The position numbers and the translations under genes are program-made. From Acidimicrobiia bacterium (GTDB taxonomy: Bacteria; Actinomycetota; Acidimicrobiia; Spongiisociales; UBA5794), in contig BTQL01000006.1 of the NCBI GenBank assembly GCA_036985855.1, forward strand, positions 2,566 to 66,565: DNA of 64,000 nt, in the 5' to 3' direction. Below the pieces are notes generated by a model. It searched no databases. It was not told where the DNA came from and saw only the letters and a program-made list of their open reading frames with translations. Each line of letters begins with the position of its first letter. Positions within the stretch are counted from its first letter, which is position 1. This document shows, in pieces, positions 1 through 64,000 of this stretch.

Positions 1-23
1 TATGGAAAAACTCTCGAATGAGC

Positions 24-707
24 TCAGACGCCCGATTCCAGCGCCGAACGCGCTGCGTCGATCGCGGCGGTCTTCTTCGAGCCCCCTGAACCTGTGCTGA
101 TCACCTCGTCGTCCACGTATGCAGTGGCGGTGTACACGACGGCGTGGTCCGGCCCGGTGCGTTCGTACTCGAACGAAACGAACTTCCCCCGCTGAGCCAG
201 GCGCTCCTGGAGGCTCGACCTGCTGTCAACGACCTGACGAGAAGCCACCCTGTCGGCGATCGCATCACCGAAGAGACGGCGCACGACAGCAAAGGCAGCC
301 TCGGCTCCCCCATCGAGATAAACAGCTCCGAGCAATGACTCGACTATGTCGGATTGGATCGATGACCTGTCTCGACCTCCGTTGCGCTCTTCGCCTATAC
401 CGAGTCTGAGGGCGGCAGGTAACCCCACCAGACGGGAAACGGAAGCAACCGTCCTCTCGTCGACGATGGCCGCTCTGACCCTGGTCATGCGCCCTTCTGG
501 AGCTCCACCAAGCGCTTGGTAGATCTCTTCGGTAACGGCAAGCTCGAGCACGGCGTCTCCAAGGAACTCGAGACGCTCGTACGAATCGACGTCATTCTCA
601 GACGAGTACGAGGAGTGTGTGAGCGCAGTCAGCAGAAGCCCTGCATCCTGGAATCGATAACCGATGAAGTCCTGCACCGTGACAAGTTGATCGCTGCCAT
701 CGGACAT
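24..707 (-). CDS. rnc: Ribonuclease III
   Basis: 227-aa ORF with the RNase III signature ERLEFLGDAVLELAVTE and a C-terminal dsRBD-like region. Lies directly downstream of plsX. Confidence 0.95.
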   Translation of the reverse strand: MSDGSDQLVTVQDFIGYRFQDAGLLLTALTHSSYSSENDVDSYERLEFLGDAVLELAVTEEIYQALGGAPEGRMTRVRAAIVDERTVASVSRLVGLPAALRLGIGEERNGGRDRSSIQSDIVESLLGAVYLDGGAEAAFAVVRRLFGDAIADRVASRQVVDSRSSLQERLAQRGKFVSFEYERTGPDHAVVYTATAYVDDEVISTGSGGSKKTAAIDAARSALESGV

Positions 708-708
708 G

Positions 709-1686
709 TCAATGCTCCGCAGCAGCGATACCTGCGCTGACCTTGTTCACCAAGCCGCTCGACGCGCCTTCGGCAGCGAGCTCAATCGCGTTGCGGATCG
801 CGATTCGTGAAGATGACCCGTGGGCGATCACCACAACACCCTTTGTTCCGACGAGGTGAGCACCGCCAATGGATTCAGCGCTCAGCTTTTCGCGGATCTC
901 CATGAAAGCAGGCATCAGATCCTGCACCGCATCCACGAACTCTGGCTTGGAGAGGGTCTCGAGGATCATCTTCTGGATGACTTTTCCCGTCCCCTCACCG
1001 GTCTTGAGGAGGACGTTCCCTGTGAATCCATCGGTAACGATCACATCGGCAACATCAGTTGCGAGATCACGACCCTCGACGTTCCCAACAAAGTTCACGA
1101 CAGCGCTCCGGGTCAGGAGCTCGAATGCCTCCTTTTCGAGAGCACGACCTTTCGAGGCTTCTTCCCCGATATTGAGCAAACCGACCCTCGGGTCCTCGAC
1201 ACCTTGATACACCGATGAGATCGCAGATCCCATCACCGCGAACTGGAGCAGGTGTTCCGGTCTGCATTCGATGTTTGCGCCTACATCCATCACGACATGG
1301 CCGGTCGGAAAGATCGACGCGATCCCCGGCCTCGTGACACCTGGAAGCCGCCCGATCATGAACGCGGCCGAAGCAAGTGCGGCGCCCGTTGATCCGGCGG
1401 ACACCATGCCGTCGGCGTCACCGGTGGCGACCATGCGGGCTGCAACAGCAACGGAGGAGTCCTTCTTGTCGCGGATTGCTCGTACGGGAACATCATCCAT
1501 CGTGATGATCTCGGACGCATGACGGATGACGATGTCATCTCCCCTCCCCTCGAGCAACGGAACGATCTGGGGTTCGTCGCCGACAAGAACGACTCGCACT
1601 CCCTTGCGCGCCGCGAGAATCGCACCTTCGACGATCTCACGAGGAGCGGAATCGCCCCCCATGGCGTCGACGGCGATGAGTGGCAT
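709..1686 (-). CDS. plsX: Phosphate acyltransferase PlsX
   Basis: ORF 709..1812 trimmed to the ATG at 1686 (MPLIAVDAMGGDSAPREIVEGA...). The longer N-terminal extension would run through rpmF. Full-length PlsX-like sequence. Confidence 0.9.
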   Translation of the reverse strand: MPLIAVDAMGGDSAPREIVEGAILAARKGVRVVLVGDEPQIVPLLEGRGDDIVIRHASEIITMDDVPVRAIRDKKDSSVAVAARMVATGDADGMVSAGSTGAALASAAFMIGRLPGVTRPGIASIFPTGHVVMDVGANIECRPEHLLQFAVMGSAISSVYQGVEDPRVGLLNIGEEASKGRALEKEAFELLTRSAVVNFVGNVEGRDLATDVADVIVTDGFTGNVLLKTGEGTGKVIQKMILETLSKPEFVDAVQDLMPAFMEIREKLSAESIGGAHLVGTKGVVVIAHGSSSRIAIRNAIELAAEGASSGLVNKVSAGIAAAEH

Positions 1687-1691
1687 GTGCG

Positions 1692-1868
1692 TTACGACGC
1701 TGGAGTTACTTCGCGACCCTTGTAGGTGCCGCACTCCTTGCACACGCGATGCGGCGCGTGCGGTGCGTTGCACTGGGGGCAACGGGAAACGGACGGTCGG
1801 GCAACCTTCCACTGTGCCTTGCGGCGCCGTGTACGGGACCGCGACATCTTCTTTTTGGGGACAGCCAT
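1692..1868 (-). CDS. rpmF: 50S ribosomal protein L32 (zinc-ribbon form)
   Basis: 58-aa ORF below the track length cut-off, translated by hand: MAVPKKKMSRSRTRRRKAQWKVARPSVSRCPQCNAPHAPHRVCKECGTYKGREVTPAS. It has the L32 N-terminal motif and CxxC...CxxC. Classic yceD-rpmF-plsX order. Confidence 0.9.
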   Translation of the reverse strand: MAVPKKKMSRSRTRRRKAQWKVARPSVSRCPQCNAPHAPHRVCKECGTYKGREVTPAS

Positions 1869-1884
1869 ATAGATCCTATTCCGT

Positions 1885-2388
1885 TCAGCCCTCGGGTTCG
1901 AGCAGGTCCTTCAAGACCGCAAAGGGCGAGCGAGCCTCGTCGTCACCCGAGAGCTCCGTATTCAAGTCCGATTGTGCACTACTCACAATTCCGGAACAAC
2001 CATCACCGCAATCTTCGATGATCGGAAGAGACAACAGCACTTCGTCGCGAAGCATCTGGGAAACGTCGATATCGTGACCCTCGAGAGGATAGGTCTCGTC
2101 ATCATCGTTACCGCTTTCGAACAACGCGCCGACCGACGTGTCACGATCCGTCAGCGTCTCGGTGAGGCATCGGTAACACGTGTCGACCGTCGTGAAGCGG
2201 GCTCTTCCGGTCACGGCAATGCCCCCAGACACCGGATGCAATACGAGGTCGGCCGTGAGCGGTGGTTCCTCGGCGACCCGGATCATCTCGATCTTCCAAC
2301 GGACCGACTCTGTGACAGTCACCTTGCGCGAGGACGCATCGTTGCCAAGAAGATCTGAGACATTGAGAAGGAAGGGACTTCGCGCCAT
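1885..2388 (-). CDS. YceD/DUF177 family protein
   Basis: 167-aa acidic protein with a C-terminal Cys pair (CGDGCSG), immediately upstream of rpmF, which is the conserved position of DUF177. Confidence 0.7.
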   Translation of the reverse strand: MARSPFLLNVSDLLGNDASSRKVTVTESVRWKIEMIRVAEEPPLTADLVLHPVSGGIAVTGRARFTTVDTCYRCLTETLTDRDTSVGALFESGNDDDETYPLEGHDIDVSQMLRDEVLLSLPIIEDCGDGCSGIVSSAQSDLNTELSGDDEARSPFAVLKDLLEPEG

Positions 2389-2451
2389 GAGCGAAAGGTA
2401 TCAGCCGACAGTGCACAGTTCACCGATTCCAGACTGTGAACCGTGGACTGT

Positions 2452-2973
2452 CTACTGGCTTATCGGTGGTTCAGGGGCAGCCGGAAGGGCCTGGTGGAGT
2501 TCTGCCCGAGCCTCGGTCACATAACGGTACAGCTCACCGAGCACGGTTTCGGCTTCTGAGAGGTGCCGCTCGGCGTAGTCCTCTGCTTCGAGCCTGATCC
2601 TGCGCGCCTCGGTTTCTGCGTTCCGGATGAGCGAATTCGCCTCTTCCACGGCTTCCTGAACGATGTAGTTTTCAGATACGAGCTGCTCGGACTCAGTCTT
2701 CGCCTGCACTATCAGCTCCTGTGCACGCTCATTCGTACGCGCGATGTATGACTCACGTTCACGCACCATCCAACGAGCAGAGCGGAGCTCCTCGGGGAGC
2801 TCCTCGGCTGCTTCGTGAAGCCTGTCGAGCATGTCCGCCTGACTGATCATGACGTTGTTCGACAGCGGCACCGCTCTGGCGTTCTCGATCTCGGTGATGA
2901 GTTCCTCGAGCAGGTCGGCTAGGCGCCCCGGCACCGGGGGTGTTGGGGCGAGATGTTCAGGTTGATCGATCAT
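2452..2973 (-). CDS. Coiled-coil protein (DivIVA / ATP-synthase-b-like)
   Basis: 173 aa, Glu/Ala/Arg-rich heptad-like sequence. Its ATG overlaps the coaD stop (ATGA). No catalytic motif recognised. Confidence 0.5.
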   Translation of the reverse strand: MIDQPEHLAPTPPVPGRLADLLEELITEIENARAVPLSNNVMISQADMLDRLHEAAEELPEELRSARWMVRERESYIARTNERAQELIVQAKTESEQLVSENYIVQEAVEEANSLIRNAETEARRIRLEAEDYAERHLSEAETVLGELYRYVTEARAELHQALPAAPEPPISQ

Positions 2974-3446
2974 TGCAGACGCTCCTTCAACGCTTTGGCG
3001 ACCGGTTCTGGAACGAGCCCATCCACCGAACCGCCAAGACGCGCCACTTCTTTGACCAGGGAGGAGGATAGGTATCCATACTCAGGTTTCGTAGCAACGA
3101 ACAGCGAGACAACGTCACCGGAGAGATATCGGTTCATCTGGGACATCTGGATCTCGAACTCGAAATCGGTAACGGCACGCAGACCCTTCACCACGGTGGA
3201 GGCGCCCACTTCCTTGGCGAAGTCGACAAGCAGTCCCTCAAAAGACGCGGCGCGGACATTTGGCCATTGTGCGGTGCATGCAGAGAGGAGTTCGACGCGT
3301 TCCTCGGCCGTGAAGAGCGGTGACTTCGACGGGTTGTGCACGACAGCGACAACGACCTCATCGAACAACGCAGCACAACGTTCGACCACATCGAGGTGAC
3401 CCTTGGTTGGCGGGTCGAAACTCCCCGGAACGATTGCCGTTATCAC
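2970..3446 (-). CDS. coaD: Phosphopantetheine adenylyltransferase
   Basis: 158 aa. N-terminal AIVPGSFDPPTKGHLDVV (T/HxGH nucleotidyltransferase motif) and full-length CoaD-like sequence. Confidence 0.95.
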   Translation of the reverse strand: MITAIVPGSFDPPTKGHLDVVERCAALFDEVVVAVVHNPSKSPLFTAEERVELLSACTAQWPNVRAASFEGLLVDFAKEVGASTVVKGLRAVTDFEFEIQMSQMNRYLSGDVVSLFVATKPEYGYLSSSLVKEVARLGGSVDGLVPEPVAKALKERLQ

Positions 3447-3979
3447 TCTGTAACCCTCTCCATCACGGTTACGACAGCATCACCGTACCGTCGCTCGTCG
3501 ATTGTACGGAGGAATTGAGGCGGAGTGGTCTCGCTGCGAGCCTGACGATGCACCACGACGATACCCCGGGAATCGAGCACGGGCTCGATCAACTCGAGAA
3601 CATCCCGCACCTGTTGGTCGTCATCGGCGTACGGCGGATCGACGAAAACCACGTTGTAGACGCCGCTTCGTTCACCCAAGAACGACGCGACGTCGGCCAA
3701 GTGCACCAGGCCACCGAGTCCGACACGATCGACGTTCCGTCGCAGTATCGTCTCAGCGTCCCTGTCGTGCTCCACGAACACGGCATGAGTCGCTCCCCTG
3801 CTCAATGACTCGAGTCCAAGCGAACCGGAACCGGCATAGAGGTCGAGCACGGTCGTGCCGTCGAATCTGGCCGACAGGATCGAAAAGATGGATTCGCGGG
3901 CGCGACCCGTCATCGGGCGTGTTCCGGTCTTTGGCGTGTCGAGCTTGCGACCTTTTGCAGCGCCGGCAATGATCCTCAT
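3443..3979 (-). CDS. rsmD: 16S rRNA (guanine966-N2)-methyltransferase RsmD
   Basis: ORF trimmed to MRIIAGAAKGRKLDTPKTGTRPMTGRARESIFS (ATG at 3979). Contains the VFVDPPY methyltransferase motif. 4-nt overlap with coaD. Confidence 0.9.
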   Translation of the reverse strand: MRIIAGAAKGRKLDTPKTGTRPMTGRARESIFSILSARFDGTTVLDLYAGSGSLGLESLSRGATHAVFVEHDRDAETILRRNVDRVGLGGLVHLADVASFLGERSGVYNVVFVDPPYADDDQQVRDVLELIEPVLDSRGIVVVHRQARSETTPPQFLRTIDERRYGDAVVTVMERVTE

Positions 3980-3980
3980 G

Positions 3981-6170
3981 TCAACTCCTCGTGAGCCACT
4001 GTGCGGACTCGCCGAACAACGCTGCAACTTCATGCATCACGTCGGTCACGAGCTCGCCATCTGGATCCTCGGCCACCGACTCCGTAGCGACGGAGCTCGC
4101 AGCGTCGAGGAGCGCGTGATCTCTGAGAATATCGCCGAGACGCAGATCGGCCGCGCCGGATTGGGCACCGCCGAACACGGTGCCTTGTCCCCTGATCTCG
4201 AGGTCGATCTCCGATAGTTCGAAACCGTCCGTCGATCGGATCATCGCCTCGATTCTCCGCTCTCCGTCCGGGGTCGTTGGATCAGCCGCCAAAAGACATG
4301 CACCACCACGCTCTCCTCGCCCCACGCGTCCCCGCAACTGGTGGAGCTGGCTCAAGCCGAACCGGTCCGCCGTGCGGATCACCATGAGCGTCGCATTCGG
4401 CACGTCGATGCCGACCTCGATCACGGTGGTTGCCACCAGAACGTCGACTTCTCCCGCACGGAACCGGTGCATGATCTCAGCCTTGTCATATGCAGACATC
4501 TGACCGTGCAAGAGCGCCGACCGAAGGCCCGGCAATCCAGATTGCACCCTCACGATCTCAGATTCCGCCGATCGTGCCTCGATCTTGTCCGAGTCCTCCA
4601 CCAGGGGGCACACAACGAACACCTGGCCCCCGGCGGTGACGGCCTCCTGAATCCGACGGTCGATTTCATCGTCTGCTGCTTCCGGCACCGCGGCGGTTGA
4701 AACGGGTGTTCGGCCCTCGGGCATCTCGTCGATGACGGACACCTTCAGATCTCCGTACAGGGTCATCGCCAGCGTTCTCGGGATCGGTGTTGCGGTCAGG
4801 AGAAGGAGGTCGGGAACGCCTTCACCCTGGTTCTTGTCACGCATCACCACTCGCTGCTCTACACCGAATCGATGCTGTTCATCAACGACGACCATGCCGA
4901 GACTGTGGAAAGCAACATCGCCCTGGATCAGGGCCTGGGTTCCGAAGGCGAGGTCGATGGTCCCTTCGGCAAGCCACTCGAGACCCTGTTTGCGCGACAC
5001 GTCCCCCACCACGAAGTTCGTGGTGACCCGGCTTCCCGTGAACAGACCGATCCGGACGGGACGCGTAGCGAGGGTCTCCTCGGCGAACAGTGACCCCGTC
5101 CCCGCCGCCCCGACGTCCTCACGGGTCGGCGCCATCCCTGCGTCCTCGAAGGCGAGTTCGGTGCCGAGGTAATGCTGGGTGGCGAGCACTTCGGTTGGTG
5201 CCATGACCGCGCCCTGATGTCCGCTCTCGACCGATGTCAGCAGGGCGGCAACGACGACGACGGTCTTGCCCGACCCAACCTCTCCCTGCAGGAGTCGATG
5301 CATCGGTGTCCTTGCTTTCATATCAGCAAGCAGCTCGCTGAGCACTCGATCCTGGGCATCGGTCAACCGGTAGGGAAGCGATTCGACGAACCGGTGGAAC
5401 AGCTCACCTTTCACCGAGTTCCGAACGCCGATCTGGGACTCGTACTCATCATGTGCACGAACCTTGAGCGCCATCTGTATGCGAAGGAACTCATCGAAGA
5501 TCAACCGGCGTCTCGCAGGCTCAGTGTTCGCAAAGGAGTCGGGCGAATGTACCTGTGTGAACGCGAACGTGCGGTCCACCAGATCGAAACGGTCGAGAAT
5601 CTCTTCAGGAACGATGTCGGCGACCGGGACGGATCGTCTCAATGCGTTCGCCACGGCATCACGGACCATGTACGGCCTGAGGCCCCCGAGTCCTGGGTAT
5701 ACGGGCAGGACAATGCCCGTCGTGAATGCCTTGTTGCCGCTCAGCCTGTCCACGTCAGGGCTCTTCATCTGGAGGGATCCTCGGTATGTCTCGACCTTGC
5801 CGGAGAGCGCGACTTCCTCCCCTTCGGTGAGTTTGATGTATGGGTTGAACCACACACAGCGCACACTGGAAGTACCGTCGGACACCTTCGCTTCGACCAT
5901 TGTGCGACCACGCGAGATGCGGCGCTTCGAGAACGAGGTAACGGTGCCCCCGACCGTGACCACCTCACCGATCGGCGCGGCTCCCAGGTTGAAGAGCTGG
6001 CTGCGATCCAGATAGCGACGCGGAACGGTGAGCAGAAGATCGGCAACGGATCGGATGCCATGACTCTCGAGCTTCTCCATCGACTTTGTCCCGATGCCCT
6101 TCACCTGGTCCGTCGCAATGCCGGCAAGGTACGCGAGCGTTCTCACTTCGTGGAGCATGGGTGTGGTCAT
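3981..6170 (-). CDS. recG: ATP-dependent DNA helicase RecG
   Basis: Wedge domain plus SF2 helicase motifs (GEVGSGKT, VVDEQHRFG, TATPIPRT, QLHQLRGRVGRG). Start set at ATG 6170, because the longer ORF to 6452 would overlap rpmB. Confidence 0.9.
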   Translation of the reverse strand: MTTPMLHEVRTLAYLAGIATDQVKGIGTKSMEKLESHGIRSVADLLLTVPRRYLDRSQLFNLGAAPIGEVVTVGGTVTSFSKRRISRGRTMVEAKVSDGTSSVRCVWFNPYIKLTEGEEVALSGKVETYRGSLQMKSPDVDRLSGNKAFTTGIVLPVYPGLGGLRPYMVRDAVANALRRSVPVADIVPEEILDRFDLVDRTFAFTQVHSPDSFANTEPARRRLIFDEFLRIQMALKVRAHDEYESQIGVRNSVKGELFHRFVESLPYRLTDAQDRVLSELLADMKARTPMHRLLQGEVGSGKTVVVVAALLTSVESGHQGAVMAPTEVLATQHYLGTELAFEDAGMAPTREDVGAAGTGSLFAEETLATRPVRIGLFTGSRVTTNFVVGDVSRKQGLEWLAEGTIDLAFGTQALIQGDVAFHSLGMVVVDEQHRFGVEQRVVMRDKNQGEGVPDLLLLTATPIPRTLAMTLYGDLKVSVIDEMPEGRTPVSTAAVPEAADDEIDRRIQEAVTAGGQVFVVCPLVEDSDKIEARSAESEIVRVQSGLPGLRSALLHGQMSAYDKAEIMHRFRAGEVDVLVATTVIEVGIDVPNATLMVIRTADRFGLSQLHQLRGRVGRGERGGACLLAADPTTPDGERRIEAMIRSTDGFELSEIDLEIRGQGTVFGGAQSGAADLRLGDILRDHALLDAASSVATESVAEDPDGELVTDVMHEVAALFGESAQWLTRS

Positions 6171-6279
6171 GCACCGATGTTGGTAGACCTTGGGACGTAT
6201 TGCCACAACACAGGGCGCAGAGCCCGATACACATGGTGCACTGCTATCGTTCCCGCGCACCTCAGGAGGTTTCCCCCAC

Positions 6280-6468
6280 ATGGCATACAGATGTGAAGTT
6301 TGCGGCAAGGGGCCGTGGACGGGCAAACAGGTCAGCTTCTCGCACAAGCGCTCATCCAAGACCTGGCGCCCGAACATCCAGAAAATCCGCGTCAAACACG
6401 GGACCAACTCCCGGCGGGCACGGGTTTGCACATCGTGCATCAAAGCTGGCAAGATCGAGAAGGCCTGA
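6280..6468 (+). CDS. rpmB: 50S ribosomal protein L28 (zinc-ribbon form)
   Basis: MAYRCEVCGKGPWTGKQVSFSHKRSSKTWRPNIQKIRV...CTSC. AGGAGG lies 11 nt upstream of the ATG. Divergent from recG, as is typical of actinobacteria. Confidence 0.92.
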   Translation: MAYRCEVCGKGPWTGKQVSFSHKRSSKTWRPNIQKIRVKHGTNSRRARVCTSCIKAGKIEKA

Positions 6469-6680
6469 TGCAGGGGGTCGTCAAGACGTACGATCCAAGT
6501 ACCGGTATTGGTTCAATCGTGCGTGATGATGACCGCAGCGAGGTACTGCTCAAACCCGGAAGTCTCGAGGGATCGATGTTCCGTCTCCTGAGACAGGGTC
6601 AACGCGTGCGCTTCGACCTCGAGGGCGAGGGAAGCGCTGGGTACGCCACGAACCTCAGATTCGGGTCAGACGGATACTGA
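6468..6680 (+). CDS. Small OB-fold / cold-shock-domain-like protein
   Basis: 70 aa (MQGVVKTYDPSTGIGSIVRDDDRSEVLL...) with a CSD-like N-terminal pattern. Its ATG overlaps the rpmB stop (TGATG). Confidence 0.5.
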   Translation: MQGVVKTYDPSTGIGSIVRDDDRSEVLLKPGSLEGSMFRLLRQGQRVRFDLEGEGSAGYATNLRFGSDGY

Positions 6681-6773
6681 TACAGGTATCAGCCGTCAGG
6701 CGTCGGAGAGAACGCAGCACCAGATTCGGCTCTCGATCGTACGGTCTACCCCCGACCGACTACAGTTGCATCC

Positions 6774-7007
6774 ATGGTCCAAGCATTTGTACTCATCCAG
6801 ACCGACACTGGACGCGCATCTGACGTTGCCCGAGCGATCGGAGAGCTCGATGGAGTGATGTCGTCAGAAGCAGTGACAGGTCCCTACGACGTCATCGTGT
6901 CGGCCGAAGCCCAGGATGTTGACGCACTCGGGCACCTCGTGGTCACCCAGATCCAACCGGTAGTCGGCATCGTCCGGACACTGACCTGCCCTGTCATCAG
7001 GATCTAG
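6774..7007 (+). CDS. Stand-alone Lrp/AsnC ligand-binding (RAM) domain protein
   Basis: 77 aa (MVQAFVLIQTD...VTGPYDVIV...). Matches the AsnC-type RAM-domain pattern but has no HTH. Confidence 0.6.
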   Translation: MVQAFVLIQTDTGRASDVARAIGELDGVMSSEAVTGPYDVIVSAEAQDVDALGHLVVTQIQPVVGIVRTLTCPVIRI

Positions 7008-8047
7008 CGGATCGACAACCGACTGCGTTCCTTGTGGCGTGTGAAGGCGGCCTCAACGAGATGCGAGCACAGCTCTGGGTACGTCATTCCCGAGGCCAAC
7101 CACATCTTCGGAAACCCGGAGATCGATGTGAAGCCGGGGAGCGTGTTCGCCTCGTTGAACAGGAACCTCCTCGACACACGATCGTAGAGAAAGTCGACGC
7201 GGGCCAACCCGGACAAACCGAGCTCGGTGAACACGTTCTCTGCGAGGATCCTCACTCGTTTCCCTGCCGACTCCGACAGTTGCGCCGGCACTTCGAAACG
7301 AGAGGATTCGTCGGCGTATTTGGCATCGTATGTGTAGAACTCGGTCTCGACGATCACCTCACCAGGCACCGACGCACGTGGTCCGTCCAAAACGCCTACT
7401 TCGATCTCGCGGGCATCGATAGCACGTTCGATGAGCACCTTCGAGTCATACCGAAACGCTGAGTTGACCGCCTCGTTCATCTGTGCCTCGTTTTCAACCC
7501 GACGAACACCGATCGACGACCCTTGCGCCGACGGCTTGACGAATGCCGGAAATCCAATGCTGTGCTGCGCTACAGCCATGGCAGAACTCGGATCTCTGTC
7601 CCACTCATCCCTTGTCACACGCACCCACGGAGTCGTCTCGATTCCGGACGCCTTGACGACGCGTTTCGCAAGGTCCTTGTCCATTGCAAGTGAGCTCCCA
7701 AGCACGCCGCAGCCGACATAGGGAACACCGCATGTTTCGAGCAACCCCTGAACCGTCCCGTCTTCTCCTTGTGGACCGTGCAACACGGGAAACACGACGT
7801 CGAACTCGACATCGTGGTCGACGACCCGCAGCGCTCCGGATGGGACGCCCACTTCGACGGTGCGACCGTCGGCCTTGAACGGACGGAACGTCGGATCTGC
7901 GAGATGCCAGGTGCCGTCGCGATCGATCCCGACCGGAATCACACGATGCCCACCATCGACAAGTGCATCATGGACAGACACAGCAGACGCACACGAAACC
8001 TCATGCTCAGCGGAGCGTCCGCCGAAGAGAAGAAGTACCCGAGCCAT
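7004..8047 (-). CDS. ddl: D-alanine--D-alanine ligase
   Basis: 347 aa. N-terminal LLFGGRSAEHEVS, ATP-grasp core, C-terminal NEANTLPGFT. Confidence 0.93.
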   Translation of the reverse strand: MARVLLLFGGRSAEHEVSCASAVSVHDALVDGGHRVIPVGIDRDGTWHLADPTFRPFKADGRTVEVGVPSGALRVVDHDVEFDVVFPVLHGPQGEDGTVQGLLETCGVPYVGCGVLGSSLAMDKDLAKRVVKASGIETTPWVRVTRDEWDRDPSSAMAVAQHSIGFPAFVKPSAQGSSIGVRRVENEAQMNEAVNSAFRYDSKVLIERAIDAREIEVGVLDGPRASVPGEVIVETEFYTYDAKYADESSRFEVPAQLSESAGKRVRILAENVFTELGLSGLARVDFLYDRVSRRFLFNEANTLPGFTSISGFPKMWLASGMTYPELCSHLVEAAFTRHKERSRLSIR

Positions 8048-8093
8048 GCGTAGAGGTTACCGTGGGAGCTGACCTGGTAAGGGGTTTGAGCAA

Positions 8094-9881
8094 TTGGCCG
8101 ATAGAGACCTGACAATCGACTACCGGATCCGTGTGGTGCACACGGGTCTCATCCTCTCGTGGCTCGCCATGTTGTTGTTGGCCCTATGGGCGGTATCTCT
8201 CGATGCTGAGAGTGATCTCGCAGTAACCATCATTCTCGGCGCCTTCGTCGCGGGCCTCATCATCATCACGTTTGCCCCCTGGCGCTCAATGCTGGCATCG
8301 AGCGTGGGAGATTGGACGATCCTCCTATGGAGCACAGCGGCACTGATGGCAGTCCTCATGTATGAGACGATCTCAGCGAGCACGCCCAACGGCATCGGAT
8401 TCCTGCTCGTCCTGTTCTTCGCAGCCGCCACGCTCATTCCGAACCGGTCGATCATCACACTCGGTATTGGAACGACGATCGTCTTCGGCGCTGCGGTAGC
8501 GGGTTCAGGGACGGTTGATTTCGCGTTATTCGCCGGTAGCGTCCTCCCTTTCATCGGTGCAACCGTTTTCGTTCTGCTCATTTCTGTTGGTGTTCGAACC
8601 CAGCTCGAGGCCACAGACGCGGCATACCGATCAGTGGCCTATCGAGGTGCCGAACTTGCCCGCCAGGAACAGGAGCTCACCCACCTGTACGAAGTATCTC
8701 GAACAATCGGTGCAGGTTCCAAGCTCAACGAGGTTCTACCCGAGTTGATCGGTCGCGTCGCTGGATCCGTCAAAGCACGTATCGGTCTCGTTCTTCTGTA
8801 CGACTCGGAGGCGGAACGCTTGGAACTGATGTCGCCAATCTGGGTAGCGGGTCACACCGTCCCTGCTGATGAGCTCTCGCTCGGACTCGACGAAGCGGGA
8901 ATCTCCCAGCGCGTGTTCATGAGCGGTGACGCCACCGTCATCAATGACCTGTCAGACGGTTCGGTTCGCGATCGGCTCGCATCCGAACTTGAAGCGGACC
9001 GTGTCGCGGTGGTAGCGATGCGTGTCGAAAACCGGACCATTGGAGTACTGCTCGTTGGTGACAAACCCACAGATTTCACCGACGAGGACATCGAGACTCT
9101 CGAATCGGTGGCTGCCCCCGCAGCACTCGTGTTGAACCAGATGGCTCGATTCGAGGAGGCGAGATCCACCGGAGAAAGAATGGCAGAACTCGCCAAGCTC
9201 AAGACAGACTTCGTGTCGGTCGTCTCGCATGAATTGAGAACCCCACTTACATCGATCATCGGAGCGATCAGCACCCTCAAGCGACCAGAATTACTGCCGG
9301 AAGATCCGAGGGCACAACAACTGATCGAGATGGCCGCGAAACAGGCGAACCGGCTCAGGACGCTGATCGAAGATCTACTCGTCATGTCACGAATCGAAGC
9401 GGATTCTCTCCCTGTCAGGCCGGAACAGATCGAGCTCGAGGTCTTCCTCACCGACCTGATTGCTTCTCTGCCGGAGGGCGAAAGAGTGATCCACGAGGCA
9501 ACGCCGGGGGTGGGCCTCGTGACATCAGATCCAGATCATCTGGCTCGAGTGGTCACGAATCTCGTCGAGAACGCCATCAAGTACGGCGATGAGGGACCGA
9601 TCGAGGTCGTCACCTCGAACGAGGGGGACGAAGTTCGAATGTCGGTCATCGATCACGGACCGGGTATCTCGTACGAACAACACGAAGTCATCTTCGAGCG
9701 ATTCACCCAGCTCCAGCCGCATGCGACCCGATCCATGGGAGGCGCCGGTCTCGGCCTGTCCATCGTCAAGGGTCTCGTCGAAGCGATGCATGGTCGTGTG
9801 TGGTACGAACCGACACCTGGCGGAGGGGCCACCTTCACGGTAGCGATACCAACGAGTAGCTCCACGCCGATCAGCGACTAG
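8094..9881 (+). CDS. Membrane sensor histidine kinase with GAF domain
   Basis: About 5 N-terminal TM helices, a GAF-like region, an H-box FVSVVSHELRTPLTSI, and HATPase N/G boxes (NLVENAIKY, GGAGLGLSIV). TTG start. No adjacent response regulator. Confidence 0.88.
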   Translation: MADRDLTIDYRIRVVHTGLILSWLAMLLLALWAVSLDAESDLAVTIILGAFVAGLIIITFAPWRSMLASSVGDWTILLWSTAALMAVLMYETISASTPNGIGFLLVLFFAAATLIPNRSIITLGIGTTIVFGAAVAGSGTVDFALFAGSVLPFIGATVFVLLISVGVRTQLEATDAAYRSVAYRGAELARQEQELTHLYEVSRTIGAGSKLNEVLPELIGRVAGSVKARIGLVLLYDSEAERLELMSPIWVAGHTVPADELSLGLDEAGISQRVFMSGDATVINDLSDGSVRDRLASELEADRVAVVAMRVENRTIGVLLVGDKPTDFTDEDIETLESVAAPAALVLNQMARFEEARSTGERMAELAKLKTDFVSVVSHELRTPLTSIIGAISTLKRPELLPEDPRAQQLIEMAAKQANRLRTLIEDLLVMSRIEADSLPVRPEQIELEVFLTDLIASLPEGERVIHEATPGVGLVTSDPDHLARVVTNLVENAIKYGDEGPIEVVTSNEGDEVRMSVIDHGPGISYEQHEVIFERFTQLQPHATRSMGGAGLGLSIVKGLVEAMHGRVWYEPTPGGGATFTVAIPTSSSTPISD

Positions 9882-9891
9882 AACGCGTCCG

Positions 9892-10677
9892 CTACAGGCC
9901 CTCCGTGATGCCCGCTGCAAGAGCATGGAATCCGCCGTCGACGTGGACGATCTCGCCAGATGTCGCGGAAGCGAAGTCAGAGAGCAGGACACACGCCATG
10001 TTGGCAACCGGCTCAGGATCGGACGTGTCCCAGCCGAGCGGCGCACGGATCGCCCAAAGTCCGTCATATTGCACAAACCCGGGAATCGACTTGGCCGCAA
10101 TGGTCGCGAGCGGCCCCGCTGCCACGAGGTTTGCGCGAATGTTCTCTGGTCCGAGGTATTTGGCCAGATATCGATTCACCGACTGGAGGGCAGACTTGGA
10201 CACACCCATCCAGTCGTACGAAGGCCACGCGGTCGAATTGTCAAAGTCGAGACCCACGACGGCACCGCCACCTGCTTCGTTGAACAAGGGACGGAGACCA
10301 ACGGCAAGCGTCTTGTATGAAAACGCCGACGTGATGAAGGTGGTAGACGCAGACTCCGGAGGTGTTTCGAGAAACGATCCACCGAGGGCATCTGCAGGAG
10401 CGTATGCGATTGCGTGTAGAGCACCGTCCACGCTCCCCCACTCTGATCGAAGGTCAGATACGAGCGCTTCCATGTGTTCAGGATTGTTGATGTCCAGCTC
10501 GAGGACGTCAGCCTCATTTGGGAGACGTTTCGCCGAGCGTTTCGTCAGCGACATGCTTCGACCAAACCCCGTGAGCACGATCTGAGCGCCCTGTTCCTGG
10601 GCGACCCGTGCCGTGTGCCACGCGATTGAATCGTCCGTGAGGACGCCTGTGATCACGAGACGCTTGCCAGTCAGCAT
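9892..10677 (-). CDS. inhA: NADH-dependent enoyl-ACP reductase (InhA/FabI type)
   Basis: 261 aa. KRLVITGVLTDDSIAWHTARVAQEQGAQIVLTGFG is closely InhA-like, and the conserved Y/K catalytic region is present. Confidence 0.88.
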   Translation of the reverse strand: MLTGKRLVITGVLTDDSIAWHTARVAQEQGAQIVLTGFGRSMSLTKRSAKRLPNEADVLELDINNPEHMEALVSDLRSEWGSVDGALHAIAYAPADALGGSFLETPPESASTTFITSAFSYKTLAVGLRPLFNEAGGGAVVGLDFDNSTAWPSYDWMGVSKSALQSVNRYLAKYLGPENIRANLVAAGPLATIAAKSIPGFVQYDGLWAIRAPLGWDTSDPEPVANMACVLLSDFASATSGEIVHVDGGFHALAAGITEGL

Positions 10678-10706
10678 TCAATCCCTTTCTTGCGCAGTGA
10701 TAGACA

Positions 10707-11072
10707 TTAGGACACATTCGCCCACGCCCGGAGACCTAACCCCATGACGAAGAGCAACAGGATTCCGTACGTCAGAGCTGGTTTGCGCGCCATCGTCGTC
10801 CGGTAGACGTAGGCGAGGGTGAGAGTAACCACGATGACCACGCCGTAGAACACATGAAACGCATCACCAGGCCGAAGATCGTTGCTGTAGAGATAGACCC
10901 CTGCTGCCACCTGGAGGAGGATCGCACCGATCGCGATGCCGCGCGCCCACGCAAAGGCCTTCGAAGGCGTGCGTTTCAGGATGGCGAGAACGAGACCCCA
11001 CAGCCCTACGAGGCCGGTCGTGGCGATCGCGACGTAGAACCAGTTCTGATGGAAAGCGAGGACGGTGTCCAT
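10707..11072 (-). CDS. Small integral membrane protein
   Basis: Four predicted hydrophobic helices. Start set at ATG 11072 to avoid overlapping the methyltransferase gene; the start is uncertain. Confidence 0.45.
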   Translation of the reverse strand: MDTVLAFHQNWFYVAIATTGLVGLWGLVLAILKRTPSKAFAWARGIAIGAILLQVAAGVYLYSNDLRPGDAFHVFYGVVIVVTLTLAYVYRTTMARKPALTYGILLLFVMGLGLRAWANVS

Positions 11073-11153
11073 TGATTCAGGATCCTTGAGTTGATGCGGC
11101 GCAACCATACCCAAACTGATGGGTGGAAACAGCCGAAGGGGTAGGTTACCGAG

Positions 11154-12374
11154 ATGGTCGAGCTCCACCCACACGATATCGCCCACGGCGGAGAGGCCGT
11201 GGCACGCAAGGACGGCAAGGCACACTTCATCGCCGGGACCATGCCCGGTGAGGTGGTCGAAGCCTCGATCGTCGAGGACCGCGGATCCTGGGCCAGAGCT
11301 GCGCTCATCAACATCATCGAACCATCACCGATGCGCAGAACGCCGCCGTGTCGGTACGCCGAGGTCTGCGGCGGGTGCCAGTGGCAGTTCACCGACGGCG
11401 ACACGCAGCGCACGTGGAAACGGAGGACAGTTCACGGCCAGCTTCAGCATCTAGGGCGCATAGAGGATCCCGTGGTGCACGACACGGTCAAGGTCGGGCC
11501 GGACCTCGGATATCGAAACCGCATGGATTTCCATGTGGTCGACGGACGTCCGGGGCTTTTCAGACCTCGGAGCCACGACATCGTCCATCTCGAGCAGTGC
11601 CCGCTCCTCGTGCCGGAGCTCCAGGCTGTGTACGGGAGGCTCGGCGACCTCGGGGGTGCGGATCGTCTCACCCTGCGCGCCGGCACCCGGACGGGCGATC
11701 TCGTTGCCATCGTTGAGGGCGACATGCCCGAGAGCGCTGAGTCGTGGGGGATCCCTGTCGCCCATCGAACACGGGACAACCGTGTGCGACCGACGATCGG
11801 TGAGCCACGCCTCACAGAGATCGTCTCGGATGTCACCTTCCGGATACCCCTCGAAGGGTTCTTCCAGAACAACACTCGAGGTGCCGAGGCGCTCGTAGGT
11901 CTTGTGGCAGACGTGCTCGAGGTGCAGGAAGACGATACGCTTCTCGATGGCTACTGCGGGCTCGGGCTCTTCGGGGCAACGGTCGGGCAGCTTGCGGGCC
12001 GGGTCGTCGGCATCGAATCGACGAAGAGTGTTATCGCTGCTGCCCGTGAGAACCTCAACAGCGTCGGCGTCGAACACAAACTTGTTGCCGGCAGCTTCAC
12101 CAGGGACATCGAATCGATCGACGAGTACTGGGATGTTGCCGTGGTGGATCCCCCGAGAAGGGGTCTCGGCCGAAAGGGCATCGAGGCGGTGGCATCAGCG
12201 ATGCCGCGCCGTATCGCATACGTAGCCTGTGACCCCGCAAGCCTGGCCAGGGACACCAGGATGTTTGCCGACCTCGGCTACCACTTCATCGATGCAACAC
12301 CGGTTGACCTGTTCCCTCAGACCTATCACGTCGAGACGGTCGCGAGGTTTGATAGATCGTCAGCCGTTGGCTGA
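11154..12374 (+). CDS. 23S rRNA (uracil-5)-methyltransferase, RlmD/RumA family
   Basis: N-terminal TRAM-like domain, Fe-S cysteine pattern (CRYAEVCGGCQWQ), a SAM-binding fold, and a C-terminal catalytic Cys (YVACDP). Confidence 0.85.
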   Translation: MVELHPHDIAHGGEAVARKDGKAHFIAGTMPGEVVEASIVEDRGSWARAALINIIEPSPMRRTPPCRYAEVCGGCQWQFTDGDTQRTWKRRTVHGQLQHLGRIEDPVVHDTVKVGPDLGYRNRMDFHVVDGRPGLFRPRSHDIVHLEQCPLLVPELQAVYGRLGDLGGADRLTLRAGTRTGDLVAIVEGDMPESAESWGIPVAHRTRDNRVRPTIGEPRLTEIVSDVTFRIPLEGFFQNNTRGAEALVGLVADVLEVQEDDTLLDGYCGLGLFGATVGQLAGRVVGIESTKSVIAAARENLNSVGVEHKLVAGSFTRDIESIDEYWDVAVVDPPRRGLGRKGIEAVASAMPRRIAYVACDPASLARDTRMFADLGYHFIDATPVDLFPQTYHVETVARFDRSSAVG

Positions 12375-12394
12375 CACTTACCGGGAACTCTCTC

Positions 12395-13015
12395 CTACAT
12401 GTCTTCCAGGAGTTGCCGGCGTTTCGCCTCGAACTCCTCGTCCGAGATGTGTCCCTGCTCGTGCAGCTCTGCGAGCGCCTGGATCGCCTCGGCATTTGCA
12501 GCGCCGCCGCGCTGCTGGGGAGCTGTGTCATGGCGGCCGCTGAGGTACAGCGTCCTTTCCTCGCGAATCCGGTAGAGCTCGGTCTGGAACTTGTCCGGGC
12601 GCGGTATGTCCTTGAAACGTGACTGGCCTGAGGTCCCCGCCGACTCGACGAGGAGATCTCCTGCACCGATCACGCGCTCGAAGACCGTCTGGGAGAAGTT
12701 GACGTTCGTTATGTTCTCGAGCGGGATCTCGATGCCGCTCTTGGAGATGAGTCCATGCCGTGTCATGAGCCGCTCCGACGACAACACATAGAGCATTGTC
12801 CACCATCGCAGGAAGGGCGTCACAACAAGCCACAGAGCAAGTGCGAGATAGATGAGGAATCCCCAGACGCCGATGTCCAGCCACTTGATGACCAGGCCCC
12901 ACCCGATAGACAAGAGAACGAAGAAACTGATGGGTACGGCGAGAAGCTTCCAGTGAGAACGAAACGTCGTGACGATCGTTTCGTCTGCGGTGAGGGCATC
13001 TTCGGGCCAAGACAT
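12395..13015 (-). CDS. Membrane bPH (YdbS/YdbT-like) domain protein with C-terminal SHOCT domain
   Basis: Two TM helices followed by a PH-like region (LMTRHGLISKSGIEIPLENITNVNFSQTVFERV). The C-terminal LAELHEQGHISDEEFEAKRRQLL matches the SHOCT pattern. Confidence 0.75.
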   Translation of the reverse strand: MSWPEDALTADETIVTTFRSHWKLLAVPISFFVLLSIGWGLVIKWLDIGVWGFLIYLALALWLVVTPFLRWWTMLYVLSSERLMTRHGLISKSGIEIPLENITNVNFSQTVFERVIGAGDLLVESAGTSGQSRFKDIPRPDKFQTELYRIREERTLYLSGRHDTAPQQRGGAANAEAIQALAELHEQGHISDEEFEAKRRQLLEDM

Positions 13016-13100
13016 GGCGCCATGCTACGCATGTCGCTCCCTCTTTGAGATGACCGATGAGCCGATCTCCGGGCACCCGACGGCTGAAGGCTGCAGGACG

Positions 13101-13135
13101 CGAGAAACCCCAAGGAAGCCGAAGCCCCCTTGGGG
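13101..13135 (-). terminator. Terminator-like hairpin ending structured-RNA unit 1
   Basis: Minus strand reads CCCCAAGGGGGC(UUCG)GCUUCCUUGGGG followed by UUUCUCGCG. Homologous to the hairpin at 13628-13672. Confidence 0.4.
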
Positions 13136-13438
13136 TGTTCTCCGCTTCACCTCCGGTCTTTCGACCTTTGGATCCGCCGCTCCGCAAGCGGAGCGTTTGG
13201 CTATGAGCCGAAGCTCACGGCCTGACCCTCTGGACCGTCGGCCGAAGCCGGTGCGGCAGGGCTTTCACCCCGGCCACCTTGCGGTGGTTCCTTTCGGGCG
13301 GACTCGTTTCCGAGCCCTCGCCGGCTTTTACCCCGGCCCGCCTCCGGTTTCCCTTCGGCGTCCGCATCGGGTTGCCCCTCTGCGTAAGACGTACATTGGC
13401 ACTCACCATGCACCCATGCAAGCCAGATCGCTGGTTGC
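13101..13438 (-). ncRNA. Candidate large structured RNA, unit 1 (family not recognised)
   Basis: No credible ORF. On the minus strand there is a chain of GC-rich hairpins capped by UUCG (13118-13126, 13204-13217, 13240-13249), GAAA (13155-13166, 13303-13314), GCAA (13274-13287, 13363-13384) and CUUG (13178-13195). Paralogous to unit 2. The ends are approximate. Confidence 0.5.
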
Positions 13439-13468
13439 TTTTCGCGAACTGCATCTAGTTTTCGCGAA
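13439..13468 (-). promoter_or_regulatory. Pair of CGCGAAAA boxes, 20-bp phasing, upstream of unit 1
   Basis: Minus strand reads TTCGCGAAAAC-N9-TTCGCGAAAAG. The core TTCGCGAA is palindromic. The same arrangement occurs at 14087-14116. Confidence 0.4.
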
Positions 13469-13627
13469 TGGGATCACACACATCAGAACGCTCAACGCAG
13501 GGGACTGATCGGCCTTCGTCCGACAGGCTTGCAACATCGCGGTCGGGACGGCGCGCCGGTCTATCCGGTGACTCAACAACCGAGAGAAGAGAGGCGGATT
13601 CTTCCTCTTTCCCGATCCTGTCAGACG

Positions 13628-13672
13628 CGCAAAACCCCGAGGAAGCTCGACCGAAGTCTTGCCCTCTCGGGG
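13628..13672 (-). terminator. Terminator-like hairpin ending structured-RNA unit 2
   Basis: Minus strand reads CCCCGAGAGGGCAAGAC(UUCG)GUCGAGCUUCCUCGGGG followed by UUUUGCGCG. Confidence 0.4.
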
Positions 13673-14086
13673 TTTGCTCCGAAGTGACAATGTCACTCCA
13701 GTCCGGGCCTCAACGGTTTCCCGTCTCATCCCGGGGTGTCCCTTCTCTCCCGAAGCCGAAACCTCGCTCGATCCGAGACCTCATCTTCGAGCCGAAGCTC
13801 GCCGATGAGTCCCTGTTCGGAACCGAGATTCCGTCCAGGTCGGAGATCCACCCGAGGGCTTCTCTCCAGTGACCTCTCAAAGGCTGGGCTCCTCCTCAAG
13901 GTCGTGCCTTCCGCCGAAGCAGTTGGCCGTGCGATCCGGGTTGCCCCGTCTCGCTGGCAGCTACCGGTTTCCCGGTCAGTTCACCGAAACGGTGACCCAG
14001 CCGCCGCGCCCTCCGGGCTTTCGCCCTTCGAACAAGACGGAACTTACGGGCGGCCGATTCCAACCGCAAGCCAAACTGGCGTTTGG
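13628..14086 (-). ncRNA. Candidate large structured RNA, unit 2 (family not recognised)
   Basis: No credible ORF. Minus-strand hairpins are capped by UUCG (13649-13658, 13789-13800, 13913-13920), GAAA (13713-13724, 13963-13976, 14015-14026) and GCAA (13931-13954). The 5' region, central hairpin and 3' hairpin align with unit 1. The ends are approximate. Confidence 0.5.
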
Positions 14087-14116
14087 TTTTCGCGTTGTAC
14101 GAATCGTTTTCGCGAA
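14087..14116 (-). promoter_or_regulatory. Pair of CGCGAAAA boxes, 20-bp phasing, upstream of unit 2
   Basis: Minus strand reads TTCGCGAAAAC-N9-AACGCGAAAAC. Aligns base-for-base with 13439-13468. Confidence 0.4.
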
Positions 14117-14200
14117 GACAGACCTGAGAGCCCAGAACTACGGTTGCTGCGTGATAGTGACTCGATCTTGCCCACCATCCAACTCGCACTGACCGAATTC

Positions 14201-14222
14201 TGTCACACCGCTTCGGTACAGT
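14201..14222 (+). promoter_or_regulatory. RecA-NDp (PafBC-type)-like promoter of the nuclease-adnAB operon
   Basis: TGTCACAC-N8-TACAGT compared with the mycobacterial motif tTGTCRgtg-N8-TAnnnT. The TGTCA core, N8 spacing and TAnnnT are kept; the last three positions of the upstream box differ. The -10 ends 6 nt before the ATG at 14229. Confidence 0.3.
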
Positions 14223-14228
14223 CACACC

Positions 14229-15077
14229 ATGACGACGAACACCGACGAATCCCCTCTCCAGGCGCGGATGCTTGGGACGCTCTCCCCATCCCGCGCGAGC
14301 GATTTCAAGACATGCCCCCAGTTGTACAAGTTCAAGTCCATCGACAAGATCCCCACCGAGCCGACGGTGTATCAAGCCAGAGGAACGACCGTCCACCTTG
14401 CATTGGAACGTCTTTTCGGCGAACCCGCAGACAAGCGCACCCCGGAGCGTCTCTACGACCTGTTCAGGGAAGCGTGGACCGAGCTGAAACCGGTCGAGTA
14501 CCCGGACCTCTTCGAATCTGTCGACAAAGAGCGCGCGTGGGGCGTTGAGAGCCTCAACATGCTTGCAACGTATTTCTCGATAGAGGATCCGTCATCCTTC
14601 GAGCCGAAGGCCCTCGAGATGGACCTGCTCGTCGACGTCGACCACATGACGATCAGGGGAATCCTCGACCGAATGGAAGAAGTCATCGAAGTAGGGCCGG
14701 ACGGACGCGAACGAACCGCCCTTGTCATCACCGACTACAAGACGGGAAAGGCTCCCGGTGAGCAGTACGCGAACAAGGCGTTTTTCGCGCTCAAGATCTA
14801 TGCCCTGTTGATACGTATCAGTCAGGGTGTCACTCCTACCCGGATCCGGCTCTTGTATCTCAATGGTCCAACCGAATACACGATGGAGATCACAGACGCA
14901 CAACTCGACGCGATGGCAAAACAGCTTGCAGCCTTGTGGGGCGCCATCGAAAAGGCGATCACGACCGATACGTGGCCTGCCAAGACGTCGGCACTGTGCA
15001 ACTGGTGCGATTTCAAGGACACGATATGTCCTGCATGGGCTGACGAACGTGCGGCAACCCAAGATGCCGATGCCTGA
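14229..15077 (+). CDS. PD-(D/E)XK nuclease, Cas4/RecB-like with 4-Cys cluster
   Basis: 282 aa. One N-terminal Cys (KTCPQLYKF), a nuclease core (GILDRM...LVITDYKTGK, FALKIYA), and C-terminal CNWCDFKDTICP. Overlaps the adnA start. Confidence 0.8.
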   Translation: MTTNTDESPLQARMLGTLSPSRASDFKTCPQLYKFKSIDKIPTEPTVYQARGTTVHLALERLFGEPADKRTPERLYDLFREAWTELKPVEYPDLFESVDKERAWGVESLNMLATYFSIEDPSSFEPKALEMDLLVDVDHMTIRGILDRMEEVIEVGPDGRERTALVITDYKTGKAPGEQYANKAFFALKIYALLIRISQGVTPTRIRLLYLNGPTEYTMEITDAQLDAMAKQLAALWGAIEKAITTDTWPAKTSALCNWCDFKDTICPAWADERAATQDADA

Positions 15078-18006
15078 GACCACGTTACAACTCGAGACAC
15101 GCATCGATCCACGGGATTGGGAGTCGCACAAAGAGCTCGCCGATAACCCTCAGATTGTCGTTGGTGGTCCGGGAACGGGGAAGACACAGTTCCTCTGTGA
15201 TCGAGCGGCCCACGCCATCGACTCGGGTGCCGTCTCACCGCACGAAGTCATCGTCCTCACCTTCTCGAGACAAGGTGCCAACGACATCCGTGCAAGGTTG
15301 TTCGATGTCCTCGGTGCCGAGTCCTATCGCGTGAACGTTTCGACCTACCACTCTCTCGCGATGCGTATCGTCGAAACGAACGCCACCACCCTCGGCTGGT
15401 CCGAGCCGCCCTCGGTACTCGCCGGGTCCGAACAGGAATACTTCATCCTTGATCTTCTCGCGGATGAACAACCAGATCGATGGCATGTCGCGTACCAGAA
15501 AATTCTCCACTCGAGCGTGATGGCGGCCGAGGTCACCGACTTCATCCTGCGATGCCACGAACACCTGATCGGACCGGCGGATCTCGCCGGCCACGACAGG
15601 GACCAGTGGCGTGGGATACCCGAGTTCTTCGACCGGTACCTGCTCGCGCAGATCGAAGCAGGTCGGACGGACTACGGTCGGATCCTTGCTGATGCTGTGT
15701 CTGCCGTCGAGACGATTCCCGAAGTGGCCGCTCCATACAAACTCGTGATCGCCGATGAATACCAGGACACCTCCCCCGCCCAATCACGACTCCTTGTCGG
15801 GCTGTCTGCGAACACGCTCAACCTCGTTGTGGCTGCAGATCCGTATCAGTCGATCTACTCGTTCCGGGGCACAGACATCTACAACGTCTTTACCTTCCCC
15901 CAGGACACCGAGTCGTCACTCGGCTCCCGGGCCGAGCGCATCGTATTGACCACGTCGTTCCGGGTTCCGTCCGAAATCCTGTCGTCGGCCGTCGCCGTCA
16001 CGGCGAGAGAGCTCCCAGGGGGCGCCGGCAAGGTACTCAGCACTCGCACCGGAGGGACAGTGCAAGCGCACATCTTCTCATTCGATGCGGAGGAGGCCGA
16101 CTGGATCGCCGCCGACATCGAACACGTCCACCTTGCCGAAGGCGTTCCGCTCGAACAGATAGCGGTGTTTATGCGAACCGACTCGTCGTTCACGGATGAG
16201 CTCTCCCGGGCGCTCGAGCGAAGGGAGACCCCCCACACGCACGAAGAGTCCCGGCTGGCAGATCAGCCGATCGTTCGTTTCGTCCGCGACCTGGTCACCG
16301 GCGCAACGTCGGATGAAGAAGCAGACGCGGCGATCAGACGGGTGCTTCAGAGCCCGTACATCGCTGTTTCGCCGGGTTCCATCACTGGTATGGATGCAAG
16401 GCGAGCGGCAGGTGACCGATGGGAACTGATCATCGAGTCCACCGTTCCAGATGGTGGACCGCTCGCCGCACTGCTCACCGACCCCACCTGGGCGACCGGC
16501 ATGCCGGCGCCGGACGGGCTGTGGCACCTCTGGAGCACGCTCCCATGGCTCACAGCCATCGCCACTGACGACACACATATCGAAGACAGGAGAGCGTGGT
16601 CGGCATTCGCCCAGGCGCTCGACAGGCTCGGAAAACGCGACGCTAACGCGACGCTGATCGACCACGAACGACTCGTCGGCCATTCAGACTTCGAAGCCGA
16701 CCCACTCTTCGAATTCAGACTTGGGGAGCAACGTGGTGTCACCGTCACGACGCTGCACCGCTCGAAGGGCACGTCTTTCGATGTTGTGTATATCGCCCAG
16801 GCGAACGAGGGTACGTTCCCGGATCTGCGAGCGACCGATTCCCTGCTCGGTTCAAGACACCTCAATCCCCATCTCCCCACCGATACTGCTTCATACAGGG
16901 CGTTCAGACTCGATGAGGAACGCCGCCTTGCCTACACCGCGATGACAAGGGCATCAGGGAGGGTCGTGTGGACCGCGACCGCTGCCCTGGACCCGGACGG
17001 GACTCGTCCGAGCCGATTCATGCCGCTCGTCGCGTCACTCACGGCTTCGGATCACGATACGACACCGCTGACGCACCGATCCTTCGAAGCGATGCTCCGG
17101 CGCACTCTCGGCGACCCCGAGTCGCTCGACGCTGACAGGCTTGCAGCCTCAGCCATATTGGCCACAGGACCCGAGCACGGGCTCGGTGAGCCGCTTGAAC
17201 GGTTCGGGACGAAACAGCACGGCCCGGATGGGGACCTGGTCCCTGAGAAACTGCGAATGTCACCGAGCCAGGCAAACAGCTTTCTCAATTGCCCGAGAAG
17301 GTACGCCGTTGATCGGTATCTCATGACGCAGTCAGAGGAAACGAGCTACATGCGTTTCGGTTCCCTCATCCACAAGGTCCTCGAGGATGCAGAGCGTGAC
17401 GCCTCAGAGGACGGGCGTGAGCGCGCGACCGCCAAGGATGCGATCGGCTGGCTTGACCGCGTATGGGACGAATACGGGTTCGGCGATGACGCCGTTGGGA
17501 GGGCATGGAGACGAAGAGCCGTTGGAATGCTCAACGACGTCTATCGGCTGTGGCCTTCATCCGCACGACCCGTCGGCTTCGAAACGGATCTCACCCTGAC
17601 GGTCGACGGCACACCGTGGTTCGGTAGGGCAGATCGGATCGAGGCGAAGGGATCAAGTGTCTTTGTGGTCGATTACAAGACGGGAAACCCGGTCACAAAG
17701 GCCGAAGCTGCGCAGTCGATCCAGCTCGGCTACTACGCGATGGCTGCTTCTGAGCATCCCGAGATCAGCCAACATGGTGAGGTCTCGGGAGCCGAGTTCT
17801 GGTATCCGAAGATCACGAACAAGAACTCCATCGGAACACGTGCCTTTGATCTGGCGAACCTCGATCTGGTCAGAGAGCAGATGGTTGAGGTGACGAACGC
17901 TATACGGGCCGAGCAGTTCACTCCAACACCGGGTCCCCAGTGTCAGTCCTGTCCGGTGGAACTCGTGTGTCCGGCACGGCTCGCCGGCGAGGAGGCGTTC
18001 GCATGA
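15064..18006 (+). CDS. adnA: Helicase-nuclease subunit AdnA-like (UvrD-like fold plus C-terminal RecB nuclease)
   Basis: Start trimmed to ATG 15064 (or 15070). Walker A VVGGPGTGKTQF, VIADEYQDTSP, and a C-terminal Cas4-like module (NCPRRY...VVDYKTGN, QLGYYAMA, CQSCPVELVCP). Stop overlaps the adnB ATG (ATGA). Confidence 0.8.
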   Translation: MPMPETTLQLETRIDPRDWESHKELADNPQIVVGGPGTGKTQFLCDRAAHAIDSGAVSPHEVIVLTFSRQGANDIRARLFDVLGAESYRVNVSTYHSLAMRIVETNATTLGWSEPPSVLAGSEQEYFILDLLADEQPDRWHVAYQKILHSSVMAAEVTDFILRCHEHLIGPADLAGHDRDQWRGIPEFFDRYLLAQIEAGRTDYGRILADAVSAVETIPEVAAPYKLVIADEYQDTSPAQSRLLVGLSANTLNLVVAADPYQSIYSFRGTDIYNVFTFPQDTESSLGSRAERIVLTTSFRVPSEILSSAVAVTARELPGGAGKVLSTRTGGTVQAHIFSFDAEEADWIAADIEHVHLAEGVPLEQIAVFMRTDSSFTDELSRALERRETPHTHEESRLADQPIVRFVRDLVTGATSDEEADAAIRRVLQSPYIAVSPGSITGMDARRAAGDRWELIIESTVPDGGPLAALLTDPTWATGMPAPDGLWHLWSTLPWLTAIATDDTHIEDRRAWSAFAQALDRLGKRDANATLIDHERLVGHSDFEADPLFEFRLGEQRGVTVTTLHRSKGTSFDVVYIAQANEGTFPDLRATDSLLGSRHLNPHLPTDTASYRAFRLDEERRLAYTAMTRASGRVVWTATAALDPDGTRPSRFMPLVASLTASDHDTTPLTHRSFEAMLRRTLGDPESLDADRLAASAILATGPEHGLGEPLERFGTKQHGPDGDLVPEKLRMSPSQANSFLNCPRRYAVDRYLMTQSEETSYMRFGSLIHKVLEDAERDASEDGRERATAKDAIGWLDRVWDEYGFGDDAVGRAWRRRAVGMLNDVYRLWPSSARPVGFETDLTLTVDGTPWFGRADRIEAKGSSVFVVDYKTGNPVTKAEAAQSIQLGYYAMAASEHPEISQHGEVSGAEFWYPKITNKNSIGTRAFDLANLDLVREQMVEVTNAIRAEQFTPTPGPQCQSCPVELVCPARLAGEEAFA

Positions 18007-21000
18007 TCCAGGAGTTTCGTGCGACCGATGAACAGCGTCTCATCATCTCGTACCCGGCGGAGCCGCTCCGTGTGGCAGCGGGTGCAGGCACGGGCAAGAC
18101 GACGACGATCGTGGAGCGAATCGCCCACCTCGTGCGCCGGGGTCTCGATCCGGCGAGGATCCTCGGTGTCACGTTCACCAACAAAGCAGCGGATGAGCTC
18201 AACAGACGAGTCCTCGCCGCTCTCGGACTCGTGGACGCAGACCGCGTTCCCGAGGTATCGACGTATCACGGTTTCGCAGCCTCGATACTCGACGAGTTCG
18301 GTGTCTACGTCGGATACAACCGTTCATCGATGCTCATGGACGAGGGCCACCGTTCCGAGCTCGCCGGTCGGGTGCTGCGAGACGTGGGAACGTCGGATCT
18401 GGACCTCACGTCCCTGCCCACCCGCCGCAGAGAGCTGCTCGATCTCGCGGCAACGATGACGGATAACCTGCTCAATACCGAAGAGATCAGAAGTTTCGCA
18501 CCATCGGGCCCGCACGGTTGCGAAACCTTCGTGGTCCCGGAAGTCTGGTTGAAGAGGCTCGCGTTGACCGACGCAGTCGAGCTGTACGAAGCCGAGAAAC
18601 GAAGGCTCGGCCTCATGGAATATGGGGATCTGATCCGTCTCGCGGTACGGGTCGTTCTGAACGCACCCGAGACGGCAGCTGAGATCGCTTCGCGATACGA
18701 CGCCGTCGTTCTCGACGAATACCAGGACACCGATCCGGCCCAGCGACGACTGCTCACCACACTCTTCTCCACGAAGGTACCCGTCGTGGCGGTCGGTGAC
18801 ACGGACCAGACGATCTACGAGTGGCGCGGTGCCTCGGCAGAGAACTTCTCCGCCTTCCCCCTCGACTTTCCCCGGAGCGACGGATCCGGCACAGAGACGC
18901 TTCCTCTCAGTGTGAACCGACGTTCGGACAGGCTCATCCTCGATCTTGCCAACGGAATTCATGACGAACTGCCCCATGTCGATGGTGCGCTCCCTCTCAC
19001 ACCTGTCGATGACGCCAGGTCTGGAGAGGTGATCACCGGCTGGTTCGGTAGAGAGGATGCTGAGGCGGAATGGATCGCGACGACCATCGAACACGAACAC
19101 GAATCGGGTACCGCCTGGAGCGATGTCGCCGTACTGTGCAGAAAACGTTCGCATTTCAAACCGATCATCGATGCACTCAAGACACAGGAGATCCCGTTCT
19201 CCGTCGCATCGATGGGACAACTCCTCGAAGTGGCTGAGATCGCAGACCTGCTCGCCTGGCTCAGGATCATCGACGACCCGAGCGACGAGATCTCTCTCCT
19301 GCGCATCTGGATGGGCGGACGATTCAGACTCGGCATGACATCGGTCGCGAGACTCCGTCGGTGGTGCAAACATGAACAAGGACGCACTCTGTTCGACGCT
19401 GCGATCAACCACAGAGAAGTGCCAGACCTCACGCAGGAAGCGAGCTGGCGGATCGCGACATTCCTTGCTCTCCATCGGAAACTCGCAGGCGACAGCCAGG
19501 TCTCACCGGTACCCGTCATAGTCGACGATGTCATCGACGAGCTCGGATTCTGGGACGAGGTTGCAGCCCTTGAACAGGGTCCGGGGCTCACGACGAAACT
19601 CAACCTGGGGAAGTTCACGGATCTCGCACAACGGTGGCGCCCGATAGAAGGCTCACCGACCCTGAGCGGGTTCCTGCGGTACCTCACGGCGCTCGACGAA
19701 TCAGGAAGGGCAGACGAGCTCGCTGCCGCTAGGCCCATTCAGTCAGACGCCGTCTCCGTCATGACCGTTCACGCCGCGAAGGGTCTCGAATGGGCCCACG
19801 TGTATGTCCCCGCGGTCGCGGATCAAGTGTTCCCTGCCCGGGCGATGGCCTTCGACAACCCCGACCACCTGGCCCAGATGCTGCCCTACGAGCTCAGGCT
19901 CAACAGCGACATCCACGCTTCGGCAGCAGCGGTGACCGGCGGGGAGCGCAAACAGATCCTGAAGGCAAGGCACCTCGACCAGGAATGGCGGCTCGCGTAT
20001 GTAGCTGTGACGAGGGCAGCGACACGCATCGTCCTGACCGGTCACGCGTGGGACGGAGGCATCAAGAAGCCACGTACTCCTTCTGCCCTGTGGCACATGG
20101 CGCATGACCTCGATGGCTCCACCGAAGGCCCCATGGAGACCGTGTCGGAGACGCGACCAGAAACCTCCCCATTCGTTGCACCCGTCACTCCACCTGATCC
20201 GCTCTTCGCAGAAGGCCCTGCCGCGGCCCTCAGACGAACCGTTCAAGAACCAGCCTGGATCGCCGAGCAGTATCCCGAGCTCGCCGCAGCGGTGAGGGAG
20301 AGGGTCGCACAGCTCGAGCTCGCTATCGATGACCTTGCGGAGCCCGCCGCAGTGGAACCGCCGCGTCGGTTCGCTGCTTCGGTAACGAACCTCGTGAACC
20401 TTGCATCGTGTGCCCAGAGGTTCAAGTGGATCCACCACGACCGGCTCCCGCAGAAGCCGCGTAGGTCCGCTGTGCTCGGTACGGCCTTCCATCGACGGAT
20501 CGAATTGCACAACCTTGGAGTGATCGCATTCGAGGATCCCGCCCCTGAGACATATGACGCCGACACAGACCCGGCCGATCAACCGGACCGATCCACGGAT
20601 CCGTGGCGACTGTTCCGTGCATCTCGCTATTGGAAAATGACGCCGAAACATGCGGAGGCACCGTTCGAGATCTCTGTGGGTGAAGGTTCGATCCGCGGCA
20701 AGGTTGACGCCATCTACGAACAGGAAGCCGGGGGTTGGGAGATCGTCGACTACAAGTCGGGCTACCACCGCGACGATCCCGCACGCAAGGTTCAGTTGGA
20801 GGCGTACGCCATTGCGGCCGCGGATGGTGCGCTGTCCGCAACACCGCCTGAGTCGATCGATGTCACCTTTGCATACTTCGGAGGCGACGAGCTCACCGAA
20901 GTCACAGACACCGTTGACGAGCAGTGGCTCGATCGCGCCCGCGAACACGTCGCAGGCCTTGTCGATCTCGGCATAAACGGTCCGTTCGATCCGCAACCTT

Positions 21001-21080
21001 CACCGGACTGCCGCTGGTGCGATTTCCTCCACCTCTGCCCGGCCGGGCAACGAGCGGTCAAGGAATCTCAGACAACTTGA
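18003..21080 (+). CDS. adnB: Helicase-nuclease subunit AdnB-like (UvrD/Rep motor plus RecB nuclease)
   Basis: AGAGTGKTTTIV, VVLDEYQDTDP, VMTVHAAKGLEW and YVAVTRA. C-terminal nuclease IVDYKSG, QLEAYAIA, CRWCDFLHLCP. Confidence 0.85.
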   Translation: MIQEFRATDEQRLIISYPAEPLRVAAGAGTGKTTTIVERIAHLVRRGLDPARILGVTFTNKAADELNRRVLAALGLVDADRVPEVSTYHGFAASILDEFGVYVGYNRSSMLMDEGHRSELAGRVLRDVGTSDLDLTSLPTRRRELLDLAATMTDNLLNTEEIRSFAPSGPHGCETFVVPEVWLKRLALTDAVELYEAEKRRLGLMEYGDLIRLAVRVVLNAPETAAEIASRYDAVVLDEYQDTDPAQRRLLTTLFSTKVPVVAVGDTDQTIYEWRGASAENFSAFPLDFPRSDGSGTETLPLSVNRRSDRLILDLANGIHDELPHVDGALPLTPVDDARSGEVITGWFGREDAEAEWIATTIEHEHESGTAWSDVAVLCRKRSHFKPIIDALKTQEIPFSVASMGQLLEVAEIADLLAWLRIIDDPSDEISLLRIWMGGRFRLGMTSVARLRRWCKHEQGRTLFDAAINHREVPDLTQEASWRIATFLALHRKLAGDSQVSPVPVIVDDVIDELGFWDEVAALEQGPGLTTKLNLGKFTDLAQRWRPIEGSPTLSGFLRYLTALDESGRADELAAARPIQSDAVSVMTVHAAKGLEWAHVYVPAVADQVFPARAMAFDNPDHLAQMLPYELRLNSDIHASAAAVTGGERKQILKARHLDQEWRLAYVAVTRAATRIVLTGHAWDGGIKKPRTPSALWHMAHDLDGSTEGPMETVSETRPETSPFVAPVTPPDPLFAEGPAAALRRTVQEPAWIAEQYPELAAAVRERVAQLELAIDDLAEPAAVEPPRRFAASVTNLVNLASCAQRFKWIHHDRLPQKPRRSAVLGTAFHRRIELHNLGVIAFEDPAPETYDADTDPADQPDRSTDPWRLFRASRYWKMTPKHAEAPFEISVGEGSIRGKVDAIYEQEAGGWEIVDYKSGYHRDDPARKVQLEAYAIAAADGALSATPPESIDVTFAYFGGDELTEVTDTVDEQWLDRAREHVAGLVDLGINGPFDPQPSPDCRWCDFLHLCPAGQRAVKESQTT

Positions 21081-21523
21081 CCGTCGACGGTGTCCAGAAC
21101 GATCGTCACAGGCCCATCGTTTACAAGCTCGACCTCCATGTGCGCGCCGAACGCGCCTTCGGCAACATTGACTCCGTGCTGTCTCAGTCCCCGGCAGACC
21201 GCATCGATGAGCGCAGCGGCGTCCTCGGGTTGCGCGGCATTCGTGAAGGACGGGCGTCTCCCCCTGCGAACGTTTCCTTGCAGCGTGAACTGGCTCACCA
21301 CAAGGACGCTGCCCTCGATGTCGACCACCGACGTGTTCATCTTGTTCGCATCGTCCCCGAACACTCGCAGGCCTGCGACCTTGTGCACGACCGCGTCGAC
21401 ATCGGCGATGGCATCACCAACGGCGACACCGACAAGGAGTAGCAGACCCTGGCCTATCTCACCGACGATTGCCCCGTCAACGATCACACGAGCCTCTGAA
21501 ACCCTCTGGATGACCGTTCGCAC
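21068..21523 (-). CDS. dtd: D-aminoacyl-tRNA deacylase
   Basis: Trimmed to GTG 21523 (VRTVIQRVSEARV...). SQFTLQGNVRRGRRPSF and the C-terminal NDGPVT motif are typical of Dtd. Confidence 0.88.
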   Translation of the reverse strand: MRTVIQRVSEARVIVDGAIVGEIGQGLLLLVGVAVGDAIADVDAVVHKVAGLRVFGDDANKMNTSVVDIEGSVLVVSQFTLQGNVRRGRRPSFTNAAQPEDAAALIDAVCRGLRQHGVNVAEGAFGAHMEVELVNDGPVTIVLDTVDGQVV

Positions 21524-21652
21524 TGCATCTCCACGGTTGTCTGGAAAGCCGAACCTACACTCGCTGCGATGATTCGGTCGGTCCTCACGCCGACCGGACG
21601 ACCCGGGTGACATGCTGACCGTCTCGATCGTTCGCACCCACCAGTCGGTTCG

Positions 21653-22747
21653 TCAACGCACCGCGATAACGCATGCCGCGACCAGTTCGTCCAACCGATC
21701 TCCGGCTATTCCGGCGTCGGACAACACCACACGAGCGGCTCCCGCGGCGGGATCCTCCGCCTCTGGATGTTTCGGTCTCGCTTGATTCTGCAAATGCATC
21801 GGGGCTTCTGATATCCGGAGTATCGGAGTGACGCAGGCATCCGTGCCGTCAAAGACACGTTGCCAGTGGTCCGAGTCCTCGGATGCGAAGACGGCTGAGA
21901 ACCGAGCGCTGAGGTCGAGCCAATTCGCGGGATCGAACCGATTCGGCAGCTCGTCCTCGACGATGCCGAGGCCCGAAACGAACGCTGTGTAGAAAGCTGG
22001 TTCAAGGGCGCCAACGGCCATGAATCGGTCGTCCGATGTTCGGTAGGTCCGGTAGAACGGTGCTCCCCCGTCGAGCATGTTCGAAGAACGTTGCTCGACC
22101 CACATACCGACTCCAGCGATGTCCCGGATGGGCTCCATGAGCGACGTCACGCCGTCGATCATGGCGACATCGATGACCCGACCTCGCCCCGTCCTGCTTC
22201 GCTCCACGAGTGCGGAGAGGATTCCGACCACAGCGAACATCGAGCCACCCGCGTAGTCACCGAGCAGGTTGAGCGGCGGAATAGGTTGGTTCTGCCCGCC
22301 GATCGCCGCGAGGGCACCGGTGAGGCCGATGTAGTTGATATCGTGACCGGCCATATCAGCGTACGGACCATCCTGACCCCACCCCGTCAGCCGCGCATAT
22401 ATGAGCCCTCGATTCGATTCCTCGAATCGCTCGGGGCCGACGCCGAGACGCTCGGCTACGCCCGGCCTGAAACCTTCGAGCACTACGTCGGCAGTGTTGA
22501 TCAGCGATCGGGCGACCTCCTGGCCTTCATCGGACTTGAGGTCGATCGGGATCGTTGTGCGGCCCCGCACGCCGAGGTTCGCAAGCCCATCGGGCAAGGC
22601 ACCGCTTCGACCGGACAGCCGATCGATCCGTACGATCTCGCATCCGAGGTCGGCGAGCATCGTGCATGCAAACGGCCCTGGTCCTATGCCGGCCAGCTCG
22701 ATGACACGGTGACCTACCAGGGGACCAGCGGCCCTGCCGTTGGTCAC
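21653..22747 (-). CDS. Family III CoA-transferase (CaiB/BaiF; alpha-methylacyl-CoA racemase-like)
   Basis: GPLVGHRVIELAGIGPGPFACTMLADLGCEIVRIDR. Start set at GTG 22747, which overlaps the stop of the upstream gene (GTGA). Confidence 0.85.
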   Translation of the reverse strand: MTNGRAAGPLVGHRVIELAGIGPGPFACTMLADLGCEIVRIDRLSGRSGALPDGLANLGVRGRTTIPIDLKSDEGQEVARSLINTADVVLEGFRPGVAERLGVGPERFEESNRGLIYARLTGWGQDGPYADMAGHDINYIGLTGALAAIGGQNQPIPPLNLLGDYAGGSMFAVVGILSALVERSRTGRGRVIDVAMIDGVTSLMEPIRDIAGVGMWVEQRSSNMLDGGAPFYRTYRTSDDRFMAVGALEPAFYTAFVSGLGIVEDELPNRFDPANWLDLSARFSAVFASEDSDHWQRVFDGTDACVTPILRISEAPMHLQNQARPKHPEAEDPAAGAARVVLSDAGIAGDRLDELVAACVIAVR

Positions 22748-23670
22748 AGTGACCCGACCCGGCTGATGACAAGCTGGAAGAACCGATCGGCATCGACATC
22801 CGTCATGACCATCGCGTTGGGCTCCTGGCCATCCACCTCGTACGTATTGCCCATCGATGTTTCGTTCACGTGGTCGACAGCCACATGTGCGGCATGGCCG
22901 CTGAACAGGGTTGGATCGACCAGGTACGCGACCGCACACGGATCGTGCAACGGTGCGCCAGGCATGTCGAACTTGTCAACGTCGTACCGCTCGTAGAACC
23001 GCAACATACCCACTGCCGCCGAAGAGATCGGCGTCCCGAACCGTTCGAGCGCTTCAACGTGTCTGGGAAGCATCAACGCCTTGTGCGTGACATCGAGAGG
23101 AAATACCGTGATGGGCGCCCCCGACGTGAATACGACGTGGGCGGCGTGCGGATCGACGTAGGCATTGAACTCGGCCAACTCTGTCGTGTTTCCTCCTTCG
23201 TCGAATGCGCCACCCATCCAGACGATCTCTCTGATCTTGGAAACGATCGATGGTTCCTTGACGATCGCCATGCCGATGTTGGTCAAAGGCCCGATCGGGC
23301 ACAGCGTGACAGAACCATCGTCCGAAGCCAGGCAGCGATCGATGAGCGCATCGACAGCGTGTTGCGGCTCGGGCCCGACAGAAGATGTTGGGAGCTCTGC
23401 GCCATCGACACCGGTTGCGCCGTGAACGTGTTCGGCGGTGACGAGGTGCCGCAGCATCGGACGTTCACACCCGCGGTAGACGGGCACGTCCTCGCGACCT
23501 GCAAGTGCGAGCAGACCGAGCGAGTTGTTCGTGACGAGTGGCTGAGGGACGTTGCCTGCGACGGTCGTCACAGCATCAAGTTGCAACTCGTCTGATCCGA
23601 GCGCGAGCAGCAGAGCAATGGCATCGTCCTGGCCCGGGTCGGTATCAAGGATGAGCGTTCGTCTCGTCAC
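22744..23670 (-). CDS. Nucleoside hydrolase (IUNH family)
   Basis: N-terminal LILDTDPGQDDAIALLLAL (DxDxxxDD motif). GTG start at 23670 overlaps the ribokinase stop (GTGA). Confidence 0.88.
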   Translation of the reverse strand: MTRRTLILDTDPGQDDAIALLLALGSDELQLDAVTTVAGNVPQPLVTNNSLGLLALAGREDVPVYRGCERPMLRHLVTAEHVHGATGVDGAELPTSSVGPEPQHAVDALIDRCLASDDGSVTLCPIGPLTNIGMAIVKEPSIVSKIREIVWMGGAFDEGGNTTELAEFNAYVDPHAAHVVFTSGAPITVFPLDVTHKALMLPRHVEALERFGTPISSAAVGMLRFYERYDVDKFDMPGAPLHDPCAVAYLVDPTLFSGHAAHVAVDHVNETSMGNTYEVDGQEPNAMVMTDVDADRFFQLVISRVGSL

Positions 23671-24524
23671 TGCGGCTTCCTGACTTCTCGTTGCATGTCC
23701 GAACGTGTTGGCATCGCGGTCCTCGCTCCGACCCGTGTCGTTGCGAGCGCTCCCGCGCATGTTGCCCATCTCACTGCATCGAGGACATCTTCGCCGCGAT
23801 CGAGAGCCTCTGCGAACGCACCGCAGAACGTGTCTCCTGCACCGGTCGTGTCGACCACATCGACCACGGGTGCCGCCACGAGTACCGTCTCACGGCCCAT
23901 CGTCACAGAAGCCCCTTCCGCACCGAGGGTCGTGATGACGATCGGGACGCTGCTCTCGACGCGCCCCTCGAGCACGACCGAACGTTCGTGCTCATTGACG
24001 ATGAGCACATCGATCTGATCGATGAGTGATGGCGGAAGCTCGACAGCAGGCGCTGCGTTGACGATCACGGTTCCCGAGGCGATGGTTGCTGCGTCGATCA
24101 CAGTTTCGATTGGCACCTCGAGCTGCATGAGCACGATGTCGGCCCGTTCGAGGAGGGCTCGAGAATCGACGGTCAGCGAAAGCAGGCCGTTTGCACCGGG
24201 GTGCACCGCGATCGTGTTCTCGCCAGTGCTGTCGACGGTGATGAGCGCGATGCCCGATGTCGAACCAGCCTCGGTCTGCAGTGCATCAACGGCGACTCCC
24301 TCGGCGACGAGAGCAGCCCGTAGTCTTCCAGATTCGCTGTCATCACCAACTGAGGCGATGAGAGCAACGTCACCGCCAAGGCGTGCAGCAGCGACTGCTT
24401 GATTCGCGCCCTTGCCGCCGTCAACCGTCGTGAAGTCGGTCGCCGGCACGGTCTCACCCCGCCGAGGCAATTGTCGAACCGAGGCTACGAGATCGATGTT
24501 CACCGATCCGACGACAGCGATCAT
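23667..24524 (-). CDS. rbsK: Ribokinase
   Basis: 285 aa. GGKGANQAVAAARLG and the C-terminal DTTGAGDTFCGAF PfkB signatures. Confidence 0.9.
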   Translation of the reverse strand: MIAVVGSVNIDLVASVRQLPRRGETVPATDFTTVDGGKGANQAVAAARLGGDVALIASVGDDSESGRLRAALVAEGVAVDALQTEAGSTSGIALITVDSTGENTIAVHPGANGLLSLTVDSRALLERADIVLMQLEVPIETVIDAATIASGTVIVNAAPAVELPPSLIDQIDVLIVNEHERSVVLEGRVESSVPIVITTLGAEGASVTMGRETVLVAAPVVDVVDTTGAGDTFCGAFAEALDRGEDVLDAVRWATCAGALATTRVGARTAMPTRSDMQREVRKPQ

Positions 24525-25780
24525 CGTGCTCGTTCGATTCGGTAGATGGATCCACCGAGCGACACGACGTACAGCTCGCCATCGCCACCGACACCGAAAC
24601 CCGATATCTGCGGGACCGATCCGGTCATGGCGGTCCAGTCTCTCTCTCCCGACTCGACGGAGTAGCTGCGCAGGAGCCCTGAACAGAAGTCGGCGTAGAA
24701 GTAAATACCATCGAGCTCGGGGATCGCTGAACCACGATACACATAACCGCCCGTGATCGAGCAGCCTTCGTCATGGCCGTACTCGATGACAGGCGAAATG
24801 AAAGTGTTCCGGTCGCAGTTCTCGCTCTGGAAGCACGTAGACCCCTCCATGACGGACCAGCCAAAGTTCGCACGACGATTGTCTGTGGCCATCACGGACA
24901 CTTCCTCGATCTCGTCCTGTCCAACATCCGCGATCCACACGTCCGCTCCGACACCATCATCGAAGAAGTCGAATGCGAACCGCCACGGATTGCGCAATCC
25001 CGTCCAATACACCTCGGGCGCTCCATCGACACCATCGGCGTACGGGTTCAGCTCGGGGATGTCGTAGGGGGACCCTCCCGTACCGGGCACGGCGATTCGA
25101 AGCATCGCACCAAGCAGCGTGTAAGGATCCTGGCCATTGCCGAATACATCATTTGCCGCTCCGCCATCTCCCATCCCTATCCAGAGATAACCACGTGGTC
25201 CGAAGGCGATCATGCCCCCGTTGTGGTTTCCGGCTGGTTGATCGATGACGAGGATCGACGAGGCGGAGGCAACATCGAACACACCGTTGTTGACCACGAA
25301 TTGGTCGATCACCGTTCGTCCCCGGTTGTCGATGTAATTCACATAGGCGAGGCCGTTCACATCGAATTCCGGGTGAAATGCCAGTCCGAGCAGTCCCTGC
25401 TCACCGCCGAATTGCACGCCTCCACGGATGTCAAGCGCAACGGCGTGAGCGCCGCCATCAGCGCGCACGATCCGTCCCGGTTGCTCCACCACGAAGTCGG
25501 GACCACCGTCCGGATCTGCGACCACAAGAACGGGAGACTGGAACCCTGAGTCGGTCTCGGAGAGCCGTATCTTCAGTTGGGGCAGCGGAACTGTTGCGGT
25601 CGATGATTCTTGATCGATAGTTGCGGGGTCGGTCCCGCTGGATGTCGGCTGTAGTGGGGCCACCGTCGTCGAGATCACCGTAACCGAAGCGGTCGTTGTG
25701 GTTTCGTCCGGGTTGCTCGACGTGCACGCTGTGACTACTACAGCGACGGCAAACACACTCAGTGCAGAGACTCGAAGCAT
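24521..25780 (-). CDS. PQQ-dependent sugar dehydrogenase (sorbosone/glucose dehydrogenase-like), lipoprotein
   Basis: Trimmed to MLRVSALSVFAVAVVVTAC (lipobox). Beta-propeller motifs GLLGLAFHPEF and AGNHNGG. Stop overlaps the rbsK ATG (ATGA). Confidence 0.8.
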   Translation of the reverse strand: MLRVSALSVFAVAVVVTACTSSNPDETTTTASVTVISTTVAPLQPTSSGTDPATIDQESSTATVPLPQLKIRLSETDSGFQSPVLVVADPDGGPDFVVEQPGRIVRADGGAHAVALDIRGGVQFGGEQGLLGLAFHPEFDVNGLAYVNYIDNRGRTVIDQFVVNNGVFDVASASSILVIDQPAGNHNGGMIAFGPRGYLWIGMGDGGAANDVFGNGQDPYTLLGAMLRIAVPGTGGSPYDIPELNPYADGVDGAPEVYWTGLRNPWRFAFDFFDDGVGADVWIADVGQDEIEEVSVMATDNRRANFGWSVMEGSTCFQSENCDRNTFISPVIEYGHDEGCSITGGYVYRGSAIPELDGIYFYADFCSGLLRSYSVESGERDWTAMTGSVPQISGFGVGGDGELYVVSLGGSIYRIERAR

Positions 25781-25809
25781 CGGCCCAGCGTACCGCGAGG
25801 TTGCACGGT

Positions 25810-26007
25810 CAATACATCTTCGGAGATCACTGCTTCGGATGGATGCGCTCAGCCCCTGCACTCGACGGTGACCTCGGTCCAGTAACCGATTGGGAACCGA
25901 TGCTCGGAAAGATTGGCAACATCACGACTTTTGGACTTGATCACGACGGCGAACTCCTGGTCGCGACCCTCGACGGAGACGTATACCGAATCACCGCCGT
26001 CCGCTGA
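25810..26007 (+). pseudogene. C-terminal remnant of a second PQQ-dependent sugar dehydrogenase
   Basis: QYIFGDHCFGWMRS...FGLDHDGELLVATLDGDVYRITAVR aligns with the last ~65 aa of the neighbouring gene (IYFYADFCSGLLRS...FGVGGDGELYVVSLGGSIYRIERAR). There is no upstream body. Confidence 0.65.
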
Positions 26008-26036
26008 GCGACCTTCTCCGCGGATGGCCCGTCATC

Positions 26037-27485
26037 TCATTGAAATGCTGCGTCGCTCTGGTCGGTGAGGAACTCATAGATCTCGACCATGTCTACGCCG
26101 GGGATCGTTTCGACCGGCATGGCCGCGAGGACGTGGCTGTTCGGGCGGACCGATGGCCATGCGTTTCCATTCCAACGCTCTGCCATTTCGTCACTGACTG
26201 TTCGGCAGCATTCGCCGTCGGGACACTGGGAGACGGATCTTCGGTCTGTATTCCACCCTCGGAACCACTTAGCGTCTTCGAACCTGACTCCGACGGTAAT
26301 CGCTCGAGCAGGCTCGTTCTCCGTCTCGACGAATGTCGCACACCAATAGGTGCCCGAACTGGTGTCGGTGTACTGATAGTGGATCGTGTATCGGGCATCG
26401 GATACGAAAGCCTGGCGGGTTCCCCACTCCCTGCAAAGCCGCTGGCCCTCGATGGCTCCCGCGGAGTTCTTCGGAAACGGCACGCCGTTGTTCGAGTATG
26501 CCTTCCAGATGATCCCCTGGTCGTCTGAGCGAACGAAATGTGTGCCGAGCCCGAGATGCTCCGTCGCGAGGTTCGTGAACCGGTGACCGGCCATCTCGTA
26601 GGACACAAAGAACCGATCCTTCAGATCCTCTACCGACAGGTTCCTGTCCGCCTTTGCCTCGAGCAGGAAGGGAATGGCCGCAGATTGGGGAAGCAGCGCC
26701 GCTCCGGCGAAGTAGTTGGCCTCGACGCGCTGTCTGAGGAACTCAGAGAAGTCCTTCGGATCGGGATGACCGAGGGCGAAGTGACCGAGGGTCTGGAGGA
26801 TCACCGACCGCGACTGCTTCGAATCGAAACTTTCCCTGCCGTGCACGTAGATCTTGCCGTTGGACAGATCGGATACGGACCGCACAGACGCCGGCACCTC
26901 CGGTGTGCGAATCACCTTGAATCCGTAGTGGCTGGAAAGGGCGTTGAGGTCTCCTTTGGACATCGCCCCGTGGCCTTCGTATCCGATCGCTTCCACGGCC
27001 TCGGTGGCGATTGCCTCGATCTCGCCGAAATAGTTTCCGCGCTCTGTCATCTCAGCACGCAGCTGTGCGTTCGCCGCCCTGGCCTCGTCCCTTGTGAACG
27101 GTGCCGCGTCATCGCGGCCTCGCAACTCCTGGTACAACCGAACGATGTGCTCGAGCGCAGCGTCAGGAAGACCAGCCGTCGGCTTCAGGTATGGCAGTCC
27201 GAGATCTCGATACGCCTGGTCACGTTGGACTCGTTCGATCGTCACTTCGAGTTCGGCTCTCCTCGATGGCGCCTCGGTCGAGAGGAGATCTGACACGTCG
27301 ATTCCGAACGCGACCGAGAGATCATTGATCAGTCCAAGCTTCGGTTCCTTCTTGCCGTTTTCGAGCAACGAGAGAAATGGCGCAGGTTTGGACACCTTCG
27401 CACCGAGGTCATCGAGGGTCATCCCCGCCGACTTGCGGAAATGCCTGACTCGCTTTCCGAACACGAGTGGGTCAATTGTTGCCAT
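26037..27485 (-). CDS. ramB: XRE-HTH / ImmA-like regulator of the RamB (short-chain fatty acyl-CoA regulator) family
   Basis: 482 aa. N-terminal HTH (FGKRVRHFRKSAGMTLDDLGAKV), a HxxxH-type peptidase-like core (LGHFALGH), and a Cys-rich C-terminus. Divergent from aceB-aceA, like Rv0465c next to icl. Confidence 0.8.
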   Translation of the reverse strand: MATIDPLVFGKRVRHFRKSAGMTLDDLGAKVSKPAPFLSLLENGKKEPKLGLINDLSVAFGIDVSDLLSTEAPSRRAELEVTIERVQRDQAYRDLGLPYLKPTAGLPDAALEHIVRLYQELRGRDDAAPFTRDEARAANAQLRAEMTERGNYFGEIEAIATEAVEAIGYEGHGAMSKGDLNALSSHYGFKVIRTPEVPASVRSVSDLSNGKIYVHGRESFDSKQSRSVILQTLGHFALGHPDPKDFSEFLRQRVEANYFAGAALLPQSAAIPFLLEAKADRNLSVEDLKDRFFVSYEMAGHRFTNLATEHLGLGTHFVRSDDQGIIWKAYSNNGVPFPKNSAGAIEGQRLCREWGTRQAFVSDARYTIHYQYTDTSSGTYWCATFVETENEPARAITVGVRFEDAKWFRGWNTDRRSVSQCPDGECCRTVSDEMAERWNGNAWPSVRPNSHVLAAMPVETIPGVDMVEIYEFLTDQSDAAFQ

Positions 27486-27510
27486 GAAGAATCACCCTTC
27501 TCCCCGATTG

Positions 27511-27567
27511 TCGAAAGTTTCGTGCTTCTTATTGTCGCATGCATTTGCGTTTACACCAAACTTGTCG
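27511..27567. promoter_or_regulatory. Candidate RamB operator pair in the ramB/aceB divergent region
   Basis: Inverted half-sites: CGAAAGTTT (within 27511-27520) and the reverse complement of AAACTTGTCG (27558-27567). They resemble the corynebacterial RamB box A(A/G)AACTTTGCAAA. Confidence 0.3.
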
Positions 27568-27596
27568 TTTCCTGAGCGCACCCGGGAAAGGGATCT

Positions 27597-29186
<1,590 letters not shown>

Positions 29187-29213
29187 CACCGGTTCGCGAC
29201 TATTGGAGCGACT

Positions 29214-30509
29214 ATGACGAACGACAGCACCATTGCACAAAGAGCCGAAGCGATCACGAGGGCTTGGGAAACCAACCCACGTTGGGACGGGATCGACCGG
29301 GACTACACGGCACAGGACGTGGTGAAACTCCAGGGCTCATTCCTCGTGCAGCACACGATCGCGTCGATGATGGCTGACGCACTGTGGGAGAAGCTCAATT
29401 CCCAGGACTACATCAATGCCCTGGGAGCGATGAGTGGTGGCCAGGCCGTGCAAATGGTGAGGGCCGGCCTGCAGGCCATCTACCTGTCCGGTTGGCAGGT
29501 TGCCGCCGACGCGAATCTGTCGGGGTCCGTGTATCCGGATCAGTCGCTGTATCCGGCGAACTCTGCTCCAGAGCTGGTGAGGCGCATCAACAACGCACTC
29601 CAGCGGGCGGACGAGATCGAGTGGTCCGAAGGTGATGACAGCAGGGAGTGGATCGTCCCGATCGTCGCGGACGCCGAGTCAGGCTTCGGTGGGCCGCTCA
29701 ATGTCTTCGAACTCACGAAGGCATTCATCCGCGCTGGCGCTGCTGCCGTCCATCTCGAGGATCAGCTCTCCTCCGAGAAGAAGTGCGGACACATGGGCGG
29801 CAAGGTGCTCGTGCCGACCTCACACCATGTCCGCACTCTGAAGTCTGCGCGCCTTGCCGCCGACGTGATGGGCGTCCCCACGCTCGTTGTCGCAAGAACG
29901 GACTCGCTCGGCGCCGCACTGCTCACGACCGATGTGGACGAACGTGACCGCCGGTTCCTGACCGGCGAGCGAACTGCTGAGGGCTTCTACGAGGTCGACA
30001 ACAGCTTGGACGCCGCGATCAGTCGAGGACTCGCGTACGCTCCATACGCTGATCTGATCTGGTGCGAAACGTCGACGCCTGACCTCACGGAAGCGGCGTT
30101 GTTCGCCGAGGCAATCCATGCGGTACACCCGGAGAAGATGCTCGCATACAACTGCTCGCCATCGTTCAACTGGAAACGCCATCTTGACGACGCGGCCATC
30201 GCAACATTCCAGAAGGAACTCGGCGCAATGGGATACCGGTTCCAGTTCATCACGCTCGCCGGGTTCCACGCGCTCAATGCAACAATGTTCGAGCTTGCTT
30301 CCGGGTACAGGGAGCGCGGCATGGCGGCATACGTCGAACTGCAGGAGGCCGAGTTCGCCATGGAGAGCGCCGGGTATACCGCCACCCGGCACCAGCGCGA
30401 AGTTGGTGCAGGCTACTTCGACCAGGTTTCCCAGGTGATCTCGGGCGGACTGTCGTCGACCCTTGCCCTCGAGGGGTCTACGGAAGAGAACCAGTTCTAC
30501 GACAGTTGA
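29214..30509 (+). CDS. aceA: Isocitrate lyase
   Basis: 431 aa with the ICL signature [13 protein letters not shown]. Confidence 0.95.
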
Positions 30510-30530
30510 TCGTTCTGCCGAAGGGCGAGT

Positions 30531-31658
30531 TCAGATTCCTATCGCGTCTGCGAGTCGGTCGCGGTAGGACTCCACGGATCCGAGGAGAAGCGCCGTGCTC
30601 TTCGCTCTCTTCAAATACAGGTGGGCGTCGTGCTCCCATGTGAAGCCGATGCCGCCGAATATCTGAATCGTGTCCCCCGCCGCCTTGAGATATGCGTCCG
30701 AGCACACCGACTTGGCGAGCGGAACAGCAACACCTGACTCATGAGGATCATCAAGCGTGCGCGCCGCGTGGGACGCAGCGGACCTGGCATGTTCCACGGC
30801 GACAAGCATGTCGGCGCACATGTGTTTCACAGCCTGAAATGATCCGATGGCCCTGCCGAACTGGAAACGGCTCTTCGCATACTCAACCGATATCTCGAGA
30901 CATCGCTGGGTTCCGGCGGCCTGTTCCTGGGCAAGCGCCACAACGCCTGCGTCGAGGGCAGCGCGCAGAGCGTGTTCGCTTGGAGAACCTCCAAGATACG
31001 CGCCGGTGTCGACGGCTACGTTCTGGAGCTCGAGCTCCCCGAGCGGACGCGTTGCATCGAGCGATGGCGTTGGGTTCACGGAGACTCCGGCGGCGGACCC
31101 ATCGACCATGAACAAGCCGGTACCCGCCCCTGTGTCTGCAATCACAACAAAGGCGTCGGCATTCGGCGCGTCTGTCACATACCGTTTCAGCCCAGAGAGC
31201 CTCCAGCCGTTCCCATCTGGCTCGGCTTTGGTTTCGCATCGTTCGAGGTCATGGGCGTCCTCGAACGCCGCAAGCGTGGCGATGCGCTCGCCCGACGCGA
31301 TCTGTGGCAGCAGCCGCGCCTTCTGGTCCTCCGATCCAGCCGAGAGAATCGCGGAGCTGGCGAGCGTCGACGACAAAAGTGGCACGGGAACAACCCGCCG
31401 TCCCAGTTCCTCGAACACGATCGCCGTCTCCACGAACGAATAGCCCGCACCCCCGTACTCCTCGGGAATGTGCAGTCCGATGAGCCCCATCTCAACGAGA
31501 CCGCTCCATGCATCACGGTTGATCGCAGAGTCCGTCAGCGATGAGTCACGAGTCGAATCCATATCGACTGTTGCCTCGAGGAACTCTCTCACTGTTGCGC
31601 CGAGCATCGCCTGTTCTTCGGTTCTGGCAAAGCTGATGCTCTCAGCCACGCGGCACAT
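30531..31658 (-). CDS. Acyl-CoA dehydrogenase
   Basis: ACAD three-domain pattern, C-terminal IQIFGGIGFTWEHDAHLY. Start uncertain (ATG 31658 or GTG 31649). Confidence 0.85.
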   Translation of the reverse strand: MCRVAESISFARTEEQAMLGATVREFLEATVDMDSTRDSSLTDSAINRDAWSGLVEMGLIGLHIPEEYGGAGYSFVETAIVFEELGRRVVPVPLLSSTLASSAILSAGSEDQKARLLPQIASGERIATLAAFEDAHDLERCETKAEPDGNGWRLSGLKRYVTDAPNADAFVVIADTGAGTGLFMVDGSAAGVSVNPTPSLDATRPLGELELQNVAVDTGAYLGGSPSEHALRAALDAGVVALAQEQAAGTQRCLEISVEYAKSRFQFGRAIGSFQAVKHMCADMLVAVEHARSAASHAARTLDDPHESGVAVPLAKSVCSDAYLKAAGDTIQIFGGIGFTWEHDAHLYLKRAKSTALLLGSVESYRDRLADAIGI

Positions 31659-32847
31659 CCTTCCATGGAAGCTCCTTGTCAACACGGGGTTCACCCGGGA
31701 GACCGAGCACTCGCTCACCGAGGATGTTCCGCATGATCTCGGACGTACCGCCCTCGATGCTGTTTGCCCTTGCCCTGAGGAACGCCCGTTGCGGACTCAT
31801 GATTCGTTCGATTTCGCGGGTGTCGTATGAGGTCGCTTCGAGCGTGTAACCCTCGGGAATCGTGGCACCCTCAAGGCCTTGCATCGCAACGGTGAACGCG
31901 GTCACCTCCTTGTTCAGATCTGCCCATGCAAGCTTTCCTGTCGAACCCTCCGGACCGGGCACACCAGCCTGCATGTTCTCGGCTGCACGAAGACTTGTGA
32001 GCCGCATCGCCTCCACCTCGCACCAAAGACGCGCGAGCTCTCTTCGTGTGGCTGGATCTCCGGAGCCGGATTCGTTCCACGTAACGATCGCGTCCCCAAT
32101 GGCCCCATCGCCACGGGGAACTGTCCGACCGCCGATCGCGACTCGCTCGTTCATAAGCGTCGTCATCGCCACCCGCCATCCGGCCCCAACGTCGTCGATT
32201 CGGTTCTCGTCCGGGACGAGTGTGTCATCGAAGAAGACTTCATTGAACTCTGCCTCACCCGTGATCTGGTACAGCGGGCGAATGTCGACACCTTCTGCCT
32301 CCATGTCGACGACGAAGTACGTCATGCCCCTGTGCTTCGGCTGATCCGGGTCTGTGCGGGTAACCACCATGCCCCACTTCGCGAGATGGGCGAGTGTCGT
32401 CCATACCTTCTGACCGTTCAGGACCCACGTGGCGCCGTCACGGACGGCCCTCGTAGCGAGGCCGGCCACATCAGAGCCGGCTCCTGGTTCGGAGAAGAGT
32501 TGACACCAGAGCTCGTCCATCACGAACATCGGACGGAGCCATCGGGTTCGCTGCTCGGGTGTTCCATGGGCGGCCAGCACGCCTGCACCCATCCCGATGC
32601 CAAGAATGTTTGCGGTGGCGTTCCACGTCGGCGCACCAGCCTCGTTCAGTCTTCTCGACACAACTTCCCGAAAGCTTGGGCTCACTGCGAGGCCCCCGTC
32701 ACCGACGGGGAAGTCTGGCCACGCCAGTCCGGCGTCGAACTGGGCGCCCCAGAAAACCTTCGCATCGGTAGTGACCGGCGCGTAGTCCGCAAGCAGTTTG
32801 TCAATCGCCGCCTCTACGACCACCTTCTGGTCATCGCCCCGATTCAC
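31642..32847 (-). CDS. Acyl-CoA dehydrogenase
   Basis: 401 aa ACAD (CQLFSEPGAGSD, TSEIMRNILGERVLGLP). Adjacent ACAD pairs of this kind can form heteromers. Confidence 0.85.
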   Translation of the reverse strand: MNRGDDQKVVVEAAIDKLLADYAPVTTDAKVFWGAQFDAGLAWPDFPVGDGGLAVSPSFREVVSRRLNEAGAPTWNATANILGIGMGAGVLAAHGTPEQRTRWLRPMFVMDELWCQLFSEPGAGSDVAGLATRAVRDGATWVLNGQKVWTTLAHLAKWGMVVTRTDPDQPKHRGMTYFVVDMEAEGVDIRPLYQITGEAEFNEVFFDDTLVPDENRIDDVGAGWRVAMTTLMNERVAIGGRTVPRGDGAIGDAIVTWNESGSGDPATRRELARLWCEVEAMRLTSLRAAENMQAGVPGPEGSTGKLAWADLNKEVTAFTVAMQGLEGATIPEGYTLEATSYDTREIERIMSPQRAFLRARANSIEGGTSEIMRNILGERVLGLPGEPRVDKELPWKDVPRG

Positions 32848-33311
32848 GACGATTCGGCCATGACTGCGAGGGTCAGAAGTTCGGCAACCAGGGCAGGCCT
32901 CTCCTGACCCTCGATCTCGACGGTAACCGAATTCGTGACCAGGATCTGACCGGGTGACTTCTCCTTCACATCCTTGAGAACCGAAACCGTGCGAACCCGT
33001 GAATCCACGGTCACCGGGTTGAGAAACCGGACCTTGTCGGATCCGTAGTTGATGTACATGACTGCGCCATCGGGAAGCAACATCGACCCGAGGGTCAGAT
33101 AGCTGAGAAGCGACTGGGTGAGAAAACCGTGGGCAATCGTCTTCCCGAAAGGTCCTTGTGCCGCCGCATCGGGATCAACATGGATCCACTGGTGGTCCAT
33201 GGTTGCTTCAGCAAATGCATCGATACGGTCCTGATCGATCGTGAACCAGTCGGAGCGACCGGTCTCTTCACCGATGTGGTTCTCGAGCTCTGAGAGGGGT
33301 ACGACTGGCAT
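32844..33311 (-). CDS. MaoC-like (R)-specific enoyl-CoA hydratase/dehydratase
   Basis: 155 aa hot-dog fold with the pattern HVDPDAAAQGPFGKTIAHGF. 4-nt overlap with the ACAD gene. Confidence 0.85.
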   Translation of the reverse strand: MPVVPLSELENHIGEETGRSDWFTIDQDRIDAFAEATMDHQWIHVDPDAAAQGPFGKTIAHGFLTQSLLSYLTLGSMLLPDGAVMYINYGSDKVRFLNPVTVDSRVRTVSVLKDVKEKSPGQILVTNSVTVEIEGQERPALVAELLTLAVMAESS

Positions 33312-33405
33312 GGGATCCCTTCGGTCGACAATCGACGGGTGACTCGTGTCCGCTGACGTACCGTACTACCACCTGCGATGATGCTCTCGACGAGGAGAGT
33401 GAAAG

Positions 33406-34188
33406 TTGGACATCAGAGGGCGGGTTGTCATGATCACCGGTGCGGGCAGTGGCATCGGCGCTGCAATGGCGCTCAGGTTCGCCCAAGAGGGCGCAGATGC
33501 CGTGGTCGTTACGGATATCGATGCTGACGGGGCGAGCAGTGTCGCGGCAGAGATCGATGGCGAAGCGTTCGACCTCGACGTGACAGACGAGGACGCTACA
33601 GCCGGCGTGATCCGCCGGGTCGAGGAGACTCACGGACGTCTCGACATCCTCTGTCTCAACGCTGGTATCCCCACGGGCGGATCGGTCGATGCGTCGAACG
33701 AGGAATGGCAACGGACCTGGGATGTCAACGTGATGGCCCATGTGTATGCGACCCGCCATGCGCTTCCGTCGATGCTCGAGCGAGGCGAGGGTTACATCGT
33801 GACGACCGCTTCGGCGGCGGGCCTGCTCACCAACGTCGGCGCCGCGCCATACTCCGTCACGAAACACGCCGCGGTTGCACTGGCTGAATGGTTGTCCGTG
33901 ACCTACGGAAGCCGAGGCATCAAGGTTTCGTGCCTCTGCCCGATGTTCGTGGATACTCCGATGCTCGACGCGTTCGCAGGCCACACGAGCGAGATGCGCG
34001 ATTGGGTCGAGGGAGTTGCGATCGACGTCGACGACGTTGCGGAAGCGGTCGTGACGGGCATCCGTGAAGAGACCTTCCTCATCCTCCCCCACGCCGTCGT
34101 CCTCGACTACTTCCAGCGAAAAGCACTCGACTACGACCGTTGGATCTCCGGGATGCAGGATCTGAACAGCCAGATGACCGACAGGTGA
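33406..34188 (+). CDS. Short-chain dehydrogenase/reductase
   Basis: TGAGSGIG Rossmann motif and the YSVTKHA catalytic YxxxK. TTG start. Confidence 0.85.
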   Translation: MDIRGRVVMITGAGSGIGAAMALRFAQEGADAVVVTDIDADGASSVAAEIDGEAFDLDVTDEDATAGVIRRVEETHGRLDILCLNAGIPTGGSVDASNEEWQRTWDVNVMAHVYATRHALPSMLERGEGYIVTTASAAGLLTNVGAAPYSVTKHAAVALAEWLSVTYGSRGIKVSCLCPMFVDTPMLDAFAGHTSEMRDWVEGVAIDVDDVAEAVVTGIREETFLILPHAVVLDYFQRKALDYDRWISGMQDLNSQMTDR

Positions 34189-34205
34189 GCTCTGCCGTCC
34201 AACCC

Positions 34206-34258
34206 GCGTACCCAGGGTTCCAGACCGCACTCAGTCCGGTCTACAGCCCGCAGAACGG
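34206..34258 (+). repeat. REP-like dispersed repeat, copy A
   Basis: GCGTACCCAGGGTTCCAGACCGCACTCAGTCCGGTCTACAGCCCGCAGAACGGG, with an internal AGACCG/CGGTCT stem. Lies between convergent gene ends. Confidence 0.8.
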
Positions 34259-34262
34259 GACG

Positions 34263-35249
34263 TCACCGTCCGTCCAAGACCTGTAGAACAACCTTGCCCA
34301 TCGCTCTACGCGATGCCATGAGCTCGAAGGCATCGATCACCCGCTCGAGTGGGAACGTCTCAGTGATCGGAGGGTTCAGATCGCCGGCGACGATCATGCG
34401 AGAAATCTCCTCGATGTTCGCGGCGGCGACCTGTGGCTGCTCCTGGGTGAACGACCCGAGGAAGACACCGACGATCGAGGCAACCTTGAGCAGCGGCAGG
34501 TTGAGGGGGATCGCCGGAACCTCTCCTGCGGCGAAGCCAATCACGAGATATCGCCCGCCCCAAGCAATCGAGCGAAAGGCAGGTTCGGCCAGGTCTCCGC
34601 CAACGGGGTCGTAGATGACGTCCACACCGTGACCGTCGGTGAGCTCCTTGACCCTGGACCTGAGGTCCTCCGTCGTGTAGTTGATCGTATGATCGGCTCC
34701 GATTGAGTCACAGAAGGCGAGCTTCTCGTCACTGCTCGCTGCCGCGATGACCGTGGCTCCGAGCACCTTCCCGATCTCAACTGCGGTGGAGCCGACGCCG
34801 CCCGCGGCGCCAAGGACAAGCAGCGTCTCGTCCGAGCGAAGCTGTCCCCGCTGAACGAGAGCGTGGTACGCCGTCCCGTACGACATCGTCATCGCCGCTG
34901 CCGTCGCGAACGCGATCTCGTCCGGGATGGGAATCACCATCGCAACATCGGCGACTCGCTGCTCTGCGAACGCTCCAGCGACGCCGAACGATGTCACACG
35001 TTGCCCGACAAAGAACGCGGTCACTCCTTCGCCAAGGGCAGCGATCACCCCGGCGGCTTCGGCACCGGGCACGAACGGTGGTTCAGGCCTGAACTGGTAT
35101 TCCCCCCGGATGACGAGCAAGTCGGGGAAGTTCAGGCTCGCCGCGTGCACATCGATGAGCACCTGACCCGGCCCCGGGATCGGGTCGGGTACATCGGACA
35201 GGATCAGTTCGTCATGGGACCCGTACTCGGTGCAGAGAATTGCTTGCAT
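34263..35249 (-). CDS. NADPH:quinone oxidoreductase-like MDR family protein
   Basis: Trimmed to [10 protein letters not shown]. Zeta-crystallin-type pattern and GAAGGVGS nucleotide motif. ATG shares 1 nt with the thiolase stop. Confidence 0.85.
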   Translation of the reverse strand: MQAILCTEYGSHDELILSDVPDPIPGPGQVLIDVHAASLNFPDLLVIRGEYQFRPEPPFVPGAEAAGVIAALGEGVTAFFVGQRVTSFGVAGAFAEQRVADVAMVIPIPDEIAFATAAAMTMSYGTAYHALVQRGQLRSDETLLVLGAAGGVGSTAVEIGKVLGATVIAAASSDEKLAFCDSIGADHTINYTTEDLRSRVKELTDGHGVDVIYDPVGGDLAEPAFRSIAWGGRYLVIGFAAGEVPAIPLNLPLLKVASIVGVFLGSFTQEQPQVAAANIEEISRMIVAGDLNPPITETFPLERVIDAFELMASRRAMGKVVLQVLDGR

Positions 35250-36430
35250 CACGCGACCTCGAAGAGACCTGCTGCTCCCATGCCCCCGCCAACACACATC
35301 GTCGAAACGACGTACTTGGCACCGCGACGCTTCCCTTCGATGAGGGCGTGCATCACCATGCGAGCTCCTGTCATGCCGTATGGATGACCGATCGATATCG
35401 CACCGCCGTTGACATTGAGAATCTCATCAGGTATGCCGAGCTCGTCCCTGCAGTACAGCACCTGGACCGCGAACGCCTCATTTAGCTCCCACAAATCGAT
35501 GTCGTCCATCCTGAGCCCGGTTGCATCAAGAAGCTTCGGGACCGCATAGACGGGCCCGATTCCCATGATGTCAGGATCGACGCCGGCCACAGCCATTCCC
35601 CTGTAGTAACCCAATGGCTCGAGTCCGCGCTCGTGGGCGAGGTCGGCATCCATCACAACAGTTGCGGCAGCACCGTCAGACAGCTGACTTGCGTTCCCTG
35701 CGGTGATCGCCCCGCCCTGGTTCACGGGGCGCAGTCCCGCGAGACCCTCGAGTGTCGTCGATGGGCGGTTCCCCTCGTCTTTCGTGAGAGTCACCTCCTC
35801 GAGGCTCGTCTCGCCCGTCTCGCGATCCGTCACCTGTTTCGTCGCGGTGACGGGAACGATCTCATCATCGAGAGCGCCTGCCTCCTGGGCTGCAGCGGTG
35901 CGCATCTGGGACTGGTAACCGTAGGCGTCCTGTGCCTCACGTGATATCTCGAACCGCTCGGCCACGACGTCGGCCGTTCCGAGCATCGGCATGTACGCCG
36001 CCGGGTGAAGAGCGATGAGGGCGGGGTCGACCAATCTGAAGGTGTTCGTGTGTTCGTTCTGTGCGAGAGAAATAGACTCGACGCCGCCGGCCACGACGAC
36101 CTTCATGCCATCGACCATGACCTGCTTGGCGGCGGTAGCGATCGCCATCATGCCGGATGAACACTGCCGATCGATGGTCATACCGCTCACGGAGGTTGGA
36201 AGCCCTGCTGTGAGTGCAGCCAACCTGCCGATGTTGAGGAACTGGGTACCCTGGGCCATCGCACAGCCCATGATCACATCATCCACTTCGGCGGGGTCGA
36301 TGCCTGCCCGCTCAACAGCTGCTGCTATCGGCACTGCACCGAGACTTGGAGCTTCAAGGTTGTTGAACGCGCCTCTGTATGCCTTCCCGATGGGTGTTCG
36401 GGCCGCCGAGACGATTACTGCTTCTTTCAT
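35249..36430 (-). CDS. Acetyl-CoA C-acyltransferase (thiolase)
   Basis: 393 aa. Active-site Cys region (IDRQCSSGM) and C-terminal [18 protein letters not shown] and CVGGGMG. Confidence 0.92.
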
Positions 36431-36438
36431 TGTTTACC

Positions 36439-37353
36439 TCAGTCCTCGTCCTGCAGGCCAGCCATGGCCTTTTGCAAGAACTTCATCGTCTGCTCACCGC
36501 CGGTTGTGAATTCCTGGTGACCCTCCGGGTCCCGGATCTCGTCGAACCGCGCGGCAATGTTCTCTGGGGTCCGCTCCTCCGGCGATAGCCAGATACCGTC
36601 GGTTTCAAAGATTCGCGCAGACGCAAAACCTCCTGCGCCGGCAGCGAGAACAACACCGTTGGGAGCGTCCTTTGATACTAGGAACATCACACCGGGGGTC
36701 ACTTCTTCCGGTTTCAACAATTCCTTCGCCTCGTCGGGGAGCAACTCGTCCGTCATGCGGGTGTGAGCGACTGGAGAGAGAGCGTTGACCCGGATGTCGT
36801 AGTTCGCACCTTCGGCTCGGAGTGTGTTCATGAATCCGACGACTCCGAGCTTCGCAGCGCCGTAGTTCGCCTGTCCGAAATTGCCGTAGAGCCCCGAGGA
36901 CGATGTTGTCACGACGATGCGCCCGTAGTTCTGCTCACGCATGATGTTCCAGACGGCCTTGGTGCAGATCGCGGTCCCCCTGAGGTGCACGTTCACCACG
37001 AGGGCGAAATCGGCCAGCTCCATCTTGGCAAAGGACTTGTCTCGAAGGATGCCGGCGTTGTTGATCAGGATGTCAACCCTCCCCCACCGATCGACAGCGG
37101 CATCGACCATCGACTTCACGGCTGATTCGTCGGTGACGTCCGCACCGTTCGCCATCGCTTCCCCACCGGTGGCCTCGATCTCCGCGACGACAGCTTTGGC
37201 GGCATCCGATGACGCACCTGTGCCGTCGCGGCTTCCACCGAGGTCGTTCACGACGACTCGTGCGCCCCGTTCGGCGAGCGCTAGAGCGTGTGCCCTCCCA
37301 AGACCATGGCCCGCACCCGTGACGATGGCTACCTGTTCGTCGAATGTGATCAT
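36439..37353 (-). CDS. SDR, MFE-2/HSD17B4-type 3-hydroxyacyl-CoA dehydrogenase-like
   Basis: VTGAGHGLGRAHALALAERGARVVVNDLGG resembles the multifunctional-enzyme-2 dehydrogenase domain. YGAAK catalytic motif. Confidence 0.8.
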   Translation of the reverse strand: MITFDEQVAIVTGAGHGLGRAHALALAERGARVVVNDLGGSRDGTGASSDAAKAVVAEIEATGGEAMANGADVTDESAVKSMVDAAVDRWGRVDILINNAGILRDKSFAKMELADFALVVNVHLRGTAICTKAVWNIMREQNYGRIVVTTSSSGLYGNFGQANYGAAKLGVVGFMNTLRAEGANYDIRVNALSPVAHTRMTDELLPDEAKELLKPEEVTPGVMFLVSKDAPNGVVLAAGAGGFASARIFETDGIWLSPEERTPENIAARFDEIRDPEGHQEFTTGGEQTMKFLQKAMAGLQDED

Positions 37354-37423
37354 GCTTCCTCACTCGTAGGGGTCCTGTCCAACATGCTACTTCCGGAACT
37401 GTGCCCACCATCGGGCCCAGTAG

Positions 37424-37478
37424 CCCGTTCTCTGGGCTGTCGACCGGACTCAGTGCGGTCTAGAACCCTGGGTTTGCT
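37424..37478 (-). repeat. REP-like dispersed repeat, copy B (inverted)
   Basis: Reverse complement reads AGCAAACCCAGGGTTCTAGACCGCACTGAGTCCGGTCGACAGCCCAGAGAACGGG. Lies just downstream of the stop of the 37485 gene. Confidence 0.8.
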
Positions 37479-37484
37479 GCTGGT

Positions 37485-38249
37485 CTAGAAGTTGAGGTAG
37501 CCGCCGTCGATCGTGATGGTGTCCCCCGTGTGCCACGTCGAGGCATCAGACGCAAGGTACACGGCGATACCGGCGAAATCCTTTGGATCACCCCATCGTC
37601 CAACCGGGATCCTCGGCTTGATGTTCGCCTCGAAACGATCGCCTTCGATGAACTGATCCGTCATGCCGGTGATAACCCAGCCGGGGGCGATCGCGTTCGC
37701 CCTGATCCCGTACCGACCGTACTCGACGGCGAGCCCCTGGATCATCGCCCGCACGCCGGCCTTGGTAGCCGCATAGTGCTCTCCCCGCGGAAACCCCATG
37801 TCTGCCGAAACCGACGACGTGACTACAAGCGAGCCCGCCCCTCGCGGCTTCATGTGGTTCACGGCCTCTCTGAACGTCCAGAAGACACCTTCCATGTTGA
37901 CGGCGAAAATGTGACGCCATTCCTCGGTCGTCATCTCCCCGAATGGCGTTGCCAACGCTCCGGTTCCGGCGTTTGCGAACACCGAGTCCACATGACCGAG
38001 AACCTCAACGGTTCCCGTGAACGCGTCGACAACGGCCTCCTCCGAGGAGACGTCTACATCGAATCCGAACGCATCGCCACGATGGGCCCCAATGGTCTCG
38101 ACAGCCTTTGCGTTTCGCTCGGAATCCCGACCCCAGATCGCCACGGACGCACCTGCGGCAGCGAGTGCCTCTGCCATCGCAAGCCCGATACCGTTGTTGC
38201 CTCCGGTCACCAGTGCAGCCTTACCTGTCAGGTCGAAGAGATCCGCCAT
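37485..38249 (-). CDS. Short-chain dehydrogenase/reductase (FabG-like)
   Basis: Trimmed to MADLFDLTGKAALVTGGNNGIG. YAATKAG catalytic motif. Confidence 0.85.
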   Translation of the reverse strand: MADLFDLTGKAALVTGGNNGIGLAMAEALAAAGASVAIWGRDSERNAKAVETIGAHRGDAFGFDVDVSSEEAVVDAFTGTVEVLGHVDSVFANAGTGALATPFGEMTTEEWRHIFAVNMEGVFWTFREAVNHMKPRGAGSLVVTSSVSADMGFPRGEHYAATKAGVRAMIQGLAVEYGRYGIRANAIAPGWVITGMTDQFIEGDRFEANIKPRIPVGRWGDPKDFAGIAVYLASDASTWHTGDTITIDGGYLNF

Positions 38250-38342
38250 GCTCTGCTCCTTCGTCGATGCCGGATGCTGAACATTAGGAGTAGCCGCGCC
38301 CGCCTGCGCGAGGTTTTCTCCATTGCTCGCTACCTTTCCTCC

Positions 38343-39299
38343 ATGGGCCGCATCGATACGCACAGGAGGATCCTGTTCCTCGTCATCGTTCTCGCTCTCG
38401 TGGCATCTGCATGTGTCTCGCGACCGACTCCGGACGCCTTCGACCCCTCAACAACAACCACGACCGTGCTCGGTACTGAAGAGATCGTAACGACAACGCC
38501 GCCAACGCTTCCTCCGCCGGAAGAGCGGGTCATGGCGTCGGTCGTGTCGATAACGGACGGCGATACCATCACCGTCCTTCTCGACGGAACCGAACAGGAA
38601 CTCAGGATGCTCGGCATCAACGCACCAGAGCAATCAGAGTGCTGGGGAGCCGAGTCCAGGGCTGAACTCTCCAGGATGATCGATGGAGAGAATGTTCTGC
38701 TCGTCTCCGGAGGCGAAGACACCGACGAGTTCGGAAGGATTCTCCGTTACGTCTACCTTGAGACTGCTGACGGTCCGGTCTTCGTGAATTCCACGATGGT
38801 TGAGTCGGGCAACGCGATCGGGATGTCGAATGGGCACGAGTACGAAAGGAGCTTCAAGTCGCTCGAAGCATCTGCGTTTCAGTCCGGCCTCGGCATGTGG
38901 GGCACACTCGTTTGTGGCAGCGAAGAGGCCTTGGGGGCGGACCGCCCGGTTGTTCGCGTGTCTGACATCCAGTTCGACCCGGACGGACCCGACAACGAAA
39001 ACCTCGACGAGGAATACGTGACGATCGTAAACGAAGGATACGGACGAGTATCCATCTCGGGCTGGGTGCTCAGAGACGAGAGTTCCCGCAACCGTATGAC
39101 GTTCCCTGCCAACACGGTGCTTGCACCAGGTGACTCCGTCACCGTCGTGACGGGATGCGACGGTGGCCCTGCCAACGCGATTCTTTGGTGCAATGACGGC
39201 GCCGTTTGGTCGAATCAGGGCGACACAGTGATCGTGACCGATACTCTCGGCAACACCGTGATCTGGTATGCCTACATGGGCAAAGGCTCCGGCTCGTAG
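38343..39299 (+). CDS. Secreted/lipoprotein thermonuclease (SNase-like) fused to a lamin-tail domain
   Basis: Signal peptide plus Cys (LVIVLALVASAC). SNase core (VSITDGDTITV...RMLGINAPE...GRILRYVY). C-terminal LTD pattern (IQFDPDGPDNENLDEEYVTIVN...ISGWVLRD). The long upstream part of ORF 37530.. is antisense to the SDR gene. Confidence 0.75.
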   Translation: MGRIDTHRRILFLVIVLALVASACVSRPTPDAFDPSTTTTTVLGTEEIVTTTPPTLPPPEERVMASVVSITDGDTITVLLDGTEQELRMLGINAPEQSECWGAESRAELSRMIDGENVLLVSGGEDTDEFGRILRYVYLETADGPVFVNSTMVESGNAIGMSNGHEYERSFKSLEASAFQSGLGMWGTLVCGSEEALGADRPVVRVSDIQFDPDGPDNENLDEEYVTIVNEGYGRVSISGWVLRDESSRNRMTFPANTVLAPGDSVTVVTGCDGGPANAILWCNDGAVWSNQGDTVIVTDTLGNTVIWYAYMGKGSGS

Positions 39300-39320
39300 T
39301 TCACAGAAAACTGACGACTG

Positions 39321-40874
<1,554 letters not shown>

Positions 40875-40990
40875 AGGTCCTCCAATGAAACGGGTTCTGT
40901 GGGAGAAGGGTACGCATCCGGTTGTTCACAAGCCACACCGCCGACAGAGGAATCACTGAAGGTACTTATCCACAGAGCCGATGAGACCAC

Positions 40991-41359
40991 GTGGACCAAC
41001 GAGTACTCGTTATCGAAGATTCGCCATCGGTCAGGAGACTGATCGAGGTGTGCTTGCGCGTGCTCGACGTTGACGTGTCGAGTGCGGTCGACGGAGTAAC
41101 AGGACTTGAACAGATCAACGCATGCGATCCCGACGTCGTGGTGCTCGACATCGGCCTTCCGGGACTCGATGGCTGGGAAGTGCTCAGCCGGCTTCGAGAG
41201 AATCCTGATTCAGCAGGGATGAAGGTCCTGGTGCTGACTGCCCACGCACAGCCTGAGATGGCGGATCGAGCGGCCCAAGGCGGCGCGGACGCCTTCATGA
41301 CGAAGCCGTTCAGGCCGATAGACCTACGGGTACAGGTCGAGAAGCTGCTTGCGAGCTGA
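40991..41359 (+). CDS. Single-domain response regulator (CheY-like receiver)
   Basis: 122 aa. VLVIEDS, phospho-acceptor VVVLDIGLPGLDG, and MTKPF. GTG start. No output domain and no adjacent kinase. Confidence 0.85.
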   Translation: MDQRVLVIEDSPSVRRLIEVCLRVLDVDVSSAVDGVTGLEQINACDPDVVVLDIGLPGLDGWEVLSRLRENPDSAGMKVLVLTAHAQPEMADRAAQGGADAFMTKPFRPIDLRVQVEKLLAS

Positions 41360-41442
41360 ACCACCAGGTATCAGGTCTCAGGGAAGAATCGTTGGCTACA
41401 GCGACCGATTGCCGACGACCTGACCGTCTCTACCCTTGCATC

Positions 41443-42378
41443 ATGCCGTCTGCAGTTCTCATATCCAATCCGTCGGCTTCCCAGTTCACCGGCGGGCTGT
41501 TTCGAGAGGTCGTGTCGACGCTCTCGACATCGTTCGATCTCACGACGAAGTGGCCGACAAGTCCGGTCGAAACCGCCAGAAAAGCGGCAGACGCCGCACA
41601 AGAGGGTTTCGATGTCGTATTCGCCATGGGCGGGGACGGAGTCGCCCATCACGTTGCGAATTCGCTGGTAGGGACAGACACAGCTCTCGGCCTCATCCCG
41701 GCAGGGACAACGAACGTGCTGACACGGATCCTCGGCGTTCCGCTCAAACCACTCGTCGCCGCACGATCCGCGGCGAGTTTCACTCCGATACCGACGCGGA
41801 TGGTGCGTGTGATCGCAGAAACCGCTTCAGGCCCGAAAACACGGTACGCGACCTTCTCTCTCGGTATCGGTTTCGACGCAGATGTCGTTTCGATCGCAGA
41901 GTCGAGGCCATACGCGAAGCTCCGTTTTGGCGGCATCCACTATGCGTCGACCGCAATCGGTCGGTTGCTCTCGACGTGGAGAACCCAAAAACCTCATCTC
42001 CGGTTGACCTGTGACGGTGACCGGTTTGACGGTGTTGTAGCGCTCACGCAGGTCCACCGGCCGTATACCTACTTCGGCAGGGTTCCGCTGCATCTGACGG
42101 ACGAGGTGATCGACGGAGTAGCCACCCTCGCTGCGAGCAGCCTTGGGCTTGTCCGGTCATCAGAGATCTTCACGCGGGCTGCCCTCGGCCGGAAACACAG
42201 GGAGGCAACAGGGATTCGACTGTGGACCGAATATGCATCACTCGTCGTCGAGGCCGAACCGGCTACACCTTTTCACGCAGACGGCGAACTCCTCGGAACT
42301 GCCGAATATCTCGAGATCACGCCAGCGGAGAACGCGATTCTCGTTCTGAGACCCACTGATCAGCCTTCATCGCTCTGA
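41443..42378 (+). CDS. Diacylglycerol/lipid kinase family protein (YegS/BmrU-like)
   Basis: DAGK catalytic-domain pattern VFAMGGDGVAHHVANSL and IPAGTTNV. Start trimmed to ATG 41443. Confidence 0.8.
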   Translation: MPSAVLISNPSASQFTGGLFREVVSTLSTSFDLTTKWPTSPVETARKAADAAQEGFDVVFAMGGDGVAHHVANSLVGTDTALGLIPAGTTNVLTRILGVPLKPLVAARSAASFTPIPTRMVRVIAETASGPKTRYATFSLGIGFDADVVSIAESRPYAKLRFGGIHYASTAIGRLLSTWRTQKPHLRLTCDGDRFDGVVALTQVHRPYTYFGRVPLHLTDEVIDGVATLAASSLGLVRSSEIFTRAALGRKHREATGIRLWTEYASLVVEAEPATPFHADGELLGTAEYLEITPAENAILVLRPTDQPSSL

Positions 42379-43232
42379 ATCACGACGTTCATGTAGTTGT
42401 AGGGGATCTCAATCCCCTCAGCGTCAAGCCGGTTCTTGATCCGTCGGAGGAACTCCCGCTTGATGGCCCAACGCTGCTCGGTGATGACGGTCGCCAGCAC
42501 CCTGATCACAACGGCCGAGTCGTCGAGCTCGTTCACGCCGAGCATCTTGGGTTGCTCGAGGAAGTCTGGCGCCCAATCAGGATCGTTCGCGAGCTGAGAC
42601 ATCTCGTCTGCGATCACCTCAATCGCTCGGTCGACGTCGGTGTCGTAGGAGACACCGATGTCGGCCACCACCCGCGCATAGTCCGGTGTCAGATTCGAAG
42701 CAACGGCTATCTGGCCATTGGGTACATGGTGCGCGTTGCCGTTGAGGTCGCGGAGAACGGTCGTCCTCAGCTTGATGGCCTCGACGGTACCTGAAACCCC
42801 GGCAATGGTAACGACGTCGCCAATGCCGAACTGGTCCTCAACGAGAATGAAGAAACCAGCGATGACATCCTTGACGAGATCCTGGGCACCGAAACCGACT
42901 GCGATCCCGATCGTGGCGGCGACGGCGATGAAGGGAGACATCGGGATTCCCCAGATACCCATGACGGTGAGAATCACGATCGCCCATACGACCAACTTCA
43001 GTAGCATCTGCATCACGCTCGTCAGTGTTACGAGACGTTGACCGCGCTCGCGATCAAAATGATCCTCAGAATCCGCGTACTGCTTTTCCACTTTGCTCGA
43101 CCAACGTTGGATCGAACGATTGACAGCCCACAGAATCACGACCGCACCGATGAGGACGGCGATCGTCCCGAATGCCTGTCCCCCAACCGTCTCTCTCAAC
43201 GTTTCGGCCCACTCCACAATGGTGTCCAACAA
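42360..43232 (-). CDS. Small-conductance mechanosensitive channel (MscS family)
   Basis: Three TM helices followed by the MscS beta-domain pattern (FGIGDVVTIAGVSGTVEAIKLRTTVLRDLNGN). Confidence 0.88.
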   Translation of the reverse strand: MLDTIVEWAETLRETVGGQAFGTIAVLIGAVVILWAVNRSIQRWSSKVEKQYADSEDHFDRERGQRLVTLTSVMQMLLKLVVWAIVILTVMGIWGIPMSPFIAVAATIGIAVGFGAQDLVKDVIAGFFILVEDQFGIGDVVTIAGVSGTVEAIKLRTTVLRDLNGNAHHVPNGQIAVASNLTPDYARVVADIGVSYDTDVDRAIEVIADEMSQLANDPDWAPDFLEQPKMLGVNELDDSAVVIRVLATVITEQRWAIKREFLRRIKNRLDAEGIEIPYNYMNVVIQSDEG

Positions 43233-43235
43233 GTG

Positions 43236-44129
43236 TCAGCCCTCCTCGACCTGATATAGAAAAGCCATGGCTTCGACGCCCAACCATACGAACGTCGCGG
43301 ATGCAAGTCCCATCAGGTCAGCATCATGGCCGCCAGAGGCATCGATTGCGCCGATCTCCTTCCAGCCATCGTTCGCTGCAACCCTGAGATCGGTCACAAG
43401 TTTTGTGATGGCCGTTCGCTTGAGTGTGAGGCGTCCGGTGAGGGATGCCACGAGCTGTGTGACTTCGGTCTCGTCTCCCGTTGCGACCGTCGAGACGACA
43501 CGGGGGCTATCGAATCCATCCTCTTCAAGCATCCGTGTCAGGTCCTTCGCGACGAGCTCCGCGGCTTCCCCAAGACGATCGACCTGGTTGAGGACAAAGA
43601 TGAACTGGCCCTCGTAGGGCACCAATCCAGCGAGAAACTCGGAATGAATGACATGGTCCGCATACTTCTCAGGATCGAACACCCACACGACCGCGTCCAC
43701 GCGCGCAAGAACATCCTCAACGATGTGTCGATGCGCGGAGACAGTGCTGTCGAGGTCGGGTAGATCAACCAGGATGGAGGACTTGAGTCTTGCTGCTCCG
43801 ACTCGTTCTGTTGCCCCGAGGTCTGTGAGCAACCTGCCGTAGTCGATGTTGGAATTCTCTGGCATCACGGCTAGTGCGTCGTCTGTCGTGGGACGCACCA
43901 CACCCACCTTCGCCACTTGCTCGTCCAGAACCGCGTTCACGAGAGACGACTTGCCCGATCCGGTCCCTCCGGCGAACGCTACGACAAGGACCTCGCCGAT
44001 GTAACCAAGCTTCTGTCTCGCCCGACGTATCACGGTTGCGAGATCGATACGTGACTCTTCGGGCAGCACCCCCTCGCATCGGACGATCGCGAGATCCGCA
44101 AGATCAAGCAAGGACTCGAGGCCGCTCAT
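43236..44129 (-). CDS. P-loop GTPase (dynamin-like / HSR1-related), partner 2
   Basis: G1 motif AGGTGSGKSS, RPTT switch, DLPD, and an NQVD G4-like motif. ATG overlaps the stop of partner 1 (ATGA). Confidence 0.7.
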   Translation of the reverse strand: MSGLESLLDLADLAIVRCEGVLPEESRIDLATVIRRARQKLGYIGEVLVVAFAGGTGSGKSSLVNAVLDEQVAKVGVVRPTTDDALAVMPENSNIDYGRLLTDLGATERVGAARLKSSILVDLPDLDSTVSAHRHIVEDVLARVDAVVWVFDPEKYADHVIHSEFLAGLVPYEGQFIFVLNQVDRLGEAAELVAKDLTRMLEEDGFDSPRVVSTVATGDETEVTQLVASLTGRLTLKRTAITKLVTDLRVAANDGWKEIGAIDASGGHDADLMGLASATFVWLGVEAMAFLYQVEEG

Positions 44130-45442
44130 GGTTCGCTCAGTGCGTTCGATGCCGCAAGGAGTTCACCAGGCTTGAACGATGCTGCATCCTCGATCATCGA
44201 ACGCCACTCGGCTTTGCGCAGCATGGCTGCCGAGTTCACCAGAGCCATGAGCTGCTCATGGACGTCGTTCGTGACCGATTCGAGCCTCGACTTCATAGCT
44301 CGCTCGACCCGCCTGGAAGCGTGCACAGATGGATTCACACCGACCTTCCACGAAGTTTGGTCGAGGAGTTGCTCGGTAGATGATCGCCGCCAACGGATGG
44401 TTGCCTCCAACCTGAAACGATCAGCGACATCGTCACGCCACGCATCAAGGGAGCGCTCTATCTCGGATGCATCCCACCGTCCCATGAAACCGCGAATCCT
44501 TCGAGCTATCTCGCCTTCACCCGACCCGGTCATCGCGGCGTCGAGATTCTCCACCGATCGGCGCACGTCGGCCACGATTTCCTGGTGTGTCGCCAACCAG
44601 CTCTCGCGGACCGCTAGACCGCCATCGCCGACAGGCGATTGTTCCAGTCCATCGAGCGTCGCATCCAGTCTTGCAAGCCCAGCCGCTTCCACCGTGACAG
44701 CGCTTGCTATGTAGCGGCCGGCATTCGCCGCAGATGAACGCGCGATCGCTGCCTTGTCCTCGAATCGTTCATGACGGGCCATGCGTTCGAGGACCGTGCG
44801 CACGAAGGCATCGCTGCTGCCATCCTCGGCGATCGAGGCGAAGATCGGCTTCCCGAAGCGGGTCTCGACCGATTCGATCATCTCGGTTCGCTCGCGGTCG
44901 GATCCGCGGAGACGGTTCACAACGATCACGCTCGCCGGCAATGCATTCATCGCCTTCCACAAGCGCTTGGTCGTGGCGTCGCCATATCGAGTTGGAGAAA
45001 CGACGAGGACTCCGAGGTCCGCAGCCCCAAGTGCTGCCTCAACGGCGACTCGGTCGAATTCCCACGGGGGTGTGTCAACAAACACCAGTCCTTTCGGAGC
45101 GCCCGGAGCGACCACATACTCGCTCTCGTGATCGATCGGCGCCGGGCCGACACAACCAGCCATGACTATCGCGGTCGTTGTCGGCCGAAGAACCCCCGTA
45201 GTCGACACCTCGGTCCCGGAGAGTTGGTTGACAAGGTACGACTTGCCAACTCCCGTGCATCCGACAACGACAACCGACTGGGGAGCCGATACGAGGTTCT
45301 CCAGCACATCGGCTGACGTGGTCGCATCGGTGAGTATCCGCTTGTCCTCGGAACTGAGCAGCACCCGCGGCACTCGCTCGAGCGCCTCCCTGAAGTTCGC
45401 TGCTACATCAACCACAGGACCATTCCAGCAGACCAGCGGCAC
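44126..45442 (-). CDS. P-loop GTPase (dynamin-like / HSR1-related) with long helical C-terminal region, partner 1
   Basis: G1 motif GCTGVGKSY, RPTT, and VDTPP. About 250 aa of Ala/Arg/Glu-rich helical tail. Start uncertain (GTG 45442 or 45415), because the ORF extension overlaps mca. Confidence 0.65.
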   Translation of the reverse strand: MPLVCWNGPVVDVAANFREALERVPRVLLSSEDKRILTDATTSADVLENLVSAPQSVVVVGCTGVGKSYLVNQLSGTEVSTTGVLRPTTTAIVMAGCVGPAPIDHESEYVVAPGAPKGLVFVDTPPWEFDRVAVEAALGAADLGVLVVSPTRYGDATTKRLWKAMNALPASVIVVNRLRGSDRERTEMIESVETRFGKPIFASIAEDGSSDAFVRTVLERMARHERFEDKAAIARSSAANAGRYIASAVTVEAAGLARLDATLDGLEQSPVGDGGLAVRESWLATHQEIVADVRRSVENLDAAMTGSGEGEIARRIRGFMGRWDASEIERSLDAWRDDVADRFRLEATIRWRRSSTEQLLDQTSWKVGVNPSVHASRRVERAMKSRLESVTNDVHEQLMALVNSAAMLRKAEWRSMIEDAASFKPGELLAASNALSEP

Positions 45443-45458
45443 AGAGCGATAGTCGAGA

Positions 45459-46307
45459 TCACGCGATCCCGTGGAACAGGTCGGCCTCCCCCTGAAACCA
45501 TCCGACAGCCGAGTAGAGAAGTTCGAAGTCCTCCCACGGATACACCGATTCGACGAGCTCCGTCGGCACGGCGAACCAGAACCCATCGGGATCCACCTGG
45601 GTCCGGTGAGCCCTGAGTGCCTCCCGACCCTGGTCAACGAAACCGGTCACGTCGATTCTGGTCAGTTGACGCCCCGGATACTCGAAAGCGCCCATTCGGT
45701 CGATCCACATCTCGAAGGGAGACTCGCCAACGGTTTCGAGCATCGCCCTATGGAGTACCGAGATCCGCTCACCGGTGAACACCGGTGCGTACAGCTTTGT
45801 GATCTGCCACGGAGCGCCGTCGTGGGGGAACCTCGAGCCGTCTGCAGCGGCGTCGACCAGTGCCATCGAGAGTGCGTGTATCCGCAGATGGTCGGGGTGC
45901 GGATAGAACTCATGGGCGTCGTAACCAAGTACCACGTCGGGTTGCTCACTTCTTACGATCCCAACCAGTTTCCCGAGGACGTCATCGAAGGGCTGGCGGC
46001 AGAATGCATCAGGGTGCGCATTCGCCTCAGAGTCGGGCATCCCGGAATCCCGATATCCCAACATCGTCACTTCGTCATACCCGATGATGTCCGCCGCGAC
46101 CGCGAGCTCGTCTGCTCGAACCTGCGTGAGATTTGCCACGACGCCGGGATGATCCATCGTCGGATTCAGAATGTCACCAGCTTCGCCACCGGTCGCCGTA
46201 ACGAGCACAGCCCGAGTTCCCTCAGCGACGTACCTCGCAACGGTGGCTGCACCCTTTGAGGACTCATCATCCGGATGGGCGTGGATGGAGAGAAGTGTCT
46301 TGGACAT
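45459..46307 (-). CDS. mca: Mycothiol S-conjugate amidase (PIG-L/LmbE family)
   Basis: IHAHPDDESSKGAATVARY, YPHPDH, LRAHRTQVDP and EDFEL closely follow the mycobacterial Mca pattern. MshB cannot be fully excluded. Confidence 0.78.
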   Translation of the reverse strand: MSKTLLSIHAHPDDESSKGAATVARYVAEGTRAVLVTATGGEAGDILNPTMDHPGVVANLTQVRADELAVAADIIGYDEVTMLGYRDSGMPDSEANAHPDAFCRQPFDDVLGKLVGIVRSEQPDVVLGYDAHEFYPHPDHLRIHALSMALVDAAADGSRFPHDGAPWQITKLYAPVFTGERISVLHRAMLETVGESPFEMWIDRMGAFEYPGRQLTRIDVTGFVDQGREALRAHRTQVDPDGFWFAVPTELVESVYPWEDFELLYSAVGWFQGEADLFHGIA

Positions 46308-46358
46308 GGAGGCGAGGGTAGGTGAGGAAGTGAGAGCAAAGAACCGCCCGCGATCTGG

Positions 46359-47216
46359 CTATTGGAGGATCTTGAGCGCGGACGCCCCCTCGGTGCAGTC
46401 GCCGACGAGAGGACACCAACGACAATGCGGTCCCGCGGTCCTCGGCATCTCGGACCGATCCGACATTGCACGTCGGAGCGCCGTGATCATTTCCGCCACC
46501 TGCGCCGCGGTCGCATCGATGTCTTCGTTACTCGGTTGGGATACCCGTCGCTCACCCGTCTTCAACGACAACGCCTCGACATGCGCGGGAATTGCTCCGT
46601 TGGCCAGCTGCCACGCCATCGCGTAGAACGCGAGCTGGGCGCCGGCATCGTCAAGGTAGGTTCCCGTCTTCCAATCCACCAGCCGAACTCTTCCGTCCTC
46701 GACGTACACGGCGTCCACACGTCCGCGCAATCGGACGCCTTCGACCGGTTCACTCTCCACATCCACCTCGGCAGCATCGAATCCGTCGGTCGGGAGCGAC
46801 CTGAACCGATCGTACAGCTCCTCGACCTCGGCTGTGATCGTCCTGAATTCGGACGGTTTGAGCGACAGCGAGGCCATCGAGTTTCCGAGGTGTGAGCCGG
46901 CTTCCTGTCTACAAACGGCTTCGAACTCTTCGGGCGCGATGGGTCCATCGACAAGGTGTCTCGCGAACAACCGATGCGCAAGGATTCCCCTGAACAGATC
47001 CTTGGTCATAGCAGGGAACACACCTTGGAGCCGTGCAAGGGCCTGCTGTGGGCACTTGGTGTAGGTGACGAACAATGTCGCGGAAACAGGGAACTCTTCA
47101 CCAGGTGGGATACGTCTGAATGATGACACACTCTGATCGTATCCAAACTGTCGGCCGAGCGCGATAAAGCGGTATCTACCCGGATCCCGCACATATACTC
47201 GCCCAACCGCATACAA
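46359..47216 (-). CDS. PD-(D/E)XK nuclease, Cas4/RecB-like with 4-Cys cluster
   Basis: YTKCPQQ, GRVDAVYVEDGRVRLVDWKTG, QLAFYAMA, and C-terminal CRWCPLVGDC. Confidence 0.75.
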   Translation of the reverse strand: MYAVGRVYVRDPGRYRFIALGRQFGYDQSVSSFRRIPPGEEFPVSATLFVTYTKCPQQALARLQGVFPAMTKDLFRGILAHRLFARHLVDGPIAPEEFEAVCRQEAGSHLGNSMASLSLKPSEFRTITAEVEELYDRFRSLPTDGFDAAEVDVESEPVEGVRLRGRVDAVYVEDGRVRLVDWKTGTYLDDAGAQLAFYAMAWQLANGAIPAHVEALSLKTGERRVSQPSNEDIDATAAQVAEMITALRRAMSDRSEMPRTAGPHCRWCPLVGDCTEGASALKILQ

Positions 47217-47234
47217 GTCTCCTGGGAAGAACCG

Positions 47235-49301
47235 ATGGCAGCCTCCAGATCAAGAACTCTCCTTCTGATCGCGGTACCCGTGTTGATCCTTCTGTTGCCA
47301 CTGTCGATCTATTTCGTCGATAGTGCCGCAGCATCGGACAAGGTCGCTCGGAATGTCACCATCGCTGGTGTCGACGTCGCCCGCCAGACTCAGGAGGAAG
47401 CGCTCGCTTCGGTGGACAAGTACGAGAACGATCTGACCTCGAATGTCACCCGCGTCCTGGTGAATGGGAAGACGTATGAGCTCGACCCGACCGACGTCGG
47501 ACTGACCTTCGACAGCCAAAGTGCCGTGACCGAAGCGCTCGGTCTTCGCAAAGACGGAATCGGCGAGTGGCTGGACGCGTTCAACCGGGAGGTGGACGTA
47601 CCGCTTGTCGCCACCCTCGATCCCGAAATGGTTGCAGCCAAACTCAGCGAGTGGGAACGCGACGCAATCGCGAATCCCGCGTTCGATGGAGCCATCGCGA
47701 TTTCGAATGGAAACGTGCAATACCAATATCCGAGAACCGGCGAGGCGATCGACAGGGATTCGGCATCCTTTCTACTACTCACCGCGTTGGAGTCCGGGAC
47801 AGGCGAACCGGTTGAGCTCCCTGTCGTCATGTCGTCTCCGAAACTCACCGAGGCCGACATCGACGCTGGTGTGGAAAAGGCCAACAGGATCATCGACCGG
47901 GGCGTTGTGCTGAAGAACGATGAATACGGATTCGAATTCCGTGTCGAGTCGGCTGATCTCGGACGCGCTCTCAACGCGACAGTCACCGAAGGCGACAACC
48001 CTTCGATCGAGTTCTCGGTCGACCCTGCCGTCATCGCTCCCCTTGTCGAGATCGTGCGTGAAGAACTGGAGATCGATCCAGTTGATGCGTACTGGGAGAC
48101 CGTGCTCGTGGACGACTTCGAGGGATACCCGGATCAGTATGAGATCAAGGATTCGCCTCAAGAGCACGAGGAAGCCCTCCCGGAGAACGATACGATCAGC
48201 CTCGTTCCGGGACTCAACGGCACCACCGTCGATGCTGCAGAAGTCGCAGCGGTGGTCGAACTGGCCGCACTCAGCAACGGCAGGGGCTCGCTGACCCTTG
48301 TCAAGAACGCCAAACCTGCGTTCACGACCGAGATGGCAGAGTCCTTCGGCGTTCTTTACGAGCTTGCGGAGTTCACCACCCGGACTCCCGGTAGGAACCG
48401 GGTTTTCAACATTCAGCTCATGGCAGACATTGTCGACCAGACGATCGTCATGCCAGGCGAGGAGTTCACCGTCAACGAAGTGGTTGGTGAGCGGACTCTC
48501 GCGAAGGGCTTCAAATACGACTGTGCGATCGTTGGCGGTGAACTCTCCTGCGAGCAGGAAAAGGTCAACGTCGGTGGGGGTGTGAGCCAGTTCGGGACGA
48601 CGATCTTCAACGCCATCTACTTCTCGTGCCTCGAGGACACTGCCCACCAGCCGCACAGCATCTACTTCCAGAAGTACCCGGAAGGTCGCGAAGCCACCCT
48701 CGGTTTTCCACTTCCCGACGTGGCTTTCAGGAACGACACCGAGGCTCCTGTCATCATCAGAACCTCCTATACGCCAAGGACGATCACGGTGACCTTCTTC
48801 GGAAACAATGGTGGGATCACCTGCGGCACCGAACGCGGGGAGCGCTCTGGTTTTACGAGCGCTTCGGTGATATACCGCGCCGATGAGGATGGCACGGTCG
48901 CGCCGGGCGTGGAACACATTGCCAACAGCGGCTCGGGCGGGTGGCGCATCGTCAACACCCGGATCTTCTACGACAAGGACGGTAACGAGTTCAAGCGCGA
49001 GACCTTCCCATGGACGTATCGAGGTGAACGCCAGGTCATCTTGATGCATCCATGTGAAACGAAGGTCGGTGGGGACGGCGTCTGTTCCATCGACGTGCCT
49101 TCGGTGACCGGGATGTCCAGCGGAGAGGCATCAGCAGTGTTGACTGCTGCAGGATTCCGCGTCAGTGCGGTCGAGGTCATGACAGGCGATCAGACATTGA
49201 ACGGCACCGTCAAGTCCTACAGTCCCGGCGGTCTGGTTGATCTCACAACGGTCATCACGGTCGAGGTATGGAAGTGGGACGGCACCAGCACCGAGGGATG
49301 A
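47235..49301 (+). CDS. VanW-domain membrane-anchored protein with C-terminal PASTA-like domain
   Basis: N-terminal TM helix, VanW core (GGGVSQFGTTIFNAIYF...YPEGREATL), and C-terminal VPSVTGMSSGEASAVLTAAGFRV. Confidence 0.8.
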   Translation: MAASRSRTLLLIAVPVLILLLPLSIYFVDSAAASDKVARNVTIAGVDVARQTQEEALASVDKYENDLTSNVTRVLVNGKTYELDPTDVGLTFDSQSAVTEALGLRKDGIGEWLDAFNREVDVPLVATLDPEMVAAKLSEWERDAIANPAFDGAIAISNGNVQYQYPRTGEAIDRDSASFLLLTALESGTGEPVELPVVMSSPKLTEADIDAGVEKANRIIDRGVVLKNDEYGFEFRVESADLGRALNATVTEGDNPSIEFSVDPAVIAPLVEIVREELEIDPVDAYWETVLVDDFEGYPDQYEIKDSPQEHEEALPENDTISLVPGLNGTTVDAAEVAAVVELAALSNGRGSLTLVKNAKPAFTTEMAESFGVLYELAEFTTRTPGRNRVFNIQLMADIVDQTIVMPGEEFTVNEVVGERTLAKGFKYDCAIVGGELSCEQEKVNVGGGVSQFGTTIFNAIYFSCLEDTAHQPHSIYFQKYPEGREATLGFPLPDVAFRNDTEAPVIIRTSYTPRTITVTFFGNNGGITCGTERGERSGFTSASVIYRADEDGTVAPGVEHIANSGSGGWRIVNTRIFYDKDGNEFKRETFPWTYRGERQVILMHPCETKVGGDGVCSIDVPSVTGMSSGEASAVLTAAGFRVSAVEVMTGDQTLNGTVKSYSPGGLVDLTTVITVEVWKWDGTSTEG

Positions 49302-49392
49302 TGGCCGGCACCCGACGCCGCCCATAGCCATCGAGTTTCCGGGAACCGTTCCTACACTCCGCAACGATCCAGACCATTGCGACGACACCCAC

Positions 49393-51378
49393 ATGAAGCC
49401 CAGAAAAACGATATTTGCGGCCGTTCCGCTCGCCATTCTTCTGCTGCCTGTTGGCATTTACATAGCGGACCGCGCAACGTCCACCCAAGAGGTCGCACGC
49501 AACGTGACCATCGACGGGATCCCCGTTGGCGGAATGACTCGAGCGGACGCCACACTCGCGGTCGAGTCCTACGAGAACCAGCTTCGCACCAACACAGGCG
49601 TTTTCGCCGTCAATGGTGCAACCTTCAAGCTCTCGCCGATCAGCATCGATCTCACGGCAGATGTTCGATCCGCCGTTGACGCGGCGTTTCTTGTGAGACG
49701 TGACGGCGGAGTCTTCGCCAACTTCTCTTCGTGGATCAGTTCGTTCTCAACATCTCAGGATGCGCCTCTGTCGATCGCCTTCGATCATGACGCCATCGAA
49801 CAGATCGTCGCCGAATGGGAAACGGATGCTATTCCCAATCCGGCATACAACGGGAATGTATCGGTCGTTGACGGCGTCATCACCCCCAACTATCCGAAGG
49901 CAGGGCAATCGCTCAATCGCGATGCCGCGCACGGCCAGGTCGTTGCCGAGATGAGCACTCTCGACAAGGCGGGCGTGACCCTCGAAGTCATCGACTCGAC
50001 GCCAATCCTGACGAACGCCGACGTTGACGCTGCGGCTGCAGAGATGGCCCAGATGATCGACTCTTCGATCACGATGATTTCAGCAGAAGTCGGCTTTCGG
50101 ACGACCTTCAGACCTGAGCAACTTTCGTCTGCCGTACGTGCTGACCTGAGTCCCGCCGGCACCGAGCTCATCGTGTCGTTCGATGCAGACCGCGTGCTCG
50201 AGATCCTTGAACCGAGACGCACCGAGTACGAGATCGAGCCGATCGACGCCCAGTTCGACATCGATCTCGAGACGGATGAGTTCACCATCGTTCCCGGTCG
50301 CAGCGGGACCCTCCTCGACACGGAACGTCTTCTGTCGGAAATGAAGACGACGGCCCTCGGATCGGACGTCGGCGAGTTCCCTCTGCTGGTCGGTGCAGAG
50401 CCGAGCTTCACGACAGAGGCGGCTTCGTCTTTCACAACCCTTGGACCACTCGCCGGCTTCACTACCGAACACCCCGCGAACCAGGCGCGCGTGACGAACA
50501 TCCAACTGATGGCGGACGCGGTTAACGGTGCGATCGTTCTTCCCGGTGAGGAATGGTCCATCAACGACCACGTCGGACAGAGAACTGAGGCGAAAGGATA
50601 CATTGCCGCTCCAGCGATCATCAACGGCGCCCCGTATTGCTGTGACAATCCGGCCAACATTGGGGGCGGAGTCAGCCAGTTCGGTACAACGCTGTACAAC
50701 GCTGTGTTCTATTCGTGTCTCGACGATGTCGACCACACACCGCATTCGCTCTACTTCACTCGCTATCCGATGGGACGCGAGGCCACTCTCGGATTCCCCA
50801 ACCCCGACGTCCGATTCGGAAACAACACGGAGTATCCGATCGTCATCGCCACCGCGTACACCGATACGTCGATCACCGTGAAGATGTATGGAGACAACGG
50901 CGGGCTCACCTGTACGGATGACACACACGATCCTGAAGACATTGTCGAGTACACAGAGGAACTCGTTGCCGACGAGGAAGGTGTACTGAATCCGGGTGAA
51001 CGCACGAAAATCCGGTCGGGAATCAACGGGTTCCTCATAAAGGTCGATCGAATCGTCACATACCCGGACGGGCAAACCGAGAGGGATCTCGATCTCGTTC
51101 ACAGGTATCGAACGCTGTCCGAGCAGTACATGGTCAACCCGTGCGAAGTGTCTGGAGAGCCGGTCGATTGCCCGGTGAAGCTCGCTTCCGTCGTGAACCA
51201 AACCTGGGAATCCGCTCTGGAGTCTCTCTCGGAGGCAGGTCTGTTCGCTGCCAGGGTCACCGAGGTTGTGAACAGCGCTGCCAAGGACGGCATCGTCCTC
51301 TCCCAGGATCCGGCTCCAGGCGAGTGGGTTGGCGCTGGAGTGACCATCACCCTCACGGTTGGCGTGTACAACGGGTGA
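49393..51378 (+). CDS. VanW-domain membrane-anchored protein with C-terminal PASTA-like domain (tandem paralog)
   Basis: Trimmed to MKPRKTIFAAVPLAILLL. Collinear with the preceding gene (GGGVSQFGTTLYNAVFY...YPMGREATL; C-terminal LSEAGLFAARV). Confidence 0.8.
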   Translation: MKPRKTIFAAVPLAILLLPVGIYIADRATSTQEVARNVTIDGIPVGGMTRADATLAVESYENQLRTNTGVFAVNGATFKLSPISIDLTADVRSAVDAAFLVRRDGGVFANFSSWISSFSTSQDAPLSIAFDHDAIEQIVAEWETDAIPNPAYNGNVSVVDGVITPNYPKAGQSLNRDAAHGQVVAEMSTLDKAGVTLEVIDSTPILTNADVDAAAAEMAQMIDSSITMISAEVGFRTTFRPEQLSSAVRADLSPAGTELIVSFDADRVLEILEPRRTEYEIEPIDAQFDIDLETDEFTIVPGRSGTLLDTERLLSEMKTTALGSDVGEFPLLVGAEPSFTTEAASSFTTLGPLAGFTTEHPANQARVTNIQLMADAVNGAIVLPGEEWSINDHVGQRTEAKGYIAAPAIINGAPYCCDNPANIGGGVSQFGTTLYNAVFYSCLDDVDHTPHSLYFTRYPMGREATLGFPNPDVRFGNNTEYPIVIATAYTDTSITVKMYGDNGGLTCTDDTHDPEDIVEYTEELVADEEGVLNPGERTKIRSGINGFLIKVDRIVTYPDGQTERDLDLVHRYRTLSEQYMVNPCEVSGEPVDCPVKLASVVNQTWESALESLSEAGLFAARVTEVVNSAAKDGIVLSQDPAPGEWVGAGVTITLTVGVYNG

Positions 51379-51381
51379 CCA

Positions 51382-51405
51382 GGTTTCCCATGTCGGGGAG
51401 AAACC
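51382..51405. terminator. Hairpin between convergent gene ends
   Basis: GGTTTCCC-atgtc-GGGGAGAAACC, an imperfect stem with one bulge. Lies between the stops at 51378 and 51418. Confidence 0.3.
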
Positions 51406-51417
51406 CGGGATCGTGTA

Positions 51418-51711
51418 TCAGTAGAAGACAAAGAACTCGGTGATGACTTCGGCAGCGGCTCTCTTGGTGTCGTCAGACCATCCGTCTTCTCTTCGGATGA
51501 CCACAACGTTCGAAGCGATATAGACACGAGATATGGCATCGTCTGACTCGAAGAGGTCGGAGGCGAGCTTCGCTCCGAAGGTCGAACTGCTGCTGGCCTG
51601 ATCCGCGGAGGAGTATCCCTCACCGTCGGTTCCAGTCAGGCTGCGGTCTGTGGTGATGATCACCGAGTCGTCAACGACCTGGCTACTCTCGATCTCGATC
51701 CGCTGACCCAT
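51418..51711 (-). CDS. Nfu/NifU N-terminal-like domain protein
   Basis: 97 aa. The pattern ...LASDLFESDDAISRVYIASNVVVIRREDGWSDD...EVITEFF resembles the Nfu_N scaffold domain. Assigned by pattern only. Confidence 0.45.
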   Translation of the reverse strand: MGQRIEIESSQVVDDSVIITTDRSLTGTDGEGYSSADQASSSSTFGAKLASDLFESDDAISRVYIASNVVVIRREDGWSDDTKRAAAEVITEFFVFY

Positions 51712-51714
51712 GTT

Positions 51715-51752
51715 TCCTCCTCAGGTGTCCTCCTCAGGTGTCCTCCTCGGGG
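51715..51752 (-). repeat. 13-bp tandem repeat (2.9 copies) duplicating the Shine-Dalgarno region
   Basis: Plus strand reads TCCTCCTCAGGTG twice, then TCCTCCTCGGGG. Minus strand reads CACCUGAGGAGGA CACCUGAGGAGGA AAC AUG. Confidence 0.85.
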
Positions 51753-51805
51753 ATGCACCGTTGCCTCGACGCGGCGATGGTACCGACTGATGACGGCCTA
51801 TCCCG

Positions 51806-53242
51806 CTAGGCATCCAGAGTCGGCTGAAGCTTGTCTCCGGATCCAACCTCATGCAGTTTCATCAGGTTGGTCGAAGCGCTCTGGTTGGGTGGCACACCCG
51901 CAACCATCACGAGACCGTCGCCCTTGCGAACAAGACCACGACGCAGCAGGTCGATCTCGGCCGCCCCGATCATCTCGTCCGTTGAATTCACCCGGTCGAT
52001 CAACATGGGACGCACTCCTCCGTAGATCGCCATCCTGCGATATGTGCGTTCGACCGGTGTGAATGCATAGACGTCGGCCTTCGAACGGTACTTCGAGAGC
52101 AGGCGAGCCGTTGTCCCGCTCTCTGTGAATGCGACGATCGTGTCAAGGCCCAGACGGTCGGCGGTGTCAACCGATGCCTCGGCAGTCGCCGAAGCGAACG
52201 CGGCACCTTCGGAAAGGTTCGAGATATCGGTCGCCCTGCCAAAGCCGGTGGAGCGCTCGGCTTCGGAACAGATCGACGCCATGAGCTTCACTGCCCTCGT
52301 CGGGAACTCCCCGATTGCGGTCTCGGCCGAGAGCATCACCGCGTCCGTGCCATCGAGCACGGACCGGTACACGTCCGATACTTCCGCACGTGTAGGCCTG
52401 GGGTGGGTGATCATCGACTCGAGCATCTCTGTCGCGGTGATCGAGATCTTGCCTGCAGCATTCGCACGATGGATGATTTCGTATTGCGCTCGTGGAACGG
52501 ACTCGATGGAGAGCTCAACGCCGAGATCTCCGCGGGCAACCATCGCCCCATCTGCCTCCTCGAGAATGTCGTCGAGATTCATGTATCCGACAGCGGTCTC
52601 GATCTTCGCGATGACCAGCTGGTCCCCGACGATCTCGCGAACGGACCGAATGTCGTCCCCCGAATTCACAAAGGAAGCTGCGACCATATCGAAACCCAGA
52701 CTCAGACCGAACTCCAGGTCTTCGGCGTCCTTGTCGGTGACTGCGGGAAGGGACGTCCTGGCGCCGGGGAAAGACGCTCCTTTGTGGTCGAGGAGCTCAC
52801 CGGCTTGGAGCACCGTAGCGGTCACACCATCGCGGTCGACATTCGTCGCTTCGAGTTCGATGAGGCCGTCCGCAAGAATGACCTTGCCCCCGACGCTTAT
52901 CTCGACGCAATCGAGATGGACGATCTTGATGTTCTCGGCGTCGCCAACTCCCTCGCCTTCATGGAGACGAATGGTCGAGCCCGCCAAGAGCTCGACGCTT
53001 CCTCCAGAGAACGTACCGACGCGAATCTTGGGCCCCTGGATGTCCTGCATGATCGCGATCGGTCTGTCGACGTCCGAAGCGCACTGCCGAACAACCGCGA
53101 AGCGCCGTTCGTGGTCGGCATGGCTTCCATGGCTGAAGTTGAGGCGTGCAACATTCATGCCGCGTTCGATGAGTTTGACGACAACATCCGGCGACTCCGT
53201 CGCCGGTCCGAGAGTCGCGACGATCTTGGTTTTTCGACGCAT
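51806..53242 (-). CDS. pyk: Pyruvate kinase
   Basis: Trimmed to MRRKTKIVATLGPAT. Contains NVARLNFSHG and MVARGDLGVE motifs. Confidence 0.93.
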   Translation of the reverse strand: MRRKTKIVATLGPATESPDVVVKLIERGMNVARLNFSHGSHADHERRFAVVRQCASDVDRPIAIMQDIQGPKIRVGTFSGGSVELLAGSTIRLHEGEGVGDAENIKIVHLDCVEISVGGKVILADGLIELEATNVDRDGVTATVLQAGELLDHKGASFPGARTSLPAVTDKDAEDLEFGLSLGFDMVAASFVNSGDDIRSVREIVGDQLVIAKIETAVGYMNLDDILEEADGAMVARGDLGVELSIESVPRAQYEIIHRANAAGKISITATEMLESMITHPRPTRAEVSDVYRSVLDGTDAVMLSAETAIGEFPTRAVKLMASICSEAERSTGFGRATDISNLSEGAAFASATAEASVDTADRLGLDTIVAFTESGTTARLLSKYRSKADVYAFTPVERTYRRMAIYGGVRPMLIDRVNSTDEMIGAAEIDLLRRGLVRKGDGLVMVAGVPPNQSASTNLMKLHEVGSGDKLQPTLDA

Positions 53243-53379
53243 CGAGCCAACCTTAGAGCAGATGGCGCCCATCAAGGCGCCTCCATCGGAATGCATCATC
53301 TGAGCTGACAACTCAGAGTAGATCGAATGCCGCTACCGTATAGGTACCCCTCATACGGGCAATCAATGGAGGAGAATCA

Positions 53380-54150
53380 ATGAAGAATGCGACCAGGATT
53401 TTCGTTCTCGCGCTCGTTCTCGGCCTCGTGGCTACAGCCTGCAGCAGCGCAGACGAGAGTCTGGAAGGGCGGACCGTTACGGTCGCCATCGAGAACCTCT
53501 ACCCACCGTTCAACTTCATCGACGAGGTAACGGGCCAAGGCGCCGGGTTCGACTATGACATCTGGAACGAGATCTGTAGCCGACTCGACTGCAAGGCTGA
53601 GTTCGTGGAGGCGGTCTGGCCTGACGTGATTCTCGAGACCGGTGATGGCGTGTACGACACTGCAGCTGATGGCATCTCGATAACTGAGGAGCGCAAGGAA
53701 GTCGTCGCGTACTCTGACTCGTACATGACCACGATCCAAAAGATCATGGTCCGCTCAGATGAGAGCCGCTGGGCGACCGCTGACGAGTTCTTCGCGAGCA
53801 ATTCCAAGCTCGGCACGCAGGTCGGCACAACGAACTACGAACTTGCCACGACGCTCACGAATGAAAGCAACATCGATGCGTTCGATCTCTTCCCGACTGC
53901 GGTTCTGGCACTGCTCTCTGGCGATGTCGACGCCGTGATCATCGACGACGTCGCAGGGCAGGGGTATGTGGGAGAGGGCAACGAGGGAACGAAACTGCTT
54001 GAGGGCGACCTCCAGTCAGACCCACTCGGGTTCATCTACGCCAAAGGCTCAGAGCTCATCGATCCGGTGAACGAGATCATCGCGGACATGAAGAGCGACG
54101 GCACGATGGACAAGCTCATCAAGAAGTGGTTCATCGACTTCAAGGCATAG
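53380..54150 (+). CDS. Amino-acid ABC transporter substrate-binding lipoprotein
   Basis: Lipobox LVATAC. Family-3 SBP pattern (GFDYDIWNEI..., ...DAVIIDDV...). Confidence 0.85.
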   Translation: MKNATRIFVLALVLGLVATACSSADESLEGRTVTVAIENLYPPFNFIDEVTGQGAGFDYDIWNEICSRLDCKAEFVEAVWPDVILETGDGVYDTAADGISITEERKEVVAYSDSYMTTIQKIMVRSDESRWATADEFFASNSKLGTQVGTTNYELATTLTNESNIDAFDLFPTAVLALLSGDVDAVIIDDVAGQGYVGEGNEGTKLLEGDLQSDPLGFIYAKGSELIDPVNEIIADMKSDGTMDKLIKKWFIDFKA

Positions 54151-54243
54151 ACCAGAGCAATCGATCAGAAGGGCCGGGTCGTTTGACACGGCCCTTCTGC
54201 GCGTAGCCGTCTACATTGCCCTGCAGCTACACAAAGGACTCAT

Positions 54244-55053
54244 GTGACCGCCATCGACACGGAGCATTTACCCGATCCGACGCCACCCGGCGCGAAGCTC
54301 TCCTACGACTTCGCAGGTTTCCCCTGGTGGCTGGTCGGAATCCTTGCGACCATCGCGTTCCCCGTGTACAAGTTATTGACCGACGAGACCTGGAACGACG
54401 GCTTCCTCTTCATCAAGGATGGCCTGACGCTCACGTTCATTGTCACGTTCGCTGGTTTCGCCATCGCAATGGTCCTGGGACTCGGCGTCTCTCTTGCACG
54501 CATGTCCAAGCGAGCGGTTCCCAGGAATATCGCGATGTACTACATCGAGCTCATTCGAGGCATACCTGTTCTCGTCACGATCATCATGTTCGGGTTGGTC
54601 ATAGTTCCATGGTTCTTTAGCCGTGCCGGTATCGACCCCCAGTCAACGATCGGCTCGAAGGCCATTCGAGCAAGCGTGGCGATCGGTCTCATCTATGCAG
54701 CATTCATCGCTGAAGTACTGCGCGCTGGTATCGAGTCGGTCGAGAAAGGCCAGCGGGAAGCGGGCATGTCCGTCGGCCTGAACAACCGGCAGGTATTTCG
54801 CTTCATCGTCTGGCCCCAGGCGATCAGGAACATCATGCCTGCGCTGGGCAACGATCTGATTGCTCTGCTCAAGGACTCCTCCCTTGTGTCGATCCTCGCA
54901 GTCAGGGAGATCACGCAGATGTCCCGACTGTGGACGGGTCGAAATTTCCAATTCTTTACCGGGTTCATGATCCTCGCGGCGATGTACTTGACGCTCACTG
55001 TGGGCCTGTCGTTGCTGCTGCAGTGGTACGAGCGCAGGATCGCGACACCATGA
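54244..55053 (+). CDS. Amino-acid ABC transporter permease (His/Glu/Gln/Arg family)
   Basis: EAA-loop region (EVLRAGIESVEKGQREAGMSVGL) and multiple TM helices. GTG start. Confidence 0.85.
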   Translation: MTAIDTEHLPDPTPPGAKLSYDFAGFPWWLVGILATIAFPVYKLLTDETWNDGFLFIKDGLTLTFIVTFAGFAIAMVLGLGVSLARMSKRAVPRNIAMYYIELIRGIPVLVTIIMFGLVIVPWFFSRAGIDPQSTIGSKAIRASVAIGLIYAAFIAEVLRAGIESVEKGQREAGMSVGLNNRQVFRFIVWPQAIRNIMPALGNDLIALLKDSSLVSILAVREITQMSRLWTGRNFQFFTGFMILAAMYLTLTVGLSLLLQWYERRIATP

Positions 55054-55496
55054 CCGATATCGAATCGATGCACGAGAGCCTTCAAGACGTCATCGAGCGG
55101 TTTGACCACGTCTCGATAGCCGTCCACGACATCGAAACGGCCCAAGCTCTCGTGGACCTTCTCGGTGGATCCCACATCGGTGGCGGCCTCAGTTTCGCGG
55201 GTGACTTTCGTTGGATCCAGTTCGATCTTCCCGGCCAGGGTCGGCTGGAGCTGATCAGCCCTGTGGTCAACGAGAAGGACAACTTCCTCAATAGGTACCT
55301 CGCCGAGCACGGAGAGGGAATGCATCATCTCACGTTCAAGGTGAGGGACATACACAGGGCCGTGGCGAGGGCGAGGGAACTTGGCTTCACCGTTGTTGGT
55401 GTCAACGACAGCGAAGAAGGCTGGAAGGAGGCGTTCGTGCACCCTGCATCCGCACACGGCGTACTCATTCAACTCGCAGAGTTCGCGGACAAGTAA
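55050..55496 (+). CDS. VOC/glyoxalase-family protein (methylmalonyl-CoA epimerase-like)
   Basis: Trimmed to MTDIESMH.... FDHVSIAVHDIE and GEGMHHLTFKV metal-ligand pattern. ATG overlaps the permease stop (ATGA). Confidence 0.75.
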   Translation: MTDIESMHESLQDVIERFDHVSIAVHDIETAQALVDLLGGSHIGGGLSFAGDFRWIQFDLPGQGRLELISPVVNEKDNFLNRYLAEHGEGMHHLTFKVRDIHRAVARARELGFTVVGVNDSEEGWKEAFVHPASAHGVLIQLAEFADK

Positions 55497-55500
55497 ACAG

Positions 55501-56076
55501 GTGCCCTCCTCCCCCACGGTGATCCTCCCCGTACGCGATTTCGATGGCATGTCGCGCCTGAGCGGCGTGCTCAGTCCTCGACGGAGGACGAAACTATCAC
55601 GTGCCCTGTGCAGCGTGGCGGTCTCTGCTGCACGGAACGCAGAACTCGACGTTGTTGTGATCTCATCATCACCTGATGTCACCAACTGGGCGGAAGTCGG
55701 CGGGTTGCATGTCTGGTCCGACCCCGGCCGCGGCCTGTCCGCTGCAGCGTCCGCTGCTGTTGCACGTATGGGTCGGGATCCGTGGATTGTGCTGCACGCG
55801 GATCTTCCGCTCGTGAGCGCCGCCGCGCTCAGACAAGTTTCCGAAGCCTGCGAGGACGCCGCTGTGCTTGTTCCGAGCCATGATGGAGGTACGAACGTGA
55901 TCGCGTCCCATGGTCCATTCCCTTTCTCGTACGGACTAGGTTCGTTTCATCGCCATTTTGCTGCGGTTCCCGATGCCTCGATCATCTCAACATCCGAACT
56001 CTCGATAGACATCGACTCTCCCGCTCAGCTTGCGGCTTTCCCCGAGCTGGTCGAACCACCTAGCCTCTCCACATGA
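55501..56076 (+). CDS. cofC: 2-phospho-L-lactate / phosphoenolpyruvate guanylyltransferase (CofC/FbiD)
   Basis: ILPVRDF..GMSRL N-terminus, and LHADLPLVS followed by PSHDGGTN. GTG start at 55501 (alternative 55519). Confidence 0.7.
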   Translation: MPSSPTVILPVRDFDGMSRLSGVLSPRRRTKLSRALCSVAVSAARNAELDVVVISSSPDVTNWAEVGGLHVWSDPGRGLSAAASAAVARMGRDPWIVLHADLPLVSAAALRQVSEACEDAAVLVPSHDGGTNVIASHGPFPFSYGLGSFHRHFAAVPDASIISTSELSIDIDSPAQLAAFPELVEPPSLST

Positions 56077-56825
56077 CCACCGGTTCTCGCAACGAGCTCT
56101 CGAGCGATCTCACACCTCTCGGCATCCCAGAACGCGTGCTGACGATCGGCGCACATCCGGACGATGCTGAGTTCGGGGTGGGGGCGACACTGGCGAGATG
56201 GGTTTCCTCTGGCACTCTCGTGACCATGCTGATCGTCACCGATGGCTCGAAGGGCTCCTGGGACCCGGACAGGGATCAGGCAGATCTGATCCGAACCCGC
56301 CGAGCAGAGCAGGCTCGTGCCGCCGAGGTTCTCGGCGCAACATCGGTGATCCACCTCGACCATGTCGACGGTGAACTCGAGTACAGCATGAGTCTGCGCA
56401 GGGAGCTTGTTACACACATCCGCACGACGAGGCCAGATGTGCTGGTCACACATGACCCGTGGCAGCGATACCAGCTCCATCCGGATCACAGGGCGACGGG
56501 AATGGCAGCAGTTGACGCGGTGGTCACCGCAAGAGAACCGCTTGCCTACACGGATCTCGACCTGGCTGCCCACAGACCACGAACAGTCCTTCTGTGGTCG
56601 GCGGATGCACCTGACCACATCGAGCAGGTCACTCCCAAGTGGTTCGATCGAAAGGTTGAAGCGTTGATGTGCCATTCATCCCAGGGGACCACCACCATGG
56701 GCGGCGCCGAATCGAGTGCTGAACTGCGCCTTGCTTTCGTCGACCGTCTCGCCGTGTGGCATGCCGACAATGGCAAAGCATTCGGAGTCGGCCCGGCAGA
56801 ATCGTTCAAGAAGATCTCTCCCTGA
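56073..56825 (+). CDS. PIG-L/LmbE-family deacetylase
   Basis: LTIGAHPDDAEFGVG, plus HPDHRATG. ATG overlaps the cofC stop (ATGA). Confidence 0.8.
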   Translation: MTTGSRNELSSDLTPLGIPERVLTIGAHPDDAEFGVGATLARWVSSGTLVTMLIVTDGSKGSWDPDRDQADLIRTRRAEQARAAEVLGATSVIHLDHVDGELEYSMSLRRELVTHIRTTRPDVLVTHDPWQRYQLHPDHRATGMAAVDAVVTAREPLAYTDLDLAAHRPRTVLLWSADAPDHIEQVTPKWFDRKVEALMCHSSQGTTTMGGAESSAELRLAFVDRLAVWHADNGKAFGVGPAESFKKISP

Positions 56826-56834
56826 GGAGACCTC

Positions 56835-57944
56835 GTGGCAATACTCGTACTCGGCTCGGGAATCGTCGGATCAGCCGCTGCATGGGACCTTGTGCGCCGC
56901 GGACACGACGTAACGGTCGCCGACACGGATGCTGAAGCAGCCCAGAAGGTTGCCGCTGTCCATGGGGCCGGCGCAATGCACCTCCAAGCAGCTGACAGAA
57001 ATGCGTTGCTCGCGGCGCTTGATGAGTGTGCCATCGTCGTTTCAGCGATCCCTTTCCGCTACGGGGCGTCCGTGGCATCTGCTGCGATCACAACGGGAAC
57101 GCACTACCTGGACTTCGGTGGAAATCCGACGGTTGTGCAGGACCAACGAAAACTCCATGACAATGCAGTCACCGCAGGGATCATGGTCGTGCCTGACTGC
57201 GGACTCGCTCCCGGACTGGCGAATGTCATCGCTGAGGACCTCATTTCGTCCGCACATGAAGGAACGATCGACTCCATCCAGATCCGGGTAGGAGCTCTCC
57301 CTCAGAAGCCTGTCGGAGCGCTCGGATACCAGCTCGCGTTCAGCCCTCGAGGCCTGATCAATGAATACGCAGAACCTTGTGAGGTCATCGAGGATGGGGT
57401 GTATCAGACCGTTGAACCGTTGAGCCGATTCGAAGAAGTCGATTGGGAAGGATGGGGACCTCTTGAGGCGTTTGCGACGGCCGGTGGAACCTCGACGATG
57501 GCCATGCGCCACGTCGGGACCGTCATGTCCCTCGAGTACAAGACCCTCAGGTACCCGGGTCATGGTCGGGTATTCCGGTCCATGATGGAACTGGGATTGT
57601 TCGATGAGTCTCCGAGGGCGATCGGTTCTGCCACGATCGCACCGCGGGAGGTGCTCATCGACGCCTTGGATCACAGACTCCCGCGTGGTGCGCCGGATGT
57701 CGTACTGATACGGGTTTGGTGCGATCAGTCAGGTGAACGATCGACCGTCCAGATCGTCGACACGGAACGAGACGGCTTCTCTGCCCTGGCGCGCACCACA
57801 GCGTTCCCTGCAACGGCGCTTGCGGATCTGATCGCTCGCGAGATCGTCGATCGGCCGGGGGTGGCAACGATGAACGAAATCGTTCTCGGCAGTGAACTTC
57901 TGCCCGAACTCGTCTCGGTTGGAATCGAACTCGAAGAGCTCTAG
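56835..57944 (+). CDS. Saccharopine dehydrogenase-family NAD(P)-binding protein
   Basis: ILVLGSGIVGSAAAWDL Rossmann N-terminus. C-terminal Sacchrp_dh-like region (LEYKTLRYPGH). GTG start. Confidence 0.7.
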   Translation: MAILVLGSGIVGSAAAWDLVRRGHDVTVADTDAEAAQKVAAVHGAGAMHLQAADRNALLAALDECAIVVSAIPFRYGASVASAAITTGTHYLDFGGNPTVVQDQRKLHDNAVTAGIMVVPDCGLAPGLANVIAEDLISSAHEGTIDSIQIRVGALPQKPVGALGYQLAFSPRGLINEYAEPCEVIEDGVYQTVEPLSRFEEVDWEGWGPLEAFATAGGTSTMAMRHVGTVMSLEYKTLRYPGHGRVFRSMMELGLFDESPRAIGSATIAPREVLIDALDHRLPRGAPDVVLIRVWCDQSGERSTVQIVDTERDGFSALARTTAFPATALADLIAREIVDRPGVATMNEIVLGSELLPELVSVGIELEEL

Positions 57945-59161
57945 GAGTCTCGCGCGACGCTGCCGATCTTGGCGCTCGTGTCGATCTCGAAAAAGTGCAT
58001 TTTCGACGTATCGATCACCAGATCAACCGAGGAGCCGTCTGGCACAGGAACGTCAGAGCTGACTCGGCCGGTGAATCTGGTCTGATCGCCAAGGGAAGTC
58101 GCATCCTGACCCGAATCCGCGAGAAGTTCCTCGATATCGGGTGTCAACACAGGTGGTGAATCGATGAAGAAGTGCACATATGACTCGGACCCGAGATGCT
58201 CGTTCACATCGGTATCGACACGAATCGTCCGGTCCGGATCGGGATCGGACATCAGCGCGTGTTCGAAAGCACTCGGGCGGATGCCCACGACGATCCGCTC
58301 GCCGAAGTGGTCTTCGATACCGGGGTGCGCATCAAGAGAGATCTGGTCAACCGTGACCGTGTATCCACCGAAGGAGGCCCTGACCTCGTCGCCCACCCTG
58401 GTCAGTTCACCGTAGATCATGTTCATCGCCGGGCTCCCGATGAAGCCGGCAACGAAGAGATTCACCGGATTGTTGAAGAGCTCCGTCGGCTCGTCTACCT
58501 GCTGGAGGTTGTACGGACGTTTTGCCGACACGGGCCGCATGACGGCAACCCGATGTCCGAGGGTCATCGCCTCGATCTGGTCGTGGGTCACGTACACGGT
58601 CGTTGTACCAAGACGATTGTGGAGGCGACCGAGCTCAATCCTCATCTGGACACGTAACTTGGCATCGAGGTTCGACAGGGGTTCATCCATCAAGAAGGCG
58701 CTCGGTTCGCGCACGATGGCACGCCCCATAGCAACTCGTTGACGCTGACCACCCGAGAGGGCTTTCGGCTTTCGGTCGAGATAATCCGTGATCTCGAGGA
58801 TCTCAGCAGCTTCATTCACGCGGGCCTCGATCTCGGCTTTGGGCATCTTCCTGAGCTTGAGACCGAATGCCATGTTGTCGCGAACGGACATGTGCGGGTA
58901 CAGGGCATAGTTCTGGAACACCATGGCAATGTCCCTGTCCTTGGGTGGCACATCGTTGACGACTCTCTCGCCGATGCTCAACTTGCCTTCGGTGATGTCT
59001 TCGAGTCCCGCGATCATCCGAAGAACAGTTGACTTCCCACAACCGGACGGTCCGACGAGCACGAGGAACTCACCCTCGCGGACGTCGAGACTGAACTGAC
59101 CGACGGCTCTCGTTCCATCCGGGTATATCTTCCCGACATCATCGAGCGTGATTGAAGCCAT
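57941..59161 (-). CDS. Sugar ABC transporter ATP-binding protein (MalK/MsiK/UgpC type)
   Basis: Trimmed to MASITLDDVGKIY. Walker A GPSGCGKST, LSGGQRQRVA, and FLMDEPLSNLD, plus a C-terminal TOBE-like regulatory domain. No adjacent permease. Confidence 0.9.
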   Translation of the reverse strand: MASITLDDVGKIYPDGTRAVGQFSLDVREGEFLVLVGPSGCGKSTVLRMIAGLEDITEGKLSIGERVVNDVPPKDRDIAMVFQNYALYPHMSVRDNMAFGLKLRKMPKAEIEARVNEAAEILEITDYLDRKPKALSGGQRQRVAMGRAIVREPSAFLMDEPLSNLDAKLRVQMRIELGRLHNRLGTTTVYVTHDQIEAMTLGHRVAVMRPVSAKRPYNLQQVDEPTELFNNPVNLFVAGFIGSPAMNMIYGELTRVGDEVRASFGGYTVTVDQISLDAHPGIEDHFGERIVVGIRPSAFEHALMSDPDPDRTIRVDTDVNEHLGSESYVHFFIDSPPVLTPDIEELLADSGQDATSLGDQTRFTGRVSSDVPVPDGSSVDLVIDTSKMHFFEIDTSAKIGSVARDS

Positions 59162-59256
59162 GGTCCCTCCGAGGTTCGCTGGTCCTTGTGAGCATGACGT
59201 TACCAGCAATCCCACAGGTTTCTAAATGGCGGCAGGCACACGACTAATGTGGTCAT

Positions 59257-59970
59257 ATGGTCGAATCCAACGTCGCAGTTATCCCTGGAGGTACCGGCTC
59301 TGTCGGCTGCTGCCTCATTCCGATGCTCATCGACCGCGAATTCAAGGTCGCGGTCACCTACCTGATCCCTGAGGAAGCAACCGCCCTCGAGGAACGAATG
59401 GGCCTCGACGAAGACAGGCTCATCATCCGCAGAGTCGACGCAAGCGACGCCGATGCCGTGTCTTCATTCTTTGCTGAGGCTGTTGATAGTTTCGGATCGA
59501 TCAACGTGATGGCCTCACTCGTGGGAGGGTGGTCCGGAGGACGCGATGTGAAGGAGACGGATGACGTTCGACTCGACCGCATGCTCGACCTCAATCTCAA
59601 GACGGCTTGGAACACAACGAGAGCAGCGATTCCGAACATGTCCGAGCAGTGGGGCCGAATCATCCTGATGGGTTCCAAGCACTCCCAGGACACTCCCGCC
59701 GGACAGGCTGCGTACAACCTCGCGAAGGCGGGAGTCCTTGCTCTCTCACGCTCGGTTGCAACCGAATTGCTCGATACGAACACGACCTGCAACACCCTGC
59801 TGCCATCGGTGATCAATACAGAGGCGACACGGTCGGCGCTCCCCTATGCCGACTATGTCAATTGGCCACAACCCGAGGAGATCGCCGACGTGATCAACTT
59901 CCTTGCAAGTCGTGAGTCCAAAGTCATCAACGGTGGTGGTGTTCCCGTGTGGGGATCCGCCCTGATCTGA
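59257..59970 (+). CDS. Short-chain dehydrogenase/reductase
   Basis: 237 aa. Atypical Gly motif (IPGGTGSVG) and the YNLAKAG catalytic motif. Confidence 0.75.
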   Translation: MVESNVAVIPGGTGSVGCCLIPMLIDREFKVAVTYLIPEEATALEERMGLDEDRLIIRRVDASDADAVSSFFAEAVDSFGSINVMASLVGGWSGGRDVKETDDVRLDRMLDLNLKTAWNTTRAAIPNMSEQWGRIILMGSKHSQDTPAGQAAYNLAKAGVLALSRSVATELLDTNTTCNTLLPSVINTEATRSALPYADYVNWPQPEEIADVINFLASRESKVINGGGVPVWGSALI

Positions 59971-59986
59971 TGACGGTGCAACAGCC

Positions 59987-61624
59987 GTGAGCTCTTCGCG
60001 AAATGCCAGAGACACGTTCAGTTTCGATGTTGTCATAATCGGTTCGGGTTTCGGTGGATCCGTGAGCGCAATGCGCCTGACCGACAAGGGTTACACGGTC
60101 GGTGTCGTTGAAGCAGGCAAACGGTGGCATACGGGAGATTTCCCAAAAACGAACTGGAACGCGTTCAAATCGTTGTGGTTTCCCAAACTCGGCATGCGGG
60201 GCATACAACGCATTTCGCTGCTCCCCGACGTGATGGTGCTGAGCGGCGCAGGAGTCGGTGGAGGGTCTCTCGTGTACGCAAATACGTTGTACGAGCCGCC
60301 CGATCCTTTCTACGTGGATGATCAGTGGGGCAACATCACTGATTGGAGGATTGAACTCGCTCCGCATTACGAGACTGCTCGCCACATGCTCGGTGTTGTA
60401 GAGAACCCTCTCGACACTCCGGCAGATGAGGTGATGCGCAGGGTCGCAGACAAGCTCGGCGTTTCCGACTCATACCAGCCAACACCCGTAGGAGTCTTCT
60501 TCGGAGATCCCGGAATCGAAGTCGGCGATCCGTACTTCGATGGAGACGGCCCCCGTCGCTCGGGCTGCATCGCGTGTGGCAACTGCATGGTCGGGTGTCG
60601 CCACAATGCAAAGAACACCCTCGACAAGAACTATCTCTATTTTGCAGAGCAGAGAGGCGCATCCGTATTCCCTTCCCAACAAGTCGTCGATGTCGAACGT
60701 TCAGGCGACGGATGGAGTGTGACCGCCCGCAAGCCGGGTGCATGGTTCTCACACAAAGAGACGGTCTATCAGGCTGACCACGTGATCTTTTCGGCCGGTG
60801 CACTCGGCTCGACACGCCTGCTCTTGGAACTCCAGGAACGAGGAAGGTTGCCGAACCTCTCGCAACGGATCGGGTTTCAAACGCGTACCAACTCAGAGGC
60901 CATCGTGGGGTCAGTCGCAAAGTCGAGAGATGTCGACTACAGCGAGGGAATCGCGATCACGTCTTCGATTTACCCGACCGCCGACACGCATGTCGAACCT
61001 GTCCGCTACGGGAGGGGCTCGAACGCCCTGGGACTGCTCGGAACGTTGATCACCGATGGGGGCGATGGCGTGCCGCGGCAGGTGCGTTTCCTGGCAAACA
61101 TCGTGAGGCACCCGATCCTCTTCCTCCGGTCCCTGTCGGTCTGGCATTGGTCCGAGCGGGGGATCATCCTGCTCGTGATGCAGACAAGGGACAACAGCAT
61201 CCGTTTGCTTCGCAAGAAAGGCTGGTTCAGGACGAAGTTGTCGACGACCCAGGGTGAGGGCGAACCGAACCCGACCTACATCCCGATCGCAAACGAGACG
61301 GCCAGACTCACCGCGGAAGAGATCGATGGCATCGGCTTTTCTTCGGTCAACGAAGTCCTCTTCGACACACCACTCACCGCGCACATCCTCGGGGGAGCCC
61401 CGATCGGCGTTGACGCTGATTCGGGTGTGATAGACGCCTACCACAGGGTCTTCGGCCACGAGGGCCTCCACGTGATCGACGGCGCTGCGATCGGTGCGAA
61501 TCTCGGTGTGAATCCGTCCCTCACCATCACCGCAATGGCTGAACGAGCGATTTCAATGTGGCCGGATCGCGGAGAAGAGGACGAACGTGCAATGCTCGGT
61601 GAGCCGTACGCACCTGTCGCCTAG
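59987..61624 (+). CDS. GMC-family FAD oxidoreductase (cholesterol-oxidase-like)
   Basis: FDVVIIGSGFGGSVSAMRL FAD motif. C-terminal GLHVIDGAAIGANLGVNPSLTI. GTG start. Confidence 0.8.
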   Translation: MSSSRNARDTFSFDVVIIGSGFGGSVSAMRLTDKGYTVGVVEAGKRWHTGDFPKTNWNAFKSLWFPKLGMRGIQRISLLPDVMVLSGAGVGGGSLVYANTLYEPPDPFYVDDQWGNITDWRIELAPHYETARHMLGVVENPLDTPADEVMRRVADKLGVSDSYQPTPVGVFFGDPGIEVGDPYFDGDGPRRSGCIACGNCMVGCRHNAKNTLDKNYLYFAEQRGASVFPSQQVVDVERSGDGWSVTARKPGAWFSHKETVYQADHVIFSAGALGSTRLLLELQERGRLPNLSQRIGFQTRTNSEAIVGSVAKSRDVDYSEGIAITSSIYPTADTHVEPVRYGRGSNALGLLGTLITDGGDGVPRQVRFLANIVRHPILFLRSLSVWHWSERGIILLVMQTRDNSIRLLRKKGWFRTKLSTTQGEGEPNPTYIPIANETARLTAEEIDGIGFSSVNEVLFDTPLTAHILGGAPIGVDADSGVIDAYHRVFGHEGLHVIDGAAIGANLGVNPSLTITAMAERAISMWPDRGEEDERAMLGEPYAPVA

Positions 61625-61638
61625 CCCTGCTGCATCTG

Positions 61639-62916
61639 CTACCCACTGCCTGGATCGTGGTCGATTCTCTTCCGCACAGGCATGTGCGCGATTTCACGCG
61701 ACTCCGATATCGGCAATTCGTCCGCCGTGGTCCGTTGAAACCACCGGGCATAGGCTCGCGACCACGATACTGCCGACGCCCCGTGGGCAACGACGCTCAT
61801 TGCAACCACGGCAGAAACGACAGCGAGAATGAAAGGAGCCGTATCTGGCTCGGACTCCAGGACCACCGTGCCGCCAAAGACAAGCGATGCAAGTCCCCGC
61901 GGACCAAACCACCCGATATACAGAACCGTTGGATAGCGAAGTCCGGTACCCACCAGCGAGAGAGCCACCGGAACCATCCGAACGACGGTGAGACTGACGA
62001 TTCCGAAACCAACCATGCTCCAGGTGATCACCGACAGGCTTGGACCAAGGATCAGGGAACCGAACGCAAAGAACGCCACCATCGTCAACAGATGGGAGAT
62101 CCCCTCAGAAAAGTCGCAAATATCGGGATACACCGATCGAATGATGCTTCCGAAGGTGATACCCGCGACAAATGCGGCGATGAACCCTGAACCCCCGATG
62201 GGATCGACCACAGCGAAAGCAACAAGAGCGAGAACCGGTGCAGCCACGAGGCGCCAATCCCTTGTCATCCAGCCTCGTTCACCGGCATACCGGATAGCCA
62301 GGGCACCGATCCATCCAACGAGAGCGCCTGCAAGGACGGCCGACCCGATCTCTACGATGAACACAGCTGCAATACCACTCGCGGTCTGCATCTCATTGGC
62401 CACGCCGGCGAGAGCAATCGAGAGAAACGGCACGGCGATACCGTCATTCAGCCCGCTCTCGACGCTGAGACCTTGTCGAACCATGGAGGGAACGTCTTTG
62501 TTGGCCACGACCGCCTGGCCGAGCGCCGCATCGGTAGGCGCCAGGATGACCGCGATGATCGCCGCCTCCCAGAAGCCCAGCTGGTCGAAGAAGACAAGAG
62601 CGGTCAACACCCCCGTAACAATCGTGAGCGGCAATCCGATACCGAGAAGCCGGCCGGGGAGGAAGGCCTCTCTCCGCACCGCGCGAACATCGATCACTGC
62701 GGCGTCTGAGAAAAGCACAACTACGAGGGTGCCTTCGAGCAGCAGTTGCACGAAGCCGCTGTCGAGGTTCAGAGAAACCGCGTCCAACACACGTGGACCA
62801 GCGATCAATCCGAACGCCACGAAGAGCATCGGACCCGTGAAGACCGTCGACATCAGACGCCTCGAGAAAAGCGCATACACAAAGACGAAACCGGCGAACA
62901 GAGCAAGACCGAACAC
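61639..62916 (-). CDS. Cation:proton antiporter (CPA1 Na+/H+ exchanger family)
   Basis: About 12 TM helices and the APTDAA / ESGLNDG motifs of NhaP-type exchangers. GTG start. Confidence 0.85.
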   Translation of the reverse strand: MFGLALFAGFVFVYALFSRRLMSTVFTGPMLFVAFGLIAGPRVLDAVSLNLDSGFVQLLLEGTLVVVLFSDAAVIDVRAVRREAFLPGRLLGIGLPLTIVTGVLTALVFFDQLGFWEAAIIAVILAPTDAALGQAVVANKDVPSMVRQGLSVESGLNDGIAVPFLSIALAGVANEMQTASGIAAVFIVEIGSAVLAGALVGWIGALAIRYAGERGWMTRDWRLVAAPVLALVAFAVVDPIGGSGFIAAFVAGITFGSIIRSVYPDICDFSEGISHLLTMVAFFAFGSLILGPSLSVITWSMVGFGIVSLTVVRMVPVALSLVGTGLRYPTVLYIGWFGPRGLASLVFGGTVVLESEPDTAPFILAVVSAVVAMSVVAHGASAVSWSRAYARWFQRTTADELPISESREIAHMPVRKRIDHDPGSG

Positions 62917-62934
62917 GCGGCGATACTAGTGCCG

Positions 62935-62986
62935 CGTACCCAGGGTTACAGACCGCACTGAGTCCGGTCTGCAGCCCAGAGAATGG
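62935..62986 (+). repeat. REP-like dispersed repeat, copy C
   Basis: GCGTACCCAGGGTTACAGACCGCACTGAGTCCGGTCTGCAGCCCAGAGAATGG. Lies in the divergent region between the antiporter gene and the lipoprotein gene. Confidence 0.8.
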
Positions 62987-63038
62987 AATGCGGGCGGTGA
63001 GCATGGGTTCACGGCTGGGCCAGCTAGCCTCTCGAGAG

Positions 63039-63455
63039 ATGTACAAGCGCTTCGTACCGGAGCCAGGACACGTCCGCATCGCTGCCCTGGTGATAGTTGC
63101 GGCCCTCCTGCTGGCTGCATGCAGCGCCGGCCGGCCCACTGCCGAGGAGTGGCAGCCCACATGGGAGCGGGTACTGGCGACCATGCCGAGTGAGTCTGCG
63201 ATCGGCGAGAACCCCTCCCAAGCCGTCTGCGACAAGACGCTGGCCTTTCTCAGAAGCAATAGGGTTCAGCTGTTCCCTACACCGGATCCGGTGGTTGACG
63301 ACACGGTGAGAGACTGGATCGACATAGCGGAGGATGCGTTCTTCGAGTGCCCTCCGAGGAACGAGCGCGTCGGCAGCTTCTCTGAGGCCTATGGACTGCT
63401 GCGCCGGTTCCAGGGCGAGATCGCATTCGTACTGAACATGGACCGAACCTCTTGA
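63039..63455 (+). CDS. Hypothetical lipoprotein
   Basis: MYKRFVPEPGHVRIAALVIVAALLLAAC lipobox. No recognisable domain. The ORF opens at 62988, which lies next to the repeat, so a later start is preferred. Confidence 0.5.
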   Translation: MYKRFVPEPGHVRIAALVIVAALLLAACSAGRPTAEEWQPTWERVLATMPSESAIGENPSQAVCDKTLAFLRSNRVQLFPTPDPVVDDTVRDWIDIAEDAFFECPPRNERVGSFSEAYGLLRRFQGEIAFVLNMDRTS

Positions 63456-63495
63456 GGCACGTTCTCTCGACTCGCATGCCCTGCGGTCACGGGAC

Positions 63496-64000
63496 TCAGG
63501 ACACGACGTTGACAGGGCGATTCTCCGGCACCCGGATAAGAATCAGAACCGCAACGGCAGCCATGACTGCACCAAAAGAGAAGGCGGCCGTTGGTCCGAA
63601 TGCCGCCCATATGCCACCGAATACGATGCTCGCCGGTAGTGCGCCGATACCGACCGCACCGTTGTAATAACCGAAGGCTGATCCTCTGAGGTCCGCCGGT
63701 GCAAGTCCTGCTACCCATGCGCGCTCCACCGGTTCGGTCACACCGAAGTAGAGTCCATACGCGACGAATAGGCCGATGAGGATCGCCGTCGACGATGCGA
63801 TCGCCATACTCAGGTATATGGCTGCGTAAAACGTCCATCCGAGCAGTACCAGGGGCTTGCGGCCGATCCGGTCCGAAAGCCTCCCTCCGATGAGATTCGA
63901 TCCCATCTTGACCATGCTGAACAACGACCACAGCAGTGCAATCCATACCGCAGTTACCCCGGCGTTGCTCAACCGCAACAACAAGAACGCGTCTGCGCTG
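63496..64000 (-). CDS. MFS transporter, C-terminal part (gene runs off the window)
   Basis: The frame stays open to position 64000. Hydrophobic helices and the MFS loop motif GGRLSDRIGRKP. Confidence 0.75.
   Translation of the reverse strand, partial: SADAFLLLRLSNAGVTAVWIALLWSLFSMVKMGSNLIGGRLSDRIGRKPLVLLGWTFYAAIYLSMAIASSTAILIGLFVAYGLYFGVTEPVERAWVAGLAPADLRGSAFGYYNGAVGIGALPASIVFGGIWAAFGPTAAFSFGAVMAAVAVLILIRVPENRPVNVVS

Follow-up and report, generated by a model that had tools for sequence, protein, structure and literature searches.

Adjacent paralogous small RNAs encoded on the same strand, each with its own promoter carrying the same regulatory sites and each sharing a common 3' hairpin, are exemplified by OmrA/OmrB and PrrF1/PrrF2. 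The sponge RNAs CsrB/CsrC and RsmX/Y/Z also occur as several paralogues per genome, sometimes in tandem, with an upstream activating sequence, a variable number of hairpins and a conserved terminator, and are defined by GGA motifs in their hairpin loops. OLE, GOLLD, ROOL and HEARO are orphan large structured non-coding RNAs of bacteria. Few large RNAs of bacteria show extensive covariation, and those that are understood do fundamental jobs. Sibling sRNA pairs have been reviewed (PMC4211561), and raiA is a further large structured bacterial non-coding RNA (PMC10861870). The 6S RNA is defined by a long double-stranded rod with a central bubble resembling an open promoter (PMC9130861) and binds the RNA polymerase (RNAP) holoenzyme; Ms1 binds the RNAP core (PMC9130861, PMC4191392) and is syntenic with genes for a HAD-IB hydrolase and an oxidoreductase (PMC9130861).

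Two neighbouring, paralogous structured-RNA genes, both on the minus strand, span positions 13098–14116 of the 64,000-nucleotide stretch of DNA analysed here (the window). The pair belongs to a family not described before, without a match in Rfam or an entry in the literature searched, and accounts for a long intergenic gap that recurs without annotation. Two separate genes for stable structured non-coding RNAs, siblings of one new family whose likeliest role is that of a trans-acting protein-binding or scaffold RNA, constitute the probable reading of the region. Its partition is as follows:

13625–14034, minus strand: unit 2 RNA, about 410 nt; start predicted from the −10 at 14034 ± 3, 3' end at about 13625–13627
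13481–13619, no strand: inter-unit spacer of 139 nt, where relatives often hold a lipoprotein-like gene
13098–13386, minus strand: unit 1 RNA, about 290 nt; predicted start 13386 ± 3, 3' end at about 13098–13100

The split into two related units, proposed in a preliminary description of this DNA, is confirmed by sequence comparison. As in OmrA/OmrB and PrrF1/PrrF2, the paralogues are paired, share upstream sites and a 3' hairpin and have a diverged middle; they differ from these RNAs in being three to five times larger, with many covarying hairpins and no recognisable single-stranded seed. Boxes, promoter offset and 3' hairpin are common to both units over 80 loci, a likeness to the sibling sRNAs that is one of class and not of homology family.

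On one side of the pair lies a PH/SHOCT membrane-protein gene and on the other a PD-(D/E)XK nuclease/helicase operon, an arrangement kept in almost every related Acidimicrobiia genome examined; Pfam domain search assigns the flanking proteins as a bPH_2/SHOCT protein and a PD-(D/E)XK nuclease. Units occur between the same flanking genes in 77 of 80 related Acidimicrobiia species loci, usually two per locus (counts per genome rest on the flanking DNA of each locus), and across the 80 species-level loci the RNA strand carries 131 box-pair sites along with 128 terminal hairpins. In many relatives a lipoprotein-like gene of about 205 aa lies on the opposite strand between the units; a 194-aa ORF on the RNA strand of one of them (L013) was rejected as a gene, since it is the antisense frame of the real 205-aa gene. 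Family members vary in length between about 135 and more than 600 nt; short ones adjoin tRNA genes and other unrelated genes, and members with no PH/SHOCT gene nearby occur. The locus is also a frequent assembly break point at which many MAG contigs end.

Upstream of each unit two CGCGAAAA boxes are placed 20 nt apart and are followed, at a fixed offset of 17 nt, by a sigma-A-type promoter:

14087–14116, minus strand: unit 2 upstream boxes, TTCGCGAAAAC-N10-CGCGAAAA, with CGCGAAAA at 14114–14107 and 14094–14087
14041–14069, minus strand: unit 2 sigma-A-type promoter, −35 TTGCGG (14069–14064), 17-nt spacer, −10 TAAGTT (14046–14041)
13439–13468, minus strand: unit 1 upstream boxes, TTCGCGAAAAC-N10-TTCGCGAAAA, with CGCGAAAA at 13466–13459 and 13446–13439
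13393–13421, minus strand: unit 1 promoter, −35 TTGCAT (13421–13416), 17-nt spacer, non-canonical −10 CAATGT (13398–13393)

Four of the six CGCGAAAA sites of the window are the boxes of the two units. The boxes, whose consensus was drawn from 247 distinct promoter regions, are presumed to be binding sites for an activator or phased A-tracts like those of an UP element; they would put both genes under one factor in the former case and serve as phased UP-like elements in the latter, and are defined well enough to be used to find the cognate regulator. The arrangement TTGnnn-N17/18-TAnnnT is present in 188 of 245 distinct homologous regions (2.9 in shuffles), with the −35 lying exactly 17 nt past box 2 in 186 of these and 16 or 18 nt past it in the other two. 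The −35 of unit 1 keeps the offset of the family consensus; its −10 is weaker than that of unit 2, and the assignment of the unit 1 promoter is therefore less certain. A scan of the window for promoter and terminator consensus sequences gave no match, and its promoter hexamers match the E. coli consensus weakly; the promoter call rests on conservation over the 245 homologous regions and not on that scan. The preliminary description had counted a 5' segment shared by the units (about 13393–13468 and about 14041–14116) as RNA. The segment is indeed shared, and it consists of the promoter and the two boxes; since it is promoter DNA and not RNA, the sizes of 340 and 460 nt first proposed are corrected to about 290 and 410 nt.

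Downstream of unit 1 the PH/SHOCT gene carries a −10 of its own:

13013–13027, minus strand: PH/SHOCT gene −10, TAGCAT, 6 nt before the ATG (13015)

This spacing indicates a leaderless mRNA, and of 104 distinct homologous PH starts, 89 have a TANNNT −10 located 6–7 nt upstream of the start codon. It bears directly on the giant leader left open as an alternative in the preliminary description; the units would then act in cis on the PH/SHOCT gene that follows them, as its leader or attenuator. Such a leader would suit the common orientation of units and gene and the position of the final unit, which ends about 30–160 nt before the PH/SHOCT start in most loci, but it is at odds with the leaderless promoter in those 89 starts, with the promoter and terminal hairpin present in each unit, with the opposite-strand gene that relatives carry between the units and with the members that have no PH/SHOCT gene nearby. 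The first and third of these largely rule the leader out as a candidate, and its probability is judged to be very low. Because the PH/SHOCT promoter is leaderless, a gene of opposite strand lies between the units and short members occur in unrelated contexts, independent RNAs, the other option then offered, are favoured, and the units are very probably independent structured RNA genes.

On the minus strand, positions 13101–14116 contain 19 hairpins in which three or more base pairs close a GNRA or UUCG loop (UUCG in eight, GAAA in six, GCAA in three, and GGGA and GAGA), against a single one on the plus strand, and dinucleotide shuffles of the minus strand contain 3.5 ± 1.8 of them (maximum 10). 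The minus-strand tetraloop bias reported earlier is thus reproduced, and the 15 hairpins then listed were all recovered in place, with the loops and the strand assigned to them. Folding is far better than that of shuffled sequence for both RNAs, with MFE z-scores of −7.51 for unit 2 (13631–14037) and −5.20 for unit 1 (13105–13389); the plus strand of the wider units gives −2.70 and −4.06. Consensus and MFE structures are made up of 11–17 local hairpins, with no long-range rod. Neither long-range helices nor pseudoknots were detected in the unit consensus folds, and no multi-helix junction recurs in both of them, a weak one being predicted in that of unit 1 only.

Unit 2 is predicted to form a chain of about 15 covarying hairpins. 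In an alignment of 18 orthologues (A2) RNAalifold places 86 pairs, 43 of them with compensatory changes; the 43 double-change pairs compare with 22.1 in shuffles, none of 500 shuffles reaches this number, and sliding the partners reduces it to 8–14. Paired cells amount to 96.4% in the 18 orthologues and to 88.2% in shuffles. Unit 1 appears as a chain of about 11 hairpins, in which 29 of 75 pairs show compensatory changes over 14 orthologues (alignment A3). Both the G-U pairs and the compensatory changes are strand-specific. The earlier proposal of a structured minus-strand RNA under selection at the RNA level, and its orientation, are upheld by this covariation among orthologues. Three elements of unit 2 stand out:

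13963–13976, minus strand: hairpin ACCGGGAAACCGGU, nearly constant in sequence in 18 orthologues
13870–13903, minus strand: hairpin with the 7-nt loop AGCCCAG (13890–13884), the loop being invariant in 18 orthologues
13683–13735, minus strand: 3' domain (helices 14–16), a CCCGG...ACGGGAAACCGU...CCGGG helix and then a GGAGUGAC...GUCACUUC hairpin

The sequence of the ACCGGGAAACCGGU hairpin has one compensatory exception (L025), and its loop is GAAA in 15 of the 18 orthologues. The AGCCCAG hairpin is closed by GAGG/CCUU together with a 3x3 internal loop, helices 8 and 9 covary, and the loop is a candidate contact or seed site. As kissing or pseudoknot partners of this loop, both a complementary CUGGGU close to where unit 2 begins at its 5' end and a GGGCU in unit 1 were discarded, neither being kept in the orthologues. 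The final two bases of the GGAGUGAC...GUCACUUC hairpin extend to 13681. Several stems and loops of unit 2 are invariant, without covariation, and conservation among its orthologues does not extend to the internal loops of the hairpin modules.

Both RNAs end in a related hairpin:

13625–13682, minus strand: unit 2 terminal hairpin, core CCCCGAGAGGGC...GCUUCCUCGGGG (13672–13635), GCAAA pairing with the tail UUUUGC
13098–13146, minus strand: unit 1 terminal hairpin, GCGGAGAACA-CCCCAAGGGGGC-UUCG-GCUUCCUUGGGG-UUUCUCGC, near-invariant

In unit 1 the 14 orthologues do not differ in sequence from ACCCC to the UUU tail, and both RNAs are predicted to end about 9 nt beyond the GGGG of their terminal hairpin, at 13098 and 13625. 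For unit 2, a covariance model of the hairpin gives 59.9 bits on the minus and 22.5 bits on the plus strand; its minus-strand score for unit 1 is 36.4 bits. These are its only two copies within the 64 kb, which rules out a generic terminator of the genome. The U-rich tail is base-paired with the 5' flank of the hairpin, the variants GAGAG/CUCUC, GCAAA/UUUGC and GGAAA/UUUCC being compensatory; the energy of this flank duplex is −6.19, against −5.42 ± 0.11 for permuted partners, and the pair 9–50 is formed in 54 of 54 sequences with eight switches from A-U to G-C. The GC-rich hairpin is followed by UUUC or UUUU, and the U-tract of just 3–4 U explains why the terminator consensus scan found no match. 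The element is likely to act as an intrinsic terminator, to protect the 3' end by base-pairing and to serve as a handle specific to the family. It would end transcription and leave a recessed, exonuclease-resistant 3' end, and may also be a common handle for protein binding; both RNAs would accumulate and act in trans. A CGCG core is common to box and hairpin tail, in inverted orientation.

The pattern of variation also bears on a reading without RNA genes, under which the region would be degenerate coding sequence, a dispersed repeat or MITE, or regulatory sequence acting at the DNA level. It could draw on the long spurious ORFs across the region, on the inverted CGCG core and on the many contigs that break at the locus. 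Against it, the length of 290 of the 326 gap runs in the alignment is not a multiple of 3, substitutions lack a 3-nt periodicity, no frame is consistently open and none of five gap ORFs tested has a Pfam domain, in keeping with the first description of these ORFs; a protein-coding gene is ruled out on these grounds. The many homologues conserve the stems rather than a reading frame, as that description required of an RNA, and the compensatory changes and G-U pairs follow one strand. A dispersed repeat (REP or MITE) or mobile element was likewise rejected, there being two copies in 64 kb, a syntenic position in 77 of 80 species loci and no match among the viral contigs and the phage and plasmid collections searched. 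The reading without RNA genes can be given practically no weight.

Rfam 15, which covers RNase P, tmRNA, SRP, 6S, riboswitches, GOLLD, ROOL, HEARO, OLE, raiA and actinobacterial sRNAs, gave no hit in the 64-kb window at the gathering threshold; permissive settings added only matches with E ≥ 1.5, which fall far short of the threshold. Two tRNAs and nothing else were found in 16 homologous loci, and the short and long relatives gave no match. The initial impression that no known RNA family is represented thus extends from the window to its homologues. The literature searched on Acidimicrobiia sRNAs and on the hairpin sequence itself yielded nothing relevant.

With OLE, GOLLD, ROOL, HEARO and raiA the units share large size, strong covariation and abundant tetraloops, and with OLE an adjoining membrane-protein gene in the same orientation. 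They differ from these RNAs in forming a linear string of local hairpins, without multi-helix junctions or pseudoknots, in gaining and losing modules between close relatives, in occurring as a pair and in having no covariance-model match. An ornate self-assembling RNA or ribozyme in the style of ROOL, GOLLD, OLE or raiA, with GNRA loops docking into receptors, would account for the density of GNRA and UUCG tetraloops, for the size and strong covariation and for the invariant stems and loops without covariation, which suggest tertiary contacts. It is nevertheless improbable, given the lack of a long-range helix, pseudoknot or junction common to both folds, a modular body of variable length, which a precise fold, catalytic or cage-like, would not usually have, and the absence of Rfam hits to these classes.

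The likeness to 6S and Ms1 is that of an actinobacterial non-coding RNA of several hundred nucleotides at a conserved genomic position (PMC9130861, PMC4191392). The units differ in lacking the rod and central bubble, in their flanking genes and in lengths that go down to about 135 nt, and identity with Ms1 or 6S was rejected, both structure and synteny being different. A global RNAP-binding RNA filling the 6S/Ms1 role in Acidimicrobiia would agree with a size of about 300–400 nt, a sigma-A-type promoter and deep syntenic conservation, as in Ms1 (PMC9130861, PMC4191392), and with the lack of a 6S match in the window; neither 6S nor Ms1 was seen there, and neither is mentioned for Acidimicrobiia in the Ms1 survey. 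The strings of local hairpins in place of a long rod with central bubble (PMC9130861), a synteny unlike the HAD-IB hydrolase and oxidoreductase genes of Ms1 and the family range of about 135 to more than 600 nt make this role highly improbable.

Another possibility is that the units are base-pairing sibling sRNAs whose C-rich loops, AGCCCAG in unit 2 and G(G)CCCGCUUU in short members, act as seeds for mRNAs in the manner of the C-rich loops of 6C or RsaE/RoxS in Gram-positives, the 3' hairpin being a stability or chaperone module. The invariance of the 7-nt AGCCCAG loop in 18 orthologues, an 8–10-nt loop conserved in 53 distinct short units and the combination of common promoter, diverged body and common 3' module known from sibling sRNAs (PMC4211561) argue for it. 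On the other side, lengths of 290–700 nt and some 10–15 covarying helices are far above those of typical seed-pairing sRNAs, the loop sequence varies by family subtype, many local genes appear leaderless and so offer no SD target, and complementarity between the short-unit loop and a long sibling is no better than in shuffled sequences, for which reason that pairing was rejected. Seed pairing is accordingly regarded as unlikely.

Protein binding or scaffolding, as opposed to seed pairing or any other mechanism, is put forward tentatively. An RNP scaffold would use the invariant parts, namely the ACCGGGAAACCGG hairpin, the AGCCCAG loop, the 3' domain and the 3' hairpin; no repeated protein-binding motif, partner protein or target was identified for the units. 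Resemblance to CsrB/CsrC and RsmX/Y/Z lies in the paralogues, the shared upstream sequence, the variable hairpin modules and the conserved 3' end. The loops of the 19 hairpins are, in contrast, UUCG or GNRA and not GGA. No loop or internal-loop motif repeated between modules is conserved, and the lack of conservation in the module internal loops argues against a simple multi-site sponge. A bolder proposal, rather unlikely as it stands, is a new orphan class of large RNA, on a par with OLE, ROOL, GOLLD or raiA, serving as a trans-acting core RNP scaffold or as a decoy of a global regulator, possibly in the 6S/Ms1 niche; if true, recognition would go through the invariant 3' hairpin as the handle, and both genes would belong to a single regulon by way of their CGCGAAAA boxes.

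The body of these RNAs is modular: close relatives differ by the duplication or loss of hairpins, and in one locus (L004) a 43-nt hairpin module is present in 4.1 tandem copies. Evolution by gain and loss of hairpin modules is an unusual mode for a structured RNA. The family offers an entry point to RNA-based regulation in a largely uncultured, environmentally abundant class of actinobacteria. More than 120 metagenome contigs carry the terminal hairpin, mostly in the same context, and the family occurs in many metagenomes from sediment and saline settings.

The feature in the gap between the PH/SHOCT and nuclease genes is a new RNA family of a known organisation type, that of co-regulated sibling structured RNAs. 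The 1.2-kb gap was examined on both strands, and every hairpin of the preliminary description was found, with coordinates and loops as claimed. Its choice of the minus strand was also right. Tetraloop hairpins (≥3 bp, GNRA or UUCG loop) within 13101–14116 number 19 on that strand and one on the plus strand; dinucleotide shuffles contain 3.5 ± 1.8 (maximum 10). Both trimmed RNAs fold far better than their shuffles, unit 2 (13631–14037) with an MFE of −210.7 kcal/mol (z = −7.51) and unit 1 (13105–13389) with −151.2 kcal/mol (z = −5.20), whereas plus-strand folds of the wider units are weaker (z = −2.70 and −4.06).

Features of the gap and its borders
12395–13015, minus, PH/SHOCT gene, one border
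13135–13108, minus, unit 1 hairpin core CCCCrAGrGGGC...GCUyyCUyGGGG
13421–13393, minus, unit 1 promoter TTGCAT-N17-CAATGT, exactly 17 nt past the second box
13466–13459 and 13446–13439, minus, unit 1 CGCGAAAA boxes, 20 nt apart
13672–13635, minus, unit 2 hairpin core, same consensus
13735–13683, minus, unit 2 3' domain
13890–13884, minus, unit 2 7-nt loop AGCCCAG
13976–13963, minus, unit 2 ACCGGGAAACCGG hairpin
14069–14041, minus, unit 2 promoter TTGCGG-N17-TAAGTT, exactly 17 nt past the second box
14114–14107 and 14094–14087, minus, unit 2 CGCGAAAA boxes, 20 nt apart
14229–15077, plus, PD-(D/E)XK nuclease gene, other border

Relatives were gathered through the nuclease protein, giving 80 species-level loci (nuclease identity 55–84%), almost all labelled Acidimicrobiia. 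Gene order (PH/SHOCT–gap–nuclease) is broadly retained, the gap measuring about 0.8–3 kb. On the RNA strand, 77 of the 80 loci have the paired boxes, the 3' hairpin or both; the other three are contigs truncated upstream. The totals are 131 for the box pairs and 128 for the hairpins, typically with two promoter-to-hairpin units per locus, and unit length between box and hairpin varies between 166 and 839 nt, with a median of 380. Homologues of both units are many, nhmmer finding full-length orthologues in about 20 closer genomes at 68–88% identity. A degenerate hairpin pattern retrieved more than 120 metagenome contigs among the matches listed, most of which again adjoin PH/SHOCT and/or the nuclease. 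In more distant lineages a long RNA is accompanied by a short one of about 135 nt, and on other contigs short relatives of some 150 nt, which carry a single GTCGCGAAAA box or lack it, lie outside this context.

Short relatives on other contigs
L153, 1316–1640, adjoining tRNA genes, with cysS and a SpoU methylase before it
L101, 2812–3497, beside tRNA genes
L139, 3800–4410, two in tandem, neighbouring SnoaL and luciferase-like genes, an unrelated context

The feature first proposed proved real, but its boundaries needed correction. Two blocks are common to the units, and the 5' one, formerly taken as RNA, reads instead as boxes followed by a predicted −35/−10 promoter and is, on these motifs, non-RNA. 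Only six CGCGAAAA sites occur in the 64-kb window, four of them being these boxes. The pattern TTGnnn-N17/18-TAnnnT is present in 188 of 245 distinct homologous regions, against 2.9 in shuffles, and in 186 of these 188 an interval of 17 nt separates box 2 from the −35. The hexamers seen most often, TTGACG and TACTTT, make the predicted family promoter a near-consensus sigma-A promoter; the spacer between them shows neither conservation nor covariation, which is the signature of a promoter. From the −35/−10 positions, RNA starts are predicted at ~14034 (unit 2) and ~13386 (unit 1). The boxes would place both RNA genes under one regulator, or may serve as phased A-tracts.

The other common block, at the 3' end, forms a long hairpin that is strand-specific through its invariant G-U pairs; covariance model R1 gives the copies of units 2 and 1 minus-strand scores of 59.9 and 36.4 bits, compared with plus-strand scores of 22.5 and 20.9. 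A generic terminator of the organism was rejected, since R1 matches only these two copies in 64 kb (next best E > 2), and the predicted hairpin is family-specific. The tail that follows, consensus UUUCUCGCGU (60–90% per position; n = 218 distinct tails), base-pairs with the 5' flank of the hairpin, so that the RNA reaches at least 6–9 nt beyond GGGG, to ~13625 and ~13098. Compensatory flank/tail variants (GAGAG/CUCUC, GCAAA/UUUGC, CAGAA/UUCUG, GGAAA/UUUCC, AGGAA/UUCCU), a flank duplex energy of −6.19 against −5.42 ± 0.11 with permuted partners, and a first flank pair kept in 54/54 aligned sequences with eight A-U to G-C switches show that the predicted 3' end of each RNA is base-paired. Such a hairpin would end transcription and leave a recessed, nuclease-resistant end. 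The tail UUUCUCGCG(U) and the upstream box (TTCGCGAAAA) have a common CGCG core in inverted orientation (13098–13107, 13625–13634; family-wide), and in some cases the conserved tail and the PH/SHOCT −35 promoter region overlap.

The RNAalifold consensus of 18 unit 2 orthologues contains 86 predicted pairs, and in 43 of these both partners have changed in a compensatory way; shuffles give 22.1 (43 reached in 0/500), and sliding partners by 1–3 columns leaves 8–14. Paired cells amount to 96.4% (88.2% in shuffles), and in unit 1 compensatory changes occur at 29 of 75 pairs (14 orthologues). This covariation shows strand-specific selection on the predicted RNA secondary structure. The ACCGGGAAACCGG hairpin, the AGCCCAG loop, the 3' domain and the terminal hairpin are invariant or nearly so, not covarying, and are candidate specific-contact sites. 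The predicted RNA body is modular: closest relatives carry 1–3 additional copies of a 43–45-nt hairpin module within unit 2, the 43-nt module being present once in the window, twice in L003, L005 and L025, and as a tandem array of 4.1 copies in L004 (178–352), and the first hairpin of unit 1 is duplicated in some lineages.

A protein-coding origin was rejected: 290 of the 326 runs of alignment gaps have lengths not divisible by 3, substitutions lack 3-nt periodicity, no frame is consistently open, and Pfam finds no domain in the ORFs across the gap, as had been noted. The homologues keep the covarying stems, not a frame. Between the independent RNAs and the giant leader offered earlier, the former stood. 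A TANNNT lies 6–7 nt ahead of 89 of 104 distinct PH/SHOCT starts (in the window TAGCAT, 13027–13022, minus, 6 nt ahead of ATG 13015), a pattern that points to leaderless mRNA from a putative promoter belonging to this gene. In many relatives, moreover, an opposite-strand gene sits between the units, encoding a conserved lipoprotein-like product (~205 aa, lipobox LIGGC; 2790–3407, plus, in L013, same position in L011–L026); the window has a 139-nt spacer instead (13481–13619). The nuclease gene, with TACAGT 6 nt ahead of its ATG (14217–14231, plus), looks leaderless like PH/SHOCT. The analysis shows two separate predicted promoter-to-hairpin units with common regulatory sequence. Mobile DNA was rejected, viral, phage and plasmid searches giving no match and no viral contig matching the degenerate hairpin pattern. 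Neither the window nor 16 homologous loci gave an Rfam 15 match at gathering threshold, and permissive thresholds brought up noise only; no description of the family was found in the searchable literature.

Sibling sRNA pairs such as OmrA/OmrB and PrrF1/PrrF2 (PMC4211561), and likewise the CsrB/Rsm RNAs, combine common upstream sites and terminator with a differing or modular body. The units are organised in a similar way, with their common 3' hairpin as presumed terminator, and are not CsrB/Rsm members, since their loops lack GGA. The RNAs would be abundant, stable and trans-acting. A protein-binding or scaffold role is tentatively favoured, because the invariant elements are structured hairpins, not single-stranded seeds, and the same 3' hairpin occurs in all family members whatever their body; seed pairing through the C-rich loops is unlikely. 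Size and covariation place the RNAs with the orphan large RNAs OLE, GOLLD, ROOL, HEARO and raiA, but no model matches and the architecture is a simpler linear string of hairpins; an ornate tertiary or quaternary RNA is improbable. Identity with 6S or Ms1 was rejected (no rod with bubble, different synteny), and an analogue binding RNAP is very improbable.

Five contigs with Acidimicrobiia-type synteny (L035, L037, L068, L006, L036) carry MAG labels of Kiloniellales, Gammaproteobacteria or Acidobacteria and are probably mis-binned. Assemblies very often break inside the RNA locus or within ~60 nt of it (L001/L002, meeting at window 13113–13124; L004–L008, L024, L025 and many of L083–L202), perhaps because the 3' hairpin is nearly palindromic or because strains differ in their number of hairpin modules.
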